Assembly: GCA_023267595.1 (NCBI GenBank) | Contig: JAHFNB010000004.1 | Span: 182-64,181, forward strand | Length of the DNA stretch: 64,000 nucleotides | Reading direction: 5' to 3' | Source of the DNA: a bacterium | GTDB taxonomy: Bacteria; Patescibacteriota; Minisyncoccia; Phycocordibacterales; UBA5272 | In this document: piece by piece, positions 1 to 64,000 of the stretch | How positions within the stretch are numbered: position 1 is the first letter of the stretch | How the letters are laid out: every line of letters begins with the position of its first letter | Position numbers and translations under genes: made by a program | The notes under the pieces: model-generated | The model's database searches: none | Told to the model about the DNA's origin: nothing | Seen by the model: the letters and a program-made list of their open reading frames with translations, nothing else

Positions 1-46
1 CACATTGACGTTGTGAATGTCAGAGGTTCGAATCCTCTATCGCCCA
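1..46 (+). tRNA. partial tRNA, 3' portion only (window begins inside the gene); isotype not determinable
   Basis: T-arm agagg/ttcgaat/cctct (about 22-38), acceptor 3' strand atcgccc (39-45), discriminator A46; possible long variable-arm hairpin acatt...aatgt (2-20). The 5' half lies outside the window. Confidence 0.5.
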
Positions 47-343
47 CAAGAAATAAACGAAGTGATTTTTTTATGGGCGATAAGTACGACACCTGCGTGT
101 CGTATGTGAGGATTCGAATAGGGGTCGAAGAGTCTACTGTTTTGAGTAATCACAAAACGAGACGAGGTGACCGAACATCCTCTATCGCCCACAAGAAATA
201 AACGAAGTGATTTTTTTATGGGCGATAAGTACGACACCTGCGTGTCGTATGTGAGGATTCGAATAGGGGTCGAAGAGTCTACTGTTTTGAGTAATCACAA
301 AACGAGACGAGGTGACCGAACATCCTCTATCGCCCACAAGAAA
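34..343 (+). repeat. tandem direct repeat, about 2.1 copies of a 145-bp unit (34-178, 179-323, partial 324-343); each unit starts with the tRNA 3'-end core cctctatcgcccacaagaaa
   Basis: Read directly: the core recurs at 34, 179 and 324 (period 145) and the two full units are identical. The first copy overlaps the genuine T-arm/acceptor; later copies lack the T-stem partner. Confidence 0.85.
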
Positions 344-360
344 TCTGCTTTAGCAGATTT
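341..360. terminator. perfect hairpin aaatctgc-ttta-gcagattt closing the repeat array
   Basis: 8-bp perfect inverted repeat with a 4-nt loop, seen in sequence; it lies just upstream of the next promoter. Confidence 0.35.
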
Positions 361-399
361 GTGACCAAATCTCCCTGTTGGGTCATCAATATAATATTT

Positions 400-428
400 T
401 TGTAAGGACACGGTTTTGGTGGTATAAT
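400..428 (+). promoter_or_regulatory. sigma70-type promoter TTGTAA-N17-TATAAT driving the epimerase gene; the ATG is about 9 nt after the -10, so the transcript is essentially leaderless
   Basis: ttgtaa at 400-405, tataat at 423-428, ATG at 438. Confidence 0.6.
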
Positions 429-437
429 TGCCCTCAT

Positions 438-1361
438 ATGTCTCTGCAAGAACGCGTACTTATTACAGGTGCTGGAGGAATGCTAGGGAAGGCTGTTTAC
501 GAGAAAGCCATTGAAAAATACGGTAAAGATTTCGTTACGGCTACTGATATTGATCTTAATGAAGAGTGGCTCTCTATGCTCGATGTGCGTGATATTAAGG
601 CGTATGAGAATGCATTTGAAACATGGAAGCCAACTATCGTATTTCATCTTGCAGCACATACTGATCTTGAATACTGTGAGAAGAATTCAACTGATGCATG
701 GGCAACAAATGCTCTTGGTGCAGAAAATGCAGCAATACTTGCTCGTAAACATGATGCACTTTTGATTTATATAAGTACCGCGGGGATCTTTGATGGAAAG
801 AAGGATGAGTATGCAGATTTCGATACTCCTTCTCCACTTGGATATTATGCAAAGTCAAAGTTTCATGGGGAAAAGTTTGTGGAACAACATCTAAGTAGAT
901 ATTATATTTTCCGTGCGGGATGGATGATGGGAGGAGGAGTACAGAAAGATAAAAAGTTTATTAACAAGATTTATAAGCAGATAAAAGCAGGCGCACAAGA
1001 ATTATTTGTCGTTGAAGATAAGTTAGGGACACCAACATACACTGTTGATTTTGCAGGAGCAATGATGAAAGTAATTGATAGTGGATACTATGGATTGTAT
1101 AATCAAGTATGTGAAGGGGGTGGAAGTCGTTATGATGTTGCAGTAGAATTCGTACAACAACTAGGTCTTACTGACTCTGTTAAAGTGACAAAAGTAACGT
1201 CGGACTACTTCAAAGAAGAATATTTTGCAGAACGACCTGCATCTGAAAAATTATTGAATGTAAAACTTTCAATGCGAGGCATCAACTATATGCGAGATTG
1301 GCGTGTGTGTTTAGCAGAGTACGCCGTAGAGTTTAAGAATGATTTTTATGGAACATTATGA
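438..1361 (+). CDS. NAD(P)-dependent epimerase/dehydratase (extended SDR family; dTDP-sugar reductase / UDP-sugar epimerase-like)
   Basis: Rossmann motif VLITGAGGMLGKAV and catalytic YxxxK (YAKSK). An internal ATG at 438 was chosen over the ORF-track start at 378 because 378-437 contains the promoter. Confidence 0.75.
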   Translation: MSLQERVLITGAGGMLGKAVYEKAIEKYGKDFVTATDIDLNEEWLSMLDVRDIKAYENAFETWKPTIVFHLAAHTDLEYCEKNSTDAWATNALGAENAAILARKHDALLIYISTAGIFDGKKDEYADFDTPSPLGYYAKSKFHGEKFVEQHLSRYYIFRAGWMMGGGVQKDKKFINKIYKQIKAGAQELFVVEDKLGTPTYTVDFAGAMMKVIDSGYYGLYNQVCEGGGSRYDVAVEFVQQLGLTDSVKVTKVTSDYFKEEYFAERPASEKLLNVKLSMRGINYMRDWRVCLAEYAVEFKNDFYGTL

Positions 1362-2775
1362 TTTTGTAGTTCTAGGAGGTGGAGTTTCAGGACTTGGTTT
1401 TGCCAAGCGTGTCAGTGAACATGGAAAGAAAGTTTTGATATTAGAAAAAGAGGATGTTGTTGGTGGCCTTTCTCGTTCACTTTTTTATAAAGGATTTTAT
1501 CTTGATTTTTGTGCGCATCGTTTCCATACGAATAATAAAGAGTTACTTCATGAAGTAATGACACTCCCAGGGCTTGATATGAAAAAACATATCAAGAAAA
1601 GTCGTATCTATATGTTCGGTAAGTGGCTCAAGTATCCTTTTGAAATACAACAATTACTCGTTGCCATGCCTATTCATCAGAGTTTTGTAAGCGGCATGTC
1701 ATTTGGGTGGAATCTTCTTACAAAAAAGTTTCGAAAGACAAGTAATCTCCAATCATACAAAGAATGGTTTATTCATCTCTATGGGAAACAACTTTATAAT
1801 GTAATGTGTTATCCATATACATCGAAGATTTGGCATTATGATCCAGGGGAAATATCGGCAGATTGGGCAGATCAACGATTCCAAGGGGAGAATCTCAAGA
1901 AACTCTTTAAACGTGTGATTAAAAAGATTCTGACACTTGATTTCTCTAGTTATGATTTAAAAGATGATTCTCTTGCACCAGATGGTGGTCCATTTTATTA
2001 CCCATTGCGTGGTATTCAAGAAATGTGTGATGCACTTGCTCGTGCGGCGACTACTACAGGAACACAGATAGTAACGAGTGCAACAATTACAGGTGTTCAT
2101 ACTGGAGAAAAAACAGTTACCTATAGTGTTAATGGTGAGACAAAAACGGTGACTTATGGCGGGCTTATTTCTACAATACCGATGCATCAGTACTATGCTC
2201 TTCAAGAACGAAAGGATAAAGATGTAGAAAAGGCATTACATGATATTAAATACATGGATATTATCTTCGTGTTTGTATTTCTCAAAGTCCCTCAGGTTTC
2301 AAACGATCATTGGTTATATTTCCCTGACAAAGATATTATCTTCAATCGTGCAGTAGAGTTTAGTAATTGGTCACCAGAGATGTGTCCACCTGGTAAAACA
2401 TCAATTTGTTTTGATATTACAACATTTAAAGAAAATAAAGAGTGGAATATGTCAGAAGAAGAATTAAAAAAGAAAGTGATTGATGATGCAGTACGTGTAG
2501 GATATATCAAACGTGAAGATGTAGAAGATGCTCTTGTTACAAAAATAGAGTATGCATACCCATTCTATGATCTTGATTATAAACGAAAATTAGACGTCAT
2601 TATGCATCATCTAGAACATAATGATGTCGCACTTCTTGGTCGCACAGGGATGTTTAAATACAATAATTCTGATAATTCTATTGAAATGGGATTTGCGCTA
2701 GGGGATGAATTTTTGAAAAAAGATGGAAAGCATTCGGTATACGAATATAAAGTAAAAGCACCAGTGAGTTATTAA
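1348..2775 (+). CDS. FAD-dependent oxidoreductase (amine-oxidase / UDP-galactopyranose-mutase-like)
   Basis: N-terminal FAD dinucleotide-binding motif DFVVLGGGVSGLG...LEKEDVVGG. Overlaps the upstream gene by 14 nt; the alternative start is 1339. Confidence 0.65.
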   Translation: MEHYDFVVLGGGVSGLGFAKRVSEHGKKVLILEKEDVVGGLSRSLFYKGFYLDFCAHRFHTNNKELLHEVMTLPGLDMKKHIKKSRIYMFGKWLKYPFEIQQLLVAMPIHQSFVSGMSFGWNLLTKKFRKTSNLQSYKEWFIHLYGKQLYNVMCYPYTSKIWHYDPGEISADWADQRFQGENLKKLFKRVIKKILTLDFSSYDLKDDSLAPDGGPFYYPLRGIQEMCDALARAATTTGTQIVTSATITGVHTGEKTVTYSVNGETKTVTYGGLISTIPMHQYYALQERKDKDVEKALHDIKYMDIIFVFVFLKVPQVSNDHWLYFPDKDIIFNRAVEFSNWSPEMCPPGKTSICFDITTFKENKEWNMSEEELKKKVIDDAVRVGYIKREDVEDALVTKIEYAYPFYDLDYKRKLDVIMHHLEHNDVALLGRTGMFKYNNSDNSIEMGFALGDEFLKKDGKHSVYEYKVKAPVSY

Positions 2776-2778
2776 AAA

Positions 2779-3879
2779 TTATTTTAAGAGGTCAAATAAT
2801 GACCCACCACTTGCGAGGATAAAAAGTGAGACAGAAGAAAGGACAGGTAACAGAGAAAGGAAATAAAAAGTTTTTATTTTTTCCTTATTCTCTAGTGACC
2901 ATACAACGAAACCTATTAATGCAAATGGGACAATAGCCACATATCCTATATATAACACACGAGTGAGGAACATTGGCCAAATGAGTACTGGTAATGTTGC
3001 AAGCAATAGTGAACCACCCAAGATATAATTTTCTTTTGTGATAGATGTCTTTTTACGTAGGAGAGCATAGACCAAATATAAACAATATACCCATAAAAGA
3101 TTAAATGTAGATGCCTCAGTGAAAAAGAAATAGAAGAAGGTATGGTAGGTACTTTCAAATGTTTCTTTATTATAGAAATACCAATTGATAAAAGAAATGC
3201 CAGTTCCATTTCCATGGAACAATGAATATAAAAACAATGCTTGTAGAACAATAAAAGGAATACTTATGGTTAGAATATGTTTAAGGTATTCTTTTTTCTT
3301 TGTGTATACAAACATACTAAGCATATAGACACCTGCAAAAAATAATCCTAACACTCCAGTTTCTTTACAGAGTGATCCTAAGAATCCAAGGATTGAGGAG
3401 AATACGATGAGAAATGTACTTTGTTTACGTAAACCAATGAGAAATGTAGTGATGGTTGCAAGTGTAAAAAACCACCCAGAAATATCAGTAAGAAGTACAA
3501 GTCCAAATTTAAGAAGAGGATATCCAGTAGCAATCCATGTTGTCCCAATGATAGCAGACTTTTCTTTGAATCCTAGTTCTCGTAAAAAGAAGTACGATAA
3601 TATAATAATGCCAAAATAAAAGAATATATTGATAACAAGTATTGCCTGATGTTCTGTAAATAACGGCGTGAGATATGATCCAAGTATTCCGTAGAGCGGT
3701 TTAAAAGAACGTTTTTCTATATCTGGTGTTATTGCTATCTCATGATTTGCATAACGAATTTGGTCGACATAGACAACAGTATCTGTTTGTATATTAAGAA
3801 GACCATTACGATTAAAAATAAAACCAAGAGTTGCAACTCCTACAAGAATGATAATTGATAGAGCATGCTTGGTCTTCAT
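2779..3879 (-). CDS. polytopic integral membrane protein (GT-C-like glycosyltransferase or oligosaccharide-polymerase candidate)
   Basis: About 10 predicted hydrophobic helices with no soluble domain. It sits in a glycan-synthesis neighbourhood next to a GtrA-like gene. Confidence 0.45.
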   Translation of the reverse strand: MKTKHALSIIILVGVATLGFIFNRNGLLNIQTDTVVYVDQIRYANHEIAITPDIEKRSFKPLYGILGSYLTPLFTEHQAILVINIFFYFGIIILSYFFLRELGFKEKSAIIGTTWIATGYPLLKFGLVLLTDISGWFFTLATITTFLIGLRKQSTFLIVFSSILGFLGSLCKETGVLGLFFAGVYMLSMFVYTKKKEYLKHILTISIPFIVLQALFLYSLFHGNGTGISFINWYFYNKETFESTYHTFFYFFFTEASTFNLLWVYCLYLVYALLRKKTSITKENYILGGSLLLATLPVLIWPMFLTRVLYIGYVAIVPFALIGFVVWSLENKEKIKTFYFLSLLPVLSSVSLFILASGGSLFDLLK

Positions 3880-3881
3880 AA

Positions 3882-4286
3882 TTAGTGAAAGATAAATTTT
3901 TTACGAACCCAAAAGTTGTAGATGAGTATAATACAGGTCGATATCATTTTTGAAAAAAGATAGTATACGGCAAGTTTTTCTGTAAAAAACCAGATGAGAG
4001 ATTGGTTAAGTGCGAGGCCTGTGAGACTCACAAAAACTATGAGCCAGTATTCTTTGTGAATATTTGCAATTTTTGACCCTGTAAAGACGAAATATTTTGC
4101 AAGAATGTAATTGATATTTAGCCCAATAATAAATGCAATTGCTGCAGAAGTTAAGTAGTGAATATGTGCATATTCTGTAAGAGTAAAAAGTGTACCGAAA
4201 TCAAATAAAAAAGCCGTACCACCAACGAGGAGATATTTGAAAAACTGTAGTGCTAGTTTCTCATGCTTTTTAAGCAGGGTTATCAT
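3882..4286 (-). CDS. GtrA-family small membrane protein (polysaccharide synthesis/translocation accessory)
   Basis: About 130 aa, four TM helices, N-terminal motif FFKYLLVGGTAFLFDFG typical of the GtrA family. Confidence 0.65.
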   Translation of the reverse strand: MITLLKKHEKLALQFFKYLLVGGTAFLFDFGTLFTLTEYAHIHYLTSAAIAFIIGLNINYILAKYFVFTGSKIANIHKEYWLIVFVSLTGLALNQSLIWFFTEKLAVYYLFSKMISTCIILIYNFWVRKKFIFH

Positions 4287-4305
4287 TAAGGGTCAGTATA
4301 GCATT

Positions 4306-5820
4306 TTACACTCCACGCAAAACGGTTATTTTCGCTCCAATCGCGTTTAATCTCTCGGCAATATCTGCATACCCACGTTTTATAGAATAGACGTTTCTGA
4401 GCAAGGATGTGCCTGATGCTCCAAGCATTGCAATCAGAATAATTGCCGTAGGACGAAGTGCAGGAGGGGATACAATTTGTGCACCGCGCAGTTTGGTCAC
4501 TCCTGTAACTAGTGCTCGGTGTGGGTCGAGTAATTTTATATCTGCACCGAGTCTGTTTAATTCCGTAAAATAAATAGCACGATTCTCCCATGTCCAATCA
4601 TGAATAAGTGTTTGACCAGAGGCTATGCAACTAATGGGGACAAAGAAAGGGAGATTATCATTATTAATACCGGGAAAAGGTTGTGCATGTATCTTATCTG
4701 TCGGAGCAATGATTTTTGAAGGAAATATAGTGATATCGACAAGTGAAGTTCTGCCATTTTTTGCAAAATATAATTTTGAAAGGGTAAAACGTAATCCCAT
4801 ACGTTTTAATTTTTCTAATTCGAGTGTAAGAAATGTAATTGGTGCACGTGTTATGGTGAGTTTGGATTTTGTCACGATTCCTGCGGCAATGAAGAACATA
4901 CTCTCTATTGGATCTTCACTATTGTAGTGTTCGATATTTACATCGATATCCTTTTTCCCATGTACTATAAGTGTTGTGGTACCAATACCTTCTATTACTA
5001 TACCAAAACTCTCTAGGAGGAAACATACATCTTGTACTTGATAATTTGGTGGTGCAAACATAATAGTTGTTTTCCCTTCAATACGTGATGCGGCCAGAAT
5101 TGCAGTAATCGCACCAGTGTCAGATGATTCGTAGAGTGGAATAGTCCCCGTATGTAGTTTTCTATATGAAATATCGTAGTGGTTTTCTTTTGTCTCGACA
5201 TTAATACCAAGGTATTCTAGAGCATATTTATGTGATGCAACCGTGCGTTCACCCATTTTACATCCACCAGAATGTGGAAGTGTAAAATGATTACCATAAT
5301 GAACAAATGCACCCGCAAAGGTAAATGATCTAATTTGTGTTGCAACGGCTTTGTCTATTTTTGAAAAAGAAAGTTTCTTAGGGGGTGTGATTTCAAGAGC
5401 AGTGTCATCATATATCCACTTTATCTTTACACCGACACTTTCGAGCAATTCTTTGTAGCGATGTACTTCTTCTATGTGGGGGATATCACGTAAAATAGTC
5501 GTGCCATTATTGACGAGTGCAGCAACCATCATATTGATGGCACCATTTTTTGAGGTATTTGTCTTTATACTACCTGAAAGTTTATGACCACCCTCTACTT
5601 TGAAATCAATAGCATTGTGAATACTCACTATGTTGTGTTTAAGGACGTCGCTCATCTTCATGAGTTGGTCTATAGTTACATTTTGATTTCCTGATTCTAT
5701 GCGCGCAACTGCAGACTGGGATGTTTTGAGAGACTTTGCAAATTCTCCTTGCGTCATTCCACGCTCTTCACGTAGTTTTTTTATGAAAAGTCCTATTTTT
5801 TCTTGATCATTAGGAGGCAT
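4306..5820 (-). CDS. murA: UDP-N-acetylglucosamine 1-carboxyvinyltransferase (MurA) fused in frame to an N-terminal XRE-family helix-turn-helix domain
   Basis: Residues 10-55 (IGLFIKKLREERGMTQGEFAKSLKTSQSAVARIESG) form an HTH_3 domain. The remainder aligns to MurA, including the catalytic loop GGCKMGERTV (E. coli GGCTIGARPVD) and the C-terminal RGYADIAERLNAIGAKI. Confidence 0.8.
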   Translation of the reverse strand: MPPNDQEKIGLFIKKLREERGMTQGEFAKSLKTSQSAVARIESGNQNVTIDQLMKMSDVLKHNIVSIHNAIDFKVEGGHKLSGSIKTNTSKNGAINMMVAALVNNGTTILRDIPHIEEVHRYKELLESVGVKIKWIYDDTALEITPPKKLSFSKIDKAVATQIRSFTFAGAFVHYGNHFTLPHSGGCKMGERTVASHKYALEYLGINVETKENHYDISYRKLHTGTIPLYESSDTGAITAILAASRIEGKTTIMFAPPNYQVQDVCFLLESFGIVIEGIGTTTLIVHGKKDIDVNIEHYNSEDPIESMFFIAAGIVTKSKLTITRAPITFLTLELEKLKRMGLRFTLSKLYFAKNGRTSLVDITIFPSKIIAPTDKIHAQPFPGINNDNLPFFVPISCIASGQTLIHDWTWENRAIYFTELNRLGADIKLLDPHRALVTGVTKLRGAQIVSPPALRPTAIILIAMLGASGTSLLRNVYSIKRGYADIAERLNAIGAKITVLRGV

Positions 5821-5828
5821 GAAAAAAG

Positions 5829-5846
5829 TATATCATATGTGATATA
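5829..5846. promoter_or_regulatory. 7-4-7 perfect palindrome tatatca-tatg-tgatata, 9 nt upstream of the HTH-murA start codon; operator candidate
   Basis: Seen in sequence, immediately 5' of a gene that itself encodes an XRE HTH domain. Confidence 0.5.
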
Positions 5847-5913
5847 TCATAAAATATGTGAATATAAGAGAAAACTCGGACACAGGGTCCAAGTTTTTAT
5901 AAAGAGGGAAAGT

Positions 5914-6540
5914 TTATACGGGAATCGCAGTTTTTTGTTTGAAGAGTGAAATATCAAGATTCCAGAGTTTGGCAGGGTTAAAGTAAGGATTAGGTATATC
6001 CAAAACTGATTTTTTCACAGATTTTAACCTTTCAAACTCTATATAACCCTCGACATCCGCAGAGTAGTAATCGCGGTATGCACTATATCCTTCGAGGTGA
6101 ATGGCAAATGTGCCATCTGTGTTGAGTACCATCTTGAGTGAGTGCGTTGCTTGGTTACTCATTTTATGCAGAGTAAGGAGAAGATTTCCCTTCTCACACG
6201 AGACGCCAAACTTCTGCTCATCGTAGTGGTATTCATTGATATCATGAGAACACATGTGCATTACGAGAAATGAAACAAGATATGCCATGCCATTCAGAGT
6301 TCCAAACTCGATATCTTCTGTTGGGAACAAGTAACGCACTGTATCCCCAATTAAGCGATCACAACACGTTTGCGCGAATATCGATGGGTCAAATCCGACT
6401 TTTAGACCTTCCCTTGTCGAGTTTTCAGAAAAGCCATCATTTTTTCCATTGAAGAAATTTCTAGCACCTTCGACAAACAACGGGAAAGAAAAATGTTGTA
6501 TTGTTCGCATTTTTACCAACTCATACCTTAGGTTTTTCAA
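5914..6540 (-). CDS. hypothetical protein (soluble, about 200 aa)
   Basis: ORF with no motif I can assign confidently. It lies between murA and mntH. Confidence 0.4.
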   Translation of the reverse strand: MKNLRYELVKMRTIQHFSFPLFVEGARNFFNGKNDGFSENSTREGLKVGFDPSIFAQTCCDRLIGDTVRYLFPTEDIEFGTLNGMAYLVSFLVMHMCSHDINEYHYDEQKFGVSCEKGNLLLTLHKMSNQATHSLKMVLNTDGTFAIHLEGYSAYRDYYSADVEGYIEFERLKSVKKSVLDIPNPYFNPAKLWNLDISLFKQKTAIPV

Positions 6541-6631
6541 GATTATCTCCCAAGTTCTAGGTTAGAAGAAGGACAACTTCTCTATTTCTACCATACATAG
6601 GGGTGGTAGGTAAAGCATAAGATTTTTGTGT

Positions 6632-7897
6632 TTAACGGAAGAGATTATAGAAGAAATAAATGGTAAGTGCAGACATGAGAATGGTAATAATGATTCCAAA
6701 GAAGTTTCCAAGTTTTCCGGTTGTTCTGTCACCCATAATCTTTTTGTTATTTCCTACAAGTAAAATGAGAATCATAAGTGGCGGCGCAAGTAATCCATTT
6801 AATATTGCTGCATAGTAGAGCATAGTCATTGGATTAATAGGGGAAAGATTCACAAGTATTCCTACAAGTGTTGCAACAATGATAACAAGGTAAAATCCAC
6901 GTGCTTGGGTAAATGTTTTACTCAATCCTTCACTCCAGTTTGCGGCTTCTGCTATTGCATAGGCTGCAGAACCTGCAAGGACGGGGACAGCAAGTAATCC
7001 AGTACCGACAATACCAAGCGTAAAGAGTAATGATGAGAAATCTCCTGCAAGCGGGCGTAATGATTCTGCAACTTGAGCAGCAGATGTCACTGAAGTAATG
7101 CCATTTGCACCGAGTGTGGCTGCGGCAGTGATAATAATAAAGAATGTAACGAGATTTGAAATAAACATTCCAAATGCAGTATCGGTACGCATTTGTGTAA
7201 TGTCTGCTCTGGTAATCTTTGGCACACCACGACCCATGGCGCGTATTTTGTGATGCATGAGTTCCTCTTCCACTTCTTCATCGGCTTGCCAGAAAAATAA
7301 ATAAGGAGAAATGGTTGTACCGAGCATTGCTGTTACATTCAAAATATACGCAGTATTCCATTCGAAATGAGGGATAAGCGTTGCATTTAAGATTAGCCCC
7401 CAATCTTGTTTAACGGCAAATGCTGCTATGATATATGCAAACACGGTGAGTGCAAGGTATTTTAAGAAAGAAACATATTTCGGATAGGGAATGAAAACTT
7501 CTGTAAGAATAGTGATAGCAGTAAGTATAAGAAGTGCAGGAACAAAAGAAATAGGAAGTACGAGTTGTGTTGCTGCAGCCATAGCCCCTAAGTCTGCACC
7601 GATATTTATGATATTAGTAATTGCGAGTAATGCAATCGCACCAAACAAAATAGGACGAGAATAGTGTTTCTTTAAAATACCTGCAAGACCAGTTCCTGTA
7701 ACTAATCCAATGCGTGCACACATCTCTTGAATGGAAACCATGAAAGGATATGAAAAGAGTGCAAGCCATAATTGTCCGTATCCAAACATAGCACCAGTTT
7801 GTGAGTATGTTGCAATACCTGAAGGATCGTCATCTGCAATACCAGTAATAACTCCCGGTCCTACTGCCTTTTTAAGGCGTTGTATTAATGATTTCAT
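6632..7897 (-). CDS. mntH: Nramp-family divalent metal (Mn2+/Fe2+) transporter
   Basis: Nramp signature GPGVITGIADDDPSGIATYSQTGA, about 11 TM helices. Confidence 0.9.
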   Translation of the reverse strand: MKSLIQRLKKAVGPGVITGIADDDPSGIATYSQTGAMFGYGQLWLALFSYPFMVSIQEMCARIGLVTGTGLAGILKKHYSRPILFGAIALLAITNIINIGADLGAMAAATQLVLPISFVPALLILTAITILTEVFIPYPKYVSFLKYLALTVFAYIIAAFAVKQDWGLILNATLIPHFEWNTAYILNVTAMLGTTISPYLFFWQADEEVEEELMHHKIRAMGRGVPKITRADITQMRTDTAFGMFISNLVTFFIIITAAATLGANGITSVTSAAQVAESLRPLAGDFSSLLFTLGIVGTGLLAVPVLAGSAAYAIAEAANWSEGLSKTFTQARGFYLVIIVATLVGILVNLSPINPMTMLYYAAILNGLLAPPLMILILLVGNNKKIMGDRTTGKLGNFFGIIITILMSALTIYFFYNLFR

Positions 7898-7964
7898 ATA
7901 GCCCTTAGTTTATAGTCAATAGTTATTAGTTACTAGGGGAATATAAACATATTAAATAAAAAAC

Positions 7965-7994
7965 TATATTTACTTGACTAGTCAAGTAAATATA
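7965..7994. promoter_or_regulatory. 30-bp perfect palindrome tatatttacttgact-agtcaagtaaatata; metalloregulator-type operator candidate about 70 bp upstream of mntH
   Basis: 15+15 perfect inverted repeat read directly. It overlaps the -35 of the consensus promoter listed next. Confidence 0.6.
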
Positions 7995-8003
7995 TGCTAT
8001 AAT
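7974..8003 (+). promoter_or_regulatory. consensus sigma70 promoter TTGACT-N18-TATAAT on the + strand; the -35 is embedded in the palindrome
   Basis: ttgact at 7974-7979 and tataat at 7998-8003. There is no + strand CDS downstream, only a structured 160-nt region and a terminator. Confidence 0.55.
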
Positions 8004-8009
8004 ATATTG

Positions 8010-8141
8010 ATTAGGATACATGATCAAAGTTTTAGAGATGATCATGGAAAGGGCTGAAGGAAAATCCTAGGTTGGATACCGTGCCTCCGGAGACCAACCC
8101 TATACTTTGCTGATGACAAAGTATCAGTACTCGAGTGCATC
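8010..8141 (+). ncRNA. candidate small structured RNA, or cis-leader if read from the other strand for mntH; identity unknown
   Basis: Bracketed by the consensus promoter and an intrinsic terminator. Contains an 8-bp inverted repeat catgatca...tgatcatg, stems aggttgg/ccaacct and agga-aaaa-tcct, and no ORF above 16 codons. Confidence 0.3.
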
Positions 8142-8169
8142 AAAAACCGAGATACGTCTCGGTTTTTTT
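8142..8169. terminator. bidirectional intrinsic terminator (A-run, ccgaga-tacg-tctcgg, T-run) shared by trxB (-) and the putative + strand small RNA
   Basis: Hairpin flanked by A6 on one side and T7 on the other. The trxB stop codon abuts it. Confidence 0.7.
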
Positions 8170-9109
8170 ACGCGTGAATATGAAGATAAATATCTTCTAG
8201 TGCGCGTACTGCATCTCCTGCTGCGATGTTATTTTGATGATATAACACATCTGTGCAATCTCCGGCTGCCCATATACCTTGTACAGACGTCTCTTGTGTA
8301 CGAGGGTTTATTACAATATTTTTCGTCTCAGTTACTTGTACAAGATTTTCTATAAAAGATGTGGCAGGGATTTGACCTATTTCTACAAAGACTGCAGAGG
8401 TTGGAAGAGTTATATCTTCTCCATCTTTTGTATAGGTAATTGATTCGACGAATTTACTTCCTGTAATTGATTTTGGAATTGCACCAACGATAAGTTTAAA
8501 ATGTTCCTTTATTTTTAATTTTTCTATAGTGATTGCATCTGCTCTTGGTTCACTTCGTGAAAGAAGTGTTACTGATTTACAATAGGCGAGTAATTGTGCA
8601 GCAGATTCAAATCCTGCATTTCCTCCACCAACAACTACAACATCCATTCCTGAAAAGAGTGGTCCATCACATGATGCACAATAGGTGATACCTTTATTCT
8701 CAAATTCTTCTGCACCAGTGACCTCTAATTTTCTGCGAGATGAACCTGCTGCGATGAGAATAGTTTTTGATTTCTGCTCTCCTTTATCTGTGGTTATTGT
8801 AAAATCTCCATGTGATCCAGTGATAGACGAAACAGTTGCTTCTATAATGTGTAAAATATCACCTTTGTATTCTTCGACGTGTGATTTAAGGGATTCTGCA
8901 AGTTTTGCACCACTGATATGTGGGGTTCCTATCCAGTTTTGGATATCATCAGACACGATTGATTGTCCTCCCCATTCTTTTACGATAAGAAGTGTTTTTA
9001 GTTGTTTACGCGCAGCATATACTGCAGCAGCACTTCCTGCAGGACCACCTCCTACGATTATTAAATCGTAGATAGGTGAGAGGTTAGAGGTGGTAGGTAA
9101 AAGAGACAT
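8168..9109 (-). CDS. trxB: thioredoxin-disulfide reductase
   Basis: FAD motif IVGGGPAGSAAAVYAA, redox-active CASCDG, and the NAD(P) motif GGGNAGFE. Confidence 0.9.
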   Translation of the reverse strand: MSLLPTTSNLSPIYDLIIVGGGPAGSAAAVYAARKQLKTLLIVKEWGGQSIVSDDIQNWIGTPHISGAKLAESLKSHVEEYKGDILHIIEATVSSITGSHGDFTITTDKGEQKSKTILIAAGSSRRKLEVTGAEEFENKGITYCASCDGPLFSGMDVVVVGGGNAGFESAAQLLAYCKSVTLLSRSEPRADAITIEKLKIKEHFKLIVGAIPKSITGSKFVESITYTKDGEDITLPTSAVFVEIGQIPATSFIENLVQVTETKNIVINPRTQETSVQGIWAAGDCTDVLYHQNNIAAGDAVRALEDIYLHIHA

Positions 9110-9163
9110 AGAAATCTAGTGTATCATAATTACAAAAGTGAGATTTTGAAATAAAGGAATTTA

Positions 9164-9194
9164 TTTGACAAGTGTATATTTTAATGTAGTATAA
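9164..9194 (+). promoter_or_regulatory. promoter TTGACA-N16-TAGTAT followed by an AAGGAG Shine-Dalgarno 8 nt before the ATG of the 9227 gene
   Basis: Read directly. This is one of the few clear SD sequences in the window. Confidence 0.5.
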
Positions 9195-9226
9195 AAATTG
9201 GCTATTTTGCCAAGAAAGGAGTTCTT

Positions 9227-9616
9227 TTGATGAATCAAAGTACTACATTGTCATTTGGGGAAATTTTCGATTTATATCAAAAAGGGGCCCTTACGATTGA
9301 GCGAAGAAGACCGATTTTGAGATTACGGATTGTAAATAATCACTTGTACTCTCTATCTCAAAAAGGTCTAGTCTATCGAGTCAAACATTTTTCTCGTTGG
9401 CAAAAACTTTCCTCAATTTCAGGTGCCTACCTAGTAGGAAATGAGGATCTTCGTATTAGGTTCTGTGATCACTCCGTCCGTACGATTGGTAACACTAGAA
9501 GTCAGTATTCTGTTCTTCTTGCAAAAAATATAAAGAATCCTATTTCTTATCGAGTTCCAATTCAATCAAGGTGTGATACAGAAGTTTATTATCCCCCATT
9601 GAATCCAATAGTTTAA
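9227..9616 (+). CDS. hypothetical protein (129 aa)
   Basis: Good promoter and SD but no recognisable motif. Confidence 0.5.
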   Translation: MMNQSTTLSFGEIFDLYQKGALTIERRRPILRLRIVNNHLYSLSQKGLVYRVKHFSRWQKLSSISGAYLVGNEDLRIRFCDHSVRTIGNTRSQYSVLLAKNIKNPISYRVPIQSRCDTEVYYPPLNPIV

Positions 9617-9738
9617 GTATGTATAACACCGTCTTACATATAATGTACCTATTTATATTATAGGATATATTCATTTCAGTATTGATTGAAATGAATATAT
9701 GTAAATTCTTAATTTACATATATTATAGAAAGGCGGTT

Positions 9739-11022
9739 TTATTTTTTCCTTCTAAGGAATGGTGGAAGTGCTTCCCACTCATCATCCTCTTCATCATCAT
9801 CAAACTTAAATACCGTTTTCTTAGCAGATGACTTGTCTTTCTTTGTATCAGTTTCAGGTTTCTCTTCTACTATTTCATGGTCAATACGTTTATCATCTTT
9901 TGATTCTTGTATAGCCTCGCGAATAGTTTCTGATTTCTTGATGATGGTATCTGGTACATTTCCCATTTCGATATCATTTTTTGCTTCACTTAGCATTTGT
10001 GCAGATGGTTTTCCTACACGAGTAGAAAATCCAGTAGGGAATCCCGTAGCAATCACCGTTACCTTCACTTCATCTTTCTTAAGTGTTGGATCATTCGCAA
10101 TACCAAATATTACTTTTGCATCTTTATCAACTGATTCAGTGATTATCTTCGCGGCTTCTTGTACTTCTAACATTCCAAGATCTTCTGATCCATAAATTGC
10201 AAAGAGTACTCCTTTTGCCCCGTGAATAGAGACATCAAGAAGTGGGGAATTGATTGCAGCAGAGGCTGCTTCACGTGCACGATTCTCTCCAATACCACGC
10301 CCTACACCCATAAGTGCAGTACCAGAATCTTTGAGTGTCTTTTTAATATCGGCAAAGTCCATGTTAATAGTTCCAGGAGTTCTGATAATATCAGAAATAC
10401 CTTCTACTGCTTGTTTAAGAACTTCATCACACATTTCAAATGCTTGCTTTACAGATGTATTTTTATCAATAATAGAAAGAAGTCTATCGTTTGGAATAAC
10501 AATGAGCGCATCCACTTCTTTTTCAAGTTCTTCTAACCCACGTTCTGCTAACTTCATACGTTGTGCACCTTCAAAAAAGAATGGTTTTGTGACAACGGCA
10601 ACAGTAAGTATCCCTTCATTTTTTGCAATTGATGCAACAACAGGGGCAGCACCAGTTCCTGTTCCACCACCCATACCACCGGCTATGAAAATCATGTCCG
10701 CACCTTTTATAACATCTTGAACTTCTTCACGTGTTTCTTCCACACTACGCTTTCCAATTTCTGGATCCATTCCTGCGCCGAGACCTTTTGTAAGATTTTT
10801 CCCGATATGAATTTTTTTCTCGGCGAGAGAATGATGAAGGTCTTGTGTGTCTGTATTCATCGCAATGAATTCAACTCCTTGTAATTTTGAGTTGATCATA
10901 TGATTGAGCGCACCTTTACCAGATCCTCCGATACCAATGACTTTGATACGAGCGAAACTTTCAATTTCTGGATTTACTTTTGCCATGGGTTTAGTGTTAA
11001 TTATCTTTCTGTTGTTATACAA
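9739..11022 (-). CDS. ftsZ: cell division GTPase FtsZ with an acidic, Asp/Glu-rich C-terminal tail
   Basis: Tubulin/FtsZ signature GGGTGTGAAPVVA with N-terminal GIGGSG. The last 60 or so residues are rich in D/E/K and end in a basic RRKK. Confidence 0.95.
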   Translation of the reverse strand: MYNNRKIINTKPMAKVNPEIESFARIKVIGIGGSGKGALNHMINSKLQGVEFIAMNTDTQDLHHSLAEKKIHIGKNLTKGLGAGMDPEIGKRSVEETREEVQDVIKGADMIFIAGGMGGGTGTGAAPVVASIAKNEGILTVAVVTKPFFFEGAQRMKLAERGLEELEKEVDALIVIPNDRLLSIIDKNTSVKQAFEMCDEVLKQAVEGISDIIRTPGTINMDFADIKKTLKDSGTALMGVGRGIGENRAREAASAAINSPLLDVSIHGAKGVLFAIYGSEDLGMLEVQEAAKIITESVDKDAKVIFGIANDPTLKKDEVKVTVIATGFPTGFSTRVGKPSAQMLSEAKNDIEMGNVPDTIIKKSETIREAIQESKDDKRIDHEIVEEKPETDTKKDKSSAKKTVFKFDDDEEDDEWEALPPFLRRKK

Positions 11023-11095
11023 TAACTATACCAACTTGAAAGACACTTTGCAAAGTGGTATTTCTCAGTCTTTTTTTCCAAAAAATCCTTATAAA

Positions 11096-12265
11096 TTAAG
11101 GTAAAAATTGAATAACCATCTTCTTGACACGAGTAAAAAATGATGTCAAAAGTTCTTTTAAAACATCATTTTCAGTATCGCGTGGTGCAAGAAAAGTAAG
11201 ACCATATACTCGTGCCCAACCACTATCACGTAACATATCATTTGTTAATCGAACGAGTTCATTTGATGTTATCTTAATGGGAAGTTTTAATTCTGAACGA
11301 AATATATATTCGAGACGTGGAACAATTGATGATGAACCACATACAACAATTCCTGCAGGAAGTAATTCTTTACGATGAATGCGGTCAAGTTCTTTATTTA
11401 TTTTTACACACAAGTCTTCTAATCGTGCTTCTATAATTTCTTCGATGCGGCGAGTTGCATGTGTATGTTTATTTCTCCCACATTTTATTTCTTCTGCTTC
11501 TTCAAGGGTGACCTTCAGTCCAATTGCTATGTCTTTGGTAATATCATCTCCTCCAACTGGAATTGTGGAGACAAGAAGTGGACTGTTATTTTCATATACA
11601 AGTAATGAGGTGACTCCTGCGCCGATATTGATAAGTGCTACACCTGCTACTTTTTGTTTTTTGGTAAGAAGGGGAATACTTTCTGCTATGGGGCCGGCAA
11701 CAATATCTGTCACACGTATACGTGCGGTATCTAGAACTTTCTTGAGTACATTCATACATTGAAGAGGGTAGGTAACAAATAATGTTTTTACCTCGAGTTT
11801 ATTACCTCGTACACCAATTGGATCTCCTTGAATATCATTACCATCCAATTTATATTTCATAGGAATTGTGTGAACAACTGCTTTATTGCGAATATCAGGG
11901 ACACCTCTGTTTGCATCTTTTATAGCATTATCGATATCGAGATCAGTAACTGAAGCATCTCCACGAGATACTTGTGCATGACCGTTTGCATGATGTGATG
12001 AAAGTCCAACTGCACCGAGTGAAAGTAATGTATGTAATGTTGTATGGCCAGATTCGTCTTCTAATGTATTAATAGCATCTACAAGGACACTCATTACTTC
12101 TTCGCTATCAGTAATTGTTCCACGTTCTACACCCTCGAGAGATTTTTTATAGGTTGCAATAACAACAGGGTATTTCATTCCTTCTTGGTATATCGCACCC
12201 AAAGCACGCACACTTGTGCTTCCAATATCTATACCAACTATCATGTCATGATTATTACGAGCCAC
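11096..12265 (-). CDS. ftsA: cell division protein FtsA (actin-like ATPase)
   Basis: N-terminal IVGIDIGSTSVRAL phosphate-1 motif. About 390 aa, immediately upstream of ftsZ. Confidence 0.85.
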   Translation of the reverse strand: MARNNHDMIVGIDIGSTSVRALGAIYQEGMKYPVVIATYKKSLEGVERGTITDSEEVMSVLVDAINTLEDESGHTTLHTLLSLGAVGLSSHHANGHAQVSRGDASVTDLDIDNAIKDANRGVPDIRNKAVVHTIPMKYKLDGNDIQGDPIGVRGNKLEVKTLFVTYPLQCMNVLKKVLDTARIRVTDIVAGPIAESIPLLTKKQKVAGVALINIGAGVTSLLVYENNSPLLVSTIPVGGDDITKDIAIGLKVTLEEAEEIKCGRNKHTHATRRIEEIIEARLEDLCVKINKELDRIHRKELLPAGIVVCGSSSIVPRLEYIFRSELKLPIKITSNELVRLTNDMLRDSGWARVYGLTFLAPRDTENDVLKELLTSFFTRVKKMVIQFLP

Positions 12266-12656
12266 CTTTGTAGTATTTGTTTAAGTATGAATCCTCTAAC
12301 TTCTCCATTGTACTACCATGAGCATGTCCTTTCAAATGTAAACATCCGTGAATAATAAGTAAGTGAAGAAATCTATGGTATGACATTGCAAATTTTTTTG
12401 CATCGCGTCGTGCAGTTAAGAGTGATATGTATATTTCACCTTCATTTTTTGAAAGAGGGAACGATAAGATATTAGTTGGGTAATCTTTATCTCTATATGT
12501 TTTATTTTTTAAACGTGATTCATCTGGTGAACAAAAGACGATAGTAAGAGTGTAGTTTTTTCCAAGAAGTTTTTCTTTAATAGACAAAAATGGCACGACA
12601 GGTATCGGGCCATTTTTACGTACTATGGTGAGATTGTGTAACTCACGGAATGCCAT
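12255..12656 (-). CDS. ybeY: rRNA maturation endoribonuclease YbeY
   Basis: Zinc motif HGCLHLKGHAHG (H-x3-H-x5-H); overlaps the ftsA start by 11 nt. Confidence 0.8.
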   Translation of the reverse strand: MAFRELHNLTIVRKNGPIPVVPFLSIKEKLLGKNYTLTIVFCSPDESRLKNKTYRDKDYPTNILSFPLSKNEGEIYISLLTARRDAKKFAMSYHRFLHLLIIHGCLHLKGHAHGSTMEKLEDSYLNKYYKGGS

Positions 12657-12659
12657 ATA

Positions 12660-12911
12660 TTATTTTCTTCCTCCTCGTTTACGTTCAATCACTTTTCCCA
12701 TTCTCTTATCGTGTTCGTATTTTGCAAGATTTTTGAGTTTCTTCAATCGTGCTTTCTTTGTCTTGAGGTCTGAAAGAGGTCGGTCATTATAACGGATAGA
12801 ACGAACACGAGGTAAAACTCCTGATTCTTGAACTCGCTTTTGAAAACGACGGACAAGAGAAAGGGCGTTCTCGTTTGCGTTCTTCTTTACTTCTACGTTT
12901 GTATTTGACAT
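12660..12911 (-). CDS. rpsU: 30S ribosomal protein S21
   Basis: Basic 83-aa product; SLVRRFQKRVQESGVLPRVR resembles the S21 core. An internal ATG was chosen over the longer ORF-track start. Confidence 0.75.
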   Translation of the reverse strand: MSNTNVEVKKNANENALSLVRRFQKRVQESGVLPRVRSIRYNDRPLSDLKTKKARLKKLKNLAKYEHDKRMGKVIERKRGGRK

Positions 12912-12983
12912 ATGTAGGCACAATTCTAACATAGAAAATGTTAATGAGCAAGACCTTATGGGTTGGAAAATATAAAATAAAAA

Positions 12984-13006
12984 TAAAGAGCCAGAGTGGC
13001 TCTTTA
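12984..13006. terminator. hairpin aagagcca-gag-tggctctt between the 13026 gene and the rpsU promoter region
   Basis: Inverted repeat flanked by an A-run and a T-run. Confidence 0.5.
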
Positions 13007-13025
13007 ATGTGTCAGGTTGCTATAT

Positions 13026-13457
13026 TTACTGGAGTTTTACGAATTCTAAAAGTCTCCGTTCTTGGTTCCAGTATTCACTTTTGTTTGATCTGCGAAGGTG
13101 CTGTGCAACAGCATTTGAACCTTCTGTTTTGTTTAGATACACCTTCATTCTTTTGTTCACTGTGTTTCTGTCCACAATGAAAACATTATCGCTATGTGAA
13201 TAGTGTGGCCCAAGCCCCCAAGTCATATCGTGTGCATGACGTCCGTAGTGGCAGTTACAAAACAGTATTTCTTCATCTGTGACATCACATATTCTGCCAA
13301 GAAGAAGATAGTAAGCATGCACCTCCGAGTATTCCGAACCACGTCCGAAGCTGTGCCCAACTTCTCCTCGAAAGGCGATTGTAAAACGTATAACACAAAC
13401 CATACCAATGTGTTTCTTGGAAAGATCATCTGGATGTATTTTCAAAACACCCTCCAT
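13026..13457 (-). CDS. hypothetical protein (143 aa; His-rich, possible metal-dependent hydrolase)
   Basis: ORF only. HAHDMTWGLGPHYSHSD and GHSFGRGSE are weakly reminiscent of zinc peptidase ligand patterns, which is not enough to name it. Confidence 0.4.
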   Translation of the reverse strand: MEGVLKIHPDDLSKKHIGMVCVIRFTIAFRGEVGHSFGRGSEYSEVHAYYLLLGRICDVTDEEILFCNCHYGRHAHDMTWGLGPHYSHSDNVFIVDRNTVNKRMKVYLNKTEGSNAVAQHLRRSNKSEYWNQERRLLEFVKLQ

Positions 13458-13505
13458 AAATTAAGGTTTAATTTATACTACTCTCAAAATTTGATTATGT
13501 AAAAT

Positions 13506-14828
13506 CTACTTTAGATGTTTTATGTAATCAGACAACGCATCTATTTTTACTGTATCTTGTGAATGTGTTTCCATGTTTCTAACTATAACTGTGTTATCCA
13601 TAGCTTCTTTTTGTCCGAAAATAATACAATAAGGAATCTCCATTTTTTCTGCTATAGCAAGTTGTGCACCGAGCGAATCTTTTGAAATCGACTGATGTAC
13701 AGGAATACGAGATTTGCGAAGTGTTTCCATAATGCACAAACTCTTTAACTTTGCTTCGAAACCAAGTTGTATAAAATATACTTTTGGTGGTTTCATAATT
13801 CGAGGCATAAGTGTCTTACATTCCGGGAACATCATAATACGTTCCATACTTAATCCTGAACCAACTGCAGGGACATCTTTTTTACTTCCCATCATGCGAG
13901 CCAAATTGTCATAACGCCCACCACCAGTGATTGTAATTTCTTTTTCTTTTCCATTTTCATCTGTGTCTACTTTGATTACTTCAAATACCGTGCGAGTGTA
14001 GTAACTTTGCCCACGTACGAGAGAATTATTCACGCGATAAGGGATACCCATTTCCTCTAAGTATTGTAGAACTTCTTTGAAGTGATGACGTGCATCATTT
14101 GAGAGGAATGAAAGTGATGATGGAGCATTTTCTTTAAATGGTTGGCATTCAGGAACTTTACAATCAAGTAATCGAAGAGGATTATTTTTGATACGTTCAT
14201 GACAGTCTTTACATAATCCATCAAGATGCTTCTTGTAGTAGTTAACGAGTTCTTTGATAAATGCAGGTCGTGTTTCTTTATCACCCATTGAATTAATATC
14301 AATAATCAAATCCTTAAATCCATATTCTTCCAAAATAGTGGTAAGTGTACGAATGACAAGTGCATCTGCTATTGATTTTGTTGTACCCAGTATTTCTAGG
14401 TTGAATTGTCGGAATTGTCGCCAACGTCCGCGCTGTGGTTTATCATGACGAAATGTTTGTCCATACGAATAGAGCATCACTGGTTGAGCGAGGTTCTGCA
14501 TACCATGTTCAAGGTAGGCACGCATAACTCCTGCGGTATATTCTGGTCGCATTGCCAAGTGATCACCACCTTTGGTGCGTAATGTATACATTTCTTTATC
14601 AATAATATCTGTTCCTTCACCAATTGCAGAAACAAACACTTCTTCATGTTCAAGAATTGGTGTTTCTAATGGTTTAAATCCGTAGTAAATAGCAACTTCT
14701 TGTGCTTTTTCAAATAGTCCTTGATGTGCGTAGTATGCACTATCAAATAAATCATCCATTCCTTTAAGTGATAGAGGAGTTTCTTTCTTATCTCCTTTTA
14801 CTATTTGTTTTTTTGCATCATCATTCAT
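13506..14828 (-). CDS. hisS: histidine--tRNA ligase
   Basis: Class II motif 2 region GGDHLAMRPEYTAGVMRAY. About 440 aa with a C-terminal anticodon-binding domain. Confidence 0.9.
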   Translation of the reverse strand: MNDDAKKQIVKGDKKETPLSLKGMDDLFDSAYYAHQGLFEKAQEVAIYYGFKPLETPILEHEEVFVSAIGEGTDIIDKEMYTLRTKGGDHLAMRPEYTAGVMRAYLEHGMQNLAQPVMLYSYGQTFRHDKPQRGRWRQFRQFNLEILGTTKSIADALVIRTLTTILEEYGFKDLIIDINSMGDKETRPAFIKELVNYYKKHLDGLCKDCHERIKNNPLRLLDCKVPECQPFKENAPSSLSFLSNDARHHFKEVLQYLEEMGIPYRVNNSLVRGQSYYTRTVFEVIKVDTDENGKEKEITITGGGRYDNLARMMGSKKDVPAVGSGLSMERIMMFPECKTLMPRIMKPPKVYFIQLGFEAKLKSLCIMETLRKSRIPVHQSISKDSLGAQLAIAEKMEIPYCIIFGQKEAMDNTVIVRNMETHSQDTVKIDALSDYIKHLK

Positions 14829-14858
14829 AGAAAGTATGGCGGTTATATTTATATCTCG

Positions 14859-15611
14859 TTACTTAGTATACACAAATCTACCTGGTTCGTAAGACATGGT
14901 AGAAAATGGATATACTCTGAATAATACTTGCCCTTTAACATTCGTCGCATCAAGCGGTCCCCAATCACGACTATCATAACTTTGTGCACGATTATCACCC
15001 ATCATAAAGTAATGGTGATCGTCTAATGTCACATCAACATTTTTTTGTAAATCTTTGTACATGACATAGGGCTCTTCAAGTACAAAGCCTGCAGGATTTT
15101 CAGTATTGTAAATAGTTGTAATACCATTAGTAACAACAACTCGCTCCGTTGGTAATCCAATAACTCGTTTTATCAAATGTTTTCCTTCATAAGGATTATT
15201 ATTATTTTCGTAGAGTTTAAAAATCATCACATCACCTCTATGTGGTGTGTGTAATCGATAGGAAAGTTTATCTACAAGCAAAAACTCTTGATTATGATAG
15301 GTTGGTAGCATTGATCCACCATCTACTATAAATGGTTGAATGAGAAATCCTTGAATGCATTTTACGAGAATGATAATACCGATAATCCACATTAGTAATG
15401 ATGATGGTTTCTCATCTTCTTCAAGTAACTTTATTTTTACAAGAAATAATCGCCATACAGGAAATATCATCGCAAGAATGAGTAGTATAATGAGGAGAAA
15501 TAAAATACTGAAGATAACAATAGAGATAGGATTTTGTGTTGCGTCAGAGAGCATTCCAAGAGTCGCATTAACAAAAGAAGAAATCATTATCGATTCAGTA
15601 TATAGATTCAT
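14859..15611 (-). CDS. lepB: signal peptidase I
   Basis: N-terminal TM anchor, catalytic Ser box GGSMLPT, and the C-terminal S26 box GDNRAQSYDSRDWGP. Confidence 0.9.
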   Translation of the reverse strand: MNLYTESIMISSFVNATLGMLSDATQNPISIVIFSILFLLIILLILAMIFPVWRLFLVKIKLLEEDEKPSSLLMWIIGIIILVKCIQGFLIQPFIVDGGSMLPTYHNQEFLLVDKLSYRLHTPHRGDVMIFKLYENNNNPYEGKHLIKRVIGLPTERVVVTNGITTIYNTENPAGFVLEEPYVMYKDLQKNVDVTLDDHHYFMMGDNRAQSYDSRDWGPLDATNVKGQVLFRVYPFSTMSYEPGRFVYTK

Positions 15612-15673
15612 TAGTTGTTGTGCAACAACTTAAAATACTGGTCACCACTAATTGCTTACTGTACACTAGTTGC

Positions 15674-16204
15674 ATGATATATACACTTGTACCACTAGGA
15701 AATAAAGGAGAAAAATATGCACACACTCGTCACAATGCTGCACGAATAGTTCTTGATCTTATCAAAGATGATATAGAAAAAATATCTGGCGTGGAATTAT
15801 TTGTTCCAGATACATTTATGAATGAATCAGGAAGTGCAGTCGCAGAATATCTACGTTATCACGAAGGGAGAGAAATTATTGTTATCTATGATGATAAGGA
15901 TTTGGCATTTGGCACATTTAAAATTTCTCATGATAGAGGAGATGGTGGGCATAATGGACTCAAAAGCATTATCGAATCTATGGGAACAAAAGAGTTCACA
16001 CGTATTCGTATAGGTATTGCACCGCATGATGTTGATGGCACAATTGTACTTCCTCCACATGGAGAAGAAGTACAAGATTATGTACTTGGGAGTATCCGTG
16101 ATGATGAAGAACAATCATTGCGTAGTATTGCGCCAGATGTTTTAGGTGCAATTAAAAGTATTAATGAAGAGGGGTATCACAAAGCAATGGAGAGATATAA
16201 TTAA
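15674..16204 (+). CDS. pth: peptidyl-tRNA hydrolase
   Basis: TRHNAARI, FMNESGSAV and GHNGLKSI motifs. Internal ATG chosen; the ORF-track start at 15620 adds a non-conserved 18-aa leader. Confidence 0.85.
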   Translation: MIYTLVPLGNKGEKYAHTRHNAARIVLDLIKDDIEKISGVELFVPDTFMNESGSAVAEYLRYHEGREIIVIYDDKDLAFGTFKISHDRGDGGHNGLKSIIESMGTKEFTRIRIGIAPHDVDGTIVLPPHGEEVQDYVLGSIRDDEEQSLRSIAPDVLGAIKSINEEGYHKAMERYN

Positions 16205-16245
16205 ATAGTTTAGAAGATAGATTTTTTGATGTTAAGAGAAAATGA

Positions 16246-16272
16246 AATGGCGACTGCGTAGCAGTCGCCATT
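16246..16272. terminator. bidirectional terminator atggcgactgc-gta-gcagtcgccat between convergent pth and rpsA
   Basis: 11-bp perfect stem read in sequence. Confidence 0.65.
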
Positions 16273-16295
16273 TCTATCCTCTAACTTTTAGTGTG

Positions 16296-17360
16296 TTACT
16301 TTTGTTCGTATGTAAGTGTCATTCTTTCTTCGTTTGCATCAAATAGTGTGATGGCAAACTTATAACTCTTACCAAGTGAGAGTGCATCACGTAACTTTGC
16401 TTCATCTCCAAAATCAGAAACATGAACTAGTCCTGCTACACCTTCTTCAATAGACACAAGTGCTCCATGTTTATTGAATTTGATAACAACACCATCCACG
16501 GTATCTCCTTTTTTGTATTTCTTTGCGGCTTCTTTCCAAGGATTTTCCTTGAGTGCTTTAAGTGAAAGAGAGATCTTTCCATCTTTTACTTCGATAATCT
16601 TTGCGCGAACTTTATCTCCGACACGAGCATGTGCTTTTGTATCTTCGACAAGCCCCCAATCAATTTCACTCTTGTGTACGAGTCCTTCTACACCATCTTC
16701 TAACTTGATAAAGATACCGAAATCAACAACACCTGTTACGATTCCTTCTACTTCATCACCAACCAAGTAGTTACCCATCACGATTTCTTTACTTTCTGTT
16801 GTCTTGCCACCATCTTTTTCAGAGAAGATAAGTTTTCCTTCTTTTGGAATAGCACTGATGATACTTACCGATACACGCTTTCCAATAAGTTTCTTTAATT
16901 CACGGAGGATTTTATCCTTATCACCGTCTTCGATACGAGGATAGTTTTCTTCCTTAAGTTGTGATGCAGGTAAAAATCCTGACATTCCTTGCCACTCGAT
17001 AATGAGACCTCCTTTATTTGCATCTTTAACTACTAAGTCCATAACACGCTTGTCTTTGATTGCGGCTTCTGCATCATTCCACATGAGTGCTTGGCGTGCT
17101 TCTTTGAGAGATAATTCTACATATCCATCAGTATTTTCACGAAGTACAATCTTTGCAGATATTGTATCTCCAATATTTATACGCTTGATGATATCGCGAG
17201 CATTCATAAACTCGATACCATAAATAATTCCTGTTCCTCTGTTTCCTAGGTCTACATAGAGTGCTGCTTTTTCAATAGCAACAACGACACCTTCTACGAT
17301 ATCTTCTTCTTTGAAAAATACTGCATCTTTTGCAAACTCTGCTACTTCTGTTGTTGTCAT
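16296..17360 (-). CDS. rpsA: 30S ribosomal protein S1 (four S1 RNA-binding domains; short form)
   Basis: Repeated S1-domain pattern such as GDTVDGVVIKFNKHGALVSIEEGVAGLVHVSD. Confidence 0.8.
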   Translation of the reverse strand: MTTTEVAEFAKDAVFFKEEDIVEGVVVAIEKAALYVDLGNRGTGIIYGIEFMNARDIIKRINIGDTISAKIVLRENTDGYVELSLKEARQALMWNDAEAAIKDKRVMDLVVKDANKGGLIIEWQGMSGFLPASQLKEENYPRIEDGDKDKILRELKKLIGKRVSVSIISAIPKEGKLIFSEKDGGKTTESKEIVMGNYLVGDEVEGIVTGVVDFGIFIKLEDGVEGLVHKSEIDWGLVEDTKAHARVGDKVRAKIIEVKDGKISLSLKALKENPWKEAAKKYKKGDTVDGVVIKFNKHGALVSIEEGVAGLVHVSDFGDEAKLRDALSLGKSYKFAITLFDANEERMTLTYEQK

Positions 17361-17387
17361 AATATTTTGGTAAAAAAATTCCCACAC

Positions 17388-17404
17388 GAATGTGGGGTAT
17401 CCAC
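17388..17404 (-). promoter_or_regulatory. UUCG-capped hairpin (cccaca-ttcg-tgtggg) followed by a U-run in the rpsA 5' leader; attenuator or autoregulatory structure candidate
   Basis: On the minus strand the hairpin is followed by aattttttt and then about 20 nt to the rpsA ATG. A second 9-bp stem (gacctatat...ataggtc) lies further upstream at about 17425-17455. Confidence 0.4.
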
Positions 17405-17545
17405 TTCGGTCTGGGCTCCGACCTATATGATTGGCAACACATAGGTCGGGGATTACGCCAGAACGTTATCTATTAATGAGATGTGTACATACTACAAGAG
17501 AAAGTGTAATTTAGCAAATCTATAATGTATGTTAGAATATTCTGC

Positions 17546-18208
17546 ATGATAATCACTTATTTCGGTCGCGAGCATTTTAAAGTAACGGTAGGAGATTTGG
17601 TTGTGGCTATTAATCCAGTTTCAAAAGAGGGTAGTGGAAAAGTCGCAAAGTATGGTGCAGATATCACACTTGTTACTACGAATCATCCTGACTACAATGG
17701 TGTAGAACAAACAGAACATGGAGAAAAAGTACCATTTATTGTTCGTGGTGGTGGAGAGTTTGAAGTAAAGGATGTTTTTATTAAAGGATTCAATACGGTT
17801 ACGAAATTGTCAGAAGGAAAAGACCCCACTTCGCGAGGACGCTCCGCGGGGCGAGAAAAGGAATATCAAAACACGAGTTATGTTTTAACATTAGATGGTA
17901 TTCGTATTACGTTCTTGGGTGCGCTATCAGTGATGTTACAACCAGAACATAAAGAGATAATTGATGAAACAGATGTTCTATTTATACCAGTTGGTGAAGA
18001 TGGATTCTTACTTAATCCATACGATGCATATAAATTAGCAGTATCACTAGAATCAAAGTTGGTTATTCCTATGGATTATAATGAAAAATCACTTCCAATC
18101 TTTTTGAAAGAATCAGGCAAGAAGGTAGATCCTGTAGAAAAATTGACTATTAAAAGAAAAGATATAGAAGGAAAGTTGGGTGAAGTAGTTCTCTTTGTAG
18201 AAAATTAG
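17546..18208 (+). CDS. MBL-fold metallo-hydrolase-like protein (UPF0173-like)
   Basis: N-terminus MIITYFGREHFKV resembles MKITYLGHAxF; the His motif is degenerate (TNHPDYNG). Confidence 0.45.
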   Translation: MIITYFGREHFKVTVGDLVVAINPVSKEGSGKVAKYGADITLVTTNHPDYNGVEQTEHGEKVPFIVRGGGEFEVKDVFIKGFNTVTKLSEGKDPTSRGRSAGREKEYQNTSYVLTLDGIRITFLGALSVMLQPEHKEIIDETDVLFIPVGEDGFLLNPYDAYKLAVSLESKLVIPMDYNEKSLPIFLKESGKKVDPVEKLTIKRKDIEGKLGEVVLFVEN

Positions 18209-18227
18209 TATTGTATACTAATCTCTA

Positions 18228-18545
18228 ATGAAGAAATACTCTGGTTTGAAACATTACATTAGTGTTTTACGTAGACAACCACGTCATATGCAACATATGT
18301 ACGGGTTTCTTTTTGCAGGAAGTATCACTGCACTGATTGCAGGATTTATTCTTTATACCGATTATGGATTTTGGCATGAAAGATACACAAGACAAGATGA
18401 AACTCTTGTGATCAGAGATGAGGGAGAACCAGAACCACCAAGTAAAATGCTCTCACGCTTTATAGAACAAGCCAGAACTCAATTTGGCACTATTGGTAAA
18501 ACAGGGTCATCAATTTTGGAAGGAAAAGAGACATACACAAGATGA
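18228..18545 (+). CDS. small membrane protein, hypothetical (105 aa, one TM helix)
   Basis: ORF with a single hydrophobic helix (FLFAGSITALIAGFILY). Confidence 0.4.
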   Translation: MKKYSGLKHYISVLRRQPRHMQHMYGFLFAGSITALIAGFILYTDYGFWHERYTRQDETLVIRDEGEPEPPSKMLSRFIEQARTQFGTIGKTGSSILEGKETYTR

Positions 18546-18687
18546 GGTTGATGTTGGAGGCTAGAAGTTGGGGGTTTGGAATCTGAAGCACGGTGATACA
18601 GATATATTTCTCTATCTTCTAACTTCAAACATCTAGCATTTGGCTTCATTTCGTGCTATAATAAGAGGATAATTATTTCGTATTTCT

Positions 18688-21162
18688 ATGGCAAAAAAGA
18701 CCATTCCTGAAGAAGAATCCGCAGCGCCAAAACCTATTCATACTGGACTTCGCAATGTACATATTGCAGAAGAAATGCGTACTGCATATCTTGATTATGC
18801 GATGAGTGTTATTACATCCCGCGCATTACCGGACGCACGTGATGGCCTTAAACCTGTGCATCGTCGTATCTTGTATGCGATGAATAGTATGGGACTCACT
18901 CCTGGGGCAAAGTTTCGCAAGTCTGCAACCATTGTTGGAGAAGTGCTCGGTAACTATCATCCACACGGAGATGCATCAGTGTATGATGCTATGGTAAAAA
19001 GTGCACAAGATTTCTCATATCGTTATCCGCTCGTACTTGGACAAGGAAACTTTGGTTCTATTGATGGTGATGGAGCAGCCGCGTATCGTTATACAGAAGC
19101 AAAGATGTCAAAGATCTCGATGGAACTCATGCGAGATATTGAAAAAGAAACAGTACGTATGGTACCAAACTATGATGGTACCAAAAAAGAACCCCACGTT
19201 TTACCAACTGCAGTACCAAATCTTCTTTTGAATGGAACACTTGGTATTGCGGTCGGAATGGCGACAAATATTCCCCCACATAATCTCCGTGAAGTGATAG
19301 ATGCAACAACGCATCTCATCGATAATCCTCATGCAACAACAGAAGAACTCTGTGAATATGTACAAGGTCCTGATTTTCCATTAGGTGGTGTTGCGTTTGG
19401 TCAGTCAGATATACGTGCAGCATATGCAACAGGGCGTGGTGGCGTAGTTGTGCGTGGTGAAGCAGAAATTACGGAAACAAAAAATGGAATGTTCCAGATT
19501 ATTATTACATCACTTCCATTTCGTGTTGTTAAAAGTAATTTAATCGAAAATATTGCAGACCTCGTACGTGAAAAGAAAATCGACGGTATTAAAGGGCTTC
19601 GTGATGAGTCTACAAAAGATATTCGTGTAGTGATTGATTTAAAGAGTGGTGCACAACCACAAAAGGTGCTCAACTATTTATATAAACATACTGAACTTGA
19701 AAGTACATTTCATTACAACTTAGTGGCACTCGTTGATGGAATACCACAGACACTTGCACTTAAAGGCGCACTCGAGGCATTCGTTGGGCATAGAAAAGAA
19801 GTAGTTAGACTTCGTACAGAATATGACTTGAAACGTGCGCTAGATAAAGAGCATATCTTACTTGGTCTTAAGAAAGCACTTGATCATATTGATGAAATTA
19901 TTCAGACGATTAAAAAATCTGCAAGTACAGTAGATGCGCATGCTGCCCTTGTGAAAAAGTTTTCGTTTTCAGATATTCAAGCAACGGCTATTTTGGAAAT
20001 GAAGTTGCAACGTCTCGCAGGACTAGAACGAAAGAAAATAGAAGATGAATTAAAAGCAGTTCAAGCACTTATAGCAGAATTAAAAACTATCCTCGCATCA
20101 GAAAAGAAAATGCTTTCTATTATCAAAGCAGAATTGGTTGATATCAAAGAAAAATACGGTGATGATCGTCGTACAAAGATCGTAAAACATAAAGCAAAAG
20201 AGTTTAATCCAGAAGATTTGATTGCAGATCGTGAAGAGGTACTTGTCTACACGTCAGGTGGTTATGTGAAGCGTACTGACCCTGCAGAATTTCGTACACA
20301 AAAGCGTGGTGGCGTAGGAGTGGTTGATTTAAATACCAAAGAAGAAGATTTCGTAACGATGTCACTCTCTACATCGACACACAGTGATTTACTCTTCTTT
20401 ACCGATAAAGGAAAAGCATATCAGATAAAAATGTATGACATGCCAGAAGGAAAACGTGCGACACGTGGCAAGAGCATTATGAATTTCCTTCAACTAACTG
20501 ATGGAGAGAAAGTCACATCTATCTTACCGATGCCAAAGGATGTAAAAGAAATGAAAGGAATATCACTGATGATGATTACCAAAAATGGTACGGTAAAGAA
20601 ATCTGCTGCAGATTCATTTAAAGAAGTACGTCGTAGTGGACTCATCTCTATTCGTCTTGAAGACAAAGATGAATTACTCGCAGCACTTTTTGTAACAGGA
20701 GGGGATAATGTGATCCTGACAACGCACAATGGTCAATCTATTCGTTTTGATCATAAAGATGTACGAGAAATGGGACGCACCGCAGCCGGAGTGATTGGTA
20801 TGAAATTAGACAAAGGAGATGCGATAGTTGCAGCAGATAAAATCCCAGAAGGTACAAAGGGCGCAGAATTACTCGTTGTTACTGCAAATGGGTATGGAAA
20901 GAAAACGAAATTATCTGAATACAAAACACAACACCGTGGTGGTAGTGGTATTAAAACGGTAAAAGTTACTGATAAAACTGGAAAGTTAATTGTCGCACGT
21001 GTGGTAACTGCTGAAAATGAAGAGTTACTTGCTGTTTCAAAAGAATCACAAGTGATTAGAACAGAATTATCTTCGATTCCAACTTTAGGTCGTGATACAC
21101 AGGGGGTGCGTGTTATGAAATTGCGAGAAAAAGATTCTGTCGCAAGTTTCAACTTGTTATAA
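18688..21162 (+). CDS. gyrA: DNA gyrase subunit A
   Basis: [23 protein letters not shown] with active-site Tyr, QRDR-equivalent [13 protein letters not shown], and a C-terminal beta-pinwheel repeat region. No adjacent gyrB. Confidence 0.95.
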
Positions 21163-21222
21163 AACATTAAAGAAATTGTATATCCACTGTAGTCTGTTAA
21201 CTCTAGACTGTATACTATCTAC

Positions 21223-21744
21223 ATGTTTCTTACTCCCGAACACTTGGTCAAAGAATTATATTTAAAAGCAGGTGATAGAGCAGCCGACATTGGTTGCGGT
21301 ACTGGTGTGTATACAATTGCTCTTGCACAAGAAGTAGGAGATGTAGGACAAGTATATGCAGTGGATGTACACAGAGATATATTACACACGCTTGCAGGTA
21401 CACTTGAAAAGCGTTCTATCATGAATGTAGAAATAGTTTGGGCAGATATCGAAAAAGGAATACCGATAGACGCATATTCACTAGATGCAGTCGTTATTTC
21501 GAACGTACTCTTTCAACTTGAGGATATTGATGCCATGTTGTCCTATGTAGCAAAACTCTTGAAACCAGAAGGACAACTACTGGTTGTAGAGTGGAGTGCA
21601 TCACACTCGGGTATTGGTCCACATACAGATCATGTAGTAGAGGAATCTCGTGCAGAATCTCTCGTCCAAAAACACGGGTTTAGAATTATAAAACATCTTC
21701 CCGCAGGGAATTATCATTACGCATTTATTGCTTTATCGATGTAG
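21223..21744 (+). CDS. class I SAM-dependent methyltransferase
   Basis: Motif I DIGCGTGVYT and post-II LKPEGQLLVVEW. Confidence 0.75.
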   Translation: MFLTPEHLVKELYLKAGDRAADIGCGTGVYTIALAQEVGDVGQVYAVDVHRDILHTLAGTLEKRSIMNVEIVWADIEKGIPIDAYSLDAVVISNVLFQLEDIDAMLSYVAKLLKPEGQLLVVEWSASHSGIGPHTDHVVEESRAESLVQKHGFRIIKHLPAGNYHYAFIALSM

Positions 21745-21760
21745 GAATTAGAAAATACAA

Positions 21761-21790
21761 AGAGCAACCACGAAGTGGTTGCTCTTTGTA
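21761..21790 (+). terminator. intrinsic terminator agagcaaccac-gaa-gtggttgctct followed by T-rich sequence, then a short ctaccac x3 microrepeat
   Basis: 11-bp perfect stem. Confidence 0.6.
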
Positions 21791-21832
21791 TCCACTACCA
21801 CCTACCACCTACCACCTGTATACTAGTCTTAT

Positions 21833-23134
21833 ATGTTACGTAATATTCTTCTTGGTGTTGGAGTTTTTGCTGCACTCTTTTCTGTTTTAATTTTCTCTGG
21901 AAAACTTCCTATTGGAAATAACAGTGCAAATACGCCAAAAGGTGAAGTAGTTTTGTGGGGAACATTTCCAGAAACTGCGATAAATCCAATCATTCAAGCC
22001 TTTAATCCACAAGCAAAGACGTATCGTGTTACGTATAAAGAAGTCCGTGCAGATGTTTTCTCTCAGACACTTGTTGAGGCACTCGCAAATGGGACAGGGC
22101 CAGATATGATTCTTGCTCCTCATCAAATCATCCTTTCCCAAGCATCACGACTATATCCATTTCCACTTACATCATTTTCAGAAAAGAATTTCAAAGATAC
22201 ATACGTTGATGGAGCAACACTTTTTTTTAGTCCATATGGCGCAATTGCACTTCCTGTTTCTATAGAACCAATGGTGCTGTTCTACAATCGAACACTTTTT
22301 TCAAAGCATGGTATTGCTTCACCACCTGCGTACTGGGATGAAGTACTTAAGTTTACGCCATCACTTACGGTGAAAAATAGTAAAGGGCAATTTCTAGAAG
22401 CAGCAATTGCACTCGGCGCGGGAAATGTTCCATACGCAAAAGATATTTTGATGGCAGGAGTTTCAGAACTTGGTCAAATAGCAGTACTCACACAATATAA
22501 TCAAGAAGGGACACTCGTTCCATCTGTTTATGCAAATACGGCAACAACAGAAGGAGGAGATGTGTTGCCACTTTCTACATTTGTGCGTTTTGTGACACAA
22601 TTTGCCGATCCTACAAAATCAACATATACATGGTCAGAGTTTAATGGATTAGCAGATGACCAGTTCGTTTCTGAAAAACTCGCAATGTATATCGGGTATT
22701 CTGGAGAGTTAAATATTTTACGTGCTCGTAATCCGAAAGGGGATTTTGAAATGACATATTTCCCTCAAACACGTGGGTACAATACATTTGCAACAGGTGC
22801 ACGTATGTACGGTATAGCAACATTAAAATCTAGCAAGAATCTCACTGCTGCGCTCACTGTAGAATCACAGTTTGCAGGAAGTGGTGTCTCTCCATCACTT
22901 TCACAAATAGTAGGAGGTGTACCTGCATTACGTGCATACGCAACAACACCAGGATTATCAGATGTGATTGCACGCAGTATGCTGATTGCTCGTGCGTGGT
23001 ATGATAGTTTCCCTATACAATCTACAAATCTCACAACAACGATGCTTTCTGATATTTTACATAATCGTTATGATGTGACTGATGCAGTTGCTATCTTTGT
23101 CTCACGTCTTCAAGACCTGTATACTCCACAGTAG
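21833..23134 (+). CDS. secreted/anchored extracellular solute-binding-like protein (ABC substrate-binding family 1 fold), not adjacent to any permease
   Basis: Signal/TM segment at the N-terminus, then EVVLWGTF...PDMILAPH, typical of the periplasmic SBP N-lobe. Confidence 0.5.
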   Translation: MLRNILLGVGVFAALFSVLIFSGKLPIGNNSANTPKGEVVLWGTFPETAINPIIQAFNPQAKTYRVTYKEVRADVFSQTLVEALANGTGPDMILAPHQIILSQASRLYPFPLTSFSEKNFKDTYVDGATLFFSPYGAIALPVSIEPMVLFYNRTLFSKHGIASPPAYWDEVLKFTPSLTVKNSKGQFLEAAIALGAGNVPYAKDILMAGVSELGQIAVLTQYNQEGTLVPSVYANTATTEGGDVLPLSTFVRFVTQFADPTKSTYTWSEFNGLADDQFVSEKLAMYIGYSGELNILRARNPKGDFEMTYFPQTRGYNTFATGARMYGIATLKSSKNLTAALTVESQFAGSGVSPSLSQIVGGVPALRAYATTPGLSDVIARSMLIARAWYDSFPIQSTNLTTTMLSDILHNRYDVTDAVAIFVSRLQDLYTPQ

Positions 23135-23135
23135 T

Positions 23136-23849
23136 ATGAAAAAACAATTTTTACTTATAGCACTTTTTGCATCACTTATTGCGTTTTCGTTTACCACCCC
23201 TCTATTTGCACAAACATCAGTTCCAGTCTCTGGAGATTATGTATGTGGCGGCTCTACTCCATGCCCACTTACTGATCTTAAAAAAGTTATTTCTGGTTTC
23301 AATACACAGTATTTAATTCCAGGAGCCCTTACCTTTACACTCATTTCTGTTTTTTTTATTGTATTACTTTCACTTAAAGCAAAAGCACAAGGAGATGCTA
23401 ATGCAATTAAAACTGCTCGCTCTCAAGCAGGAAATGTACTTATCGGACTTCTAGTGATTACCCTCTTTGTTGGAGGTTTCTTTACTGTTCTTATGAAATA
23501 TCTTGGTTTACAAACGTGGGTAACTCAGTTTTTTAATATATCGACGATACTTCTTAATGCGCCTCATGCCTACGCAGCAACATATCTCCCTAATCCGTAT
23601 GGTGTGAGCAATGTCTACGATCTTTTACTCCTTGTTCTTACTCTTTTTGTAAAATGGGCAGTATATCCAGGGCTTATCGTCGTATGGGTATGGTCAGGAT
23701 TTTCTTATGTCCTTGCACAAGGGAATCCAGAAAAGATCAGTAATGCTCATAGTTGGCTCTTGTGGGCAGTTGGCTCTACGATTATTGTACTTGTAGCACA
23801 AGGGTTCTTCTTCGCACTTCAAGGGACTATTTCAACTATACTCTCTTAA
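23136..23849 (+). CDS. pilin-like membrane protein with two copies of a two-helix module (T4SS-pilin/TrbC-VirB2-like); paralog 1 of 4
   Basis: Signal peptide (ALFASLIAFSFTTPLFAQT), then two helix-loop-helix units; the second carries GNPEKISNAHSWLLWAVG, matching the NPEKK...LLWG loop of the downstream paralogs. Confidence 0.6.
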   Translation: MKKQFLLIALFASLIAFSFTTPLFAQTSVPVSGDYVCGGSTPCPLTDLKKVISGFNTQYLIPGALTFTLISVFFIVLLSLKAKAQGDANAIKTARSQAGNVLIGLLVITLFVGGFFTVLMKYLGLQTWVTQFFNISTILLNAPHAYAATYLPNPYGVSNVYDLLLLVLTLFVKWAVYPGLIVVWVWSGFSYVLAQGNPEKISNAHSWLLWAVGSTIIVLVAQGFFFALQGTISTILS

Positions 23850-23902
23850 TAACTACATGGTAGACGGACAAAATATAGGGTACACTAATAATCATTAATC
23901 CT

Positions 23903-24805
23903 ATGAAACATATTTTTAACGTACGATTTCTTATTATCACTTCGTTAGTAGCCATTCCCTTAGTTGTAAGTGCTCAAGGTGTTACAGATCTCAATAATGG
24001 TATCAGTGCATTAGGAGGAGTTTTCAATACTATTACAACAACAGTATTGAAATCTCTCGCAGGACTCTTTGCAACCGCAGCAATGGCAATATTCTTCTTT
24101 GGTATTGCACAGTATATCTTTGGAGCGCGCGCCGGAGATGCAAAAAAGATAGAAGATGGAAACAGATTTATGCGTTGGGGACTAGTTGCACTCTTTGTTA
24201 TGTTCTCTGTATGGGGAATAATAACGTACGTACAGAATATATTTGGTATCAAGGGACAAAATACTATTATTATTCCAACTATTGATTTTATGAGAGGATC
24301 TGGAAATAATTCTCCATCATCTAATTCTGCAAATATTGGATTACCTAGTGCCGTAAGTAGAGTAGTCGGAGATGATTGTTATAGTAAATCTGTAGGGCAA
24401 GCATGTACTGGATCTGGCTACACAGGAACATGTGGAGTTTCTGATGCGGGAGTATTTGCTTGTTATGCAAATACAGGTAGTACTTTTAGTGGATCTTCAA
24501 TTTTCAATTCATTATTTGGTAATAGTAATCCATCTGTATCTCAACAAAATACTGCTACAAATGCTTATCAAGATTGTATGGCAAAAGGAGGGACTGGTGC
24601 ACAGTGTCAATCAGTTTATGAGAATAGTATCAATACAAAAACTTCAAGTTCTGGAACTGGAGGTATTTCTAATAGTTGTCCTAGTGGAACTGCTTATGAT
24701 CCTGGCACTGGTGGATGTGAACCTACCACTAGTTCTAACTCTAATAGTTGTACTGCCTCTGGTGGAGTTCTTGCAGGAGATGGTACATGCCAAGCAGCCC
24801 CATAA
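23903..24805 (+). CDS. pilin-like protein (paralog 2) with a long Cys-rich, Gly/Ser/Thr-rich C-terminal tail
   Basis: Signal peptide, then the helix-loop-helix core AGDAKKIEDGNRFMRWGLVALFVMFSVWGI, then about 170 aa of low-complexity sequence with 10 Cys. Confidence 0.6.
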   Translation: MKHIFNVRFLIITSLVAIPLVVSAQGVTDLNNGISALGGVFNTITTTVLKSLAGLFATAAMAIFFFGIAQYIFGARAGDAKKIEDGNRFMRWGLVALFVMFSVWGIITYVQNIFGIKGQNTIIIPTIDFMRGSGNNSPSSNSANIGLPSAVSRVVGDDCYSKSVGQACTGSGYTGTCGVSDAGVFACYANTGSTFSGSSIFNSLFGNSNPSVSQQNTATNAYQDCMAKGGTGAQCQSVYENSINTKTSSSGTGGISNSCPSGTAYDPGTGGCEPTTSSNSNSCTASGGVLAGDGTCQAAP

Positions 24806-24874
24806 TCACTGTTCACACTCTTCCTTGCAAAGAACCTTAAGGGAGATATACTAATACAATACAACTATAACATT

Positions 24875-25333
24875 ATGAAAAAAGCCTTAATCTCATTATC
24901 AATTGTGCTTGGAGGAATCATGCTCGTATCTGCTCAAGTTATTCAAGTAGGGGGAACTGTTGGTGGAACACCGGTATTAGTTGGTAGTCAAAATGGAGGA
25001 ACATTACTTATTGGTCAAAGTGCAGTACAAGGTCAAGTAAATGGTGGAGCACTCATTGCACTTATTCGTCTTGCAAATGATATCGTGGCACGTCTTGGTA
25101 TTTTTGCAGTAGGACTAGCAATTCTTTCATTCTTTTGGTTCCTTATTGAGTTTATTTGGAAAGGAAGAGCAGATCCAGAAGCAAAGAACACTTCTCTCAA
25201 AGGTATGGGATATGCAATACTCGCAATATTTGTGATGGTATCTATTTGGGGGATAGTAGGGTTACTTGGTTCAATTACAGGTGTAGGACAAGGTGGTTCA
25301 GTTCCAATTCCTTCGATTCCAGTTGCAAATTAA
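24875..25333 (+). CDS. pilin-like protein (paralog 3; candidate major subunit)
   Basis: Signal peptide, core FFWFLIEFIWKGRADPEAKNTSLKGMGYAILAIFVMVSIWGIVG. Followed by a strong terminator. Confidence 0.6.
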   Translation: MKKALISLSIVLGGIMLVSAQVIQVGGTVGGTPVLVGSQNGGTLLIGQSAVQGQVNGGALIALIRLANDIVARLGIFAVGLAILSFFWFLIEFIWKGRADPEAKNTSLKGMGYAILAIFVMVSIWGIVGLLGSITGVGQGGSVPIPSIPVAN

Positions 25334-25353
25334 TTTCTAGAGTTATAGAAAAC

Positions 25354-25384
25354 AAAACCTGCACATGTGCAGGTTTTGTTTTGG
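25354..25384 (+). terminator. strong intrinsic terminator aaaacctgcaca-tgtgcaggtttt followed by a T-run
   Basis: Perfect palindrome followed by ttttgtttt. Confidence 0.75.
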
Positions 25385-25413
25385 TATAAGAGGATGTATA
25401 CTTTGTAATATCT

Positions 25414-25680
25414 ATGAATGCAAAGATTATAAATGGCGAGGCAGTATTCCAAGGAGTTATTACTCAGATATTTAATCCACTCTATCAATTAATTACTGCA
25501 CTAGCAGTTGTTTATTTTCTTTTTGGTGTAGCAAAGTTTATCTACGATATCAACAATCCAGAGAAAAAAACAGATGGCAAGAATCATCTCTTGTGGGGAC
25601 TATTTGGATTATTTATTATTCTTTCATTAGGTGGCATACTTCCTTTTTTTATAAGTATATTTGGCGGGGCTTTTAAGTAA
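25414..25680 (+). CDS. pilin-like protein (paralog 4, 88 aa, no obvious cleavable signal)
   Basis: Core VVYFLFGVAKFIYDINNPEKKTDGKNHLLWGLFGLFIILSLGG has the same motif as paralogs 1-3. Confidence 0.55.
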   Translation: MNAKIINGEAVFQGVITQIFNPLYQLITALAVVYFLFGVAKFIYDINNPEKKTDGKNHLLWGLFGLFIILSLGGILPFFISIFGGAFK

Positions 25681-25686
25681 CATATT

Positions 25687-27003
25687 ATGAGTAATTCTAA
25701 TTCCCAGATGGAAGCAATTGTCTCATTATGTAAGCGTCGTGGATTTATATTTCCTGGGAGTGAAATATATGGAGGTCTTGCAGGGACATTTGATTATGGA
25801 CCACTTGGAGTAATGCTTAAAAAGAATATTCAAAATAGTTGGTGGAAACACTTTGTGACTAATCGTGAAGATATGTATGGGATAGATGCGGCAATTTTAA
25901 TGAATCCGCGTGCATGGGAGGCTAGTGGGCATGTGTCCGGTTTCTCTGATCCACTTGTCGAATGTAATAAATGTCATAGACGATATAGAGCAGATCATAT
26001 TGAAGAAAAAAATGGAGTAAAACATTGCCCAGAAGACAATGAGGTATTAGGAGAACCACGTCAGTTTAATATGATGTTCAAGACAAATATTGGTGCAACA
26101 GAAGACCCAACATCTATTTCATATCTTCGTCCAGAAACTGCAGGTGGGATGTTTGTTAATTTCAAAAATGTAGTGGATAGTTTCCACCCACGTCTTCCTT
26201 TTGGTCTCGCACAAATCGGGAAAGCATTTCGAAATGAAATAGCACCACGAGATTTTATTTTTCGTTTGCGAGAAATGGAACAAATGGAAATAGAATATTT
26301 CTGTAAACCAGATACATGGGAAAAAACATTTGAACATTTACGAAGTGAGTTTAACGTATGGCTTTTCTCTATTGGACTTTCAAAAGAAAAAATACATGAA
26401 GTAGAAATAGGGGATGGTGATCGCGCGCATTACAGTAAACGTACAATTGATTTTGAGTTTGATTTTCCAATTGGGCAAAAAGAACTCGCAGGTCTTGCAT
26501 ATAGAACAGATTTTGATTTAAAACAACATAGTCTATTCAGTAAAACAGATCTTTCATATTTTGACGAAGATACAAAAGAACGATTCGTACCACATTGTAT
26601 CGAGCCATCAATTGGTGTAGAGCGTGCAGTACTCGCAGTCCTCGCAAGTGCGTATAAAGAAGAACAAGTAGGGGATGAAATACGCACAGTACTTTCTTTT
26701 GTTCCATCAATTGCACCTATACAAGTTGCTATACTTCCACTTTCAAAAAAAGAGGAACTTATTAATCCTGCACGAAAGATTCTACAATCTCTTCAAAAGA
26801 TTGGGCGTGTGCAAATGGATGTTACGCAATCAATCGGTAAACGATATCGTAGACAAGATGAAATAGGTACACCGTATTGTGTGACTGTTGATTTTGAAAC
26901 ATTGGTGGATAATGAAGTAACTGTTCGTGATAGAGATACGATGAAGCAAGAACGAGTACCAATTAAGGATTTGGAGGAGTATTTTGCAAAGAAGTTAGTA
27001 TAG
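25687..27003 (+). CDS. glyQS: glycine--tRNA ligase, alpha2 (archaeal/eukaryote-like) type
   Basis: N-terminal RRGFIFPGSEIYGGLAGTFDYGPLG; class II motifs; C-terminal anticodon-binding domain. Confidence 0.9.
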   Translation: MSNSNSQMEAIVSLCKRRGFIFPGSEIYGGLAGTFDYGPLGVMLKKNIQNSWWKHFVTNREDMYGIDAAILMNPRAWEASGHVSGFSDPLVECNKCHRRYRADHIEEKNGVKHCPEDNEVLGEPRQFNMMFKTNIGATEDPTSISYLRPETAGGMFVNFKNVVDSFHPRLPFGLAQIGKAFRNEIAPRDFIFRLREMEQMEIEYFCKPDTWEKTFEHLRSEFNVWLFSIGLSKEKIHEVEIGDGDRAHYSKRTIDFEFDFPIGQKELAGLAYRTDFDLKQHSLFSKTDLSYFDEDTKERFVPHCIEPSIGVERAVLAVLASAYKEEQVGDEIRTVLSFVPSIAPIQVAILPLSKKEELINPARKILQSLQKIGRVQMDVTQSIGKRYRRQDEIGTPYCVTVDFETLVDNEVTVRDRDTMKQERVPIKDLEEYFAKKLV

Positions 27004-27013
27004 AGTGTTATCT

Positions 27014-27041
27014 TGCAAAAAGTCGTAAAATATTGTAAGAT
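27014..27041 (+). promoter_or_regulatory. promoter TTGCAA-N16-TAAGAT for rpmG
   Basis: Read directly. Confidence 0.4.
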
Positions 27042-27050
27042 AGACGGATT

Positions 27051-27212
27051 ATGGCAAAAGGACAAGATAATCTCATCCAAATAAAGAATAAGGAAACAGG
27101 CGAAGTATATTGGACTACTAAGAACAAGAAACTCGTTACTCGTAAAATTGAACTTAAGAAGTATTCAAAGAAACTTCGTAAGCATGTGATGTTTAAAGAA
27201 TCAAAAAAGTAA
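27051..27212 (+). CDS. rpmG: 50S ribosomal protein L33 (Cys-less paralog form); 53 aa and not in the ORF track
   Basis: Translation MAKGQDNLIQIKNKETGEVYWTTKNKKLVTRKIELKKYSKKLRKHVMFKESKK matches the L33 pattern (TKNK...LELKKY...KH...KE.K). Confidence 0.8.
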   Translation: MAKGQDNLIQIKNKETGEVYWTTKNKKLVTRKIELKKYSKKLRKHVMFKESKK

Positions 27213-27222
27213 TAAAATCTAC

Positions 27223-27255
27223 AAAAAATTGCTATTCAAAATAGCAATTTTTTGT
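27223..27255 (+). terminator. intrinsic terminator aattgctatt-caa-aatagcaatt plus T6
   Basis: 10-bp perfect stem followed by tttttt. Confidence 0.7.
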
Positions 27256-27348
27256 TAGTATTTACGTATCGGGGATTCTACTGTAGTGAGGAGTGTTGAA
27301 GTGCGTCCATCGCAATGACTCATCAGTAGTTCATCCCTGACCCATCTT

Positions 27349-27419
27349 GGGCCTATAGTTTAGTGGTAGAACAACGGCCTCCAAATCCGTTGGTCGAGGT
27401 TCGATTCCTCGTGGGCCCG
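27349..27419 (+). tRNA. tRNA-Trp (anticodon CCA)
   Basis: Acceptor GGGCCTA/TGGGCCC (one G-U pair), D-arm GTTT-AGTGGTA-GAAC, anticodon loop CTCCAAA, T-arm CGAGG-TTCGATT-CCTCG, discriminator G. One C-U mismatch at the base of the anticodon stem. Confidence 0.85.
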
Positions 27420-27421
27420 CA

Positions 27422-27462
27422 CAATTCAAAACACACAGATTCTTTCTGTGTGTTTTGAATTG
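27422..27462 (+). terminator. 17-bp perfect hairpin caattcaaaacacacag-attcttt-ctgtgtgttttgaattg immediately 3' of tRNA-Trp
   Basis: Perfect inverted repeat read directly. Confidence 0.6.
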
Positions 27463-27473
27463 CTTAGGTTTTA

Positions 27474-27492
27474 CACGAGGAATCGAACGAGG
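27474..27492 (-). repeat. inverted partial copy of the tRNA-Trp T-arm/3' end (ttcgattcctcgtg, 14 of 14)
   Basis: The reverse complement of 27474-27492 is cctcgttcgattcctcgtg. Confidence 0.6.
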
Positions 27493-27590
27493 AAAGGGGT
27501 CGGGAAAACGTGTTTAGTTTTCCCGTGGCGGAAGAATGGAAACCGAGGGGTTTCCAAACCGTAATGAGTGATAACGAATGGAGGTTGTTC

Positions 27591-27607
27591 ATTCCTCGTG
27601 GGCCCGC
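27591..27607 (+). repeat. direct 17-bp copy of the tRNA-Trp 3' end attcctcgtgggcccgc (att-site-like scar)
   Basis: Identical to 27404-27420, located 187 bp downstream. Confidence 0.7.
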
Positions 27608-27653
27608 TTCTTTTCCACTACTGACTGATAACTGTTCACTGTATACTACATAT

Positions 27654-28730
27654 ATGGATAAGAAACTCCGTGTAGCAATCAATGGATTTGGGCGCATTGG
27701 TCGTGCGTTTTTTAAAGTAGCGCTTGCACATCCAGACATTGAGATTGTCGCAGTGAATGACTTGGGAGACGTACATAATCTCGCATATCTTCTTCAGTAC
27801 GATACTGTATATCGCGTGTCTTCATTTGATGTGCACGCAGAGATACATGAGGAAAGTAAAGAGCAATATCTTGTTATCGAAGGTGATATAGATATGAAAG
27901 TAAAAGTGGTACAGGAAAAAGACCCTAACTTGCTTCCGTGGAAGAGTATGGAAATTGATGTCGTAGTAGAATCAACAGGACTTTTTACAACATATGATAA
28001 AGCACAGGCTCATATCACTGCAGGAGCAAAACATGTGGTAATCTCAGCGCCTGCAAAAGACGGAGTAGATACAACAGTACTTGGAGAGACCATTTTAATG
28101 GGGGTAAATGAAGAAAAGTTTGGTACATGTACTATAACATCAAATGCATCATGTACCACGAATGCCTCATCCCCACTTATTGCAATACTTGATGAGACAT
28201 TAGGTATTGAAAAAGCAATTTTAAATACAGTACACGCGTATACCGCATCTCAAAGTATTGTAGACGGACCAAATAAAAAAGATTTTCGTGAAGGTAGGGC
28301 TGCTGCACAAAATATTGTCCCATCATCAACTGGTGCAGCAATCGCAGTGACAAAAGCATTTACAAAACTAACGGGACTATTTGATGGAATATCTATGCGC
28401 GTACCAGTTCCTGCAGGTTCAATCGTGGATGTTACCTTTATTTCAAAAAAAGAAACGACTGTGGAAGAAGTAAATAAGATTCTCACAGAAGCCTCACGTA
28501 TAAATAGATGGAAAGATATTTTTACAGTTACAGAAGAAGAATTAGTATCTAGTGATATCTTAGGACTTCCGTTTGCATCTATTGCAGATCTCAAAATGAC
28601 GCGTGTAGTAGGGGGAAATTTGGTGAAAGTACTGGCGTGGTATGATAATGAAATGGGGTATACTCACACACTAGTCGCACACGTTTTAAAAGCAGGAAAG
28701 ACAATACAGACAGTAGACAGTAGACTGTAG
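27654..28730 (+). CDS. gap: glyceraldehyde-3-phosphate dehydrogenase
   Basis: NGFGRIGR NAD motif and active-site SNASCTTN. Internal ATG chosen; the ORF-track start at 27510 reads through tRNA-derived repeats. Confidence 0.9.
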   Translation: MDKKLRVAINGFGRIGRAFFKVALAHPDIEIVAVNDLGDVHNLAYLLQYDTVYRVSSFDVHAEIHEESKEQYLVIEGDIDMKVKVVQEKDPNLLPWKSMEIDVVVESTGLFTTYDKAQAHITAGAKHVVISAPAKDGVDTTVLGETILMGVNEEKFGTCTITSNASCTTNASSPLIAILDETLGIEKAILNTVHAYTASQSIVDGPNKKDFREGRAAAQNIVPSSTGAAIAVTKAFTKLTGLFDGISMRVPVPAGSIVDVTFISKKETTVEEVNKILTEASRINRWKDIFTVTEEELVSSDILGLPFASIADLKMTRVVGGNLVKVLAWYDNEMGYTHTLVAHVLKAGKTIQTVDSRL

Positions 28731-28750
28731 ACAACAGAGAATACAAGATT

Positions 28751-29107
28751 ATGTCCTCATACAAAGATTTAATTGTTTGGCAAAAATCTTATAAACTTTC
28801 GCTTTTGATTTATTCAATTACCAAAAAATTTCCTAAAGAAGAAATGTTTGGATTAGTTTCTCAAATGCGCCGAGCAAGTGTATCTATTCCAAGTAATATA
28901 GCAGAAGGTAATAATAGGTTTGGTAAAAAAGACAATGCACAATTTCTTAGAATTGCTTATGGCTCTGCATCTGAACTTGAAACACAGTTATCAATTTCTA
29001 AAGATTTGAAGTTTACTTCAGATAAGGAGTATACTGAAGCATCAGGATTACTTTCTGAAATCATGAAAATGCTCTACACATTATTAGTTCGGGTCTCTAA
29101 TGTCTAA
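28751..29107 (+). CDS. four-helix-bundle protein (TIGR02436 / 23S rRNA intervening-sequence protein family)
   Basis: DLIVWQKSYKL...FPKEEMFGLVSQMRRASVSIPSNIAEGNNR matches the family signature. Confidence 0.75.
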   Translation: MSSYKDLIVWQKSYKLSLLIYSITKKFPKEEMFGLVSQMRRASVSIPSNIAEGNNRFGKKDNAQFLRIAYGSASELETQLSISKDLKFTSDKEYTEASGLLSEIMKMLYTLLVRVSNV

Positions 29108-29113
29108 TGTCTT

Positions 29114-29575
29114 ATGTCTAAAGTCTATTTGGCTACTGATCACGCAGGATTTGAGTATAAGGAAGAAATAAAAAGTTACCTAGAAGAACACAACCATGAA
29201 GTTTATGATTGTGGAGCGCTTACCCTTGAGACAGGAGATGATTATCCAGAAATTATTGCGCGTGCTGCAGAAAAAGTACAAGATGATGCCAAGCATGATC
29301 CATCTATGGCAGTAATCTTCGGAGGGTCAGGAGTAGGAGAAGCAATTGTTGCTAATCGATTTCCACATGTACGAGCAGTTACCTTTTCTGGTGGTCCTCT
29401 TGATGTTATAAAAAAATCACGTGAAGATAATGATACGAATGTAATTTCAATTGGAGTGAGATTTGTGACAATTAATGAAGCAAAACAAGCAATTGATTTA
29501 TTTTTGGCGACACCTTTTTCACATCTTGAGCGTCATGCAGATAGAATTATTCAGATAGAAGAAGTTACACAATAA
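29114..29575 (+). CDS. rpiB: ribose-5-phosphate isomerase B (RpiB/LacA/LacB family)
   Basis: LATDHAGFEYK N-terminus, DCG, GGSGVGEAIVANR and the C-terminal ATPFS motif. Confidence 0.8.
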   Translation: MSKVYLATDHAGFEYKEEIKSYLEEHNHEVYDCGALTLETGDDYPEIIARAAEKVQDDAKHDPSMAVIFGGSGVGEAIVANRFPHVRAVTFSGGPLDVIKKSREDNDTNVISIGVRFVTINEAKQAIDLFLATPFSHLERHADRIIQIEEVTQ

Positions 29576-29577
29576 TT

Positions 29578-30237
29578 ATGCAAATTACCCCCGCAATACT
29601 TCCACATAGTTTTGAAGAAATTACAGAAAAACTTTCACGTGTTGAGGGTCTTGTATCACGTGTACAAATTGATTTATGTGATGGTGTCTTTGGTCGTGAA
29701 AAGACATGGCTCCCAACAGGTACAGAGACACTACCACAAGGATTTTCTTATGAGTTTGATATTATGATAAATCATTGGAATATATATGTTCCATATTGTA
29801 TTGCTATGGGGGCTACATGTATCGTTGCACACATGGATATGTTTTCAGATGAAGATATAGCAAGCCTGGTATCTATGGTTTCTTCACAATCAATATCTCT
29901 TGGTATTGCAGTATCAAATGATAAGAGTGTTGATTTTCATGCAGAAATGGTACGAAAAACAAAAGAATTATATCCTCATGTATTTATTCAAATTATGGGT
30001 ATTAATAAAATAGGTGAACAAGGACAATTTTTTAATGAAGAGACTCCGGAGCGTGTAAAGGAAATGAAAAAAAGATTTGGTGATATGGTAGTACAAGTAG
30101 ATGGTGGTATAAAACCGGACAACGCAAAACTTTTAAGTGATGTAGGAGTGGATGCACTCGTAGTTGGTTCATATATTTTTGGAAGAGATGATGCAGGAGC
30201 ATCACTTGAAGAACTTAATCTAGCAGTTAGTTCTTAA
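29578..30237 (+). CDS. rpe: ribulose-phosphate 3-epimerase-like TIM-barrel protein (divergent)
   Basis: Rpe-like pattern MQITPAILPHSFEEI...QIDLCDGVF...QVDGGIKPDNAKLLSDVGVDALVVGSYIF, sitting between rpiB and tkt. Confidence 0.6.
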   Translation: MQITPAILPHSFEEITEKLSRVEGLVSRVQIDLCDGVFGREKTWLPTGTETLPQGFSYEFDIMINHWNIYVPYCIAMGATCIVAHMDMFSDEDIASLVSMVSSQSISLGIAVSNDKSVDFHAEMVRKTKELYPHVFIQIMGINKIGEQGQFFNEETPERVKEMKKRFGDMVVQVDGGIKPDNAKLLSDVGVDALVVGSYIFGRDDAGASLEELNLAVSS

Positions 30238-30288
30238 TCTCTGTGTATTAACTATTTTCTACTGTCTTCTTTCTGATACACTGAGCAT

Positions 30289-31149
30289 ATGCATTCCCTC
30301 ACTGATGTAGAAGTACAAGCACTCACGTTACGTGCCGAAGATATACGTGAAAGTATTATAAAAATGCTTGTAGAAGCAGGAAGTGGTCATACTGCAGGAC
30401 CACTTGATATGACAGATATATTTACAGCACTTTATTTTCGTATTCTAAGGCATAATCCTCGTCATCCTGCATGGGCAGAACGTGATCGAGTTATTCTCTC
30501 AAATGGTCATATTGTTCCTGGATTATATGCAACACTTGCACATGCTGGATATTTTTCTGTATCTGAACTTAAGACACTTAGGAAGTTTGGTTCACGTTTA
30601 CAAGGACATCCACATCGTGAATCACTTCCTGGATTAGAGACAACATCTGGTCCTCTTGGGTGTGGGTTATCCCAAGCAATTGGGATGGCGCTTATGGATA
30701 GATTAGAAAATCATAAACCTGATAGATATTTTTATTGTCTCATGAGTGATGGAGAACTAGACGAAGGGCAGAATTGGGAATCTTTTTTATTACTTAATAA
30801 ATATAAACTTACAAAAGTGATTCCAATTATTGATAGAAATACTATTCAAATAGATGGATACACTGAAGACATTCTTCCACTTGAATCACTCAAAGATAAA
30901 TTAGAGAGTTTTAATTTTCATGTTATTGAAATAGATGGTCATAATTTTCGTGATATTGTACGTGCAGTTGGTGCAGCAAAAAGTAGTATGGATAAACCTA
31001 CAGTTATCATCGCACACACTATTCCAAGCAAAGGGGTACCTACATTTGAAGGAGATTATAGATGGCATGGTAAAGCACCGAGTGATGCAGAAGGGAAGGT
31101 AGCATTAAGAGAATTGCGTAGTATGCGAGGTAAAGTACAATATGATTAA
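30289..31149 (+). CDS. transketolase, N-terminal (TPP-binding) subunit of a split enzyme
   Basis: GSGHTAGPLDMTDIF, GHPH, and the TPP Mg-site DGELDEGQNWE. Confidence 0.85.
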   Translation: MHSLTDVEVQALTLRAEDIRESIIKMLVEAGSGHTAGPLDMTDIFTALYFRILRHNPRHPAWAERDRVILSNGHIVPGLYATLAHAGYFSVSELKTLRKFGSRLQGHPHRESLPGLETTSGPLGCGLSQAIGMALMDRLENHKPDRYFYCLMSDGELDEGQNWESFLLLNKYKLTKVIPIIDRNTIQIDGYTEDILPLESLKDKLESFNFHVIEIDGHNFRDIVRAVGAAKSSMDKPTVIIAHTIPSKGVPTFEGDYRWHGKAPSDAEGKVALRELRSMRGKVQYD

Positions 31150-31205
31150 AATAAAAATGTATAGGGTTGTATTTTCTACTACCTTTCACCTATCACCTAA
31201 TTAGT

Positions 31206-32192
31206 ATGTTAAGAGAAACATTATTTACAAGCAAAGAAGAAGAAAAGCCAACACGGGATGGATTCGGTGAGGGGCTTGTTAATGCTGGAAAGTTGGATGA
31301 TAGAGTTGTTGCATTGTGTGCAGATCTGACAGAGTCCGTACGAATGGATGCATTTCGTGTACAGTTTCCTTTACGATTTTTTGAAGTTGGTATTACTGAA
31401 CAAGCAATGTCAGGTGTTGCAAGTGGAATGTCATCTATGGGATATATTCCTTTTATGGCAAGTTACGCAATGTTTTCTCCAGGGAGAAATTGGGAACAGA
31501 TTCGTACGACAATTGCGTATAATAATCAACCAGTAAAAATAGTTGGTGCACATTCTGGTATATCAGTTGGGCCTGATGGTGCAACACATCAAGCATTAGA
31601 AGACATTGGACTTATGCGCATGATTCCAAATATGCATGTGTTTGTTCCGTGTGATGCAGTTGAAGCAAAGTTAGTTACAGAATACAGTGCAACGACCAAG
31701 TATCCAACATATATTCGTCTTACTCGTGAAAAGACTCCACTTATGTTACCTGAGTCACACAATTTTAATAATGGAAAATCCTATATCATGCATCTCGCAA
31801 AAATTAAAACAGGAGGTGAGTTTATCCATAAGGTTGGTGTGATAGCCTGTGGTCCGATTATTTATGAAGCATTAAAGGCAGCACGTGAACTTGAAAAGGA
31901 GGGGATAGGAGTAACTGTTGTGAATATGCCACAAATAAAACCGCTCGATACTGCTTTCTTACTTCGTTTTGTAAAAGATGTGAGATCAATTGTTACTGTA
32001 GAAGAACATCAAATATCCGGTGGACTTGGAAGTGCAATTACAGAATATCTCTCTCTACATCATCCAATACATATTGCACGCGTAGGAGTAGAGGATAGAT
32101 TTGGTCAAAGTGGAAAACCACAAGAACTTTATGAAGAATATGGCCTTACTTCAAAACATATAGCAGAAAAGATACGAAGTATTATTAGATAG
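31206..32192 (+). CDS. transketolase, C-terminal (pyrimidine-binding / C-terminal domain) subunit
   Basis: FGEGLVNAG...GITEQAMSGVASGMS...FSPG; internal ATG chosen. Confidence 0.85.
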   Translation: MLRETLFTSKEEEKPTRDGFGEGLVNAGKLDDRVVALCADLTESVRMDAFRVQFPLRFFEVGITEQAMSGVASGMSSMGYIPFMASYAMFSPGRNWEQIRTTIAYNNQPVKIVGAHSGISVGPDGATHQALEDIGLMRMIPNMHVFVPCDAVEAKLVTEYSATTKYPTYIRLTREKTPLMLPESHNFNNGKSYIMHLAKIKTGGEFIHKVGVIACGPIIYEALKAARELEKEGIGVTVVNMPQIKPLDTAFLLRFVKDVRSIVTVEEHQISGGLGSAITEYLSLHHPIHIARVGVEDRFGQSGKPQELYEEYGLTSKHIAEKIRSIIR

Positions 32193-33174
32193 TAGTTACT
32201 TTATAATTCTCCGGTGCTTTTTGTAAATATTCTTCTATTTTTTCTTGTGTGAGTAATCCTTCTTGTGCACCAACATGTTGTACAACATTCATACTGTTAA
32301 TAGGTGCGCGAGTAATTGCATGTTCCACATCTTTTCCTTGTGCTAGATATGCTATAAAGGTAGAAAAGAATGCATCACCGGCACCTGTACGTTCAAATGG
32401 TTTTGCAATATCTGGATAAATGGGCATATTCATATATTTATTTTCATTTTTTATAAAAGCACCATTATGACCATCTGTGATTATGGTAATTTTTGGCCCC
32501 ATATTTTGTAAGCCATCAAGTAATTCTTTTATATCTTTACCTTGTACATCAAGTAACAGTTCTGCTTCTTCTTTGTTTACACAAAGTATATCTGTTTCTT
32601 TGTATAAGGGAGCAAGTTCATCTTTTATACTAAGTTGAAATGTTCCTGGTTGAAAGGCTAGTTGTGTATCAGGATGAGAAGTCATGTAATTTGCAATTTC
32701 AAGATGTAATTCTTTGGCATGTTCACCGAGAGATGAAAGATATATCCATTTTGGAGTACCAATATTCGGTAATGATACAGTAAAATCAGTATGTTTTATA
32801 AGAATGGTTCTATCATCACCATGCCAGAGTACGTAATGGTAATTTGTACTTTTTCCTTTTTCTTGTGTAATAAATTGTGTAGATACTTTTTCTTGTTGTA
32901 ATTTATCTAGACACTCTTTTCCATGTTTATCATCTCCCAAAAAACTAACAAGTGCAGTTCTAAGCCCTAAGCGTGATGCAGATACAACAGCATTTGCACT
33001 ATTCCCAACTGCAGGAACTACAGTAACTGATTCATAAGGTACTTTTGCGCCATAAGGGAGACATAGTTGTGCGCCATTTGCAGATTCTTCGATATGACCA
33101 ATAGAAAGATGTATAAATGCATCGATAACAGTATCACCAATACCAATAAAATCAAGCGAAGAATCACTATTCAT
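32185..33174 (-). CDS. PfkB-family carbohydrate kinase (ribokinase / phosphofructokinase-B-like)
   Basis: C-terminal GAGDAFFSTFIAYL anion-hole motif and N-terminal GG dipeptide region. Confidence 0.75.
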   Translation of the reverse strand: MNSDSSLDFIGIGDTVIDAFIHLSIGHIEESANGAQLCLPYGAKVPYESVTVVPAVGNSANAVVSASRLGLRTALVSFLGDDKHGKECLDKLQQEKVSTQFITQEKGKSTNYHYVLWHGDDRTILIKHTDFTVSLPNIGTPKWIYLSSLGEHAKELHLEIANYMTSHPDTQLAFQPGTFQLSIKDELAPLYKETDILCVNKEEAELLLDVQGKDIKELLDGLQNMGPKITIITDGHNGAFIKNENKYMNMPIYPDIAKPFERTGAGDAFFSTFIAYLAQGKDVEHAITRAPINSMNVVQHVGAQEGLLTQEKIEEYLQKAPENYKVTTI

Positions 33175-33218
33175 ATAGATGGTAGTTTACCACTAATGAT
33201 TTGGTATACTGTGTTGAT

Positions 33219-34109
33219 ATGAAGTCACTTACCCCTCAAAGCGAAGTTTATTTTGAAATGATTAATGAATACAAACAAGCAGGGAAGGCTATCGCACATT
33301 TCAATATTTCTAATCTTGATCAGGCACGCGCAATCGCAGATATTGCTCAGGAATTAAAGCAACCAGTAATAATCGGAGTAAGTGAGGGTGAACGAACATA
33401 TATGGGAGTAGATATGGTACGCCATATAGTTAATGAATTAAATCAAGAATATGATATTGCTATTTTCTTAAATGCAGATCATACATATTCTTTTGAAAAG
33501 GTAGTAGAAGCAGTAGAAGCAGGATACGATAGTGTAATTATAGATGGAGCAAAACTCCCTTATGAAGAAAATGTAGAATTAGTTAAGAAATGTGTAGATT
33601 ATGTACGAAATTATGAAGCAAAGAAAGCAAAACGAGTCTTGATTGAAGCAGAACTAGGATATATTGGGCAATCATCATCATTAAATAGTAGTCTTCCAGA
33701 AGGGGTAAGTGAAGCAAATCTCACAACTGCTGATCAGGCGAAAGATTTTATTATTCGTACTGGAATAGATATGTTTGCTCCTGCAATTGGAAATGTTCAT
33801 GGAATGTTAATTGATGCACCAGAACCAAAGTTACATATTGATAGATTAGAAGAAATTAAACGTGCAGTAGATGTACCACTTGTACTTCATGGTGCAAGTG
33901 GAAATACAGATGATGATTTGAAACAATCTATTGATGCCGGAATTGTAATTGTGCACATCAATACAGAAATACGCAAAGCATTCCGTGATGGAGAGAAGGA
34001 TTTTATGGAAAAAAATCCAAATGAAGTTGCAGGATATAAGTTTGGAAAGGAGGGGCAAGATGAAATGAAAAAAGTGGTGCGTGCAAAGATGGAATTGTAT
34101 TCTTCATAA
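33219..34109 (+). CDS. fba: class II fructose-bisphosphate aldolase
   Basis: DHTYSFEKV, LHGASGNTDDDL and HINTE zinc/catalytic motifs. The alternative start is 33201. Confidence 0.85.
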   Translation: MKSLTPQSEVYFEMINEYKQAGKAIAHFNISNLDQARAIADIAQELKQPVIIGVSEGERTYMGVDMVRHIVNELNQEYDIAIFLNADHTYSFEKVVEAVEAGYDSVIIDGAKLPYEENVELVKKCVDYVRNYEAKKAKRVLIEAELGYIGQSSSLNSSLPEGVSEANLTTADQAKDFIIRTGIDMFAPAIGNVHGMLIDAPEPKLHIDRLEEIKRAVDVPLVLHGASGNTDDDLKQSIDAGIVIVHINTEIRKAFRDGEKDFMEKNPNEVAGYKFGKEGQDEMKKVVRAKMELYSS

Positions 34110-34111
34110 TC

Positions 34112-35002
34112 ATGAATAAACAAAAGTCAAAGATAGTTTTCTTTCTTGCAGCACTTCTCTGGGGAGCAAGTTATGCTTTTCAAAAACCACTACTTACTTT
34201 TATAGACCCTATTTCATTTACATTTTGGAATTTTCTTTTTTCTGGAATAGTTTTTCTTGTCTATGCACTTATTAAAAAGATTCCACTTACCTACAGATGG
34301 AGAGAGGGGATTATATTAGGTATATTTCTATCGGGAATGGAAATATTTGAAATGATAGGACTTAACCATACATCATCTGCAAATACAGTATTTCTTACAA
34401 ATCTCGGTATGCTCATTATTCCATATGTGAGTTTTTTGATATATAAAAAGAAAATAAAATTTGAAGATAACATTGCAATACTTCTTGCAATAGCGGGAAT
34501 GTACATGCTTGTTGGGGGACTCACTGGATTTAAGTATGGTGATGGTATTGTCCTTATCTCTGCACTTGCGAGTGCATTTTATTTCATTTACTCAGAACGA
34601 TTTGAAGGAGAAAAGAGTCATTATATTACAACGCTCTGTATTCAACAATTTTTTATTATCTCTATTATTTGTGCTATTTGGTGTATGTTTTCAAATATTT
34701 CGCTTACTGTTGTTCCAGAAATACGACTCACTGTGTTATGGCAAACAATAGCATTCACAACTATTCCTTTTGTAATTATTCAGTGGGCGTGTAAATGGGC
34801 AGACGAAATGATTGCAACTATTTATGATGGTGTTATCGAACCACTCACAGGTGCTATCTTTTCATGGATTATATTTCTTGAAGCAACAACAAAGATTCAA
34901 ATGTTGGGTGGTCTCATTATGATTTTCTCATTTGTATTTGCAGCAGTCTTTTCAAAGCGACATTACTTAGGACATTTTTTCCTACAAACATTTAAAAAAT
35001 AA
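34112..35002 (+). CDS. EamA/DMT-family transporter (10 TM)
   Basis: Two repeated five-helix halves, with no soluble domains. Confidence 0.6.
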   Translation: MNKQKSKIVFFLAALLWGASYAFQKPLLTFIDPISFTFWNFLFSGIVFLVYALIKKIPLTYRWREGIILGIFLSGMEIFEMIGLNHTSSANTVFLTNLGMLIIPYVSFLIYKKKIKFEDNIAILLAIAGMYMLVGGLTGFKYGDGIVLISALASAFYFIYSERFEGEKSHYITTLCIQQFFIISIICAIWCMFSNISLTVVPEIRLTVLWQTIAFTTIPFVIIQWACKWADEMIATIYDGVIEPLTGAIFSWIIFLEATTKIQMLGGLIMIFSFVFAAVFSKRHYLGHFFLQTFKK

Positions 35003-35025
35003 AGTGACCTCGCAGTTATGCGAGG

Positions 35026-35754
35026 TCAAATGTGTAGTTCTACTTCTTTCAAAAGCATCTGCATGAGGTTGCCTGCAGCAAAACGATCTGTATGTTTTCC
35101 TAGTTGCCCTTTTATTTCCAATTTTTGCAAAGTCTTTGAAAGTTCAGTTGCAAGAATCGAAAATTCACGAAGGGTTTCTTTTATTTTTCTGTCACGCTCT
35201 GGGTCTGGAAAGATGTTGAAGGTTTTTGCATTAACTATCCTGTCCCAGAATTTTATTTCAATTGCGGATGCCTTATGGCTTAAGTTCTTTTCTTCACGAA
35301 GAGTGATGAAGTAACGTGCGCGAAGTGCAGGATGTCTATGCTTTGTAATCAACTTGAGTATTTCTGCAACAGCATACCCAAAGTCTTTTCTTATTTTTTT
35401 TCTCATGATAGTGCGACGTCGCGGATTCTCTTCGTCTTCTATGTTGTCATGAAGAATTGTCGCAACAAGTTTTTTATATGTCATTCCACCACTTTCAATA
35501 CCAAAGTCTGCGACTTCAAGTGGATGAATGATATACGGTGTTGTTTTGTTCCACCGATATTGCCCTTTATGCCACTCTGCACTTAACTTGATAGCAAGGA
35601 TAACTTTTTCACCTTGCACTTTAGTGAAGTGAAGAGTAGTAAAGTCTATTACCTTTCTCACAATGTTGAAAATTTGTTCAAGTTCTTTTGCGTTTGTACA
35701 TGGTGTGAATGAGTCGATCTCACTCACGAGTAAAGCAATTTCCCTCGCATTCAT
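35026..35754 (-). CDS. HD-domain phosphohydrolase (RelA/SpoT-type (p)ppGpp hydrolase-like)
   Basis: HKGQYRWNKTTPYIIHPLEVA...ATILHDNIED matches the RelA/SpoT HD hydrolase motif. No synthetase domain. Confidence 0.65.
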   Translation of the reverse strand: MNAREIALLVSEIDSFTPCTNAKELEQIFNIVRKVIDFTTLHFTKVQGEKVILAIKLSAEWHKGQYRWNKTTPYIIHPLEVADFGIESGGMTYKKLVATILHDNIEDEENPRRRTIMRKKIRKDFGYAVAEILKLITKHRHPALRARYFITLREEKNLSHKASAIEIKFWDRIVNAKTFNIFPDPERDRKIKETLREFSILATELSKTLQKLEIKGQLGKHTDRFAAGNLMQMLLKEVELHI

Positions 35755-35854
35755 AGTGAGACCTCATGATTTAGTTGACAGGAAACGTCTATCTTTACAC
35801 TACAATAATTTTTGCACCAAGTCAATTTTAGAAAAAGTATGGTAGAGTACATAC

Positions 35855-37069
35855 ATGTTATTTTCATTTGAGATAGAAAAAAAGTCAGAGGAGTTTCCTC
35901 TTGCACGTGTTGGCATTATTCATACACCACACGGTGATATTCATACACCCGCCTTTATTCCTGTGGGGACAAAAGCAACAGTTAAAGCACTTACCGTTGA
36001 AGAAGTAAAAAAATATGTTGGTGGAGAAGCAGTACTTGCAAATACGTATCATCTCTATTTACAACCAGGAGATGAAATAGTTAAAAAACATGGTGGTTTT
36101 GCAAAGATGATGAATTGGCAAGGTCCTACATTTACTGATAGTGGAGGATTCCAAGTATTTTCACTAGGACAAGCATTAGGTCATGGAGTAAGTAAAATTG
36201 CTACGAGTGAAGAAATTTCACAACGTGAGGCAAAAGAAGAAACAACCAATCATGAAAAATTAGCAGTGATAGATGATGATGGAGTAACATTTAAATCAGT
36301 GATTGATGGGAGTACTCATAGATTTACCCCAGAGATAAGTATGCAGATACAACATAAGTTAGGTGCAGATATCTTTTTTGCATTTGATGAATGTACATCT
36401 CCGCTTGCACCTATTGAATATCAACAAGAGGCTATTGCACGCACTCACTCCTGGGCAAAAAGATCACTTGATGAACATAAACGTCTAGGGGTATCAGAAT
36501 CGACAGGAAAGCAACAAGCACTATTTGGTGTAGTGCAAGGTGGAGCATATGAAACATTACGAAAAGAATCAGCCACAGTCTTAGGGAAATTAGATTTTGA
36601 TGGATATGGAATAGGGGGAAGTTTTACCAAAGAAGATATGGGAACTGCAGTAAAATGGGTAAATGAAATATTACCAGAGAATAAACCTCGACATTTACTT
36701 GGAATAGGTGAGCCATTAGATATTTTACTTGGTATAGAAAATGGAATAGATACGTTTGATTGTGTGGCTCCTACTCGTATTGCACGTAATGGTGCGATAT
36801 ACACAAAAGATGGGCGTATTAATTTGTATAATGCAATATTTAAAAATGATATGTCACCATTATCAGATGATGAATCGTGGTATACACATGGGTATACCAA
36901 AAGTTATATGCATCACCTATTTAAAGCAGATGAAATGTTGGCAAGTACACTTGCTTCAATACATAATTTAAAATTCTTGGTAACACTATGCAATGATGCA
37001 CGAGAACATATTATCAAAGGGACATTTAAAGAGTTTAAAGAATCTTTTATTAAACAATACTATGCATAA
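35855..37069 (+). CDS. tgt: queuine tRNA-ribosyltransferase homolog lacking the zinc-binding Cys cluster
   Basis: LANTYHLYLQPG, catalytic FTDSGGFQVF and LLGIGEPLD are present. The CxCxxC...H zinc site is replaced by ESWYTHGYT. Confidence 0.8.
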   Translation: MLFSFEIEKKSEEFPLARVGIIHTPHGDIHTPAFIPVGTKATVKALTVEEVKKYVGGEAVLANTYHLYLQPGDEIVKKHGGFAKMMNWQGPTFTDSGGFQVFSLGQALGHGVSKIATSEEISQREAKEETTNHEKLAVIDDDGVTFKSVIDGSTHRFTPEISMQIQHKLGADIFFAFDECTSPLAPIEYQQEAIARTHSWAKRSLDEHKRLGVSESTGKQQALFGVVQGGAYETLRKESATVLGKLDFDGYGIGGSFTKEDMGTAVKWVNEILPENKPRHLLGIGEPLDILLGIENGIDTFDCVAPTRIARNGAIYTKDGRINLYNAIFKNDMSPLSDDESWYTHGYTKSYMHHLFKADEMLASTLASIHNLKFLVTLCNDAREHIIKGTFKEFKESFIKQYYA

Positions 37070-37074
37070 AAAAG

Positions 37075-37100
37075 AGCGGCTGTTGCCGCTCACAAAGTCC
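37075..37100. terminator. bidirectional terminator gagcggc-tgtt-gccgctc between tgt (+) and the 37110 gene (-)
   Basis: Hairpin flanked by A6 and T-rich sequence. Confidence 0.55.
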
Positions 37101-37109
37101 ATAAAAATC

Positions 37110-37508
37110 TTATGAAGGATTTATTTCTTGCTGAGGATTGCCCTTCCTTCGACTCTTTGTGTGTGTGAGATACAACATGAGGCACACAAGGAGAATTACG
37201 AAGGCAAAAAACATAAAAAGCGCAAGTGGCGGACTCACTAACTTTAGAAGTATGTATCCCACAAGAAAGATGAGGACGAGTATGGCTAGTGTTTCTGCCG
37301 ATATTGTACCTACAAGTGAGAACAAAGCAGCAAGACTATTTTTTTGGTTTTTCTTATCTTGCCCTTCTTGTTTTTTGTAGAATGATGCATAGACGTACCC
37401 CATGATAATGAGAATAAGGCCAAGTGCTCCTACTTCTCCTTCACCATGTGTAAACCATGTGTAAAAAAACACACACAGAAACAAAGAAAATATAAGAATA
37501 TCTTTCAT
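37110..37508 (-). CDS. small integral membrane protein (about 4 TM), hypothetical
   Basis: Internal ATG chosen; the longer ORF-track version adds a Cys-rich, non-membrane leader. Confidence 0.4.
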   Translation of the reverse strand: MKDILIFSLFLCVFFYTWFTHGEGEVGALGLILIIMGYVYASFYKKQEGQDKKNQKNSLAALFSLVGTISAETLAILVLIFLVGYILLKLVSPPLALFMFFAFVILLVCLMLYLTHTKSRRKGNPQQEINPS

Positions 37509-37540
37509 GGTTCCTCCGAATAATGTGTAAGAACAACATT

Positions 37541-37702
37541 TCATCCGTACGGTCTTGGCCATGTATCGCCAATCCATTCTGATATTTCGGGAAAGAAATA
37601 CAAGGCTAGTCCAATGAATACACATGCACAGATGAATGTAGATAGGGCAGGGACTCGATCTGATGCAAACCACAGAATGATTTCGTCTTCTTTAGGAAAC
37701 AT
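37541..37702 (-). CDS. small membrane protein (53 aa), hypothetical
   Basis: Short ORF with one hydrophobic helix; weak support. Confidence 0.25.
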   Translation of the reverse strand: MFPKEDEIILWFASDRVPALSTFICACVFIGLALYFFPEISEWIGDTWPRPYG

Positions 37703-37743
37703 ATGTCCTCCTATTGGTCTGTAAATTATGCTATAATTAGCAG

Positions 37744-39795
37744 TTGCATATGTCAAGTAAAGATCATAGAAAACGAGAAGGAACATTTATATTAAAGGGC
37801 TTTATTCCTGCAGGTGATCAACCAAAAGCAATCAAAAGTCTTGTGGATGGATTACAGAAAGGAATAAAGCGACAAACACTTCTTGGTGCTACAGGCACAG
37901 GGAAGACTTTTACTATTGCAAATGTAATAGAGAAGATTCAAAAACCAACACTTGTTATTGCTCATAATAAAACACTTGCAGCCCAACTTGCACAAGAGTT
38001 TCGAACATTTTTCCCAGATGCTGCAGTGCACTATTTTGTATCGTATTATGACTACTACCAACCAGAAGCCTATATGCCAGTTACGGATACCTATATTGAA
38101 AAAGATGCACAGATCAATGAAGAGATAGATAGATTACGTCATGCATCTACCCAAGCGCTTCTTACACGAAAAGATGTGATCATTGTCGCATCAGTGTCAT
38201 GTATTTATGGTCTTGGTTCACCAGTTGATTATGAAAGAGAAAATATACGATTATCTGTCGGAGATTCTGTTTCAAAAGTAGGGCTTATGCAAAAGTTTGT
38301 AGGAATTTATTATGAGAGAACAAATGCGGATTTATCTCCAGGGACATTTCGTGCCCTTGGAAACAGAATAGATATTATGCCTATTTCTGAAACAATTATG
38401 CTTCAGTTAGAAATCGCAGGTGGAAAGATCTCTCATATGCAAGTTGTAGATCCTGTATCTATGAAACTTTTAAAAGAAGTGGAGAGTTATTTTATTTTTC
38501 CCGCAAAACATTTTATTTCAGATGTACCAACACGTGAGCGCGCCGTAAAAACAATTGAGCAAGAATTAAAAGAACAACTTGCATATTTTGATAAAGAAGG
38601 AAAAATATTGGAAGCAGAAAGACTTAAGCGTCGTACACGCTATGATATTGCCATGATTAAAGAAGTGGGATTTTGTCAGGGAATTGAAAATTATTCACGA
38701 CATTTATCTGGTAAAAAAGAAGGTGTAGCACCAGATACACTTCTTGAATATTTTCCACATAATGAAAAAGGAGAACCAGAGTTTTTGACTGTGATTGATG
38801 AGTCCCACGTAACTCTCCCACAATTACACGGCATGTATGCAGGAGACCAATCACGAAAGAAAACACTTGTAGAGTATGGCTTCAGACTTCCTTCTGCAAA
38901 GGATAATAGACCATTGCGTTATGAAGAATTTGAACAACGTGTGAGTGATGTTGTATACGTAAGTGCGACACCTGGTGATTATGAAAGAAAAGAATCTGAA
39001 CAAATTATAGAGCAGATTATTCGTCCGACAGGATTATTGGATCCAGTACTGGATGTACGCCGTGTTAGTGCTTCAGGAAATTATAAAGGGCAAGTGACAG
39101 ATTTTATAGGAGAAGTAGTAAAAGATGTAAAGTCAGGTGGACGAGTACTCGTGACAACACTTACCAAAAAAATGGCAGAAAATTTGGCAGAGTATTTGAA
39201 AGAACAAGGTGTAAAAGCAGAGTATGTACATAGTGATATAAAAACAATGGAACGTATTACTATTCTGACAAAGTTTAGACGTGGAGAATTTGATTGTTTG
39301 GTTGGAGTTAACTTACTTCGAGAAGGATTGGATTTACCAGAAGTGACACTTATTGGAATACTTGATGCTGATAAAGAGGGGTTTTTACGTAGTGAAACAT
39401 CACTGATTCAAACAATTGGGCGTGCTGCACGTAATTCAAAAGGTCGTGTAATTTTGTATGCAGATGTTATGACAGGTTCAATGGACCGAGCAATTAATGA
39501 AACAAATCGTAGACGCAAAATTCAAGAAGACTATAATAAAGAGCATAATATTACTCCAACAACAATTGAAAAAAATATTAAAGATATCACTGAAGAGTTA
39601 CAAAGTACACATGCAAAAGCAGTAAATGCTGAACTTGAAATTGATAAAAAATTATTTGCAAAAAATCCTGATAAGTTAATCAAGTTGAAAGAGAAAGCAA
39701 TGAAAGAAGCCGTAAAGATTCTTGATTTTGAAACAGCAGCAATATTACGTGATGAAATAGAAGTGTTGCAAGAAAAGTTACGTACTACACAATAG
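37744..39795 (+). CDS. uvrB: excinuclease ABC subunit B
   Basis: GDQPKAI, Walker A GATGTGKT, helicase motifs and the C-terminal UVR domain. Confidence 0.95.
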   Translation: MHMSSKDHRKREGTFILKGFIPAGDQPKAIKSLVDGLQKGIKRQTLLGATGTGKTFTIANVIEKIQKPTLVIAHNKTLAAQLAQEFRTFFPDAAVHYFVSYYDYYQPEAYMPVTDTYIEKDAQINEEIDRLRHASTQALLTRKDVIIVASVSCIYGLGSPVDYERENIRLSVGDSVSKVGLMQKFVGIYYERTNADLSPGTFRALGNRIDIMPISETIMLQLEIAGGKISHMQVVDPVSMKLLKEVESYFIFPAKHFISDVPTRERAVKTIEQELKEQLAYFDKEGKILEAERLKRRTRYDIAMIKEVGFCQGIENYSRHLSGKKEGVAPDTLLEYFPHNEKGEPEFLTVIDESHVTLPQLHGMYAGDQSRKKTLVEYGFRLPSAKDNRPLRYEEFEQRVSDVVYVSATPGDYERKESEQIIEQIIRPTGLLDPVLDVRRVSASGNYKGQVTDFIGEVVKDVKSGGRVLVTTLTKKMAENLAEYLKEQGVKAEYVHSDIKTMERITILTKFRRGEFDCLVGVNLLREGLDLPEVTLIGILDADKEGFLRSETSLIQTIGRAARNSKGRVILYADVMTGSMDRAINETNRRRKIQEDYNKEHNITPTTIEKNIKDITEELQSTHAKAVNAELEIDKKLFAKNPDKLIKLKEKAMKEAVKILDFETAAILRDEIEVLQEKLRTTQ

Positions 39796-39856
39796 TTGCA
39801 AGAATATAAGGTAGATGTAGAATGTAAAAGAGATAGGTACATTTAAGGAGATTTCT

Positions 39857-40195
39857 GTGCATAAGACAGGGTTTTTTGGTGAAGAAAAACTCAAGAAGGC
39901 GGCTAGTTTTTTTGGAGAAAAGGGATTTAATTTTGAAAAAACCTTTGGGACGGTAAAGATTGATTTTAGGCAGTTGTACATTATGCTTGGTACAACGCAA
40001 GAAGAATTTTCAAAGGTGTTTGGTATTCCCATTGAAACATTAAGAATGTTTGAAGAAAAAAAGAGGGGATTTCCAGATGAATTGCATGTTCTTCTCGTTA
40101 CTGCATATAATTCGAAAGATGTGGTATTGGCACGACAAGATATAATTATATACAGAACCAAGGTAGAAATTTTTGGAGAACAGTCACATACATAA
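39857..40195 (+). CDS. hypothetical protein with a possible HTH segment
   Basis: MLGTTQEEFSKVFGIPIETLRMFE resembles an XRE-type recognition helix; weak. Confidence 0.35.
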   Translation: MHKTGFFGEEKLKKAASFFGEKGFNFEKTFGTVKIDFRQLYIMLGTTQEEFSKVFGIPIETLRMFEEKKRGFPDELHVLLVTAYNSKDVVLARQDIIIYRTKVEIFGEQSHT

Positions 40196-40283
40196 GTGAC
40201 TGTTTTGTTTTCTTATTCATCACATAGTGATAATTTCGTCAAGTTTTTGCGTGTCCCTACATAAAAGCATATACTGAGCCCAT

Positions 40284-40817
40284 ATGAAGACATACATTTC
40301 CATACTCCTTGTTGTCTTGGGTCTTGGGGTGATTGTCTCTGGTGGATATCTCTATACAAAAAATAGTTCGAAACAAATATCGTCAACGGTGAAATATGAT
40401 ACTGTTCCAATGAAATTATATACATCATCTCTTACTCGTTTTCACGATGGCGATAAGAAAATTGACTACAGTTTTACTATTCCAGAGAATGCAACGGTAA
40501 TACCTGGCATGGATGGTGCTCTCACTAAGATTACTACTGCTACATCATCGTATGCAACAGTGTATGTAAGTTATGAAGGAGGCAGAGGATTTACCCCACT
40601 TGATTATATTAATGAAATTGTCGCACCACATGTATCTGTCATAAATCCAACAGGTGTTGTTACTATTGGAGATCGTGTGTGGCAAGTAGCAGAATCAGAA
40701 GGGAGTGAATGGCATATTGCACAAGTTGGAGATAATAAGTGGCTTTTCATTGTTGAGAATAAAAAGTTTAACCATAGTTTAGTGGAAAAGACTCTTGAGA
40801 GTGTAACGGTTAAATAG
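40284..40817 (+). CDS. N-terminally anchored or secreted hypothetical protein
   Basis: Hydrophobic N-terminal helix (ISILLVVLGLGVIVSGG) followed by a soluble region. Confidence 0.45.
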   Translation: MKTYISILLVVLGLGVIVSGGYLYTKNSSKQISSTVKYDTVPMKLYTSSLTRFHDGDKKIDYSFTIPENATVIPGMDGALTKITTATSSYATVYVSYEGGRGFTPLDYINEIVAPHVSVINPTGVVTIGDRVWQVAESEGSEWHIAQVGDNKWLFIVENKKFNHSLVEKTLESVTVK

Positions 40818-40905
40818 AGGTTATAGAGAAGAGAAAATAGGGAGAATACTAGCACCTGTTGAGTCTAATATACCCTCTCTATTCTTCTTTCTTAGATGCT
40901 AATTT

Positions 40906-40916
40906 TGTGGTATAAT
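40906..40916 (+). promoter_or_regulatory. extended -10 promoter TGgTATAAT for uvrA
   Basis: tgtggtataat read directly. It lies inside the ORF-track start of uvrA, which argues for the internal start at 40938. Confidence 0.45.
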
Positions 40917-40937
40917 CCATCAGTTAAGCCGTTATTT

Positions 40938-43556
40938 ATGTCTTTAAAGAAACAAGAATCACATAATAAACATTTAGAAAGTATCATTGTTCGTGGTGCG
41001 CGAACTCATAATCTCAAAAATATTACTGTTGAGATGCCGCGTCACACAATGATAGTTTTTACTGGTCTTTCAGGATCAGGGAAGTCATCTCTTGCATTTG
41101 ATACTATTTTTGCCGAAGGACAACGTCGTTATGTAGAATCTCTATCTGCATATGCACGTCAATTTTTGAATCAAATGCAAAAGCCAGATGTTGATGAAAT
41201 AGTTGGCCTTTCTCCTGCAATTTCAATAGATCAAAAATCTGCTGGAAGAAATCCTCGATCAACAGTTGCAACGATTACAGAAATATATGATTATCTCCGT
41301 GTGCTTTATGCACGTGTAGGTAAACCATATTGTGTAGATTGTGGAGCAAAAATACAAAAACTTTCTAATGAGGAAATCATTCATTTTATTTTAGATAAAG
41401 TAAAGGCAGTTGATTTTAAGAAAATAAAGAAAGAAATGCTTGGTGTGGAGTTCTCTCATGCAGAATTACATATTATGGCGCCACTTGTGCGTGGACGAAA
41501 AGGAGAGCATTATCAAATGCTTTATGACATGTTAGGAAAAGGGTACACCGAAGCAGTTGTAGATGGTGAGAGAAAATCTCTTCGTGAACAGATAGTACTT
41601 TCAAAGACTAAGAAACATGAGATTTCTATAATCGTGGACTCTATTGCGTTGGATGATTTTCGTTTAAAAGCAAATGAAAAAGATGCAATGATTCGTCTTT
41701 CAGAAGCAATTGAACGAGCATTACATGAATCAAATGGATTACTTGAAATAGAAATTTTAGGTGAGAAGACTATTATGAGTAATAAGTTTTCATGTGCAAA
41801 TTGTGGTTTTTCTTTTCCAGAAATTGAACCTCGTCTTTTTTCTTTTAACTCACCCTATGGTGCGTGTCCTACGTGTAATGGTCTTGGTACAAAATATTTT
41901 GGGGGATTAGATGCGTGTGATGATTGTCACGGGAAGCGTCTTAGACCAGAAGCACTTCATGTATATCTTGATGATAAAGAAAAAATAAATATTGTAGATA
42001 TTACTGCACTTTCTATTAAAGATGCGCAGGCATATTTTGCACGTATCCCTCTTACAAAAAAAGAACAAGAGATTGCGTCTGTGGTGATTAAAGAAATAGA
42101 GTCTCGTCTTATATTTATGCTTGATGTTGGACTTGATTATCTTTCACTTAACCGTAAAGCAGATACATTATCTGGTGGAGAAGCACAACGTATACGCCTT
42201 GCATCACAACTGGGATCAAAACTTGTAGGAGCACTCTATGTCCTTGATGAACCAACTATTGGTCTTCATCAACGTGATAATGATAGATTAATCAAGACAC
42301 TTCTTCATCTGCGTGACATGGGAAATACTATTATCATAGTAGAGCATGATGAAGATACTATTTATGCATCAGATTATATTGTTGATATTGGTCCAAAAGC
42401 AGGAGTACATGGAGGAGAAGTTGTTGTATCTGGATATTTAGATGAATTATTAACTGCTCCAAAAAATAAATCCGGCAGTGTAACACTTTCATACCTTCGT
42501 GGAGAAAAAGAGATACCTGTTCCTGCTCGTCGTGAACAAGATAAGGGAACTATTAGAATTACTGGTGGAAATATCTTTAATATTAAGGATATGAATGTAT
42601 CACTTCCACTTGGAAAATTAACGGCAATTACAGGAGTATCAGGATCTGGTAAGAGTTCATTTATGTATGAAATTTTACACAGAAATCTTCTCGCACGTTT
42701 AGAACGTCGTCATAGAAGTGCACAGGTACACAATGTGACTTCAATTACAGGAACTGAGTATCTTTCACGTGTGGTATTGATTGATCAAGGTGCAATTGGT
42801 CGCACACCACGTAGTAATCCTGCGACATACACTGGCGCATGGACTCATATTCGAGATTTATTTGCTGAATCTGAAGAAGCACGTATTCGTGGATGGAAGG
42901 CATCACGTTTTTCTTTCAATGTAAAAGGTGGACGATGTGAAGCATGTCAGGGAAATGGTGAAATTGCAGTAGAGATGCACTTTTTACCAACAGTGTATGT
43001 GCAGTGTGATGTATGTCAGGGAAAGCGATTCATGAAAGAGACACTTGAAGTGAAGTGGAAAGGAAAAAGTATTTACGATGTGTTACGTATGACTGTCGAA
43101 GAGTCACTTACTTTTTTCCAAGACATTCCTGCCGTTTATGATCGAGTAAAAACACTTGATGATGTAGGACTTGGATATCTTGAACTGGGACAATCTGCAA
43201 CGACACTCTCTGGTGGGGAAGCACAACGTGTAAAAATTTCTTCAGAACTTTATCGTCCTCATGTAGAAAAAACAATATATCTTTTAGATGAACCGTCTAT
43301 CGGGCTTCATTATGAAGATATAGCAAAGTTAATTGAGATATTAAATAAACTTGTTGATAAAGGAAATACGGTTGTACTTATTGAACACAATCTCGATATT
43401 GTAAAAAATGCGGACTATATTATCGATATTGGTCCTGAAGGTGGTGTAGGGGGTGGAAATATTGTTGCAACAGGTACTCCAGAGACAGTTGCAGGAAATG
43501 TAAAGTCGTATACTGGTCAGTATCTCAAAAAAGTTTTAAAGAAAAGTAAGAAATAG
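40938..43556 (+). CDS. uvrA: excinuclease ABC subunit A
   Basis: Two ABC ATPase modules (GLSGSGKSSLAFDT, LSGGEAQR x2) and the zinc-finger Cys pairs. Confidence 0.95.
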   Translation: MSLKKQESHNKHLESIIVRGARTHNLKNITVEMPRHTMIVFTGLSGSGKSSLAFDTIFAEGQRRYVESLSAYARQFLNQMQKPDVDEIVGLSPAISIDQKSAGRNPRSTVATITEIYDYLRVLYARVGKPYCVDCGAKIQKLSNEEIIHFILDKVKAVDFKKIKKEMLGVEFSHAELHIMAPLVRGRKGEHYQMLYDMLGKGYTEAVVDGERKSLREQIVLSKTKKHEISIIVDSIALDDFRLKANEKDAMIRLSEAIERALHESNGLLEIEILGEKTIMSNKFSCANCGFSFPEIEPRLFSFNSPYGACPTCNGLGTKYFGGLDACDDCHGKRLRPEALHVYLDDKEKINIVDITALSIKDAQAYFARIPLTKKEQEIASVVIKEIESRLIFMLDVGLDYLSLNRKADTLSGGEAQRIRLASQLGSKLVGALYVLDEPTIGLHQRDNDRLIKTLLHLRDMGNTIIIVEHDEDTIYASDYIVDIGPKAGVHGGEVVVSGYLDELLTAPKNKSGSVTLSYLRGEKEIPVPARREQDKGTIRITGGNIFNIKDMNVSLPLGKLTAITGVSGSGKSSFMYEILHRNLLARLERRHRSAQVHNVTSITGTEYLSRVVLIDQGAIGRTPRSNPATYTGAWTHIRDLFAESEEARIRGWKASRFSFNVKGGRCEACQGNGEIAVEMHFLPTVYVQCDVCQGKRFMKETLEVKWKGKSIYDVLRMTVEESLTFFQDIPAVYDRVKTLDDVGLGYLELGQSATTLSGGEAQRVKISSELYRPHVEKTIYLLDEPSIGLHYEDIAKLIEILNKLVDKGNTVVLIEHNLDIVKNADYIIDIGPEGGVGGGNIVATGTPETVAGNVKSYTGQYLKKVLKKSKK

Positions 43557-43574
43557 TTGTTTTGGTAATAAAAA

Positions 43575-43603
43575 AGGCGATGCCGTAGCATCGCCTTTCC
43601 TGC
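43575..43603 (+). terminator. hairpin aggcgatgc-cgta-gcatcgcct after uvrA
   Basis: 9-bp perfect stem preceded by an A-run, with a weak T-tract after. Confidence 0.5.
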
Positions 43604-43609
43604 AGTCTT

Positions 43610-43930
43610 TTATAACTGAGGGTTGTTTTGTCTTTCTGTACCCTCTTGTATTGGCACATACCCCCCGTAGTGCACCCTCGAGTGGCATGCCGGACGAGTA
43701 CTCTCAACCTTAGTACCATCAGGGAGTACCCGAACTTCGGGAGGCAAGGGTTTATCCGGCCTCTCGCAGTTTTGACAGTCGTGCCTTCCGTGCTTACACG
43801 GCATGATTCTCCTCCTCCTGTATCTGTTCAATTACATGTGGTACAAGACTCTCCACCCCAAGAGGTGATGGGTCATTTCTTGTTGGCCAAGGCCAACGAA
43901 GCCTTATGCCAAATGCTTGTGCAGATGTCG
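43610..43930. ncRNA. GC-rich structured non-coding island (candidate housekeeping or other structured RNA; identity unresolved). An alternative reading is a 64-aa Cys-rich ORF with a strong SD on the minus strand, 43610-43804.
   Basis: Marked GC enrichment over the flanks. Several local hairpins (ccgtg-ctta-cacgg, cccg-aactt-cggg) and a palindrome gttggcc-aa-ggccaac. The minus strand carries aggaggaggagaatcATG. Confidence 0.3.
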
Positions 43931-44061
43931 TAATAATGTGTTGAATATTCACAGTAAAACCTTTTTCTAGAACTTTTTTAAAGAACTTCTTCCCTTTTCA
44001 CATCTAGCAATTTGGTTGCCCATAAGTTGCCAAAGTGAGTATTTATAGTACAATACATTTT

Positions 44062-45276
44062 ATGAAAAAGCAAGCCTTGTCCACACTTTCACTCCCAGAT
44101 TTTCCGGGGGTCTATTTTTTTCGTGATAAAGAAGGGAATGTTTTATATATTGGAAAAGCAACATCACTTAAGGATAGAGTCAGAAGTTATTTCAATCCTG
44201 ATTTAATGAAACAACGTGGATTACGTCTTGTAACCATGGTAACGATTGCAGATACTGTTACCTATCAAAAAACAGAAAGTGTTCTCGAGGCATTACTTCT
44301 AGAAAGTAAATTTATCAAAGAATATAATCCACCATATAATGCAAAAGAAAAAGATAATAAAAGTTTTACCTGTGTTGTGATTACCAAAGAAAAGTTTCCA
44401 CGAGTATTAACCATGCGGATACGAGATTACGAGAAACGATTTTCTAAAAAAGATGTTTTGAAGGTATATGGTCCATTTGCTTCTCTTACCCAATTGCGAG
44501 AAGCAATGAAAATTATACGTAGAATGTTTCCTTATCGAGATAGATGTGAACTACATCAACTGAAGCCTTGTTTTAATGCACAGATACGATTATGCCCAGG
44601 AGTATGTGTTGGGTTAATTTCTGAAGTGGAATATAAAAGACATATAGACAATATTAAGAAATTATTTGAAGGTAAAAGGACAGAAATAAAGAAAAGCCTG
44701 GAAAAAGAAATGCAGGATTATGCAAAAAAACATTTATTTGAAAAGGCAGGAACCGTGAGAAATACACTCTTTGCACTTGATCATATAAAAGACATAGGAT
44801 TAATTAAAGAAGAGGATATATTGTCTTTTAAGAATAATGATTTTCGTATCGAAGGCTATGACGTGGCACATATTTCAGGAAGTTCTCGGGTAGGAGTAAT
44901 GACAGTTATTGTCGGTAGGGAAAAAGAAAAGGATGAGTATAGAAAGTTTAAACTTCCAGAACATATTAATGATGACTATGCAGGATTACGAGAAATACTC
45001 ATTCGTCGCTTTTCTCATAAAGAATGGCGTTATCCAGATCTTGTTGTTATAGATGGTGGTGTGGCACACAAACAAACTGCGGAAAAGGTTCTTGCACACT
45101 TAGGACTACTTATCCCTGTTGTTTCTGTAGTGAAAGATGAACGTCATAAACCAAAGGACATACTGGGAGATAAAGTACATGTGGATTACCATAAAAAGGA
45201 AATACTTTTATCAAATTCTGAGGCACATAGATTTGCTATTGGGTATCATAAAACATTACGAAATAAGGTCGTATAA
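44062..45276 (+). CDS. uvrC: excinuclease ABC subunit C, compact form lacking the C-terminal (HhH)2 domain
   Basis: GIY-YIG (GVYFFRDKEGNVLYIGKATSLKDRVRSYF), a UVR-like segment, and the EAHRFAIGYHKTLR endonuclease motif at the extreme C-terminus. Confidence 0.8.
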   Translation: MKKQALSTLSLPDFPGVYFFRDKEGNVLYIGKATSLKDRVRSYFNPDLMKQRGLRLVTMVTIADTVTYQKTESVLEALLLESKFIKEYNPPYNAKEKDNKSFTCVVITKEKFPRVLTMRIRDYEKRFSKKDVLKVYGPFASLTQLREAMKIIRRMFPYRDRCELHQLKPCFNAQIRLCPGVCVGLISEVEYKRHIDNIKKLFEGKRTEIKKSLEKEMQDYAKKHLFEKAGTVRNTLFALDHIKDIGLIKEEDILSFKNNDFRIEGYDVAHISGSSRVGVMTVIVGREKEKDEYRKFKLPEHINDDYAGLREILIRRFSHKEWRYPDLVVIDGGVAHKQTAEKVLAHLGLLIPVVSVVKDERHKPKDILGDKVHVDYHKKEILLSNSEAHRFAIGYHKTLRNKVV

Positions 45277-45400
45277 TCGCATGCGATAAGTCATGTCAAG
45301 GTTTACTCTTGACATGGTAGTGAAAGACAAAAAAGATGGCTTTTACTTGATTTATATATACACTGGATATATTAATCAAATGTAATTTATAAGGCCTGCT

Positions 45401-48331
45401 ATGTCTATTCTACAAACTATTAAAAAGCGAAATGGTGAGATTGTTTCTTTTGACGCCGAGAAAATAGAAAGAGCAATTAAGAAAGCATTCTTGAGTGTTA
45501 CTCGGGATGAAAAGGCTCCAATTGCCAAGCATATCACCGAACTTGTAGCCAAAGAATTAGAACTAGAAGCCATTACGCGGGAGGGATATGTGCCATCTGT
45601 AGAACACACACAGGACTTAGTAGAAAAGAACATCATGAGTGCAGGATTTTTTGATGTTGCTAAGCATTACATTATTTATCGTTTTGAACACGCAAAAATT
45701 CGTGAAGAAAAGAAGCAGGAGATTCTCGAAAAGGTAGAAGAAGGAGGGCTTTATATTACGAAGAAGGATGGAACAAAGCAAAAGTTTGATCTTGAAAAAG
45801 TTCGTTTTGCTATTAACAAAGTTATTCACGGATATGAAAAAGAGATTAATGTTGAACAGATTTTAAATCAAATAAAATTGGAAGTGTACGAAGCAATGCC
45901 AACCAAAGAAATCAGTAAGGCTCTCGTGATGACGGTGCGATCACTCATTGAACAAGATCCGGCATATGCATATCTCGCATCACGATTAGTTCTCGTACAG
46001 ATTAATGAAGAATTAATCGGAAGTGATGTTCTTGATTATACAAATATTGATGAACAATATAAAAATGCATTCGTAACAGGAATACGAAAAGGTATTGAAC
46101 GTGGGATACTTGATCTTCGTATGGCTAACTTTGATTTAGGACGTCTCGCATCTTCTCTTGTACGATCACGTGATGAACTCTTTATGTATTTGGGTACTCA
46201 GACATTATATGAGCGATACCTTGCGCGTGATGTAGAAGGGGATGGACGCATTATCGAACACATTCAGGGATTCTGGATGCGTATTGCTATGGGGGTTGCA
46301 CTTGCAGAAAAAGAACTTGATCGTACAACACGAGCAATAGAGTTTTATGAGGCAATGTCGACACTACGTTTTGTACCATCATCACCAACACTTTTCCATT
46401 CAGGAACAAAACATCCACAACTATCTAGTTGTTACTTAAACACAGTAGGAGATTCACTTGAAAGTATCTTTAAGGTGTATGCAGATAATGCACAACTATC
46501 AAAATGGGCAGGAGGAATAGGGACTAATTGGTCACGTGTGCGTGCGTCAGGTGCCCTTGTGAAAAAATCAGGTATTAAATCAAATGGTCTTGTTCCATTC
46601 CTCAAGATTGCTAATGACGTAACAGTTGCTATTAATCGTTCTGGTCGTCGTCGTGGGGCAACATGTGTGTATTTGGAAAATTGGCATCTTGATGTAGAAG
46701 AGTTTCTAGATCTTCGCAAGAATACGGGCGATGATCGTCGTCGTACTCATGATATGGATACTGCATTATGGATTTCAGATCTTTTTATGAAGCGTATTCA
46801 AGCAGATGCAGATTGGACACTCTTCTCACCAGATGAAACACCGACACTCACTGAAACATACGGAGCAACATTTGAGAAAAATTATATCCAATATGAAAAA
46901 GATGCAGATGAAGGGAAGATAAAATTATTCAAACACATTAAAGCACGTGAACTATGGCGAAAAATGGTGACTATGCTTTATGAAACAGGACACCCTTGGA
47001 TTACATGGAAAGATCCATCAAACATTCGTTCTCCACAAGATCATGCCGGTATCGTTCATAACTCAAATCTCTGTACAGAAATTACTCTTAATAATAGTGA
47101 AGAAGAAACAGCAGTGTGTAATCTCGGATCATTAAACTATCAACGTCTTATGCGTGATGGAAAGTTCGATGTTGATATGGTAGCAAGTACAACGCGTACA
47201 GCAATTCGTATGCTCGATAATGTCATTGATGTAAACTTTTATCCAACAGTAGAAGCAGAGCGAAGTAATTTTCGTCATCGACCAATTGGGCTTGGTCTTA
47301 TGGGATTCCATGATGCACTCTATATGATGAATATCAATTTTGATTCTGAGGAAGCAGTAGCCTTTGCAGATGAATCAATGGAACTTATCTCGTATCATGC
47401 CATCTTGTCATCTGCTATGCTTGCACGTGAAAAAGGTGCTTACTCAAGTTATAAAGGAAGTAAATGGGATAGAGGAATATTCCCTGTTGATACCTTATCA
47501 CTTCTTGAACAAGAGCGTGGAATGGATGTTCCAATTTCAAAAGCAGGGAAATTAGACTGGACTCCAGTACGTGAAGCAGTGAAGCAATACGGTATGCGAA
47601 ATTCAAATACCATGGCCATGGCACCAACGGCAACGATTTCAAACATTGCAGGGTCTGTTCCATGTATTGAACCAACATATAAAAATATTTATGTGAAATC
47701 AAATATGAATGGTGAGTTTATTATTCTTAATCCATACCTAGTTGCAGATTTGAAAGCACTTAATCTTTGGGATTTTGAAATGATCGGTATGCTTAAGTTT
47801 CACGATGGATCATTAAAAGATATTCCGTCTATTCCACTTGCGGTAAAAAATAAATACAAGGAAGTATTTGAGATTGAACCTTCATGGATTATTCGTTCTG
47901 CTGCACATCGTGGTAAGTGGGTAGATCAATCACAGTCACTTAATATTTATTTTGCAGGGACATCAGGTCGTGAACTTGCAAGTATTTATGAATATGCATG
48001 GTCTGTAGGACTTAAGACAACATATTACTTGCGATCACTAGGTGCATCACAAGTGGAGAAGAGTACAGTAAATGCGTCAGAGTTCGGTTCTACACATAAA
48101 CGTGATGCAGGAGAATCAGTCTCATCATCTATAACTTCTGAAGTGTCTGTTCCATCACTAGTGTCTATGCCTGTATCTGCACCTGTTGCACAAGTCTCTA
48201 CAGTTGCACCGATTATGTCTATGGTTCCACCAATGATACCGAAAGAAACTGTAGAAGTACTCGCACAGAAACCAAAGATGAAATACAACATCACGGTAAT
48301 GCCAGAAGCAACATGTGATGGATGTCAGTAG
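45401..48331 (+). CDS. nrdA: class I ribonucleoside-diphosphate reductase alpha subunit with an N-terminal ATP-cone and an extended low-complexity C-terminal tail
   Basis: ATP-cone (KRNGEIVSFDAEKIERAIKKA), active-site SNLCTEI, and the terminal redox pair CDGCQ. Confidence 0.9.
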   Translation: MSILQTIKKRNGEIVSFDAEKIERAIKKAFLSVTRDEKAPIAKHITELVAKELELEAITREGYVPSVEHTQDLVEKNIMSAGFFDVAKHYIIYRFEHAKIREEKKQEILEKVEEGGLYITKKDGTKQKFDLEKVRFAINKVIHGYEKEINVEQILNQIKLEVYEAMPTKEISKALVMTVRSLIEQDPAYAYLASRLVLVQINEELIGSDVLDYTNIDEQYKNAFVTGIRKGIERGILDLRMANFDLGRLASSLVRSRDELFMYLGTQTLYERYLARDVEGDGRIIEHIQGFWMRIAMGVALAEKELDRTTRAIEFYEAMSTLRFVPSSPTLFHSGTKHPQLSSCYLNTVGDSLESIFKVYADNAQLSKWAGGIGTNWSRVRASGALVKKSGIKSNGLVPFLKIANDVTVAINRSGRRRGATCVYLENWHLDVEEFLDLRKNTGDDRRRTHDMDTALWISDLFMKRIQADADWTLFSPDETPTLTETYGATFEKNYIQYEKDADEGKIKLFKHIKARELWRKMVTMLYETGHPWITWKDPSNIRSPQDHAGIVHNSNLCTEITLNNSEEETAVCNLGSLNYQRLMRDGKFDVDMVASTTRTAIRMLDNVIDVNFYPTVEAERSNFRHRPIGLGLMGFHDALYMMNINFDSEEAVAFADESMELISYHAILSSAMLAREKGAYSSYKGSKWDRGIFPVDTLSLLEQERGMDVPISKAGKLDWTPVREAVKQYGMRNSNTMAMAPTATISNIAGSVPCIEPTYKNIYVKSNMNGEFIILNPYLVADLKALNLWDFEMIGMLKFHDGSLKDIPSIPLAVKNKYKEVFEIEPSWIIRSAAHRGKWVDQSQSLNIYFAGTSGRELASIYEYAWSVGLKTTYYLRSLGASQVEKSTVNASEFGSTHKRDAGESVSSSITSEVSVPSLVSMPVSAPVAQVSTVAPIMSMVPPMIPKETVEVLAQKPKMKYNITVMPEATCDGCQ

Positions 48332-48371
48332 ATAGTCAAAAGAAAAATAAATTATTTAAATTATAAATCCT

Positions 48372-49451
48372 ATGGAACCAATAACTTCACAACCCCAAAC
48401 AAATATTACTGCAAAACCAATCATCGATCGTAGTGCAGGGCGTGTTGATGTAAATAAACGAAAGATAATCAATGGAGAAGGTGCAGATGTTGTACAATTG
48501 TGGCCGATAAAGCATAAGTTCGCATGGGACGCCTATAATGTTGGTAATGCAAATCACTGGCTTCCTACAGAAATCAGTATGCAATTAGATATCGAGCAAT
48601 GGCGATCACAAACATTCCTCACACCAGATGAACGTCATGCACTTAAGATGGTATTAGGATTCTTTACAACCGCAGACTCAATTGCGGCGAATAATCTCGT
48701 ACTCGCGTTTTACAAACACATTACTTCACCAGAGGCACGACTCTATTTGCTTCGTCAGGCATATGAAGAGGCAATACATACCCAAGCCTATCAGTATATT
48801 GTAGAATCGCTCGGACTAGATGGTACAGAAATATTTAATATGTATCGTGAAGTGGATGCGATTTATGATAAGGAGGAGTTTATCCTTTCTTTTAATCAGG
48901 GCATCTTTGATCCAAATTTTAAGACGGGAACATTTGTCAATGATCAAAAGTTTTTGGAAAACATGTGTGTGTTCTCGCTCATCATGGAAGGCATCTTTTT
49001 CTACTCATCATTCGCGGTTATATTTGGATTTCAACGACAAAATAAATTGGTTGGGTCTGCAGAACAGATTCAATATATTATGCGTGATGAAAGTACACAT
49101 ATGAATTTCGGTATTGATATGATAAATACAATTAAGCAAGAGCAACCAGAACTTTGGACTCCTACTTTTGTAGAAAGAGTTACTAATCTTGTACGAAAAG
49201 CAGTAGAACTAGAATACAAATTTGCAGTTGATGTATTTCCAAAAGGGATATTTGGATTAAATGCAGAAGGGTTCAAGCAGTATATAGAACATATCGCCGA
49301 TAGACGTCTTTCACGTGTAGGAATAGATCCAATATATGGTACTGCGAATCCATTTCCATGGATGAGTGAGGCGGTTGATTTAAATAAGGAAAAGAATTTC
49401 TTTGAGACGAGAGTTACAGAATATAAAACCGGTGGGACATTGGCTTGGTAA
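48372..49451 (+). CDS. nrdB: class I ribonucleotide reductase beta (radical-generating, ferritin-like) subunit
   Basis: Di-iron ligand region EEAIHTQAYQYI with the conserved E/H pairs. Confidence 0.85.
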   Translation: MEPITSQPQTNITAKPIIDRSAGRVDVNKRKIINGEGADVVQLWPIKHKFAWDAYNVGNANHWLPTEISMQLDIEQWRSQTFLTPDERHALKMVLGFFTTADSIAANNLVLAFYKHITSPEARLYLLRQAYEEAIHTQAYQYIVESLGLDGTEIFNMYREVDAIYDKEEFILSFNQGIFDPNFKTGTFVNDQKFLENMCVFSLIMEGIFFYSSFAVIFGFQRQNKLVGSAEQIQYIMRDESTHMNFGIDMINTIKQEQPELWTPTFVERVTNLVRKAVELEYKFAVDVFPKGIFGLNAEGFKQYIEHIADRRLSRVGIDPIYGTANPFPWMSEAVDLNKEKNFFETRVTEYKTGGTLAW

Positions 49452-49484
49452 CTAATCAAGATATTTGAATTAGAAAATAAAATA

Positions 49485-49509
49485 CTGGGGTGGATTACTC
49501 CAGCCCCAG
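49485..49509. terminator. convergent terminator ctgggg(tgga-ttac-tcca)gccccag between nrdB and the minus-strand operon
   Basis: Nested GC stem; T-rich on the minus-strand side. Confidence 0.55.
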
Positions 49510-49523
49510 ATTTCAGGAAGTCT

Positions 49524-49907
49524 TTACTTTTTGATTTTTTTTGGATGACGTTTCGGTTGAATTGATGCTTCAGGAAGTCGAGGAATGTGTTCATGAATAC
49601 GGAGGAGAATTCCTTCCATTCGTAGAACGGCATCACCGACGATACTTCTTTCATCATAGACGCCACTCACTACGGATTCGCGAAGTTTTGCGATATGTTT
49701 CTCTATTTCTCCAATGTCATGGGAAATGAGTATGAGTGCCTCACAAGTACAACTCTTTCCATTTTTGAGGAGGCGAATTTTGAATTCTTCGGGGATAGGT
49801 TTACCAGAAGGTGGCTGCACACTTCTACTATCTCCATAAACACGTTGTAATCTTGCTTCTCTATCAAAATGCCTTTTTATGCTTCGCACACTGCTCTCCT
49901 TATTCAA
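49524..49907 (-). CDS. hypothetical protein (127 aa, basic C-terminus)
   Basis: ORF; second gene downstream of the structured leader. Confidence 0.45.
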   Translation of the reverse strand: MNKESSVRSIKRHFDREARLQRVYGDSRSVQPPSGKPIPEEFKIRLLKNGKSCTCEALILISHDIGEIEKHIAKLRESVVSGVYDERSIVGDAVLRMEGILLRIHEHIPRLPEASIQPKRHPKKIKK

Positions 49908-49916
49908 ATGTTTGAA

Positions 49917-50258
49917 TTATTGTAACGTGTGTTTGCCATAGTATGGAACAAAGTGGTCACTCTTTATTTTCTCCATGAGTGCTTCTTCTAATCTTCTTTG
50001 TTCCGCACCATCTAATTCGTCAAAGAATTTATTGATACCTTTATCATCGAGCATAGAGTTGAGTATCAGTTCTTGCAAACTGAATACTTCAGATATGACT
50101 AGTTTTTTCTTTTCGTATGCCTCAACTAGGAAAGATATCGCATTGATCTGTTCATCGAACCACTCACTTCTTGTATTGTCATAAAGAACGATACGTAACC
50201 TGTTGCCATCCTCACTTGTTTCGATATGAGCAACTGGCACATTTTTGTCTTTTTTCAC
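49917..50258 (-). CDS. hypothetical protein (113 aa, GTG start, acidic)
   Basis: ORF beginning with GTG and no SD; first gene downstream of the leader. Confidence 0.4.
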   Translation of the reverse strand: MKKDKNVPVAHIETSEDGNRLRIVLYDNTRSEWFDEQINAISFLVEAYEKKKLVISEVFSLQELILNSMLDDKGINKFFDELDGAEQRRLEEALMEKIKSDHFVPYYGKHTLQ

Positions 50259-50330
50259 GGAGGGTATCCTTTAACGAGAACAATTTATTACATCTTATAA
50301 CTACCAAAAGTCTATGTCAATTTTACCAAT

Positions 50331-50355
50331 AAAAAAGGGCAGGAAGTTCCTGCCC
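50331..50355 (-). terminator. intrinsic terminator gggcagg-aactt-cctgccc plus U6 at the 3' end of the leader, about 65 nt before the 49917-50258 gene
   Basis: 7-bp GC stem followed by tttttt on the minus strand. Confidence 0.75.
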
Positions 50356-50525
50356 TTGTCGGGGTATGACCGACTTTACAAGTGCGGTCGATTTCTAGCT
50401 GCGAGATTGTGGCGGTGACTTGCTATCCGCCGCCTCTGACTGATTTGACCAAGCCTCTTGCGAGGCAGGGCACGGAAACAGGGGTTACGTCTTCTTTTCG
50501 ACATTTTACCTCCGTGGTTGTTCTA
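50356..50525 (-). ncRNA. GC-rich structured leader / candidate riboswitch or small RNA, with an embedded 42-codon Arg-rich ORF (about 50376-50504) carrying a GGAGG SD
   Basis: Consensus promoter upstream and terminator downstream. Hairpins gaccg...cggtc and ggcgg...ccgcc. The 5' segment guuuccgugcccugcc can pair with the 5' half of the terminator, which would be an antiterminator-like arrangement. Confidence 0.4.
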
Positions 50526-50531
50526 GATAAG

Positions 50532-50561
50532 ATACTACCATAAAGAATATACTCTTGTAAA
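50532..50561 (-). promoter_or_regulatory. promoter TTTACA-N18-TAGTAT on the minus strand driving the leader
   Basis: Reverse complement of 50532-50561. Confidence 0.55.
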
Positions 50562-50603
50562 TAATCGTGTACTCACTGATAGTTTTTAGGTATACTTATA
50601 CAT

Positions 50604-51545
50604 ATGTTACACGTCTCAAAATCACTTCCTGATATTGCAGTGATTCGCGGAGGAGCAAAAGAATTTGATATTTCTCTGTCTGAAGGAAAAGAAGTATTAC
50701 AATCACTTTCAAGAATCGGATACAAACCAATTGATGTTATTATTTCTCGTGATGGAGAATGGAATGCAAATGGTGTACCAACAGATGCACATACTATTTT
50801 TACAAAATCTCATACCACAATAGACACAACACGTACTCGTGATGAATCATATCACACACTTGCAAAGAAAATGGAAATACCATTGTTACTTTCACATGGA
50901 AATAATATGTCTCTTGATAGAGAAGATGTGTACCGATTATTACGTCAACAGGGAATACGTGTACCAGATACAGTGACTATACGTGCGCAACAACCACTCA
51001 AAGACAGTATGTTTCGTGATTTATGGACGACGTATCATACACCTCTTATGGTGCGACCACTTGTGCGACGTAATGATGCGCCGACAAAACTTATAAAAAT
51101 ATTTCCAGAATTAGAAAATGTCATTCGTACCTATCATGATAAAGGAATAGATATGCACATACTTACATATCGTAAAGCACCGACATCATCTATTGCAGTG
51201 CTACCAGATTTTCAAGGGGAACGTTTGTATACCCCACTTTGGGTAGAAACATTTGCGAGTATGAGTGATGTTCCAAATAGTACTTCGCCAATGCGTGTGC
51301 ATCATAGTGCGCCAGATTTTCGAAAAGAGCAGATAAAAGATTTTGTAACCAAGGTATATGATGCTCTCGATCTTTCAGGTCCTGTTTGTATAGATATTAT
51401 TCCGCATAATAATGAATATATTGTTGTGAATGTTGATACACATCCATCGTTACGCAAAGATAGTCGCTTCTCACAATCTCTTGCCTCAACAGGTGCAACT
51501 ATTGGTCAGTACATTCATTCACGTATTTTGAAAGAGAATATATAA
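50604..51545 (+). CDS. D-alanine--D-alanine ligase-like ATP-grasp protein (divergent; the ATP-grasp motifs are degenerate)
   Basis: N-terminus IAVIRGGAKEFDISLSEGKEVLQSL resembles the Ddl N-domain. The central and C-terminal ATP-binding motifs are not clearly conserved. Confidence 0.4.
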   Translation: MLHVSKSLPDIAVIRGGAKEFDISLSEGKEVLQSLSRIGYKPIDVIISRDGEWNANGVPTDAHTIFTKSHTTIDTTRTRDESYHTLAKKMEIPLLLSHGNNMSLDREDVYRLLRQQGIRVPDTVTIRAQQPLKDSMFRDLWTTYHTPLMVRPLVRRNDAPTKLIKIFPELENVIRTYHDKGIDMHILTYRKAPTSSIAVLPDFQGERLYTPLWVETFASMSDVPNSTSPMRVHHSAPDFRKEQIKDFVTKVYDALDLSGPVCIDIIPHNNEYIVVNVDTHPSLRKDSRFSQSLASTGATIGQYIHSRILKENI

Positions 51546-51559
51546 TATAGTATTTAATT

Positions 51560-51680
51560 AATTTATTGCATTAGATGCAAGGCGTGGAGTGTTTGTGAGG
51601 AGATGTAGATAGAACTACGTTGACGAACAAACGAGGCTCCACAACACAGCAGATGATGTAATAAATTAATTAAAGAAAAA
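51560..51680. repeat. long imperfect inverted repeat (ttaattaatttattgcat ... atgtaataaattaattaa, 17 of 18) enclosing about 80 bp with internal gtggag/ctccac pairing
   Basis: Read directly; could fold into a hairpin of about 120 nt. Confidence 0.5.
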
Positions 51681-51689
51681 GAAAATACG

Positions 51690-51730
51690 CGCCTCTGGTA
51701 AGTGTCGCGTATTTTCTTTTGTTACTTTTT
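51690..51730. terminator. bidirectional terminator aaaatacgcg-cctctggtaagtgt-cgcgtatttt
   Basis: 10-bp stem flanked by an A-run and a T-run. Confidence 0.6.
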
Positions 51731-52014
51731 ATTCAAAAGTGACGTCTTTGTTTGATGCGTTACGGTTGCTTCTGGCTTCCGTTTTTTGTTAGCAGATCCT
51801 TACGAATCTACTTCCAGTTGTTTTGAAGCCGCATCTGCTTTTTTATCGGCATTGATGTAAGCAGTTTATAATCTACTCACATCTTTATAGACTTCAAGAA
51901 CCCATGTTCTTTTTTCTAGTACTAAAAGCTGATAATAATGAAACAACTGTCTACCACTAGTGTACCAACCCTGCGTGATATACTCAAGTCATACAAGGGT
52001 AGTTATTCACATAT

Positions 52015-52419
52015 ATGTCATACATAGGAAATATACAACAGTTGGTAATGAGGAACGATAATTTTCGAGAAGTCATCTTTACAGGTAAGAAATCTCAACT
52101 TGTAGTTATGTCTATTCCAGTATCAGGTGAGGTTGGGGAAGAGGTTCACACAGGCGTAGAACAAACATTATATATAGTCTCAGGTATTTGTGATGTTGTA
52201 TTAGATGGTGTAACAACACAAGTAAGTGGAGGAGATGTTGTTGTTGTGACACCACATACACGACATAATTTTATTAACAAAGGAACAGAAGTTGTAAAAA
52301 TTATTACAACCTATTCTCCGCCGAATCATGTTGATGGAAAAATTCATGTCACGATAGATGATGCACGTAATGATAGAGAAGATGAAGCATTTTCAGATGA
52401 GGCAAATAAAAATAGTTAG
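52015..52419 (+). CDS. cupin-domain protein
   Basis: Small beta-barrel pattern with G...H.H..E and G......H motifs (VHTGVEQTLYIVSG ... VVVTPHTRHNFINKG). Confidence 0.55.
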   Translation: MSYIGNIQQLVMRNDNFREVIFTGKKSQLVVMSIPVSGEVGEEVHTGVEQTLYIVSGICDVVLDGVTTQVSGGDVVVVTPHTRHNFINKGTEVVKIITTYSPPNHVDGKIHVTIDDARNDREDEAFSDEANKNS

Positions 52420-53200
52420 TAATCGCGATATTCTTTTTATAAAAAAAGTTATTTCGTACCATACAATCTATGGGAGACATACTTTACCATGGAGGAAAAA
52501 TATTTCTCCGTATAAAATTCTTGTTAGTGAGATAATGCTTCAACAAACACAAGTCTCTCGAGTACTTCCCAAGTTTTTGCTATGGATGAAGAAATATCCA
52601 AGTTTACAATCTTTACGTAGGGCATCTCTTAAGGATATCTTAGTTTTATGGCAGGGTTTGGGTTATCAGAGAAGAGCAAAAGCACTTTACACAATAGCAC
52701 AATCTCATGTGCGTATTCCGCACACATTTGAAGCATTATGTGAACTCCCGGGAATAGGGAAGTATACGGCCTCTGCAGTATGTGCTTTTGCGTATAATAC
52801 ATTTACGTACCCAATGCTTGAGACAAATATTCGTACGGCACTCATAGAAGAGTTTCATATGGAAAAAGAAAAAATCCATGATGGAATACTTTACGATACT
52901 CTTGATCGTCTTACAAAAAATAAACATGTACAAAAAATTGGTGCGCGTGCATGGTATTTTGCACTTATGGATTACGGTGCACATTTAAAAGAACAGCATA
53001 TTTCTCATAATGCAAAAAGTACACATTATGTAAAGCAATCCCCATATAAAGGTTCAATACGTGAACTTCGTGCAAAAATTCTTTTTGCTATCACACATAC
53101 ACAAGAAGTTCCAAAAGATATACGTACACAAAAAGTTCTAGAACAATTAATAAAGGAGGGATATGTTATCCAAAAAAGAAATTCTTATATTATTTCGTGA
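52397..53200 (+). CDS. HhH-GPD superfamily DNA glycosylase (MutY/Nth-like) lacking the 4Fe-4S Cys cluster
   Basis: LPWRKNISPYKILVSEIMLQQTQV, GLGYQRRAKAL, HhH LPGIGKYTASAV. No CxxxxxxCxxCxxxxxC. The start is uncertain (52358-52397). Confidence 0.7.
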   Translation: MRQIKIVSNRDILFIKKVISYHTIYGRHTLPWRKNISPYKILVSEIMLQQTQVSRVLPKFLLWMKKYPSLQSLRRASLKDILVLWQGLGYQRRAKALYTIAQSHVRIPHTFEALCELPGIGKYTASAVCAFAYNTFTYPMLETNIRTALIEEFHMEKEKIHDGILYDTLDRLTKNKHVQKIGARAWYFALMDYGAHLKEQHISHNAKSTHYVKQSPYKGSIRELRAKILFAITHTQEVPKDIRTQKVLEQLIKEGYVIQKRNSYIIS

Positions 53201-53882
53201 TATTACAATCACGAAGAAGTGTCACTATTTGTCGTGGTACAAGGATATGTACGGCTCCTGATTTTAAACCATGAAGTGTAAATGACATAATACGTACACG
53301 TTTTAATGACATAACTGTTAAATTAAGTGCATTTAACATTCTACGTATTTCATGTTTTTTACCTTCCGTTAAAACAATCCTTAGAGAATGACCTTCATTA
53401 TATATAGATACAGATTTTACAGGAGCAAATGTACCTTCTTGAGTATAGATGCCTTTTTTAAGTAACGTGATAACCCGAGGAGTTGCTTTTTCTCGTACGG
53501 TAATTTCATATTCTTTTTCTCGACCATGTTTTGGGTTAAGTAAGGCATCAGATACACGATAATCATTTGTGTAGAGGAGTAAACCTTCACTTTCTTTGTC
53601 TAGTCTTCCCATAGGTTCACAATCTTCTAATTCAGGAATTCTCCCTGTTACTTCACCACGAGGTTTATGATACAAAGCATAGATATATTCTTTGTGAGGT
53701 GATGATATAGTTACTGTATCACCTTTAACGACTTTACTTCCAAGTGTTGCGAGATGTCCATTAATAGTAATATATTTTTTGGTGATATAGTCATCAATCA
53801 CGCGACGTGAACCAACTCCTTCATCACGAAGAAAAACATTAATACGAACAGACTCTTTACTTGTAACGTGTAGTTCTCTCAT
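53190..53882 (-). CDS. RsuA/RluB-family rRNA pseudouridine synthase with an N-terminal S4 domain
   Basis: S4 domain (VRINVFLRDEGVGSRRVIDDYI) and catalytic GRLDKESEGLLLYTNDYR. Confidence 0.8.
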   Translation of the reverse strand: MRELHVTSKESVRINVFLRDEGVGSRRVIDDYITKKYITINGHLATLGSKVVKGDTVTISSPHKEYIYALYHKPRGEVTGRIPELEDCEPMGRLDKESEGLLLYTNDYRVSDALLNPKHGREKEYEITVREKATPRVITLLKKGIYTQEGTFAPVKSVSIYNEGHSLRIVLTEGKKHEIRRMLNALNLTVMSLKRVRIMSFTLHGLKSGAVHILVPRQIVTLLRDCNITK

Positions 53883-53889
53883 AATTTAA

Positions 53890-55116
53890 TTAGCGTGTAT
53901 CTCTCATCGGCAATATATAGTACACACTTACAAGAAGTGCACATCCTAAGATTACAAAAATAAGTTGTGGTCTTTCAACAACAAGTGGTGCTATAGCAAA
54001 TCCAACAGTTCCTACAATAACAGTTCCCATGACTTGTGTTCCAGTAAACAGTGCAGTGAGTGATGCATCTTCTGGACCAATTTTTTTAAAGTAATAAGTA
54101 AATGCCATTGTTTCTACACAGGCTGCTCCAATACGAGAAGCAATAAAGATAAATACCCATGTAAGCGGATTTGAACTTGTCACAATGACACATAAAAATA
54201 CAGTGATTGCAAGAATAAGTAGTCCTCCTATCATAAGTTCTTTTTCTCCAAAGCGACTATCTGCTAGATAACCAAGTTCATAAGGAAGTACAACAAGGGG
54301 GATAAGTGCAAGAGGTAATATGTAGGTAAGATATGTTGTAAGAGAAATACCTATAGTTCCTAAATACAATGGAGAATAGATGATCATAACACCATAGAAA
54401 CAATTTACGAGAAGTGATGCAATCAGTGCTGCGCGAAGATTTTTATTTTTCCACGCAAGAGATAATGATTGGAGCATATCTGTACTGTGATATGCAGGAT
54501 CTTTAATATGAGAAAGATATTTATGAAGAAAGAATAGAAAAGGTACAAGCATTACTGCGGAAGTTATGTAGAGTATTTCAAAGGAAGCATGAGAGATGAT
54601 AGTTCCTCCAATAAGTGGTGATATGAGAATAGCAACATTTAAAAGTGCAAGGAATAATCCACGAATACTCCCTGTATCTGCATATTTACTAAAACTCTCA
54701 ATAAGAACATTTAAACATACATAAAGTAGTGCTTGGAGAATGAAATGTGCAATAAACATTAATCCTAAGATATAGACGTTATGAGTGAGGGCAAAAATTA
54801 CGGTGACAATAATTTCTGCAATAGTTAGTCCAAAGGTGAATGAATAGGTATGGAACTTTCTAATATGTTTTGAGACAGAAAGTGCAGCAATCAATGCTCC
54901 TGTACTCCCAAGGAGATAAAGAACACTTACAAATGATGTGTCAAAAAATTCATGGAGATACGTTGATGATGCGTACAGTGGAATACCATAGTGAAGTGCA
55001 TACAATATGGTAAGCATATAAGTAACAACGAGAAGTTTGTTACGAGTGATGGTATGCATGGGTATAAGTATACAGTGAGCAGTGAGCAGTAGCCAGTGGA
55101 ACAAAATCGAAACCAA
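53890..55116 (-). CDS. MFS transporter (12 TM)
   Basis: Twelve hydrophobic helices with a central loop. Confidence 0.6.
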   Translation of the reverse strand: MVSILFHWLLLTAHCILIPMHTITRNKLLVVTYMLTILYALHYGIPLYASSTYLHEFFDTSFVSVLYLLGSTGALIAALSVSKHIRKFHTYSFTFGLTIAEIIVTVIFALTHNVYILGLMFIAHFILQALLYVCLNVLIESFSKYADTGSIRGLFLALLNVAILISPLIGGTIISHASFEILYITSAVMLVPFLFFLHKYLSHIKDPAYHSTDMLQSLSLAWKNKNLRAALIASLLVNCFYGVMIIYSPLYLGTIGISLTTYLTYILPLALIPLVVLPYELGYLADSRFGEKELMIGGLLILAITVFLCVIVTSSNPLTWVFIFIASRIGAACVETMAFTYYFKKIGPEDASLTALFTGTQVMGTVIVGTVGFAIAPLVVERPQLIFVILGCALLVSVYYILPMRDTR

Positions 55117-55148
55117 AGGTTTCGATTTTGTTTACAGTACTACGTATT

Positions 55149-57029
55149 CTACACACTAATAATTACGGGAATGATTACAGGACGCTTTGCTGTCTTTTGA
55201 AGCAAGAATTTTGTCGTCGCTTCGGCAACATCTTGTTTCATTTGATCAAGATTCATGTATCCACCACGAGCAAGTGCGTCATCGATTACCTTCTTTGTAA
55301 GAAGTCGTGTTTGATAGAGGAGGTCTTGGGATTCTTTAAGGTATACAAATCCTCGAGAAATGAGATCAGGGGATTTTTTAAGCGTGTGAGTATGACTATC
55401 AATCACTCCAATAACGACGAACATTCCGTCTTCGGCAAGTGTTTGACGGTCACGCATAACAACATCTTGGATCTTTCCAACAGATGTACCGTCCACAACA
55501 ATCATTTCTCCAGGAGCAGTCTCTTTTAATTTAATAATTTTATTTCCTTCTTCTTGGATTTCAATAATCATTCCGTTATCTGGAATAAGAATATTTTCTT
55601 CCATCATGCCTAGTTTTCTTTCAATATCTGCATGTACACGTAACATATAGTGATATCCGTGAACAGGGATGAAAAATTTCGGATGAATCTTTCGGTGAAT
55701 CCACATGAGTTCATCTGCATTCGCATGTCCTGAAGAATGAACATCAGATGTTTTGTAGTGAATAAGATGTGCACCCTGTCGTGATAGTTTATCTTTTAAA
55801 TTTTGTACTGCTCGTTCATTGCCTGGAACTACAGAAGATGACATAAGTATTGTGTCACGTGGAGTAAGACGTACGAATTTGTGTACTTTATTTGCAATAC
55901 GACCGAGGGCTGCAAACTCTTCGCCTTGTTGTCCTGTTGCAAGAACAATTATTTTATTCTCTGGAAAACGAACCATGTCTTCGGTTGGTATAAGTGTTTC
56001 TGGTTTTACCTTGAGCATGTTTGCAAGTTTTGCAATCTCTACGTTTGTTTTCATGCTACGACCTTCAATTACCACTTTCTTTCCATACTTTTCTGCAGTC
56101 TCAAGCATAAAGAGCATACGTTCTACTTGTGAAGCAAATGTACTAATGATGAGACGTCCTGGAGCATCTTTAATAATATTTTCTATATTTTTGTATACAA
56201 CAGTATCTGAAATAGAAAATCCTGGATTCTCACAGTTTGTAGAATCTGCCATAAGGAGAAGTACTTTACGATCTTCAAATACTTTATAACGATCAACTTC
56301 ATCATCTGTTGGGATACCATCATTATGTTCAAGACGAAGGTCTCCTGTGTGAACAATATCTCCGTATGGTGTTTCTATAATTACACCCATAGAGTCTGGA
56401 ATGGCATGTGTTACACCAAAGAATCGTACTTTTAAATCACCAAAAGTAATTGCATCACCTTTTTCCACTACATTAATCGTAAGAGGGGATAAGTGAGGGA
56501 ACTCTTCTTGACGCTTTTTAATCATAAGTGATGTAAAAAGACGCGCATAGATTTGCGGGTTACCAATTCTTGGCATGATGTAAGGAATAGAACCAATGTG
56601 ATCGAGATGACCATGTGTTACTACAACACCTTTTATTTTATGTTTATGTTCTTCTAGATATCGTGTGTTTGGTAAAATAAAATCAATACCCGGTGTATGT
56701 GTTTCAGTAAATTGAACACCACAATCAATAATGACAATTGAATCTTTATATTCCACCATACTCATATTTCTTCCGATTTCTTCTACACCTCCTAGATGAA
56801 GAACGCGAATATCTCCATCTTTAAGAGGGGGAATATGGTCAGTTTCTCGTTTTGTTGAAACTGTTGTATCAAACTTTGGTCCTACCATAGAACGTGAAGG
56901 TCTATTATTTCGCATGCGATTACTACTGCGACTCGGCGCACGACGAAATGGCGCAGGAGGTGCTGGAGGAGGAGTTGCTCCTGTGACTTCTTCTTTTACT
57001 AATGGTGTTTTTGATGTGTCTGTGTTCAT
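55149..57029 (-). CDS. rnj: ribonuclease J (beta-CASP MBL-fold RNase) with an N-terminal Pro/Arg/Ser-rich extension of about 80 aa
   Basis: LGGVEEIGRNMSMVEY, HGHLDHIGSIPY and beta-CASP motifs. The N-terminal PPPAPPAPFRRAPSRSSNRMRNNRPSR is low complexity. Confidence 0.85.
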   Translation of the reverse strand: MNTDTSKTPLVKEEVTGATPPPAPPAPFRRAPSRSSNRMRNNRPSRSMVGPKFDTTVSTKRETDHIPPLKDGDIRVLHLGGVEEIGRNMSMVEYKDSIVIIDCGVQFTETHTPGIDFILPNTRYLEEHKHKIKGVVVTHGHLDHIGSIPYIMPRIGNPQIYARLFTSLMIKKRQEEFPHLSPLTINVVEKGDAITFGDLKVRFFGVTHAIPDSMGVIIETPYGDIVHTGDLRLEHNDGIPTDDEVDRYKVFEDRKVLLLMADSTNCENPGFSISDTVVYKNIENIIKDAPGRLIISTFASQVERMLFMLETAEKYGKKVVIEGRSMKTNVEIAKLANMLKVKPETLIPTEDMVRFPENKIIVLATGQQGEEFAALGRIANKVHKFVRLTPRDTILMSSSVVPGNERAVQNLKDKLSRQGAHLIHYKTSDVHSSGHANADELMWIHRKIHPKFFIPVHGYHYMLRVHADIERKLGMMEENILIPDNGMIIEIQEEGNKIIKLKETAPGEMIVVDGTSVGKIQDVVMRDRQTLAEDGMFVVIGVIDSHTHTLKKSPDLISRGFVYLKESQDLLYQTRLLTKKVIDDALARGGYMNLDQMKQDVAEATTKFLLQKTAKRPVIIPVIISV

Positions 57030-57042
57030 AATTGTAATGTTA

Positions 57043-58758
57043 TTAATGGATACTATTTTCCAATGATTGTATTAATGTTTTGTAATATGTCTTTGGCCAT
57101 ACATGCTCGGTATATTTGTACCATTCATGGACAAGGCTAAATCGTGACGAACTATCAAAACTATAAACGGGAAGTTTTGTATGTATAGTGTCATTGGTTA
57201 TATAAATAAGAGATGGCGCAAAAAGAAATATTCCTGGAGTTTCTTCAGAGAATTCTTTTTTAACTGCTTCGTATGCAGTGATACGTGCTAGTTCGTCTTC
57301 ATCAGTACGTAGTGTTTCAAGATTGGTGTCTAACTTCTTACTCACATAATTTGAAATGTTTAATCCTGGGTATGTTCTTTGTGAAGAATGCCAAAATGCG
57401 TAAAGGTCAGATGGATTCTGAGTAATAGAACCAAATAACAATGCTTGGAAGTCTCGTTCTTTTATTACGGATTGATTAAGATCAGATACTTCATAAACAG
57501 CAATCGTTGTATGAACACCAATTATTTCCCAATTTGCTTTTATCATTTCTGCAACCTTCTTCATTTCATCAGTGTTTGCTGTAGCAAGAGTGATATCAAT
57601 AGTACTCGATGCTTTTTTAAATGCTTTATTGGTAGATAAAAGTGCACGTGCTTGTGCAACATCATATGGAGAAGGGGTGATATCTTCATCAAAAGGATAT
57701 GGGTCATTGATTACCTTTCCATATTTATGGAGTACTGTGTCAACAATTGCTTGCTTATTAATTGCAAGAGAAAGTGCTTTGCGTACTTGTTTGTCAGACA
57801 AGATGTTTGCTTTATTTGGATTAAAGAAAATAGAAAAGGTTCGAGGAAGTAATGATGTATGAATACTATTTGTTGGTAGAGAAAGAGAGTCAACTTTTTC
57901 TGGTGAGATGCCGTGTATTCTATCTACGTCTCCATTTTCAAATGCTTGAAGCAGATACTTTTCATTTTGATATGTATCAATAATAACTGTATCTACATAA
58001 GGGCGATTAAGTGTATATGTTTTATGTGCTTCTAGAGTAAAGGTAACAGGGATACCAGAATTAGTCTTTATGTCAGTAATTTTATATGGACCACTACCGA
58101 TTGCATGAATATTAAAATCACTAAGACTAAATTGTTCCTCAGAAAGATTCTTCCAAACATTTTTTGGAAGAATACCAATGCTCAATATATCCATAAAAAG
58201 AGGAAATGGTTTTTTAAGAGAAAAAGTAAACTCATTATCATTTTGTTTTTCAATACTTACTCCTTCCCACTCAATACGATGAGGACTTTTTATATTTGGA
58301 TCTTGGATAAGAGAAATAGTATAGATGACATCATCACTTGTTACTTTTGTTCCGTTATGAAAATAGGCTGAAGATTTAAGTACTACGTCGTAGTGTAATC
58401 GATCATCACTTTCAGTAATTGATTCTGCCATATCAAGAACAGTTCGCCCAAGTTCATCTTTTTTGGTGAGTCCTGCATAAATAAGTGAGGTGAGATCCTT
58501 GTCTTGTTCACTGCTTGCAAGTACTGGGTTTATGAAGCGAGGAGTTCCAATAATTCCTTCATGAATCTTACCTCCATAGGAAGGAGTAGTGATGAGGAAT
58601 CTAGTATTAAAAATAATAAGTGCTGAAAAAATAAGTACTATAGAAAGAGATATAAGAGCCCACAATGCTAAAACATACTCTGGAGAAAGAGATGTGTAGA
58701 GAACACGTATATGATCACGTAATACTTTTATTTTTGAGATATAGTTTTGAGTGTCCAT
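57043..58758 (-). CDS. family-5 extracellular solute-binding protein (peptide/nickel SBP-like), N-terminally anchored; no adjacent permease
   Basis: N-terminal TM segment, then about 520 aa with an SBP_bac_5-like pattern. Confidence 0.55.
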   Translation of the reverse strand: MDTQNYISKIKVLRDHIRVLYTSLSPEYVLALWALISLSIVLIFSALIIFNTRFLITTPSYGGKIHEGIIGTPRFINPVLASSEQDKDLTSLIYAGLTKKDELGRTVLDMAESITESDDRLHYDVVLKSSAYFHNGTKVTSDDVIYTISLIQDPNIKSPHRIEWEGVSIEKQNDNEFTFSLKKPFPLFMDILSIGILPKNVWKNLSEEQFSLSDFNIHAIGSGPYKITDIKTNSGIPVTFTLEAHKTYTLNRPYVDTVIIDTYQNEKYLLQAFENGDVDRIHGISPEKVDSLSLPTNSIHTSLLPRTFSIFFNPNKANILSDKQVRKALSLAINKQAIVDTVLHKYGKVINDPYPFDEDITPSPYDVAQARALLSTNKAFKKASSTIDITLATANTDEMKKVAEMIKANWEIIGVHTTIAVYEVSDLNQSVIKERDFQALLFGSITQNPSDLYAFWHSSQRTYPGLNISNYVSKKLDTNLETLRTDEDELARITAYEAVKKEFSEETPGIFLFAPSLIYITNDTIHTKLPVYSFDSSSRFSLVHEWYKYTEHVWPKTYYKTLIQSLENSIH

Positions 58759-58799
58759 AACCTTAACCTTCTTTCATGGACTGTCTAGTACGTCTTGAG

Positions 58800-59021
58800 T
58801 TAACGAGCAATAAGCGGGTATGCAAGAGAAAGCACAAAAACTACTGCTACTATAATAGTAAGGCGGTGTAGTGACTTTTCTGCTCCACGCTTTTCAAGCG
58901 TTGCACCTGATCCTCCATCTGCACCGAAAGCACCTGATGCATCAGTGTTTGCTCGTTGTATTAAGACAAGAGCAATGAGGAGAATGGCTAGTATTAACTG
59001 CACAATAGACAGCAAATGAAA
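58800..59021 (-). CDS. secG: preprotein translocase subunit SecG
   Basis: 73 aa, two TM helices, LVLIQR...GGSG motif. Internal ATG chosen. Confidence 0.65.
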   Translation of the reverse strand, partial: FHLLSIVQLILAILLIALVLIQRANTDASGAFGADGGSGATLEKRGAEKSLHRLTIIVAVVFVLSLAYPLIAR

Positions 59022-59076
59022 CATGGGACTAGTATACCATAGGTGAATTATCCTCTGCAAATTAAGTACGGTCTCG

Positions 59077-62000
59077 TTATTGAAGTACTTTTACCTCATC
59101 AATTGCAATAGTTTTTTCTCCATTTCTTGTAGAGACTTTACCACGCATAATAAGGGGAGTGTCGAGTTTCAAGATACTTTTATAACGTTTATATATTTCC
59201 GGGAAAATAGCCACTTCGATAACACCTGTGTAATCACGTAATTTAACAAGTGCCATCTGGTCTCCTTTTTTGGTCATGGTAGTTTTTATAGTTTCTATAA
59301 TTATTGCGAGAGATACTTCTTTACCATCAGGAGTTTCTGAATGGACTTTTTCAATATCAATACCACGACTTTCAATTTTTTCTTTCCATGGATCAAGTGG
59401 AAATCCTGAAACAAAAAGTCCGAGCAATTCTTTTTCCCATGCTAATTTTTGTTCTGCGGTAACAGGGGGTGCTTTTTTCATAACAAATGTTGAGGTCTCC
59501 ATACCACCAAATAAACTATGTTGCATGATGTTGTCTTTTACAACATGTTTATGAAAACTTAAAATGCTATCCATATTAGCAAGTATCTCTCCACGTTCAC
59601 CTAATTCATCAAGTGCTCCACACATGGTGAGTGCTTCGATAGATCGTTTATTTAAGTTTTGGTGTGTGACACGGCGAATGAAATCTTCAAATGATATGAA
59701 CTTTCCTTTTTCGTTTCGTTCTTTAATAATTGCGTCTGCAATATCGCTACCTAGATTTTTAATGGTATAGAGACCAAAACGTATTTCTTCTTTACCGTTA
59801 TCATCTTCAACAATAGAAAATTCTCCCTGACTCATATTAATATCAGGTGGTAATACTTTTATTTTCATACGTTTACATTCAGAAACGATTTCTGCAATCT
59901 TTTCTATATCACCACTTTCATTAGTCATGATGGATGTCATGTAGGCAACAGGGAAGTTTGCTTTCATGTATGCTGTTTGGTAGGCAACACGTCCATAACT
60001 AGCAGCATGTGCTTTGTTGAATCCATATGCGGCGAATGGTTCGATAAGTGACCAAAGTAACTGGCTTTTCTTAGCAGAGAGACCATGCTCAACGAAACCT
60101 TTCAAAAGGTTTTCTTTTTGTGCTTGCATTTCTGCGGGAATCTTTTTACCCATTGCTTTACGAAGTGTATCTGCTTTAAGCCATGAGTATCCTGCTAAGT
60201 GAATAGCAATGAGCATCACATCATCTTGGTAAACAATGACACCAAATGATTGATCAAGAATTGGTTCTAATCTCGGATCCACATATGAAATAAGTGAAGG
60301 GTCATGTTTACGTTTTATATATTCAGGAATCATTTCAAGAGGTCCTGGACGATACAGTGCTACCATTGCATTTATATCAAATATAGTTGTTGGCTTTAAC
60401 TCTTTTAAAAATCGCGTCATTCCAGAACCATTTAATTGAAATAGTCCCATTGTTTCACCTCGAGCAAGCATGTCAAAAGTTTTCTGATCATCAAGAGGAA
60501 TCTCTTCTATATCAATATCAACGCTGTAGCGTTTCTTTGCAATTTTAATTGCGTCTCCAAGAATTGTTAAGTTACGAATACCAAGAAAATCAAATTTAAG
60601 CAATCCCGCGTCTTCAATAGTGTACATGTCATATTGTGTAATAATTTTCCCACCTTTTGGATCTTTTTGAATTGGTGTAAAGTCCCAAAGTGGAGAAGGG
60701 GAGATAACAGTGCCTGCAGCATGAACAGAAATATGACGTGCACACCCTTCTACTTTTTGTGCCATATCTAGAATAATTTGTGTCTCACGGTCGGTGTCAT
60801 ACATTTCCTTGAGTTCTGGAATGTCATCAAGCGCGCTTTTGATAGTAACCGGAAAGCCTTGTTTTGGCATTGGAATTAACTTACTAATTCTATCGCCTAC
60901 AATATAAGGGAATTTCATTGCACGTGCTACGTCACGCACTGCACCACGTGCCATCATCGTACCGAATGTTCCAATCTGTGCAACATTATCCATACCATAT
61001 TTTGCTCGCACATAGTCAAGCACTTCATCACGTCCTGTATCTGCAAAGTCCATATCAATATCAGGTGCAGAAGGACGTTCAGGATTTAAAAATCGTTCGA
61101 AAGGGAGTTTATATTCGAGAGGGTTACATTTTGTAATACGAAGAAGATATGTAGTAAGAGACCCTGCAACTGATCCACGAATATTAGTGAGTATGTCATG
61201 TTCTCGTGCATAGCGTAGTAAATCGTATACCACCAAGAAATATGGCGAGTACCCTTTATCCTTAATTACTTTTAATTCGTAGTCGAGACGTGTTTGTATT
61301 ATTTCATTTAATTCTAATCCTCTAATCTCTATACCTTTGTATGCAAGTTCACGAAGATCTTCATCGTAACTTTTTTTATATTCAATATTTGGAAACACCC
61401 ATGCACCAAGTGGTATTTTCAAGTCACATTTCTCTGCGATTTTTTCAGTATTTTCTAGTGCATCAGGTACATCAGAAAACATACCGTGTACTTCATTTTG
61501 TGAGAGAAAAGAAAAAGAATCTTTTTGAAAGAGATGATTATATGACTCAGTTGAATGCTCATCACCGTGTACAAGATAGAGTGTCTTATGTGCAGGCTTA
61601 TCTTGTTCTTGTAAATAATGTGTATTGCATGTAGCAACAAGGGGAGTATTTGTAGTCTTTCCATATTCTATAGTTTTTGTTCGCATAGTCTCTCCATGCT
61701 CCATAGATTTTTGAGGATTTATTTCAAGATAAAAATCCTCGCCAAAGTTTTCTTTGTAAAAGGCTAACCTCTCATCTGCTTCTTTTCTATTAATTACAAG
61801 AAGGTTACTAATATCACCCCAGACACCACCAGATAAAACAATGAGCCCTTCTTTATAGGTTGTGAGAATACTATCAGTTATTACAGGGGAGAGTGGATTA
61901 GTAACGTTTACAATAGAAGTAATACGCATCAAGTTTTTGTACCCTATAGTATTTTTTGCAATAAGGATGATTTGAAATACTCTGTCATTATATTGAAGAG

Positions 62001-62199
62001 AGTATTCCACACCTATAATAGGTTTAATACCTTTATCAAGACAGGTTTTATAGAACTCTATAGTGCCATACATATTACTATAGTCAGTAATAGCAAGAGA
62101 TGTCATTTTTAGTTGGTTAGCCTTTTTTATCAGATCTCCTACCTTGGGAAGTGCTTTTAAAAGGGAATAATGAGTATGATTACGGAGATGGACGAACAT
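59077..62199 (-). CDS. dnaE: DNA polymerase III alpha subunit
   Basis: N-terminal PHP domain (FVHLRNHTHYSLL) and a DnaE-type polymerase core; 1040 aa. Confidence 0.95.
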   Translation of the reverse strand: MFVHLRNHTHYSLLKALPKVGDLIKKANQLKMTSLAITDYSNMYGTIEFYKTCLDKGIKPIIGVEYSLQYNDRVFQIILIAKNTIGYKNLMRITSIVNVTNPLSPVITDSILTTYKEGLIVLSGGVWGDISNLLVINRKEADERLAFYKENFGEDFYLEINPQKSMEHGETMRTKTIEYGKTTNTPLVATCNTHYLQEQDKPAHKTLYLVHGDEHSTESYNHLFQKDSFSFLSQNEVHGMFSDVPDALENTEKIAEKCDLKIPLGAWVFPNIEYKKSYDEDLRELAYKGIEIRGLELNEIIQTRLDYELKVIKDKGYSPYFLVVYDLLRYAREHDILTNIRGSVAGSLTTYLLRITKCNPLEYKLPFERFLNPERPSAPDIDMDFADTGRDEVLDYVRAKYGMDNVAQIGTFGTMMARGAVRDVARAMKFPYIVGDRISKLIPMPKQGFPVTIKSALDDIPELKEMYDTDRETQIILDMAQKVEGCARHISVHAAGTVISPSPLWDFTPIQKDPKGGKIITQYDMYTIEDAGLLKFDFLGIRNLTILGDAIKIAKKRYSVDIDIEEIPLDDQKTFDMLARGETMGLFQLNGSGMTRFLKELKPTTIFDINAMVALYRPGPLEMIPEYIKRKHDPSLISYVDPRLEPILDQSFGVIVYQDDVMLIAIHLAGYSWLKADTLRKAMGKKIPAEMQAQKENLLKGFVEHGLSAKKSQLLWSLIEPFAAYGFNKAHAASYGRVAYQTAYMKANFPVAYMTSIMTNESGDIEKIAEIVSECKRMKIKVLPPDINMSQGEFSIVEDDNGKEEIRFGLYTIKNLGSDIADAIIKERNEKGKFISFEDFIRRVTHQNLNKRSIEALTMCGALDELGERGEILANMDSILSFHKHVVKDNIMQHSLFGGMETSTFVMKKAPPVTAEQKLAWEKELLGLFVSGFPLDPWKEKIESRGIDIEKVHSETPDGKEVSLAIIIETIKTTMTKKGDQMALVKLRDYTGVIEVAIFPEIYKRYKSILKLDTPLIMRGKVSTRNGEKTIAIDEVKVLQ

Positions 62200-62275
62200 A
62201 GTATGATCAGTATATCAGTAAGAAGAAAACAGAAGAAAATCAGTCACTAGCCTCGTATTGATATACTTATAAGAT

Positions 62276-62920
62276 ATGAATAAAGCAAAAAAGTATAAAG
62301 GAGTAATAGGTATAGATGAAGTAGGGCGTGGTCCACTTGCAGGGCCTGTTACAGTTTGTGCTATTTATATAGAAAATACAAAACTAGTTAAAAAAGATAT
62401 ATTTGAAGATAATATTAGAGATTCCAAGAAAATAAAAAAAACTACTAGAAACAGTATATATTTAACTATTAGTAAAAACAGATATTTAAAAACAAATATA
62501 AAGTATTCAATTTCTTCAGTATCTGCTAAGTATATTGATAAATATGGTATTCAAGCATCAATAAAGAAATGTGTAGATAAATCTTTATCTGATCTTAAGG
62601 CACTAGGTATTCTTATAGAGAAAATACCTATACATATGGATGCTGGTCTTGTTTCTAGTCATAAAAATCTTAGACAAAGTAATTTCATTAGAGGGGATGA
62701 GAGTTTTACGGAGATAGCACTTGCGTCTATTATGGCGAAAGAAGAGAGAGATATCTACATGCAAAAGTTACATAAAGTGTTTTCTAAGTATAATTGGCAG
62801 AAAAATGTAGGATATGGAACAAAAAAACATAGAGAAGCAATAGACAGGTACGGTATTACAAAATACCATAGAATCTCTTATTTAAAGGCTTTTAAACAAT
62901 TCGATAAAACAGATAATTAA
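62276..62920 (+). CDS. rnhB: ribonuclease HII
   Basis: GIDEVGRGPLAGPV catalytic motif, with a Lys-rich insertion. Confidence 0.85.
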   Translation: MNKAKKYKGVIGIDEVGRGPLAGPVTVCAIYIENTKLVKKDIFEDNIRDSKKIKKTTRNSIYLTISKNRYLKTNIKYSISSVSAKYIDKYGIQASIKKCVDKSLSDLKALGILIEKIPIHMDAGLVSSHKNLRQSNFIRGDESFTEIALASIMAKEERDIYMQKLHKVFSKYNWQKNVGYGTKKHREAIDRYGITKYHRISYLKAFKQFDKTDN

Positions 62921-63164
62921 AAATATCATTAAAATTGATAAATATTAGTATATTTTTACTTGTTTTTATCATGTAATTCTCTTATTTTAGTATATTTTTT
63001 GATGATCATAATTAGGTGTAAAAATATACACATTTTTTGATATCAAAATAATGATTTTAACGTTTTAAAATAAGGGTTTTTTGATTTGTATTTTATCCAC
63101 AACTTTTACCTATTTTATCCACCTTTTTAAGTGATTTTTTATTATACTTACTATATCAAATTGC

Positions 63165-64000
63165 ATGTTCGATTCTAGTTATAAAAATTTTCGAGTTTAC
63201 TTTTTTCTTGTCTATTTGATTATTTTCTTATTCTCACCCTTTTCTACGGTATTTGCATCACAAAGAACAGTACAATTTTTCAATACTTCAAGATCACTAG
63301 TAACTGCAAAATCTATATTTACACCATCAACATTTGTATGGCGAAATGTTTCCTTGTCTACCCATACCTTTACACATACACTTCCACAAAAAATTGCTTC
63401 ACAGGTCCCATCTCATTTTTTGTTTACAACACCAGTACTCGGATATATGCCTACCAAAATGGGGGGGTACGTATCTCACAATGATGTGGGAGATCTTTTT
63501 CGAGAAGACCCTTTATCTTTCTTAAATTCACCATTAAGTAAAAAAATATACTGTTCTCTTATTGCAAAAATATCTTCACTTACCATGTATGATTGTGGAG
63601 TTAGTAGCGAAACATTTGTTATTAAGAAAACACCAGAGATAAAGGATATAGAATTATTATATACACAACCACGCAGTGTAACTGTTGTAGGATTACCACT
63701 CTCTGATATAGGTGAAAAACTTTTCATACAACATGTTCCGCATGTGCTCACCAAAGAAACATTTTCAGATACAACAATACAAGAGTATACAAAAGAATTT
63801 GCTCTCAATGTTCCCCGCATTAGTCATATTTCTCTTTTACCAATTGCTCGGTATTCGAAGTTTGCTTTTGGTGGTGATCTTACACAAGCCGCAACAACAT
63901 TACGTACAAGTAACCGCTCCCTCCCACTCTTTGATCAACTCTCACTCTCAGTATTCTGTTCTCTCGCATCTCTTTCTACTTCTGTAGATACATCACGATG
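63165..64000 (+). CDS. partial CDS (5' end only; runs off the right edge) encoding a signal-peptide protein of unknown function; absent from the ORF track because it has no in-window stop
   Basis: About 278 codons, read manually, have no stop after the ATG at about 63165. The N-terminus FRVYFFLVYLIIFLFSPFSTVFASQ looks like a signal peptide. Confidence 0.55.
   Translation, partial: MFDSSYKNFRVYFFLVYLIIFLFSPFSTVFASQRTVQFFNTSRSLVTAKSIFTPSTFVWRNVSLSTHTFTHTLPQKIASQVPSHFLFTTPVLGYMPTKMGGYVSHNDVGDLFREDPLSFLNSPLSKKIYCSLIAKISSLTMYDCGVSSETFVIKKTPEIKDIELLYTQPRSVTVVGLPLSDIGEKLFIQHVPHVLTKETFSDTTIQEYTKEFALNVPRISHISLLPIARYSKFAFGGDLTQAATTLRTSNRSLPLFDQLSLSVFCSLASLSTSVDTSR

Follow-up and report, generated by a model that had tools for sequence, protein, structure and literature searches.

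The minus-strand segment immediately upstream of a Ddl-like gene in this bacterial contig reads best as a free-standing, fast-evolving, lineage-specific and probably non-coding small RNA gene, a reading to which we assign a probability of about 0.55. The segment has its own promoter and its own intrinsic terminator and shows no dependence on the gene that follows, which is the mark of a free-standing sRNA gene. It lies in the window, by which we mean the whole stretch of 64,000 nucleotides that was analysed. The window sequence corresponds to metagenome contig k141_7566441 of ENA ERZ27279942, and its overall GC content is 36.6% (mean 0.366, s.d. 0.05). The closest named relatives of the Ddl-like protein belong to Candidatus Paceibacterota and Nomurabacteria.

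The boundaries of the unit are defined at the level of sequence (Table 1). A preliminary description of the region had reported, on the minus strand, a promoter TTTACA-N18-TAGTAT, a GC-rich segment of about 200 nt, an intrinsic terminator, an ORF of 42 codons with a GGAGG and 12 arginines, and two genes behind the terminator, one of 113 aa with a GTG start and one of 127 aa. All of these elements are present. The promoter occupies 50561..50532, as seen in both the promoter scan and the sequence itself, and the terminator, which is strong, extends over 50357..50329. Since a TG lies two bases ahead of the -10 hexamer, the RNA promoter is of the extended -10 type; a -10 of the form TGnTAnnnT is also used by the ddl-adjacent RNAs of relatives. 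Taken as a bare consensus match the RNA promoter is not above chance, 15 promoter-like sites being found in 4.5 kb where 16.8 are expected. On the opposite strand, the short distance between the -10 of the ddl-like gene and its ATG makes this gene look leaderless, a layout that recurs in all related loci. The two promoters stand back-to-back, their -35 elements only a few bases apart.

Table 1. Positions of the RNA unit, its neighbours and their signals in the window.
Feature	Position	Strand	Basis or remark
Ribonucleotide reductase genes	45401..48331 and 48372..49451	+	One flank of the RNA region
127-aa ORF, TTG start	49524..49907	-	Orphan; outside the RNA unit
113-aa orphan gene, GTG start	50258..49917	-	ORF list and public gene calls; outside the RNA unit
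Second promoter, TTGACA-17-TAAGAT	50320..50292	-	10/12 match; in the ~70-nt gap between terminator and GTG
Predicted small RNA, ~195-200 nt	50329..50526	-	Start placed ~7 nt after the -10, end in the U tract
Terminator stem-loop, 10 bp, 3-nt loop	50335..50357, U tract to 50329	-	Scan and fold
42-codon Arg-rich ORF	50504..50376	-	Sequence; two RRR runs
GGAGG, Shine-Dalgarno-like	50513..50509	-	4 bases ahead of ATG
Extended -10 of RNA promoter, TGG-TAGTAT	50532..50540	-	Promoter scan; aligns with TGT-TAGAGT of the L007 analogue
-35-like hexamer of RNA promoter, TTTACA	50556..50561	-	Promoter scan, sequence
-10 of ddl-like gene, TATACT	50591-50596	+	Sequence; 7 bases ahead of ATG 50604
Ddl-like ATP-grasp gene, ATG 50604	50604..51545	+	Divergent neighbour; Pfam and NCBIfam

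The terminator reads AAGGGCAGGA-ACU-UCCUGCCCUU followed by U6, and its hairpin is predicted at -16.5 kcal/mol with a pairing probability of ~1.0. Both strands of the whole window were scanned for perfect stems of at least 9 bp containing at least five G-C pairs and followed by T5. Sites of this quality occur twice in the 64 kb and not at all in 30 Markov shuffles, so that the terminator is far above chance. Between promoter and terminator the GC content is 0.55-0.57, against 0.37 for the genome; over the RNA body (50331..50530) it is 0.55-0.56 in 100-nt windows and reaches a 120-nt maximum of 0.57, about 4 s.d. above the mean of the window. Only four islands with a GC content of at least 0.52 are found in the 64 kb, the RNA body among them and tRNA-Trp another. 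The predicted RNA is more stably folded than its shuffles, with z-scores of -3.9 when the terminator is included and -2.8 when it is left out. Its minimum-energy and centroid folds are both multi-branched, with a separate 3' hairpin. In the predicted fold the C-rich stretch AUACCCCGAC just 5' of the terminator stays single-stranded. No tandem repeats were found in 50250-50620. The RNA sequence is identical across three independent assemblies from different samples. Elsewhere in the window, at 43.6 kb, lies a second GC-rich unit, with a strong Shine-Dalgarno sequence and an unremarkable fold (z = -0.65), that is annotated as a protein of 64 aa.

Of the two genes behind the terminator, that for the 113-aa protein has a higher codon score in frame than in either of the off-frames. 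The ORF of 127 aa also has a 121-aa version that begins at GTG 49889, with AAGGAG before it, and this is the start used in public gene calls. Profile searches of both proteins gave no match in Pfam, NCBIfam, PADLOC or PHROGs, and a homologue search with the 113-aa protein in a word-indexed database returned the protein itself only. Overlooked in the preliminary description, a second promoter begins ~10 nt past the U tract of the terminator and is one of three 10/12 matches that top the promoter scan of the region. This promoter and the 5'UTR AAUUGUUC align with the promoter and 5'UTR (TTGACA...TAGTAT...AAUUGUUCU) of L004, a related locus that lacks the RNA. Hence the downstream genes have a conserved promoter of their own, which from the alignment would serve both of them.

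Related loci were fetched through the adjacent Ddl-like gene because the database search left the 113-aa protein an orphan; a contig scan with the single Ddl protein matched nothing, whereas alignment-based scans did. The nearest relative is L004, with a Ddl 82% identical to that of the window. It has no RNA element, and a spacer of 115 nt leads from ddl to a gene for 114 aa whose product is homologous to the 113-aa protein of the window (32% identity, E 5e-12). Compared with L004, the RNA unit appears as an indel of ~240 bp located between ddl and the second promoter, and its absence from the closest relative means that it could be young or dispensable. At the corresponding place L007 (Ddl 71%) has its own GC-rich unit, complete with promoter and terminator, and behind it lies a gene for 108 aa. 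A homologue of this last gene (35% identity) is found in L060 (Ddl 66%), which has a 5'UTR motif in common with L007 and no RNA unit. The content of the spacer between ddl and its neighbour varies from genome to genome.

The position upstream of ddl is occupied in a similar way in many relatives. In 19 related loci the opposite strand just upstream of ddl holds an extended -10 promoter, a GC-rich segment of 120-270 nt and an intrinsic terminator. The next ORF is convergent in 16 of these 19, leaving those units without anything to regulate in cis. The units of the window, L007 and L054 share the promoter and about the first 40 nt only (AACAACYACGG.AG; GAAAAGA..CGUUAYCCCCUG). No consensus structure emerged for these three: their joint fold amounts to -7.5 kcal/mol, and its covariation term, +0.56, is unfavourable.

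The ORF within the RNA most likely yields no functional protein. Its codon score of -0.98 bits/codon contrasts with +0.33 ± 0.16 for genes, is close to the -1.12 of out-of-frame sequence and falls below every in-frame window of 42 codons in long genes. GC by codon position is 0.55/0.57/0.52 in the ORF and 0.52/0.36/0.23 in genes, so that the ORF has no periodicity. It contains two CGG and two AGG, the rarest arginine codons in genes (0.3 and 0.7 per 1000), and its 12 arginines in 42 codons exceed mononucleotide shuffles at p=0.0014, uncorrected. In the minimum-energy fold the GGAGG is predicted to be buried in the helix CACGGAGGU/ACC..UCCGUG, and the ATG would be paired too. No homologues of the peptide were found in searches of 5.8 billion and 1.84 billion (representative) proteins, no family match was obtained in Pfam, NCBIfam, PADLOC or PHROGs, and the ORF is absent from the gene calls. 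Ribosomal protein L34, considered for the FRA and RRR spacing that it has by eye in common with the peptide, was rejected, Pfam giving no match at E<=1.

The L007 analogue has a GGAG, an ATG and a basic ORF of 38 codons at the matching place, and BLASTP detects no similarity between its peptide and that of the window. In the L054 analogue a stop codon falls where the shared nucleotides lie. No ORF is common to the ddl-adjacent RNAs, many of which are without any ORF. Most likely, the arginine-rich ORF is a by-product of a GC- and purine-rich composition. The argument from codon usage loses some of its force because the unit at 43.6 kb, whose codon score is -0.73, has been annotated as a protein gene all the same.

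The preliminary description had not been able to assign the RNA to a known riboswitch class by eye, and no family was matched in an Rfam/Infernal scan. With Rfam 15 at gathering thresholds the whole window yielded tRNAs only, and at E<=10 the segment 50200-50650 gave only partial matches that are driven by the terminator and lie far below gathering, with neither T-box nor RF00013 among them. When the RNAs of the window and of L007 were run with nhmmer against all loci, each matched itself only. Covariance models were built from two groups of ddl-adjacent RNAs in relatives (R1, group B; R2, group A) and from the window RNA (R3). R1 and R2 recover their own groups and, with filters off on 48500-52500, gave no match on 50329-50531 at E<=10. 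R3, searched against 50 loci, recovers the window RNA only. A match of R1 inside the RNR gene (E 3e-4) is read as spurious, so that E-values from these short calibrations need caution. Neither nhmmer nor the covariance models turned up a homologue of the RNA body, so that the structure of the window RNA has no covariation support of its own.

Such support does exist for the ddl-adjacent RNAs of relatives. They form three groups, each with compensatory base changes. These changes affect 11 of 30 pairs in group A (RNAalifold); group B, in an alignment fitted to its model, has 96% of cells paired and 12 compensatory pairs; and group C has a helix of 8 bp with a bulged A in which five of the eight pairs are compensated. 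Hence the position beside ddl hosts genuine RNA genes in this clade. None of the three groups has an Rfam match (gathering thresholds on 20 related loci, lenient E-values on 7 loci), and a tRNA/tmRNA search of 43 loci found none. Many of these RNAs end in an anti-Shine-Dalgarno-like CACCU(C/A) segment. SRP RNA, RNase P (for which GUCGCCGC and AAGUCCGG in the relatives' RNAs are look-alikes), tmRNA, 6S RNA and T-box were considered and rejected, their defining motifs being absent and Infernal giving no match.

The window RNA resembles groups A, B and C in where it lies and how it is oriented, facing the leaderless ddl-like gene head-to-head. It also has in common with them the extended -10 type of promoter, a GC-rich body and an intrinsic terminator, together with a brief 5' motif, YCYACGS, and a pyrimidine-rich stretch ahead of the terminator. 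Two features of group C, the bulged-A helix and the internal loop GUCGCC..GUCGAUUC, are missing from it as judged by eye. It is doubtful, though conceivable, that the window RNA belongs, in diverged form, to one fast-evolving class of GC-rich structured RNAs, with a conserved home before the leaderless ddl-like gene of Paceibacteria, that would act on translation start sites, possibly including that of the 113-aa neighbour.

The preliminary description had likened the layout to a transcription attenuator, of riboswitch, T-box-like or arginine leader-peptide type, in which a ligand or ribosome stalling would set the choice between terminator and antiterminator and read-through would feed the 113-aa and 127-aa genes. 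The order of promoter, structured leader, terminator and genes fits such a device, and so do the two RRR runs of the ORF. The alternative pairing that had been proposed for the 5' half of the terminator can form as well: CCUGCC, contained in GUGCCCUGCC, is able to pair with GGCAGG over 6 bp, and does so in the best fold of a nascent RNA truncated before the 3' half of the terminator. In the full RNA, however, a fold forced to hold this pairing reaches only -56.0 kcal/mol; at -69.0 kcal/mol the terminator fold is better by 13 kcal/mol, and the pairing has zero equilibrium probability. With the comparative data in view, we treat the pairing as probably incidental. Several observations speak against attenuation: a conserved promoter separates the terminator from the genes, L004 keeps the homologous gene in the absence of the element, as L060 does relative to L007, and the analogous units face a convergent gene in 16 of 19 relatives. 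Moreover, no conserved aptamer was recognized, no Rfam family, T-box included, matched at E<=10, and the positional analogues have no structure in common. An arginine leader peptide is further contradicted by the downstream genes, which are orphans without a family match, have their own promoter and show no link to arginine or any other metabolite. As far as can be judged from sequence, attenuation is largely refuted by the comparison of loci, and we regard it as very improbable. Among the options between which the preliminary description had hedged, a small RNA comes close to the reading that survives, whereas leader-peptide attenuator, riboswitch and T-box are not supported.

Two other explanations were weighed. 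The unit might be a gene for a small basic protein, or a dual-function RNA, with the 42-aa arginine-rich peptide made from GGAGG-ATG as its product or as one of two. A GGAGG four nucleotides before an ATG is a proper start signal, L007 has its GGAG, ATG and basic ORF at the same place, and the excess of arginine over shuffles is nominally significant if left uncorrected. Neighbouring orphan genes are only 32-35% identical between loci, at which rate a peptide of 40 aa could lose detectable similarity, and gene calling accepted the GC-rich unit at 43.6 kb in spite of its poor codon statistics. The peptide is nonetheless unlikely, given its codon score, rare CGG and AGG codons and flat GC by codon position, the lack of similarity between the window and L007 peptides, the stop in L054 within shared nucleotides, the predicted pairing of both Shine-Dalgarno sequence and ATG, and the empty searches of the two protein collections and four HMM libraries. 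Somewhat more improbable still is a non-functional or merely structural insert, that is, young GC-rich DNA in a variable spacer that is transcribed by chance, or a promoter and terminator that compete with, or insulate, the ddl and downstream promoters. The absence of the unit from L004, the changing content of the spacer, the lack of a homologue of the RNA body and the closeness of the RNA and ddl -35 elements would all be expected of such an insert. They are set against a terminator whose quality is matched by just one other site in the 64 kb, a fold stabler than shuffles, a sequence identical in three assemblies and, in many relatives, RNAs with compensatory changes at the same position.

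For the small RNA gene, we infer that a discrete RNA is produced and has a function, and propose the following course of events. RNA polymerase would start at the extended -10 promoter, which stands back-to-back with that of the leaderless ddl-like gene, and transcribe a GC-rich, moderately structured RNA of ~200 nt until stopped at the strong intrinsic terminator. The two genes behind the terminator would be transcribed from their own promoter. The RNA itself would most likely be trans-acting. It might bind a protein or, as free-standing sRNAs do, base-pair with a target by means of an exposed stretch such as AUACCCCGAC. One lead to a target lies close by. The 5' CACGGAGG of the RNA could pair without mismatch with CCUCCGUG, a stretch that includes the GUG start codon of the 113-aa gene; a match this long would turn up about once by chance in the region. 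Inverted repeats between the 5' end of the RNA and the downstream 5'UTR and start comprise one of 13 nt with 11 matches and one of 8/8. Each of these repeats is expected ~0.7-1 times by chance in 371 nt and their order is not collinear for a single duplex, so we regard them as a lead only. When RNAduplex was applied to 58 gene starts to predict targets, it produced unrealistic long duplexes, and the prediction was discarded.

To our knowledge, almost nothing is known of the regulatory RNAs of the ultra-small, uncultured Patescibacteria (CPR). Most likely the unit in the window represents a small RNA gene of a bacterium, and genes of this kind have hardly been charted in its phylum. If expressed, it would add one more lineage-specific small RNA, a modest gain. 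The ddl-adjacent RNA groups that covary and have no Rfam family are the more promising subject for follow-up, and would provide a good starting set for CPR-specific RNA families. The case also carries a caution, in that the order promoter, GC-rich leader, terminator and gene is by itself no sign of a riboswitch.

Comparison with known systems puts the unit closest to free-standing small RNAs. 6S RNA has a rod-like fold in which a large central bubble is closed by pairing of the 5' and 3' ends; the window RNA differs in its multi-branched fold with a separate 3' hairpin, and RF00013 gave no match at E<=10. Type III toxin-antitoxin systems (ToxI/ToxN) consist of an RNA of tandem direct repeats of ~36 nt and, behind it, the gene for a toxin endoribonuclease. 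The window has the same order of promoter, small RNA, terminator and protein gene, but it has no tandem repeats, no PADLOC match downstream and a separate promoter for the proteins. Riboswitch, T-box and leader-peptide attenuators are like the window in linear order and in the possible alternative pairing with the 5' half of the terminator; they are unlike it in that the window has a second conserved promoter, an element and genes that occur independently, no conserved aptamer and no metabolic operon. SgrS/SgrT, RNAIII/delta-haemolysin and SR1/SR1P are dual-function sRNAs, and the window RNA resembles them in carrying a short ORF preceded by a Shine-Dalgarno sequence. It departs from them in the lack of conservation of its peptide, in a codon usage typical of non-coding sequence and in a ribosome-binding site that is sequestered in the predicted fold.

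The RsaE/RoxS-type sRNAs of Firmicutes are C-rich, free-standing and trans-acting, each with its own promoter and Rho-independent terminator. Although the window RNA, unlike these, has no sequence or structure homology to any Rfam sRNA and is confined, as judged from the 50 loci examined, to one lineage, the unit resembles them in its own promoter, strong intrinsic terminator, length of 100-200 nt, structured body and C-rich unpaired AUACCCCGAC. Like free-standing sRNAs in general, it is untied to the gene downstream.

RNA genes adjoin the gene for a Ddl-like ATP-grasp protein (ddl) in related Paceibacteria loci, and these fall into three groups, A, B and C (see table). Group A consists of RNA genes of ~160 nt that lie head-to-head with ddl and have promoters and terminators of their own. 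Compensatory changes are found in 11 of 30 pairs by RNAalifold, an internal loop is conserved (GUCGCC..hairpin..GGUCGAUUC) and the hairpin loop is CCUCAUAACCC. The Rfam scan of this group covered L014 and matched no family. Group C RNA genes are longer, at 210–275 nt, and share a long-range helix of 8 bp (AGGUAaCC/GGUACCU) in which a bulged A is conserved and five of the eight pairs are compensated. The covariance model built from group A matches the 5' domain of one group C RNA, L040 (E about 0.003–0.012), and groups A and C may therefore be one superfamily.

Group B RNA genes span 125–200 nt and are closed by a covarying helix (CUACG/CGUAG, CUACA/UGUAG and CUGCG/CGCAG). In the model alignment 12 pairs are compensated and 96% of cells are paired. 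An internal AAGGUG is able to pair with a 3' anti-SD-like segment, CACCU(C/A), an interaction that would make a pseudoknot with the closing helix. The group B model also matches the window (25.7 bits, E 3e-4, GC 0.32) at a site within the ribonucleotide reductase large-subunit gene; this match was judged spurious, and E-values from such quickly calibrated models are consequently rough. In L053 two RNA units lie in tandem, each with a promoter and a terminator, and in L036 a unit of ~95 nt is duplicated in tandem internally, with CCCGUCGRCAAUGCGUCCGUUUCGGGGG present twice within the duplication.

Coordinates of RNA genes and other features in the window and in related loci (L numbers; each locus in its own numbering)
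Feature	Location	Strand
Group A RNA genes	L014 2419..2260; L043 1406..1248; L052 2417..2256; L042 2435..2271	minus
Group B RNA genes	L049 2459..2264; L012 2459..2258; L017 736..567; L024 2460..2301; L025 2460..2302; L053 2217..2094	minus
Group C RNA genes	L010 2399..2188; L011 2383..2110; L032 930..660; L033 2384..2111; L037 2388..2127; L040 2384..2165; L041 2448..2190	minus
Tandem RNA units	L053 2408..2094	minus
RNA with internal tandem duplication	L036 2405..2151	minus
Conserved leader-like element	L013 about 2400..2230; L018 about 2400..2240; L049 about 2210..2090	minus
Shared 5'UTR motif	L007 about 4690..4610; L060 about 1170..1060	minus
Start region of ddl (–10 element to ATG)	window 50591..50606; equivalent place in all related loci	plus
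Group B model match judged spurious	window 47628..47761	plus
Window RNA, first 23 nt	window 50509..50530	
113-aa gene, 5'UTR and start codon	window 50256..50283	
Non-tRNA GC-rich intergenic island	window 43610..43831	minus

Judged from its sequence, the Ddl-like gene itself appears to be leaderless, with a TATACT –10 element (often TGnTATACT) ~7 nt 5' of the ATG in every locus examined. Its product is only a weak match to Ddl families, with E 1e-7 in Pfam and scores well under the cut-offs in NCBIfam. Just upstream of the –10 element, relatives carry direct repeats of ~10–12 nt, arranged in tandem in two or three copies (L010, L011, L032, L033, L036, L008, L015, L014, L043, L030, L034, L054, L059, L053 and L009). 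The repeat unit varies by lineage (TTAGCTAGTAGC/TTAGCTGTTAGC; GGTTAGTGGCTGGTGACTAGTGG; TTATAGGGACTAGGGACTAG; GCTGGAAGCCCGAAGCTGGAAGC), and the repeats may be a co-evolving operator; the window has no clear counterpart of them.

The first 23 nt of the window RNA, the predicted transcript of the GC-rich small RNA unit divergent from ddl, contain two blocks of complementarity to the downstream 113-aa gene, within its 5'UTR and start codon (UUAUCUAGAACAA/UUGUUCUCGUUAA, 11/13; CACGGAGG/CCUCCGUG, 8/8). Both blocks are close to what chance would produce, and they are not arranged collinearly, as one duplex would require. The window's other non-tRNA GC-rich intergenic island (GC up to 0.58) holds a 64-aa Cys-rich orphan ORF (CxxxxxxCxxC) preceded by AGGAGGAGG, with a codon score of –0.73 and a fold z-score for the island of –0.65. 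It ends at a hairpin and T-run near 43575, the sole site besides the terminator of the window RNA to pass our stringent script scan for a hairpin with a T-run; a separate terminator-scan tool called none in 43500..44100.

Homologous genes of 108 aa (L007) and 100 aa (L060) have in common a 5'UTR motif, CAAUCCUAAGACGAYAGAGG...GGUACUUGUYCC.UC.ACAAGA, a possible cis-regulatory hairpin. Elsewhere in the relatives, L013, L018 and L049 share a conserved leader-like element, CACAUAUGAAUAUCUGC..hairpin..GAGCNAUUUUCURUUAU. Rfam gave no match to it, either at gathering cut-offs (L013 and L018) or at E<=5 (L049). In L013 and L018 it precedes a gene of ~200 aa. As a riboswitch candidate it is stronger than the GC-rich unit beside ddl in the window.
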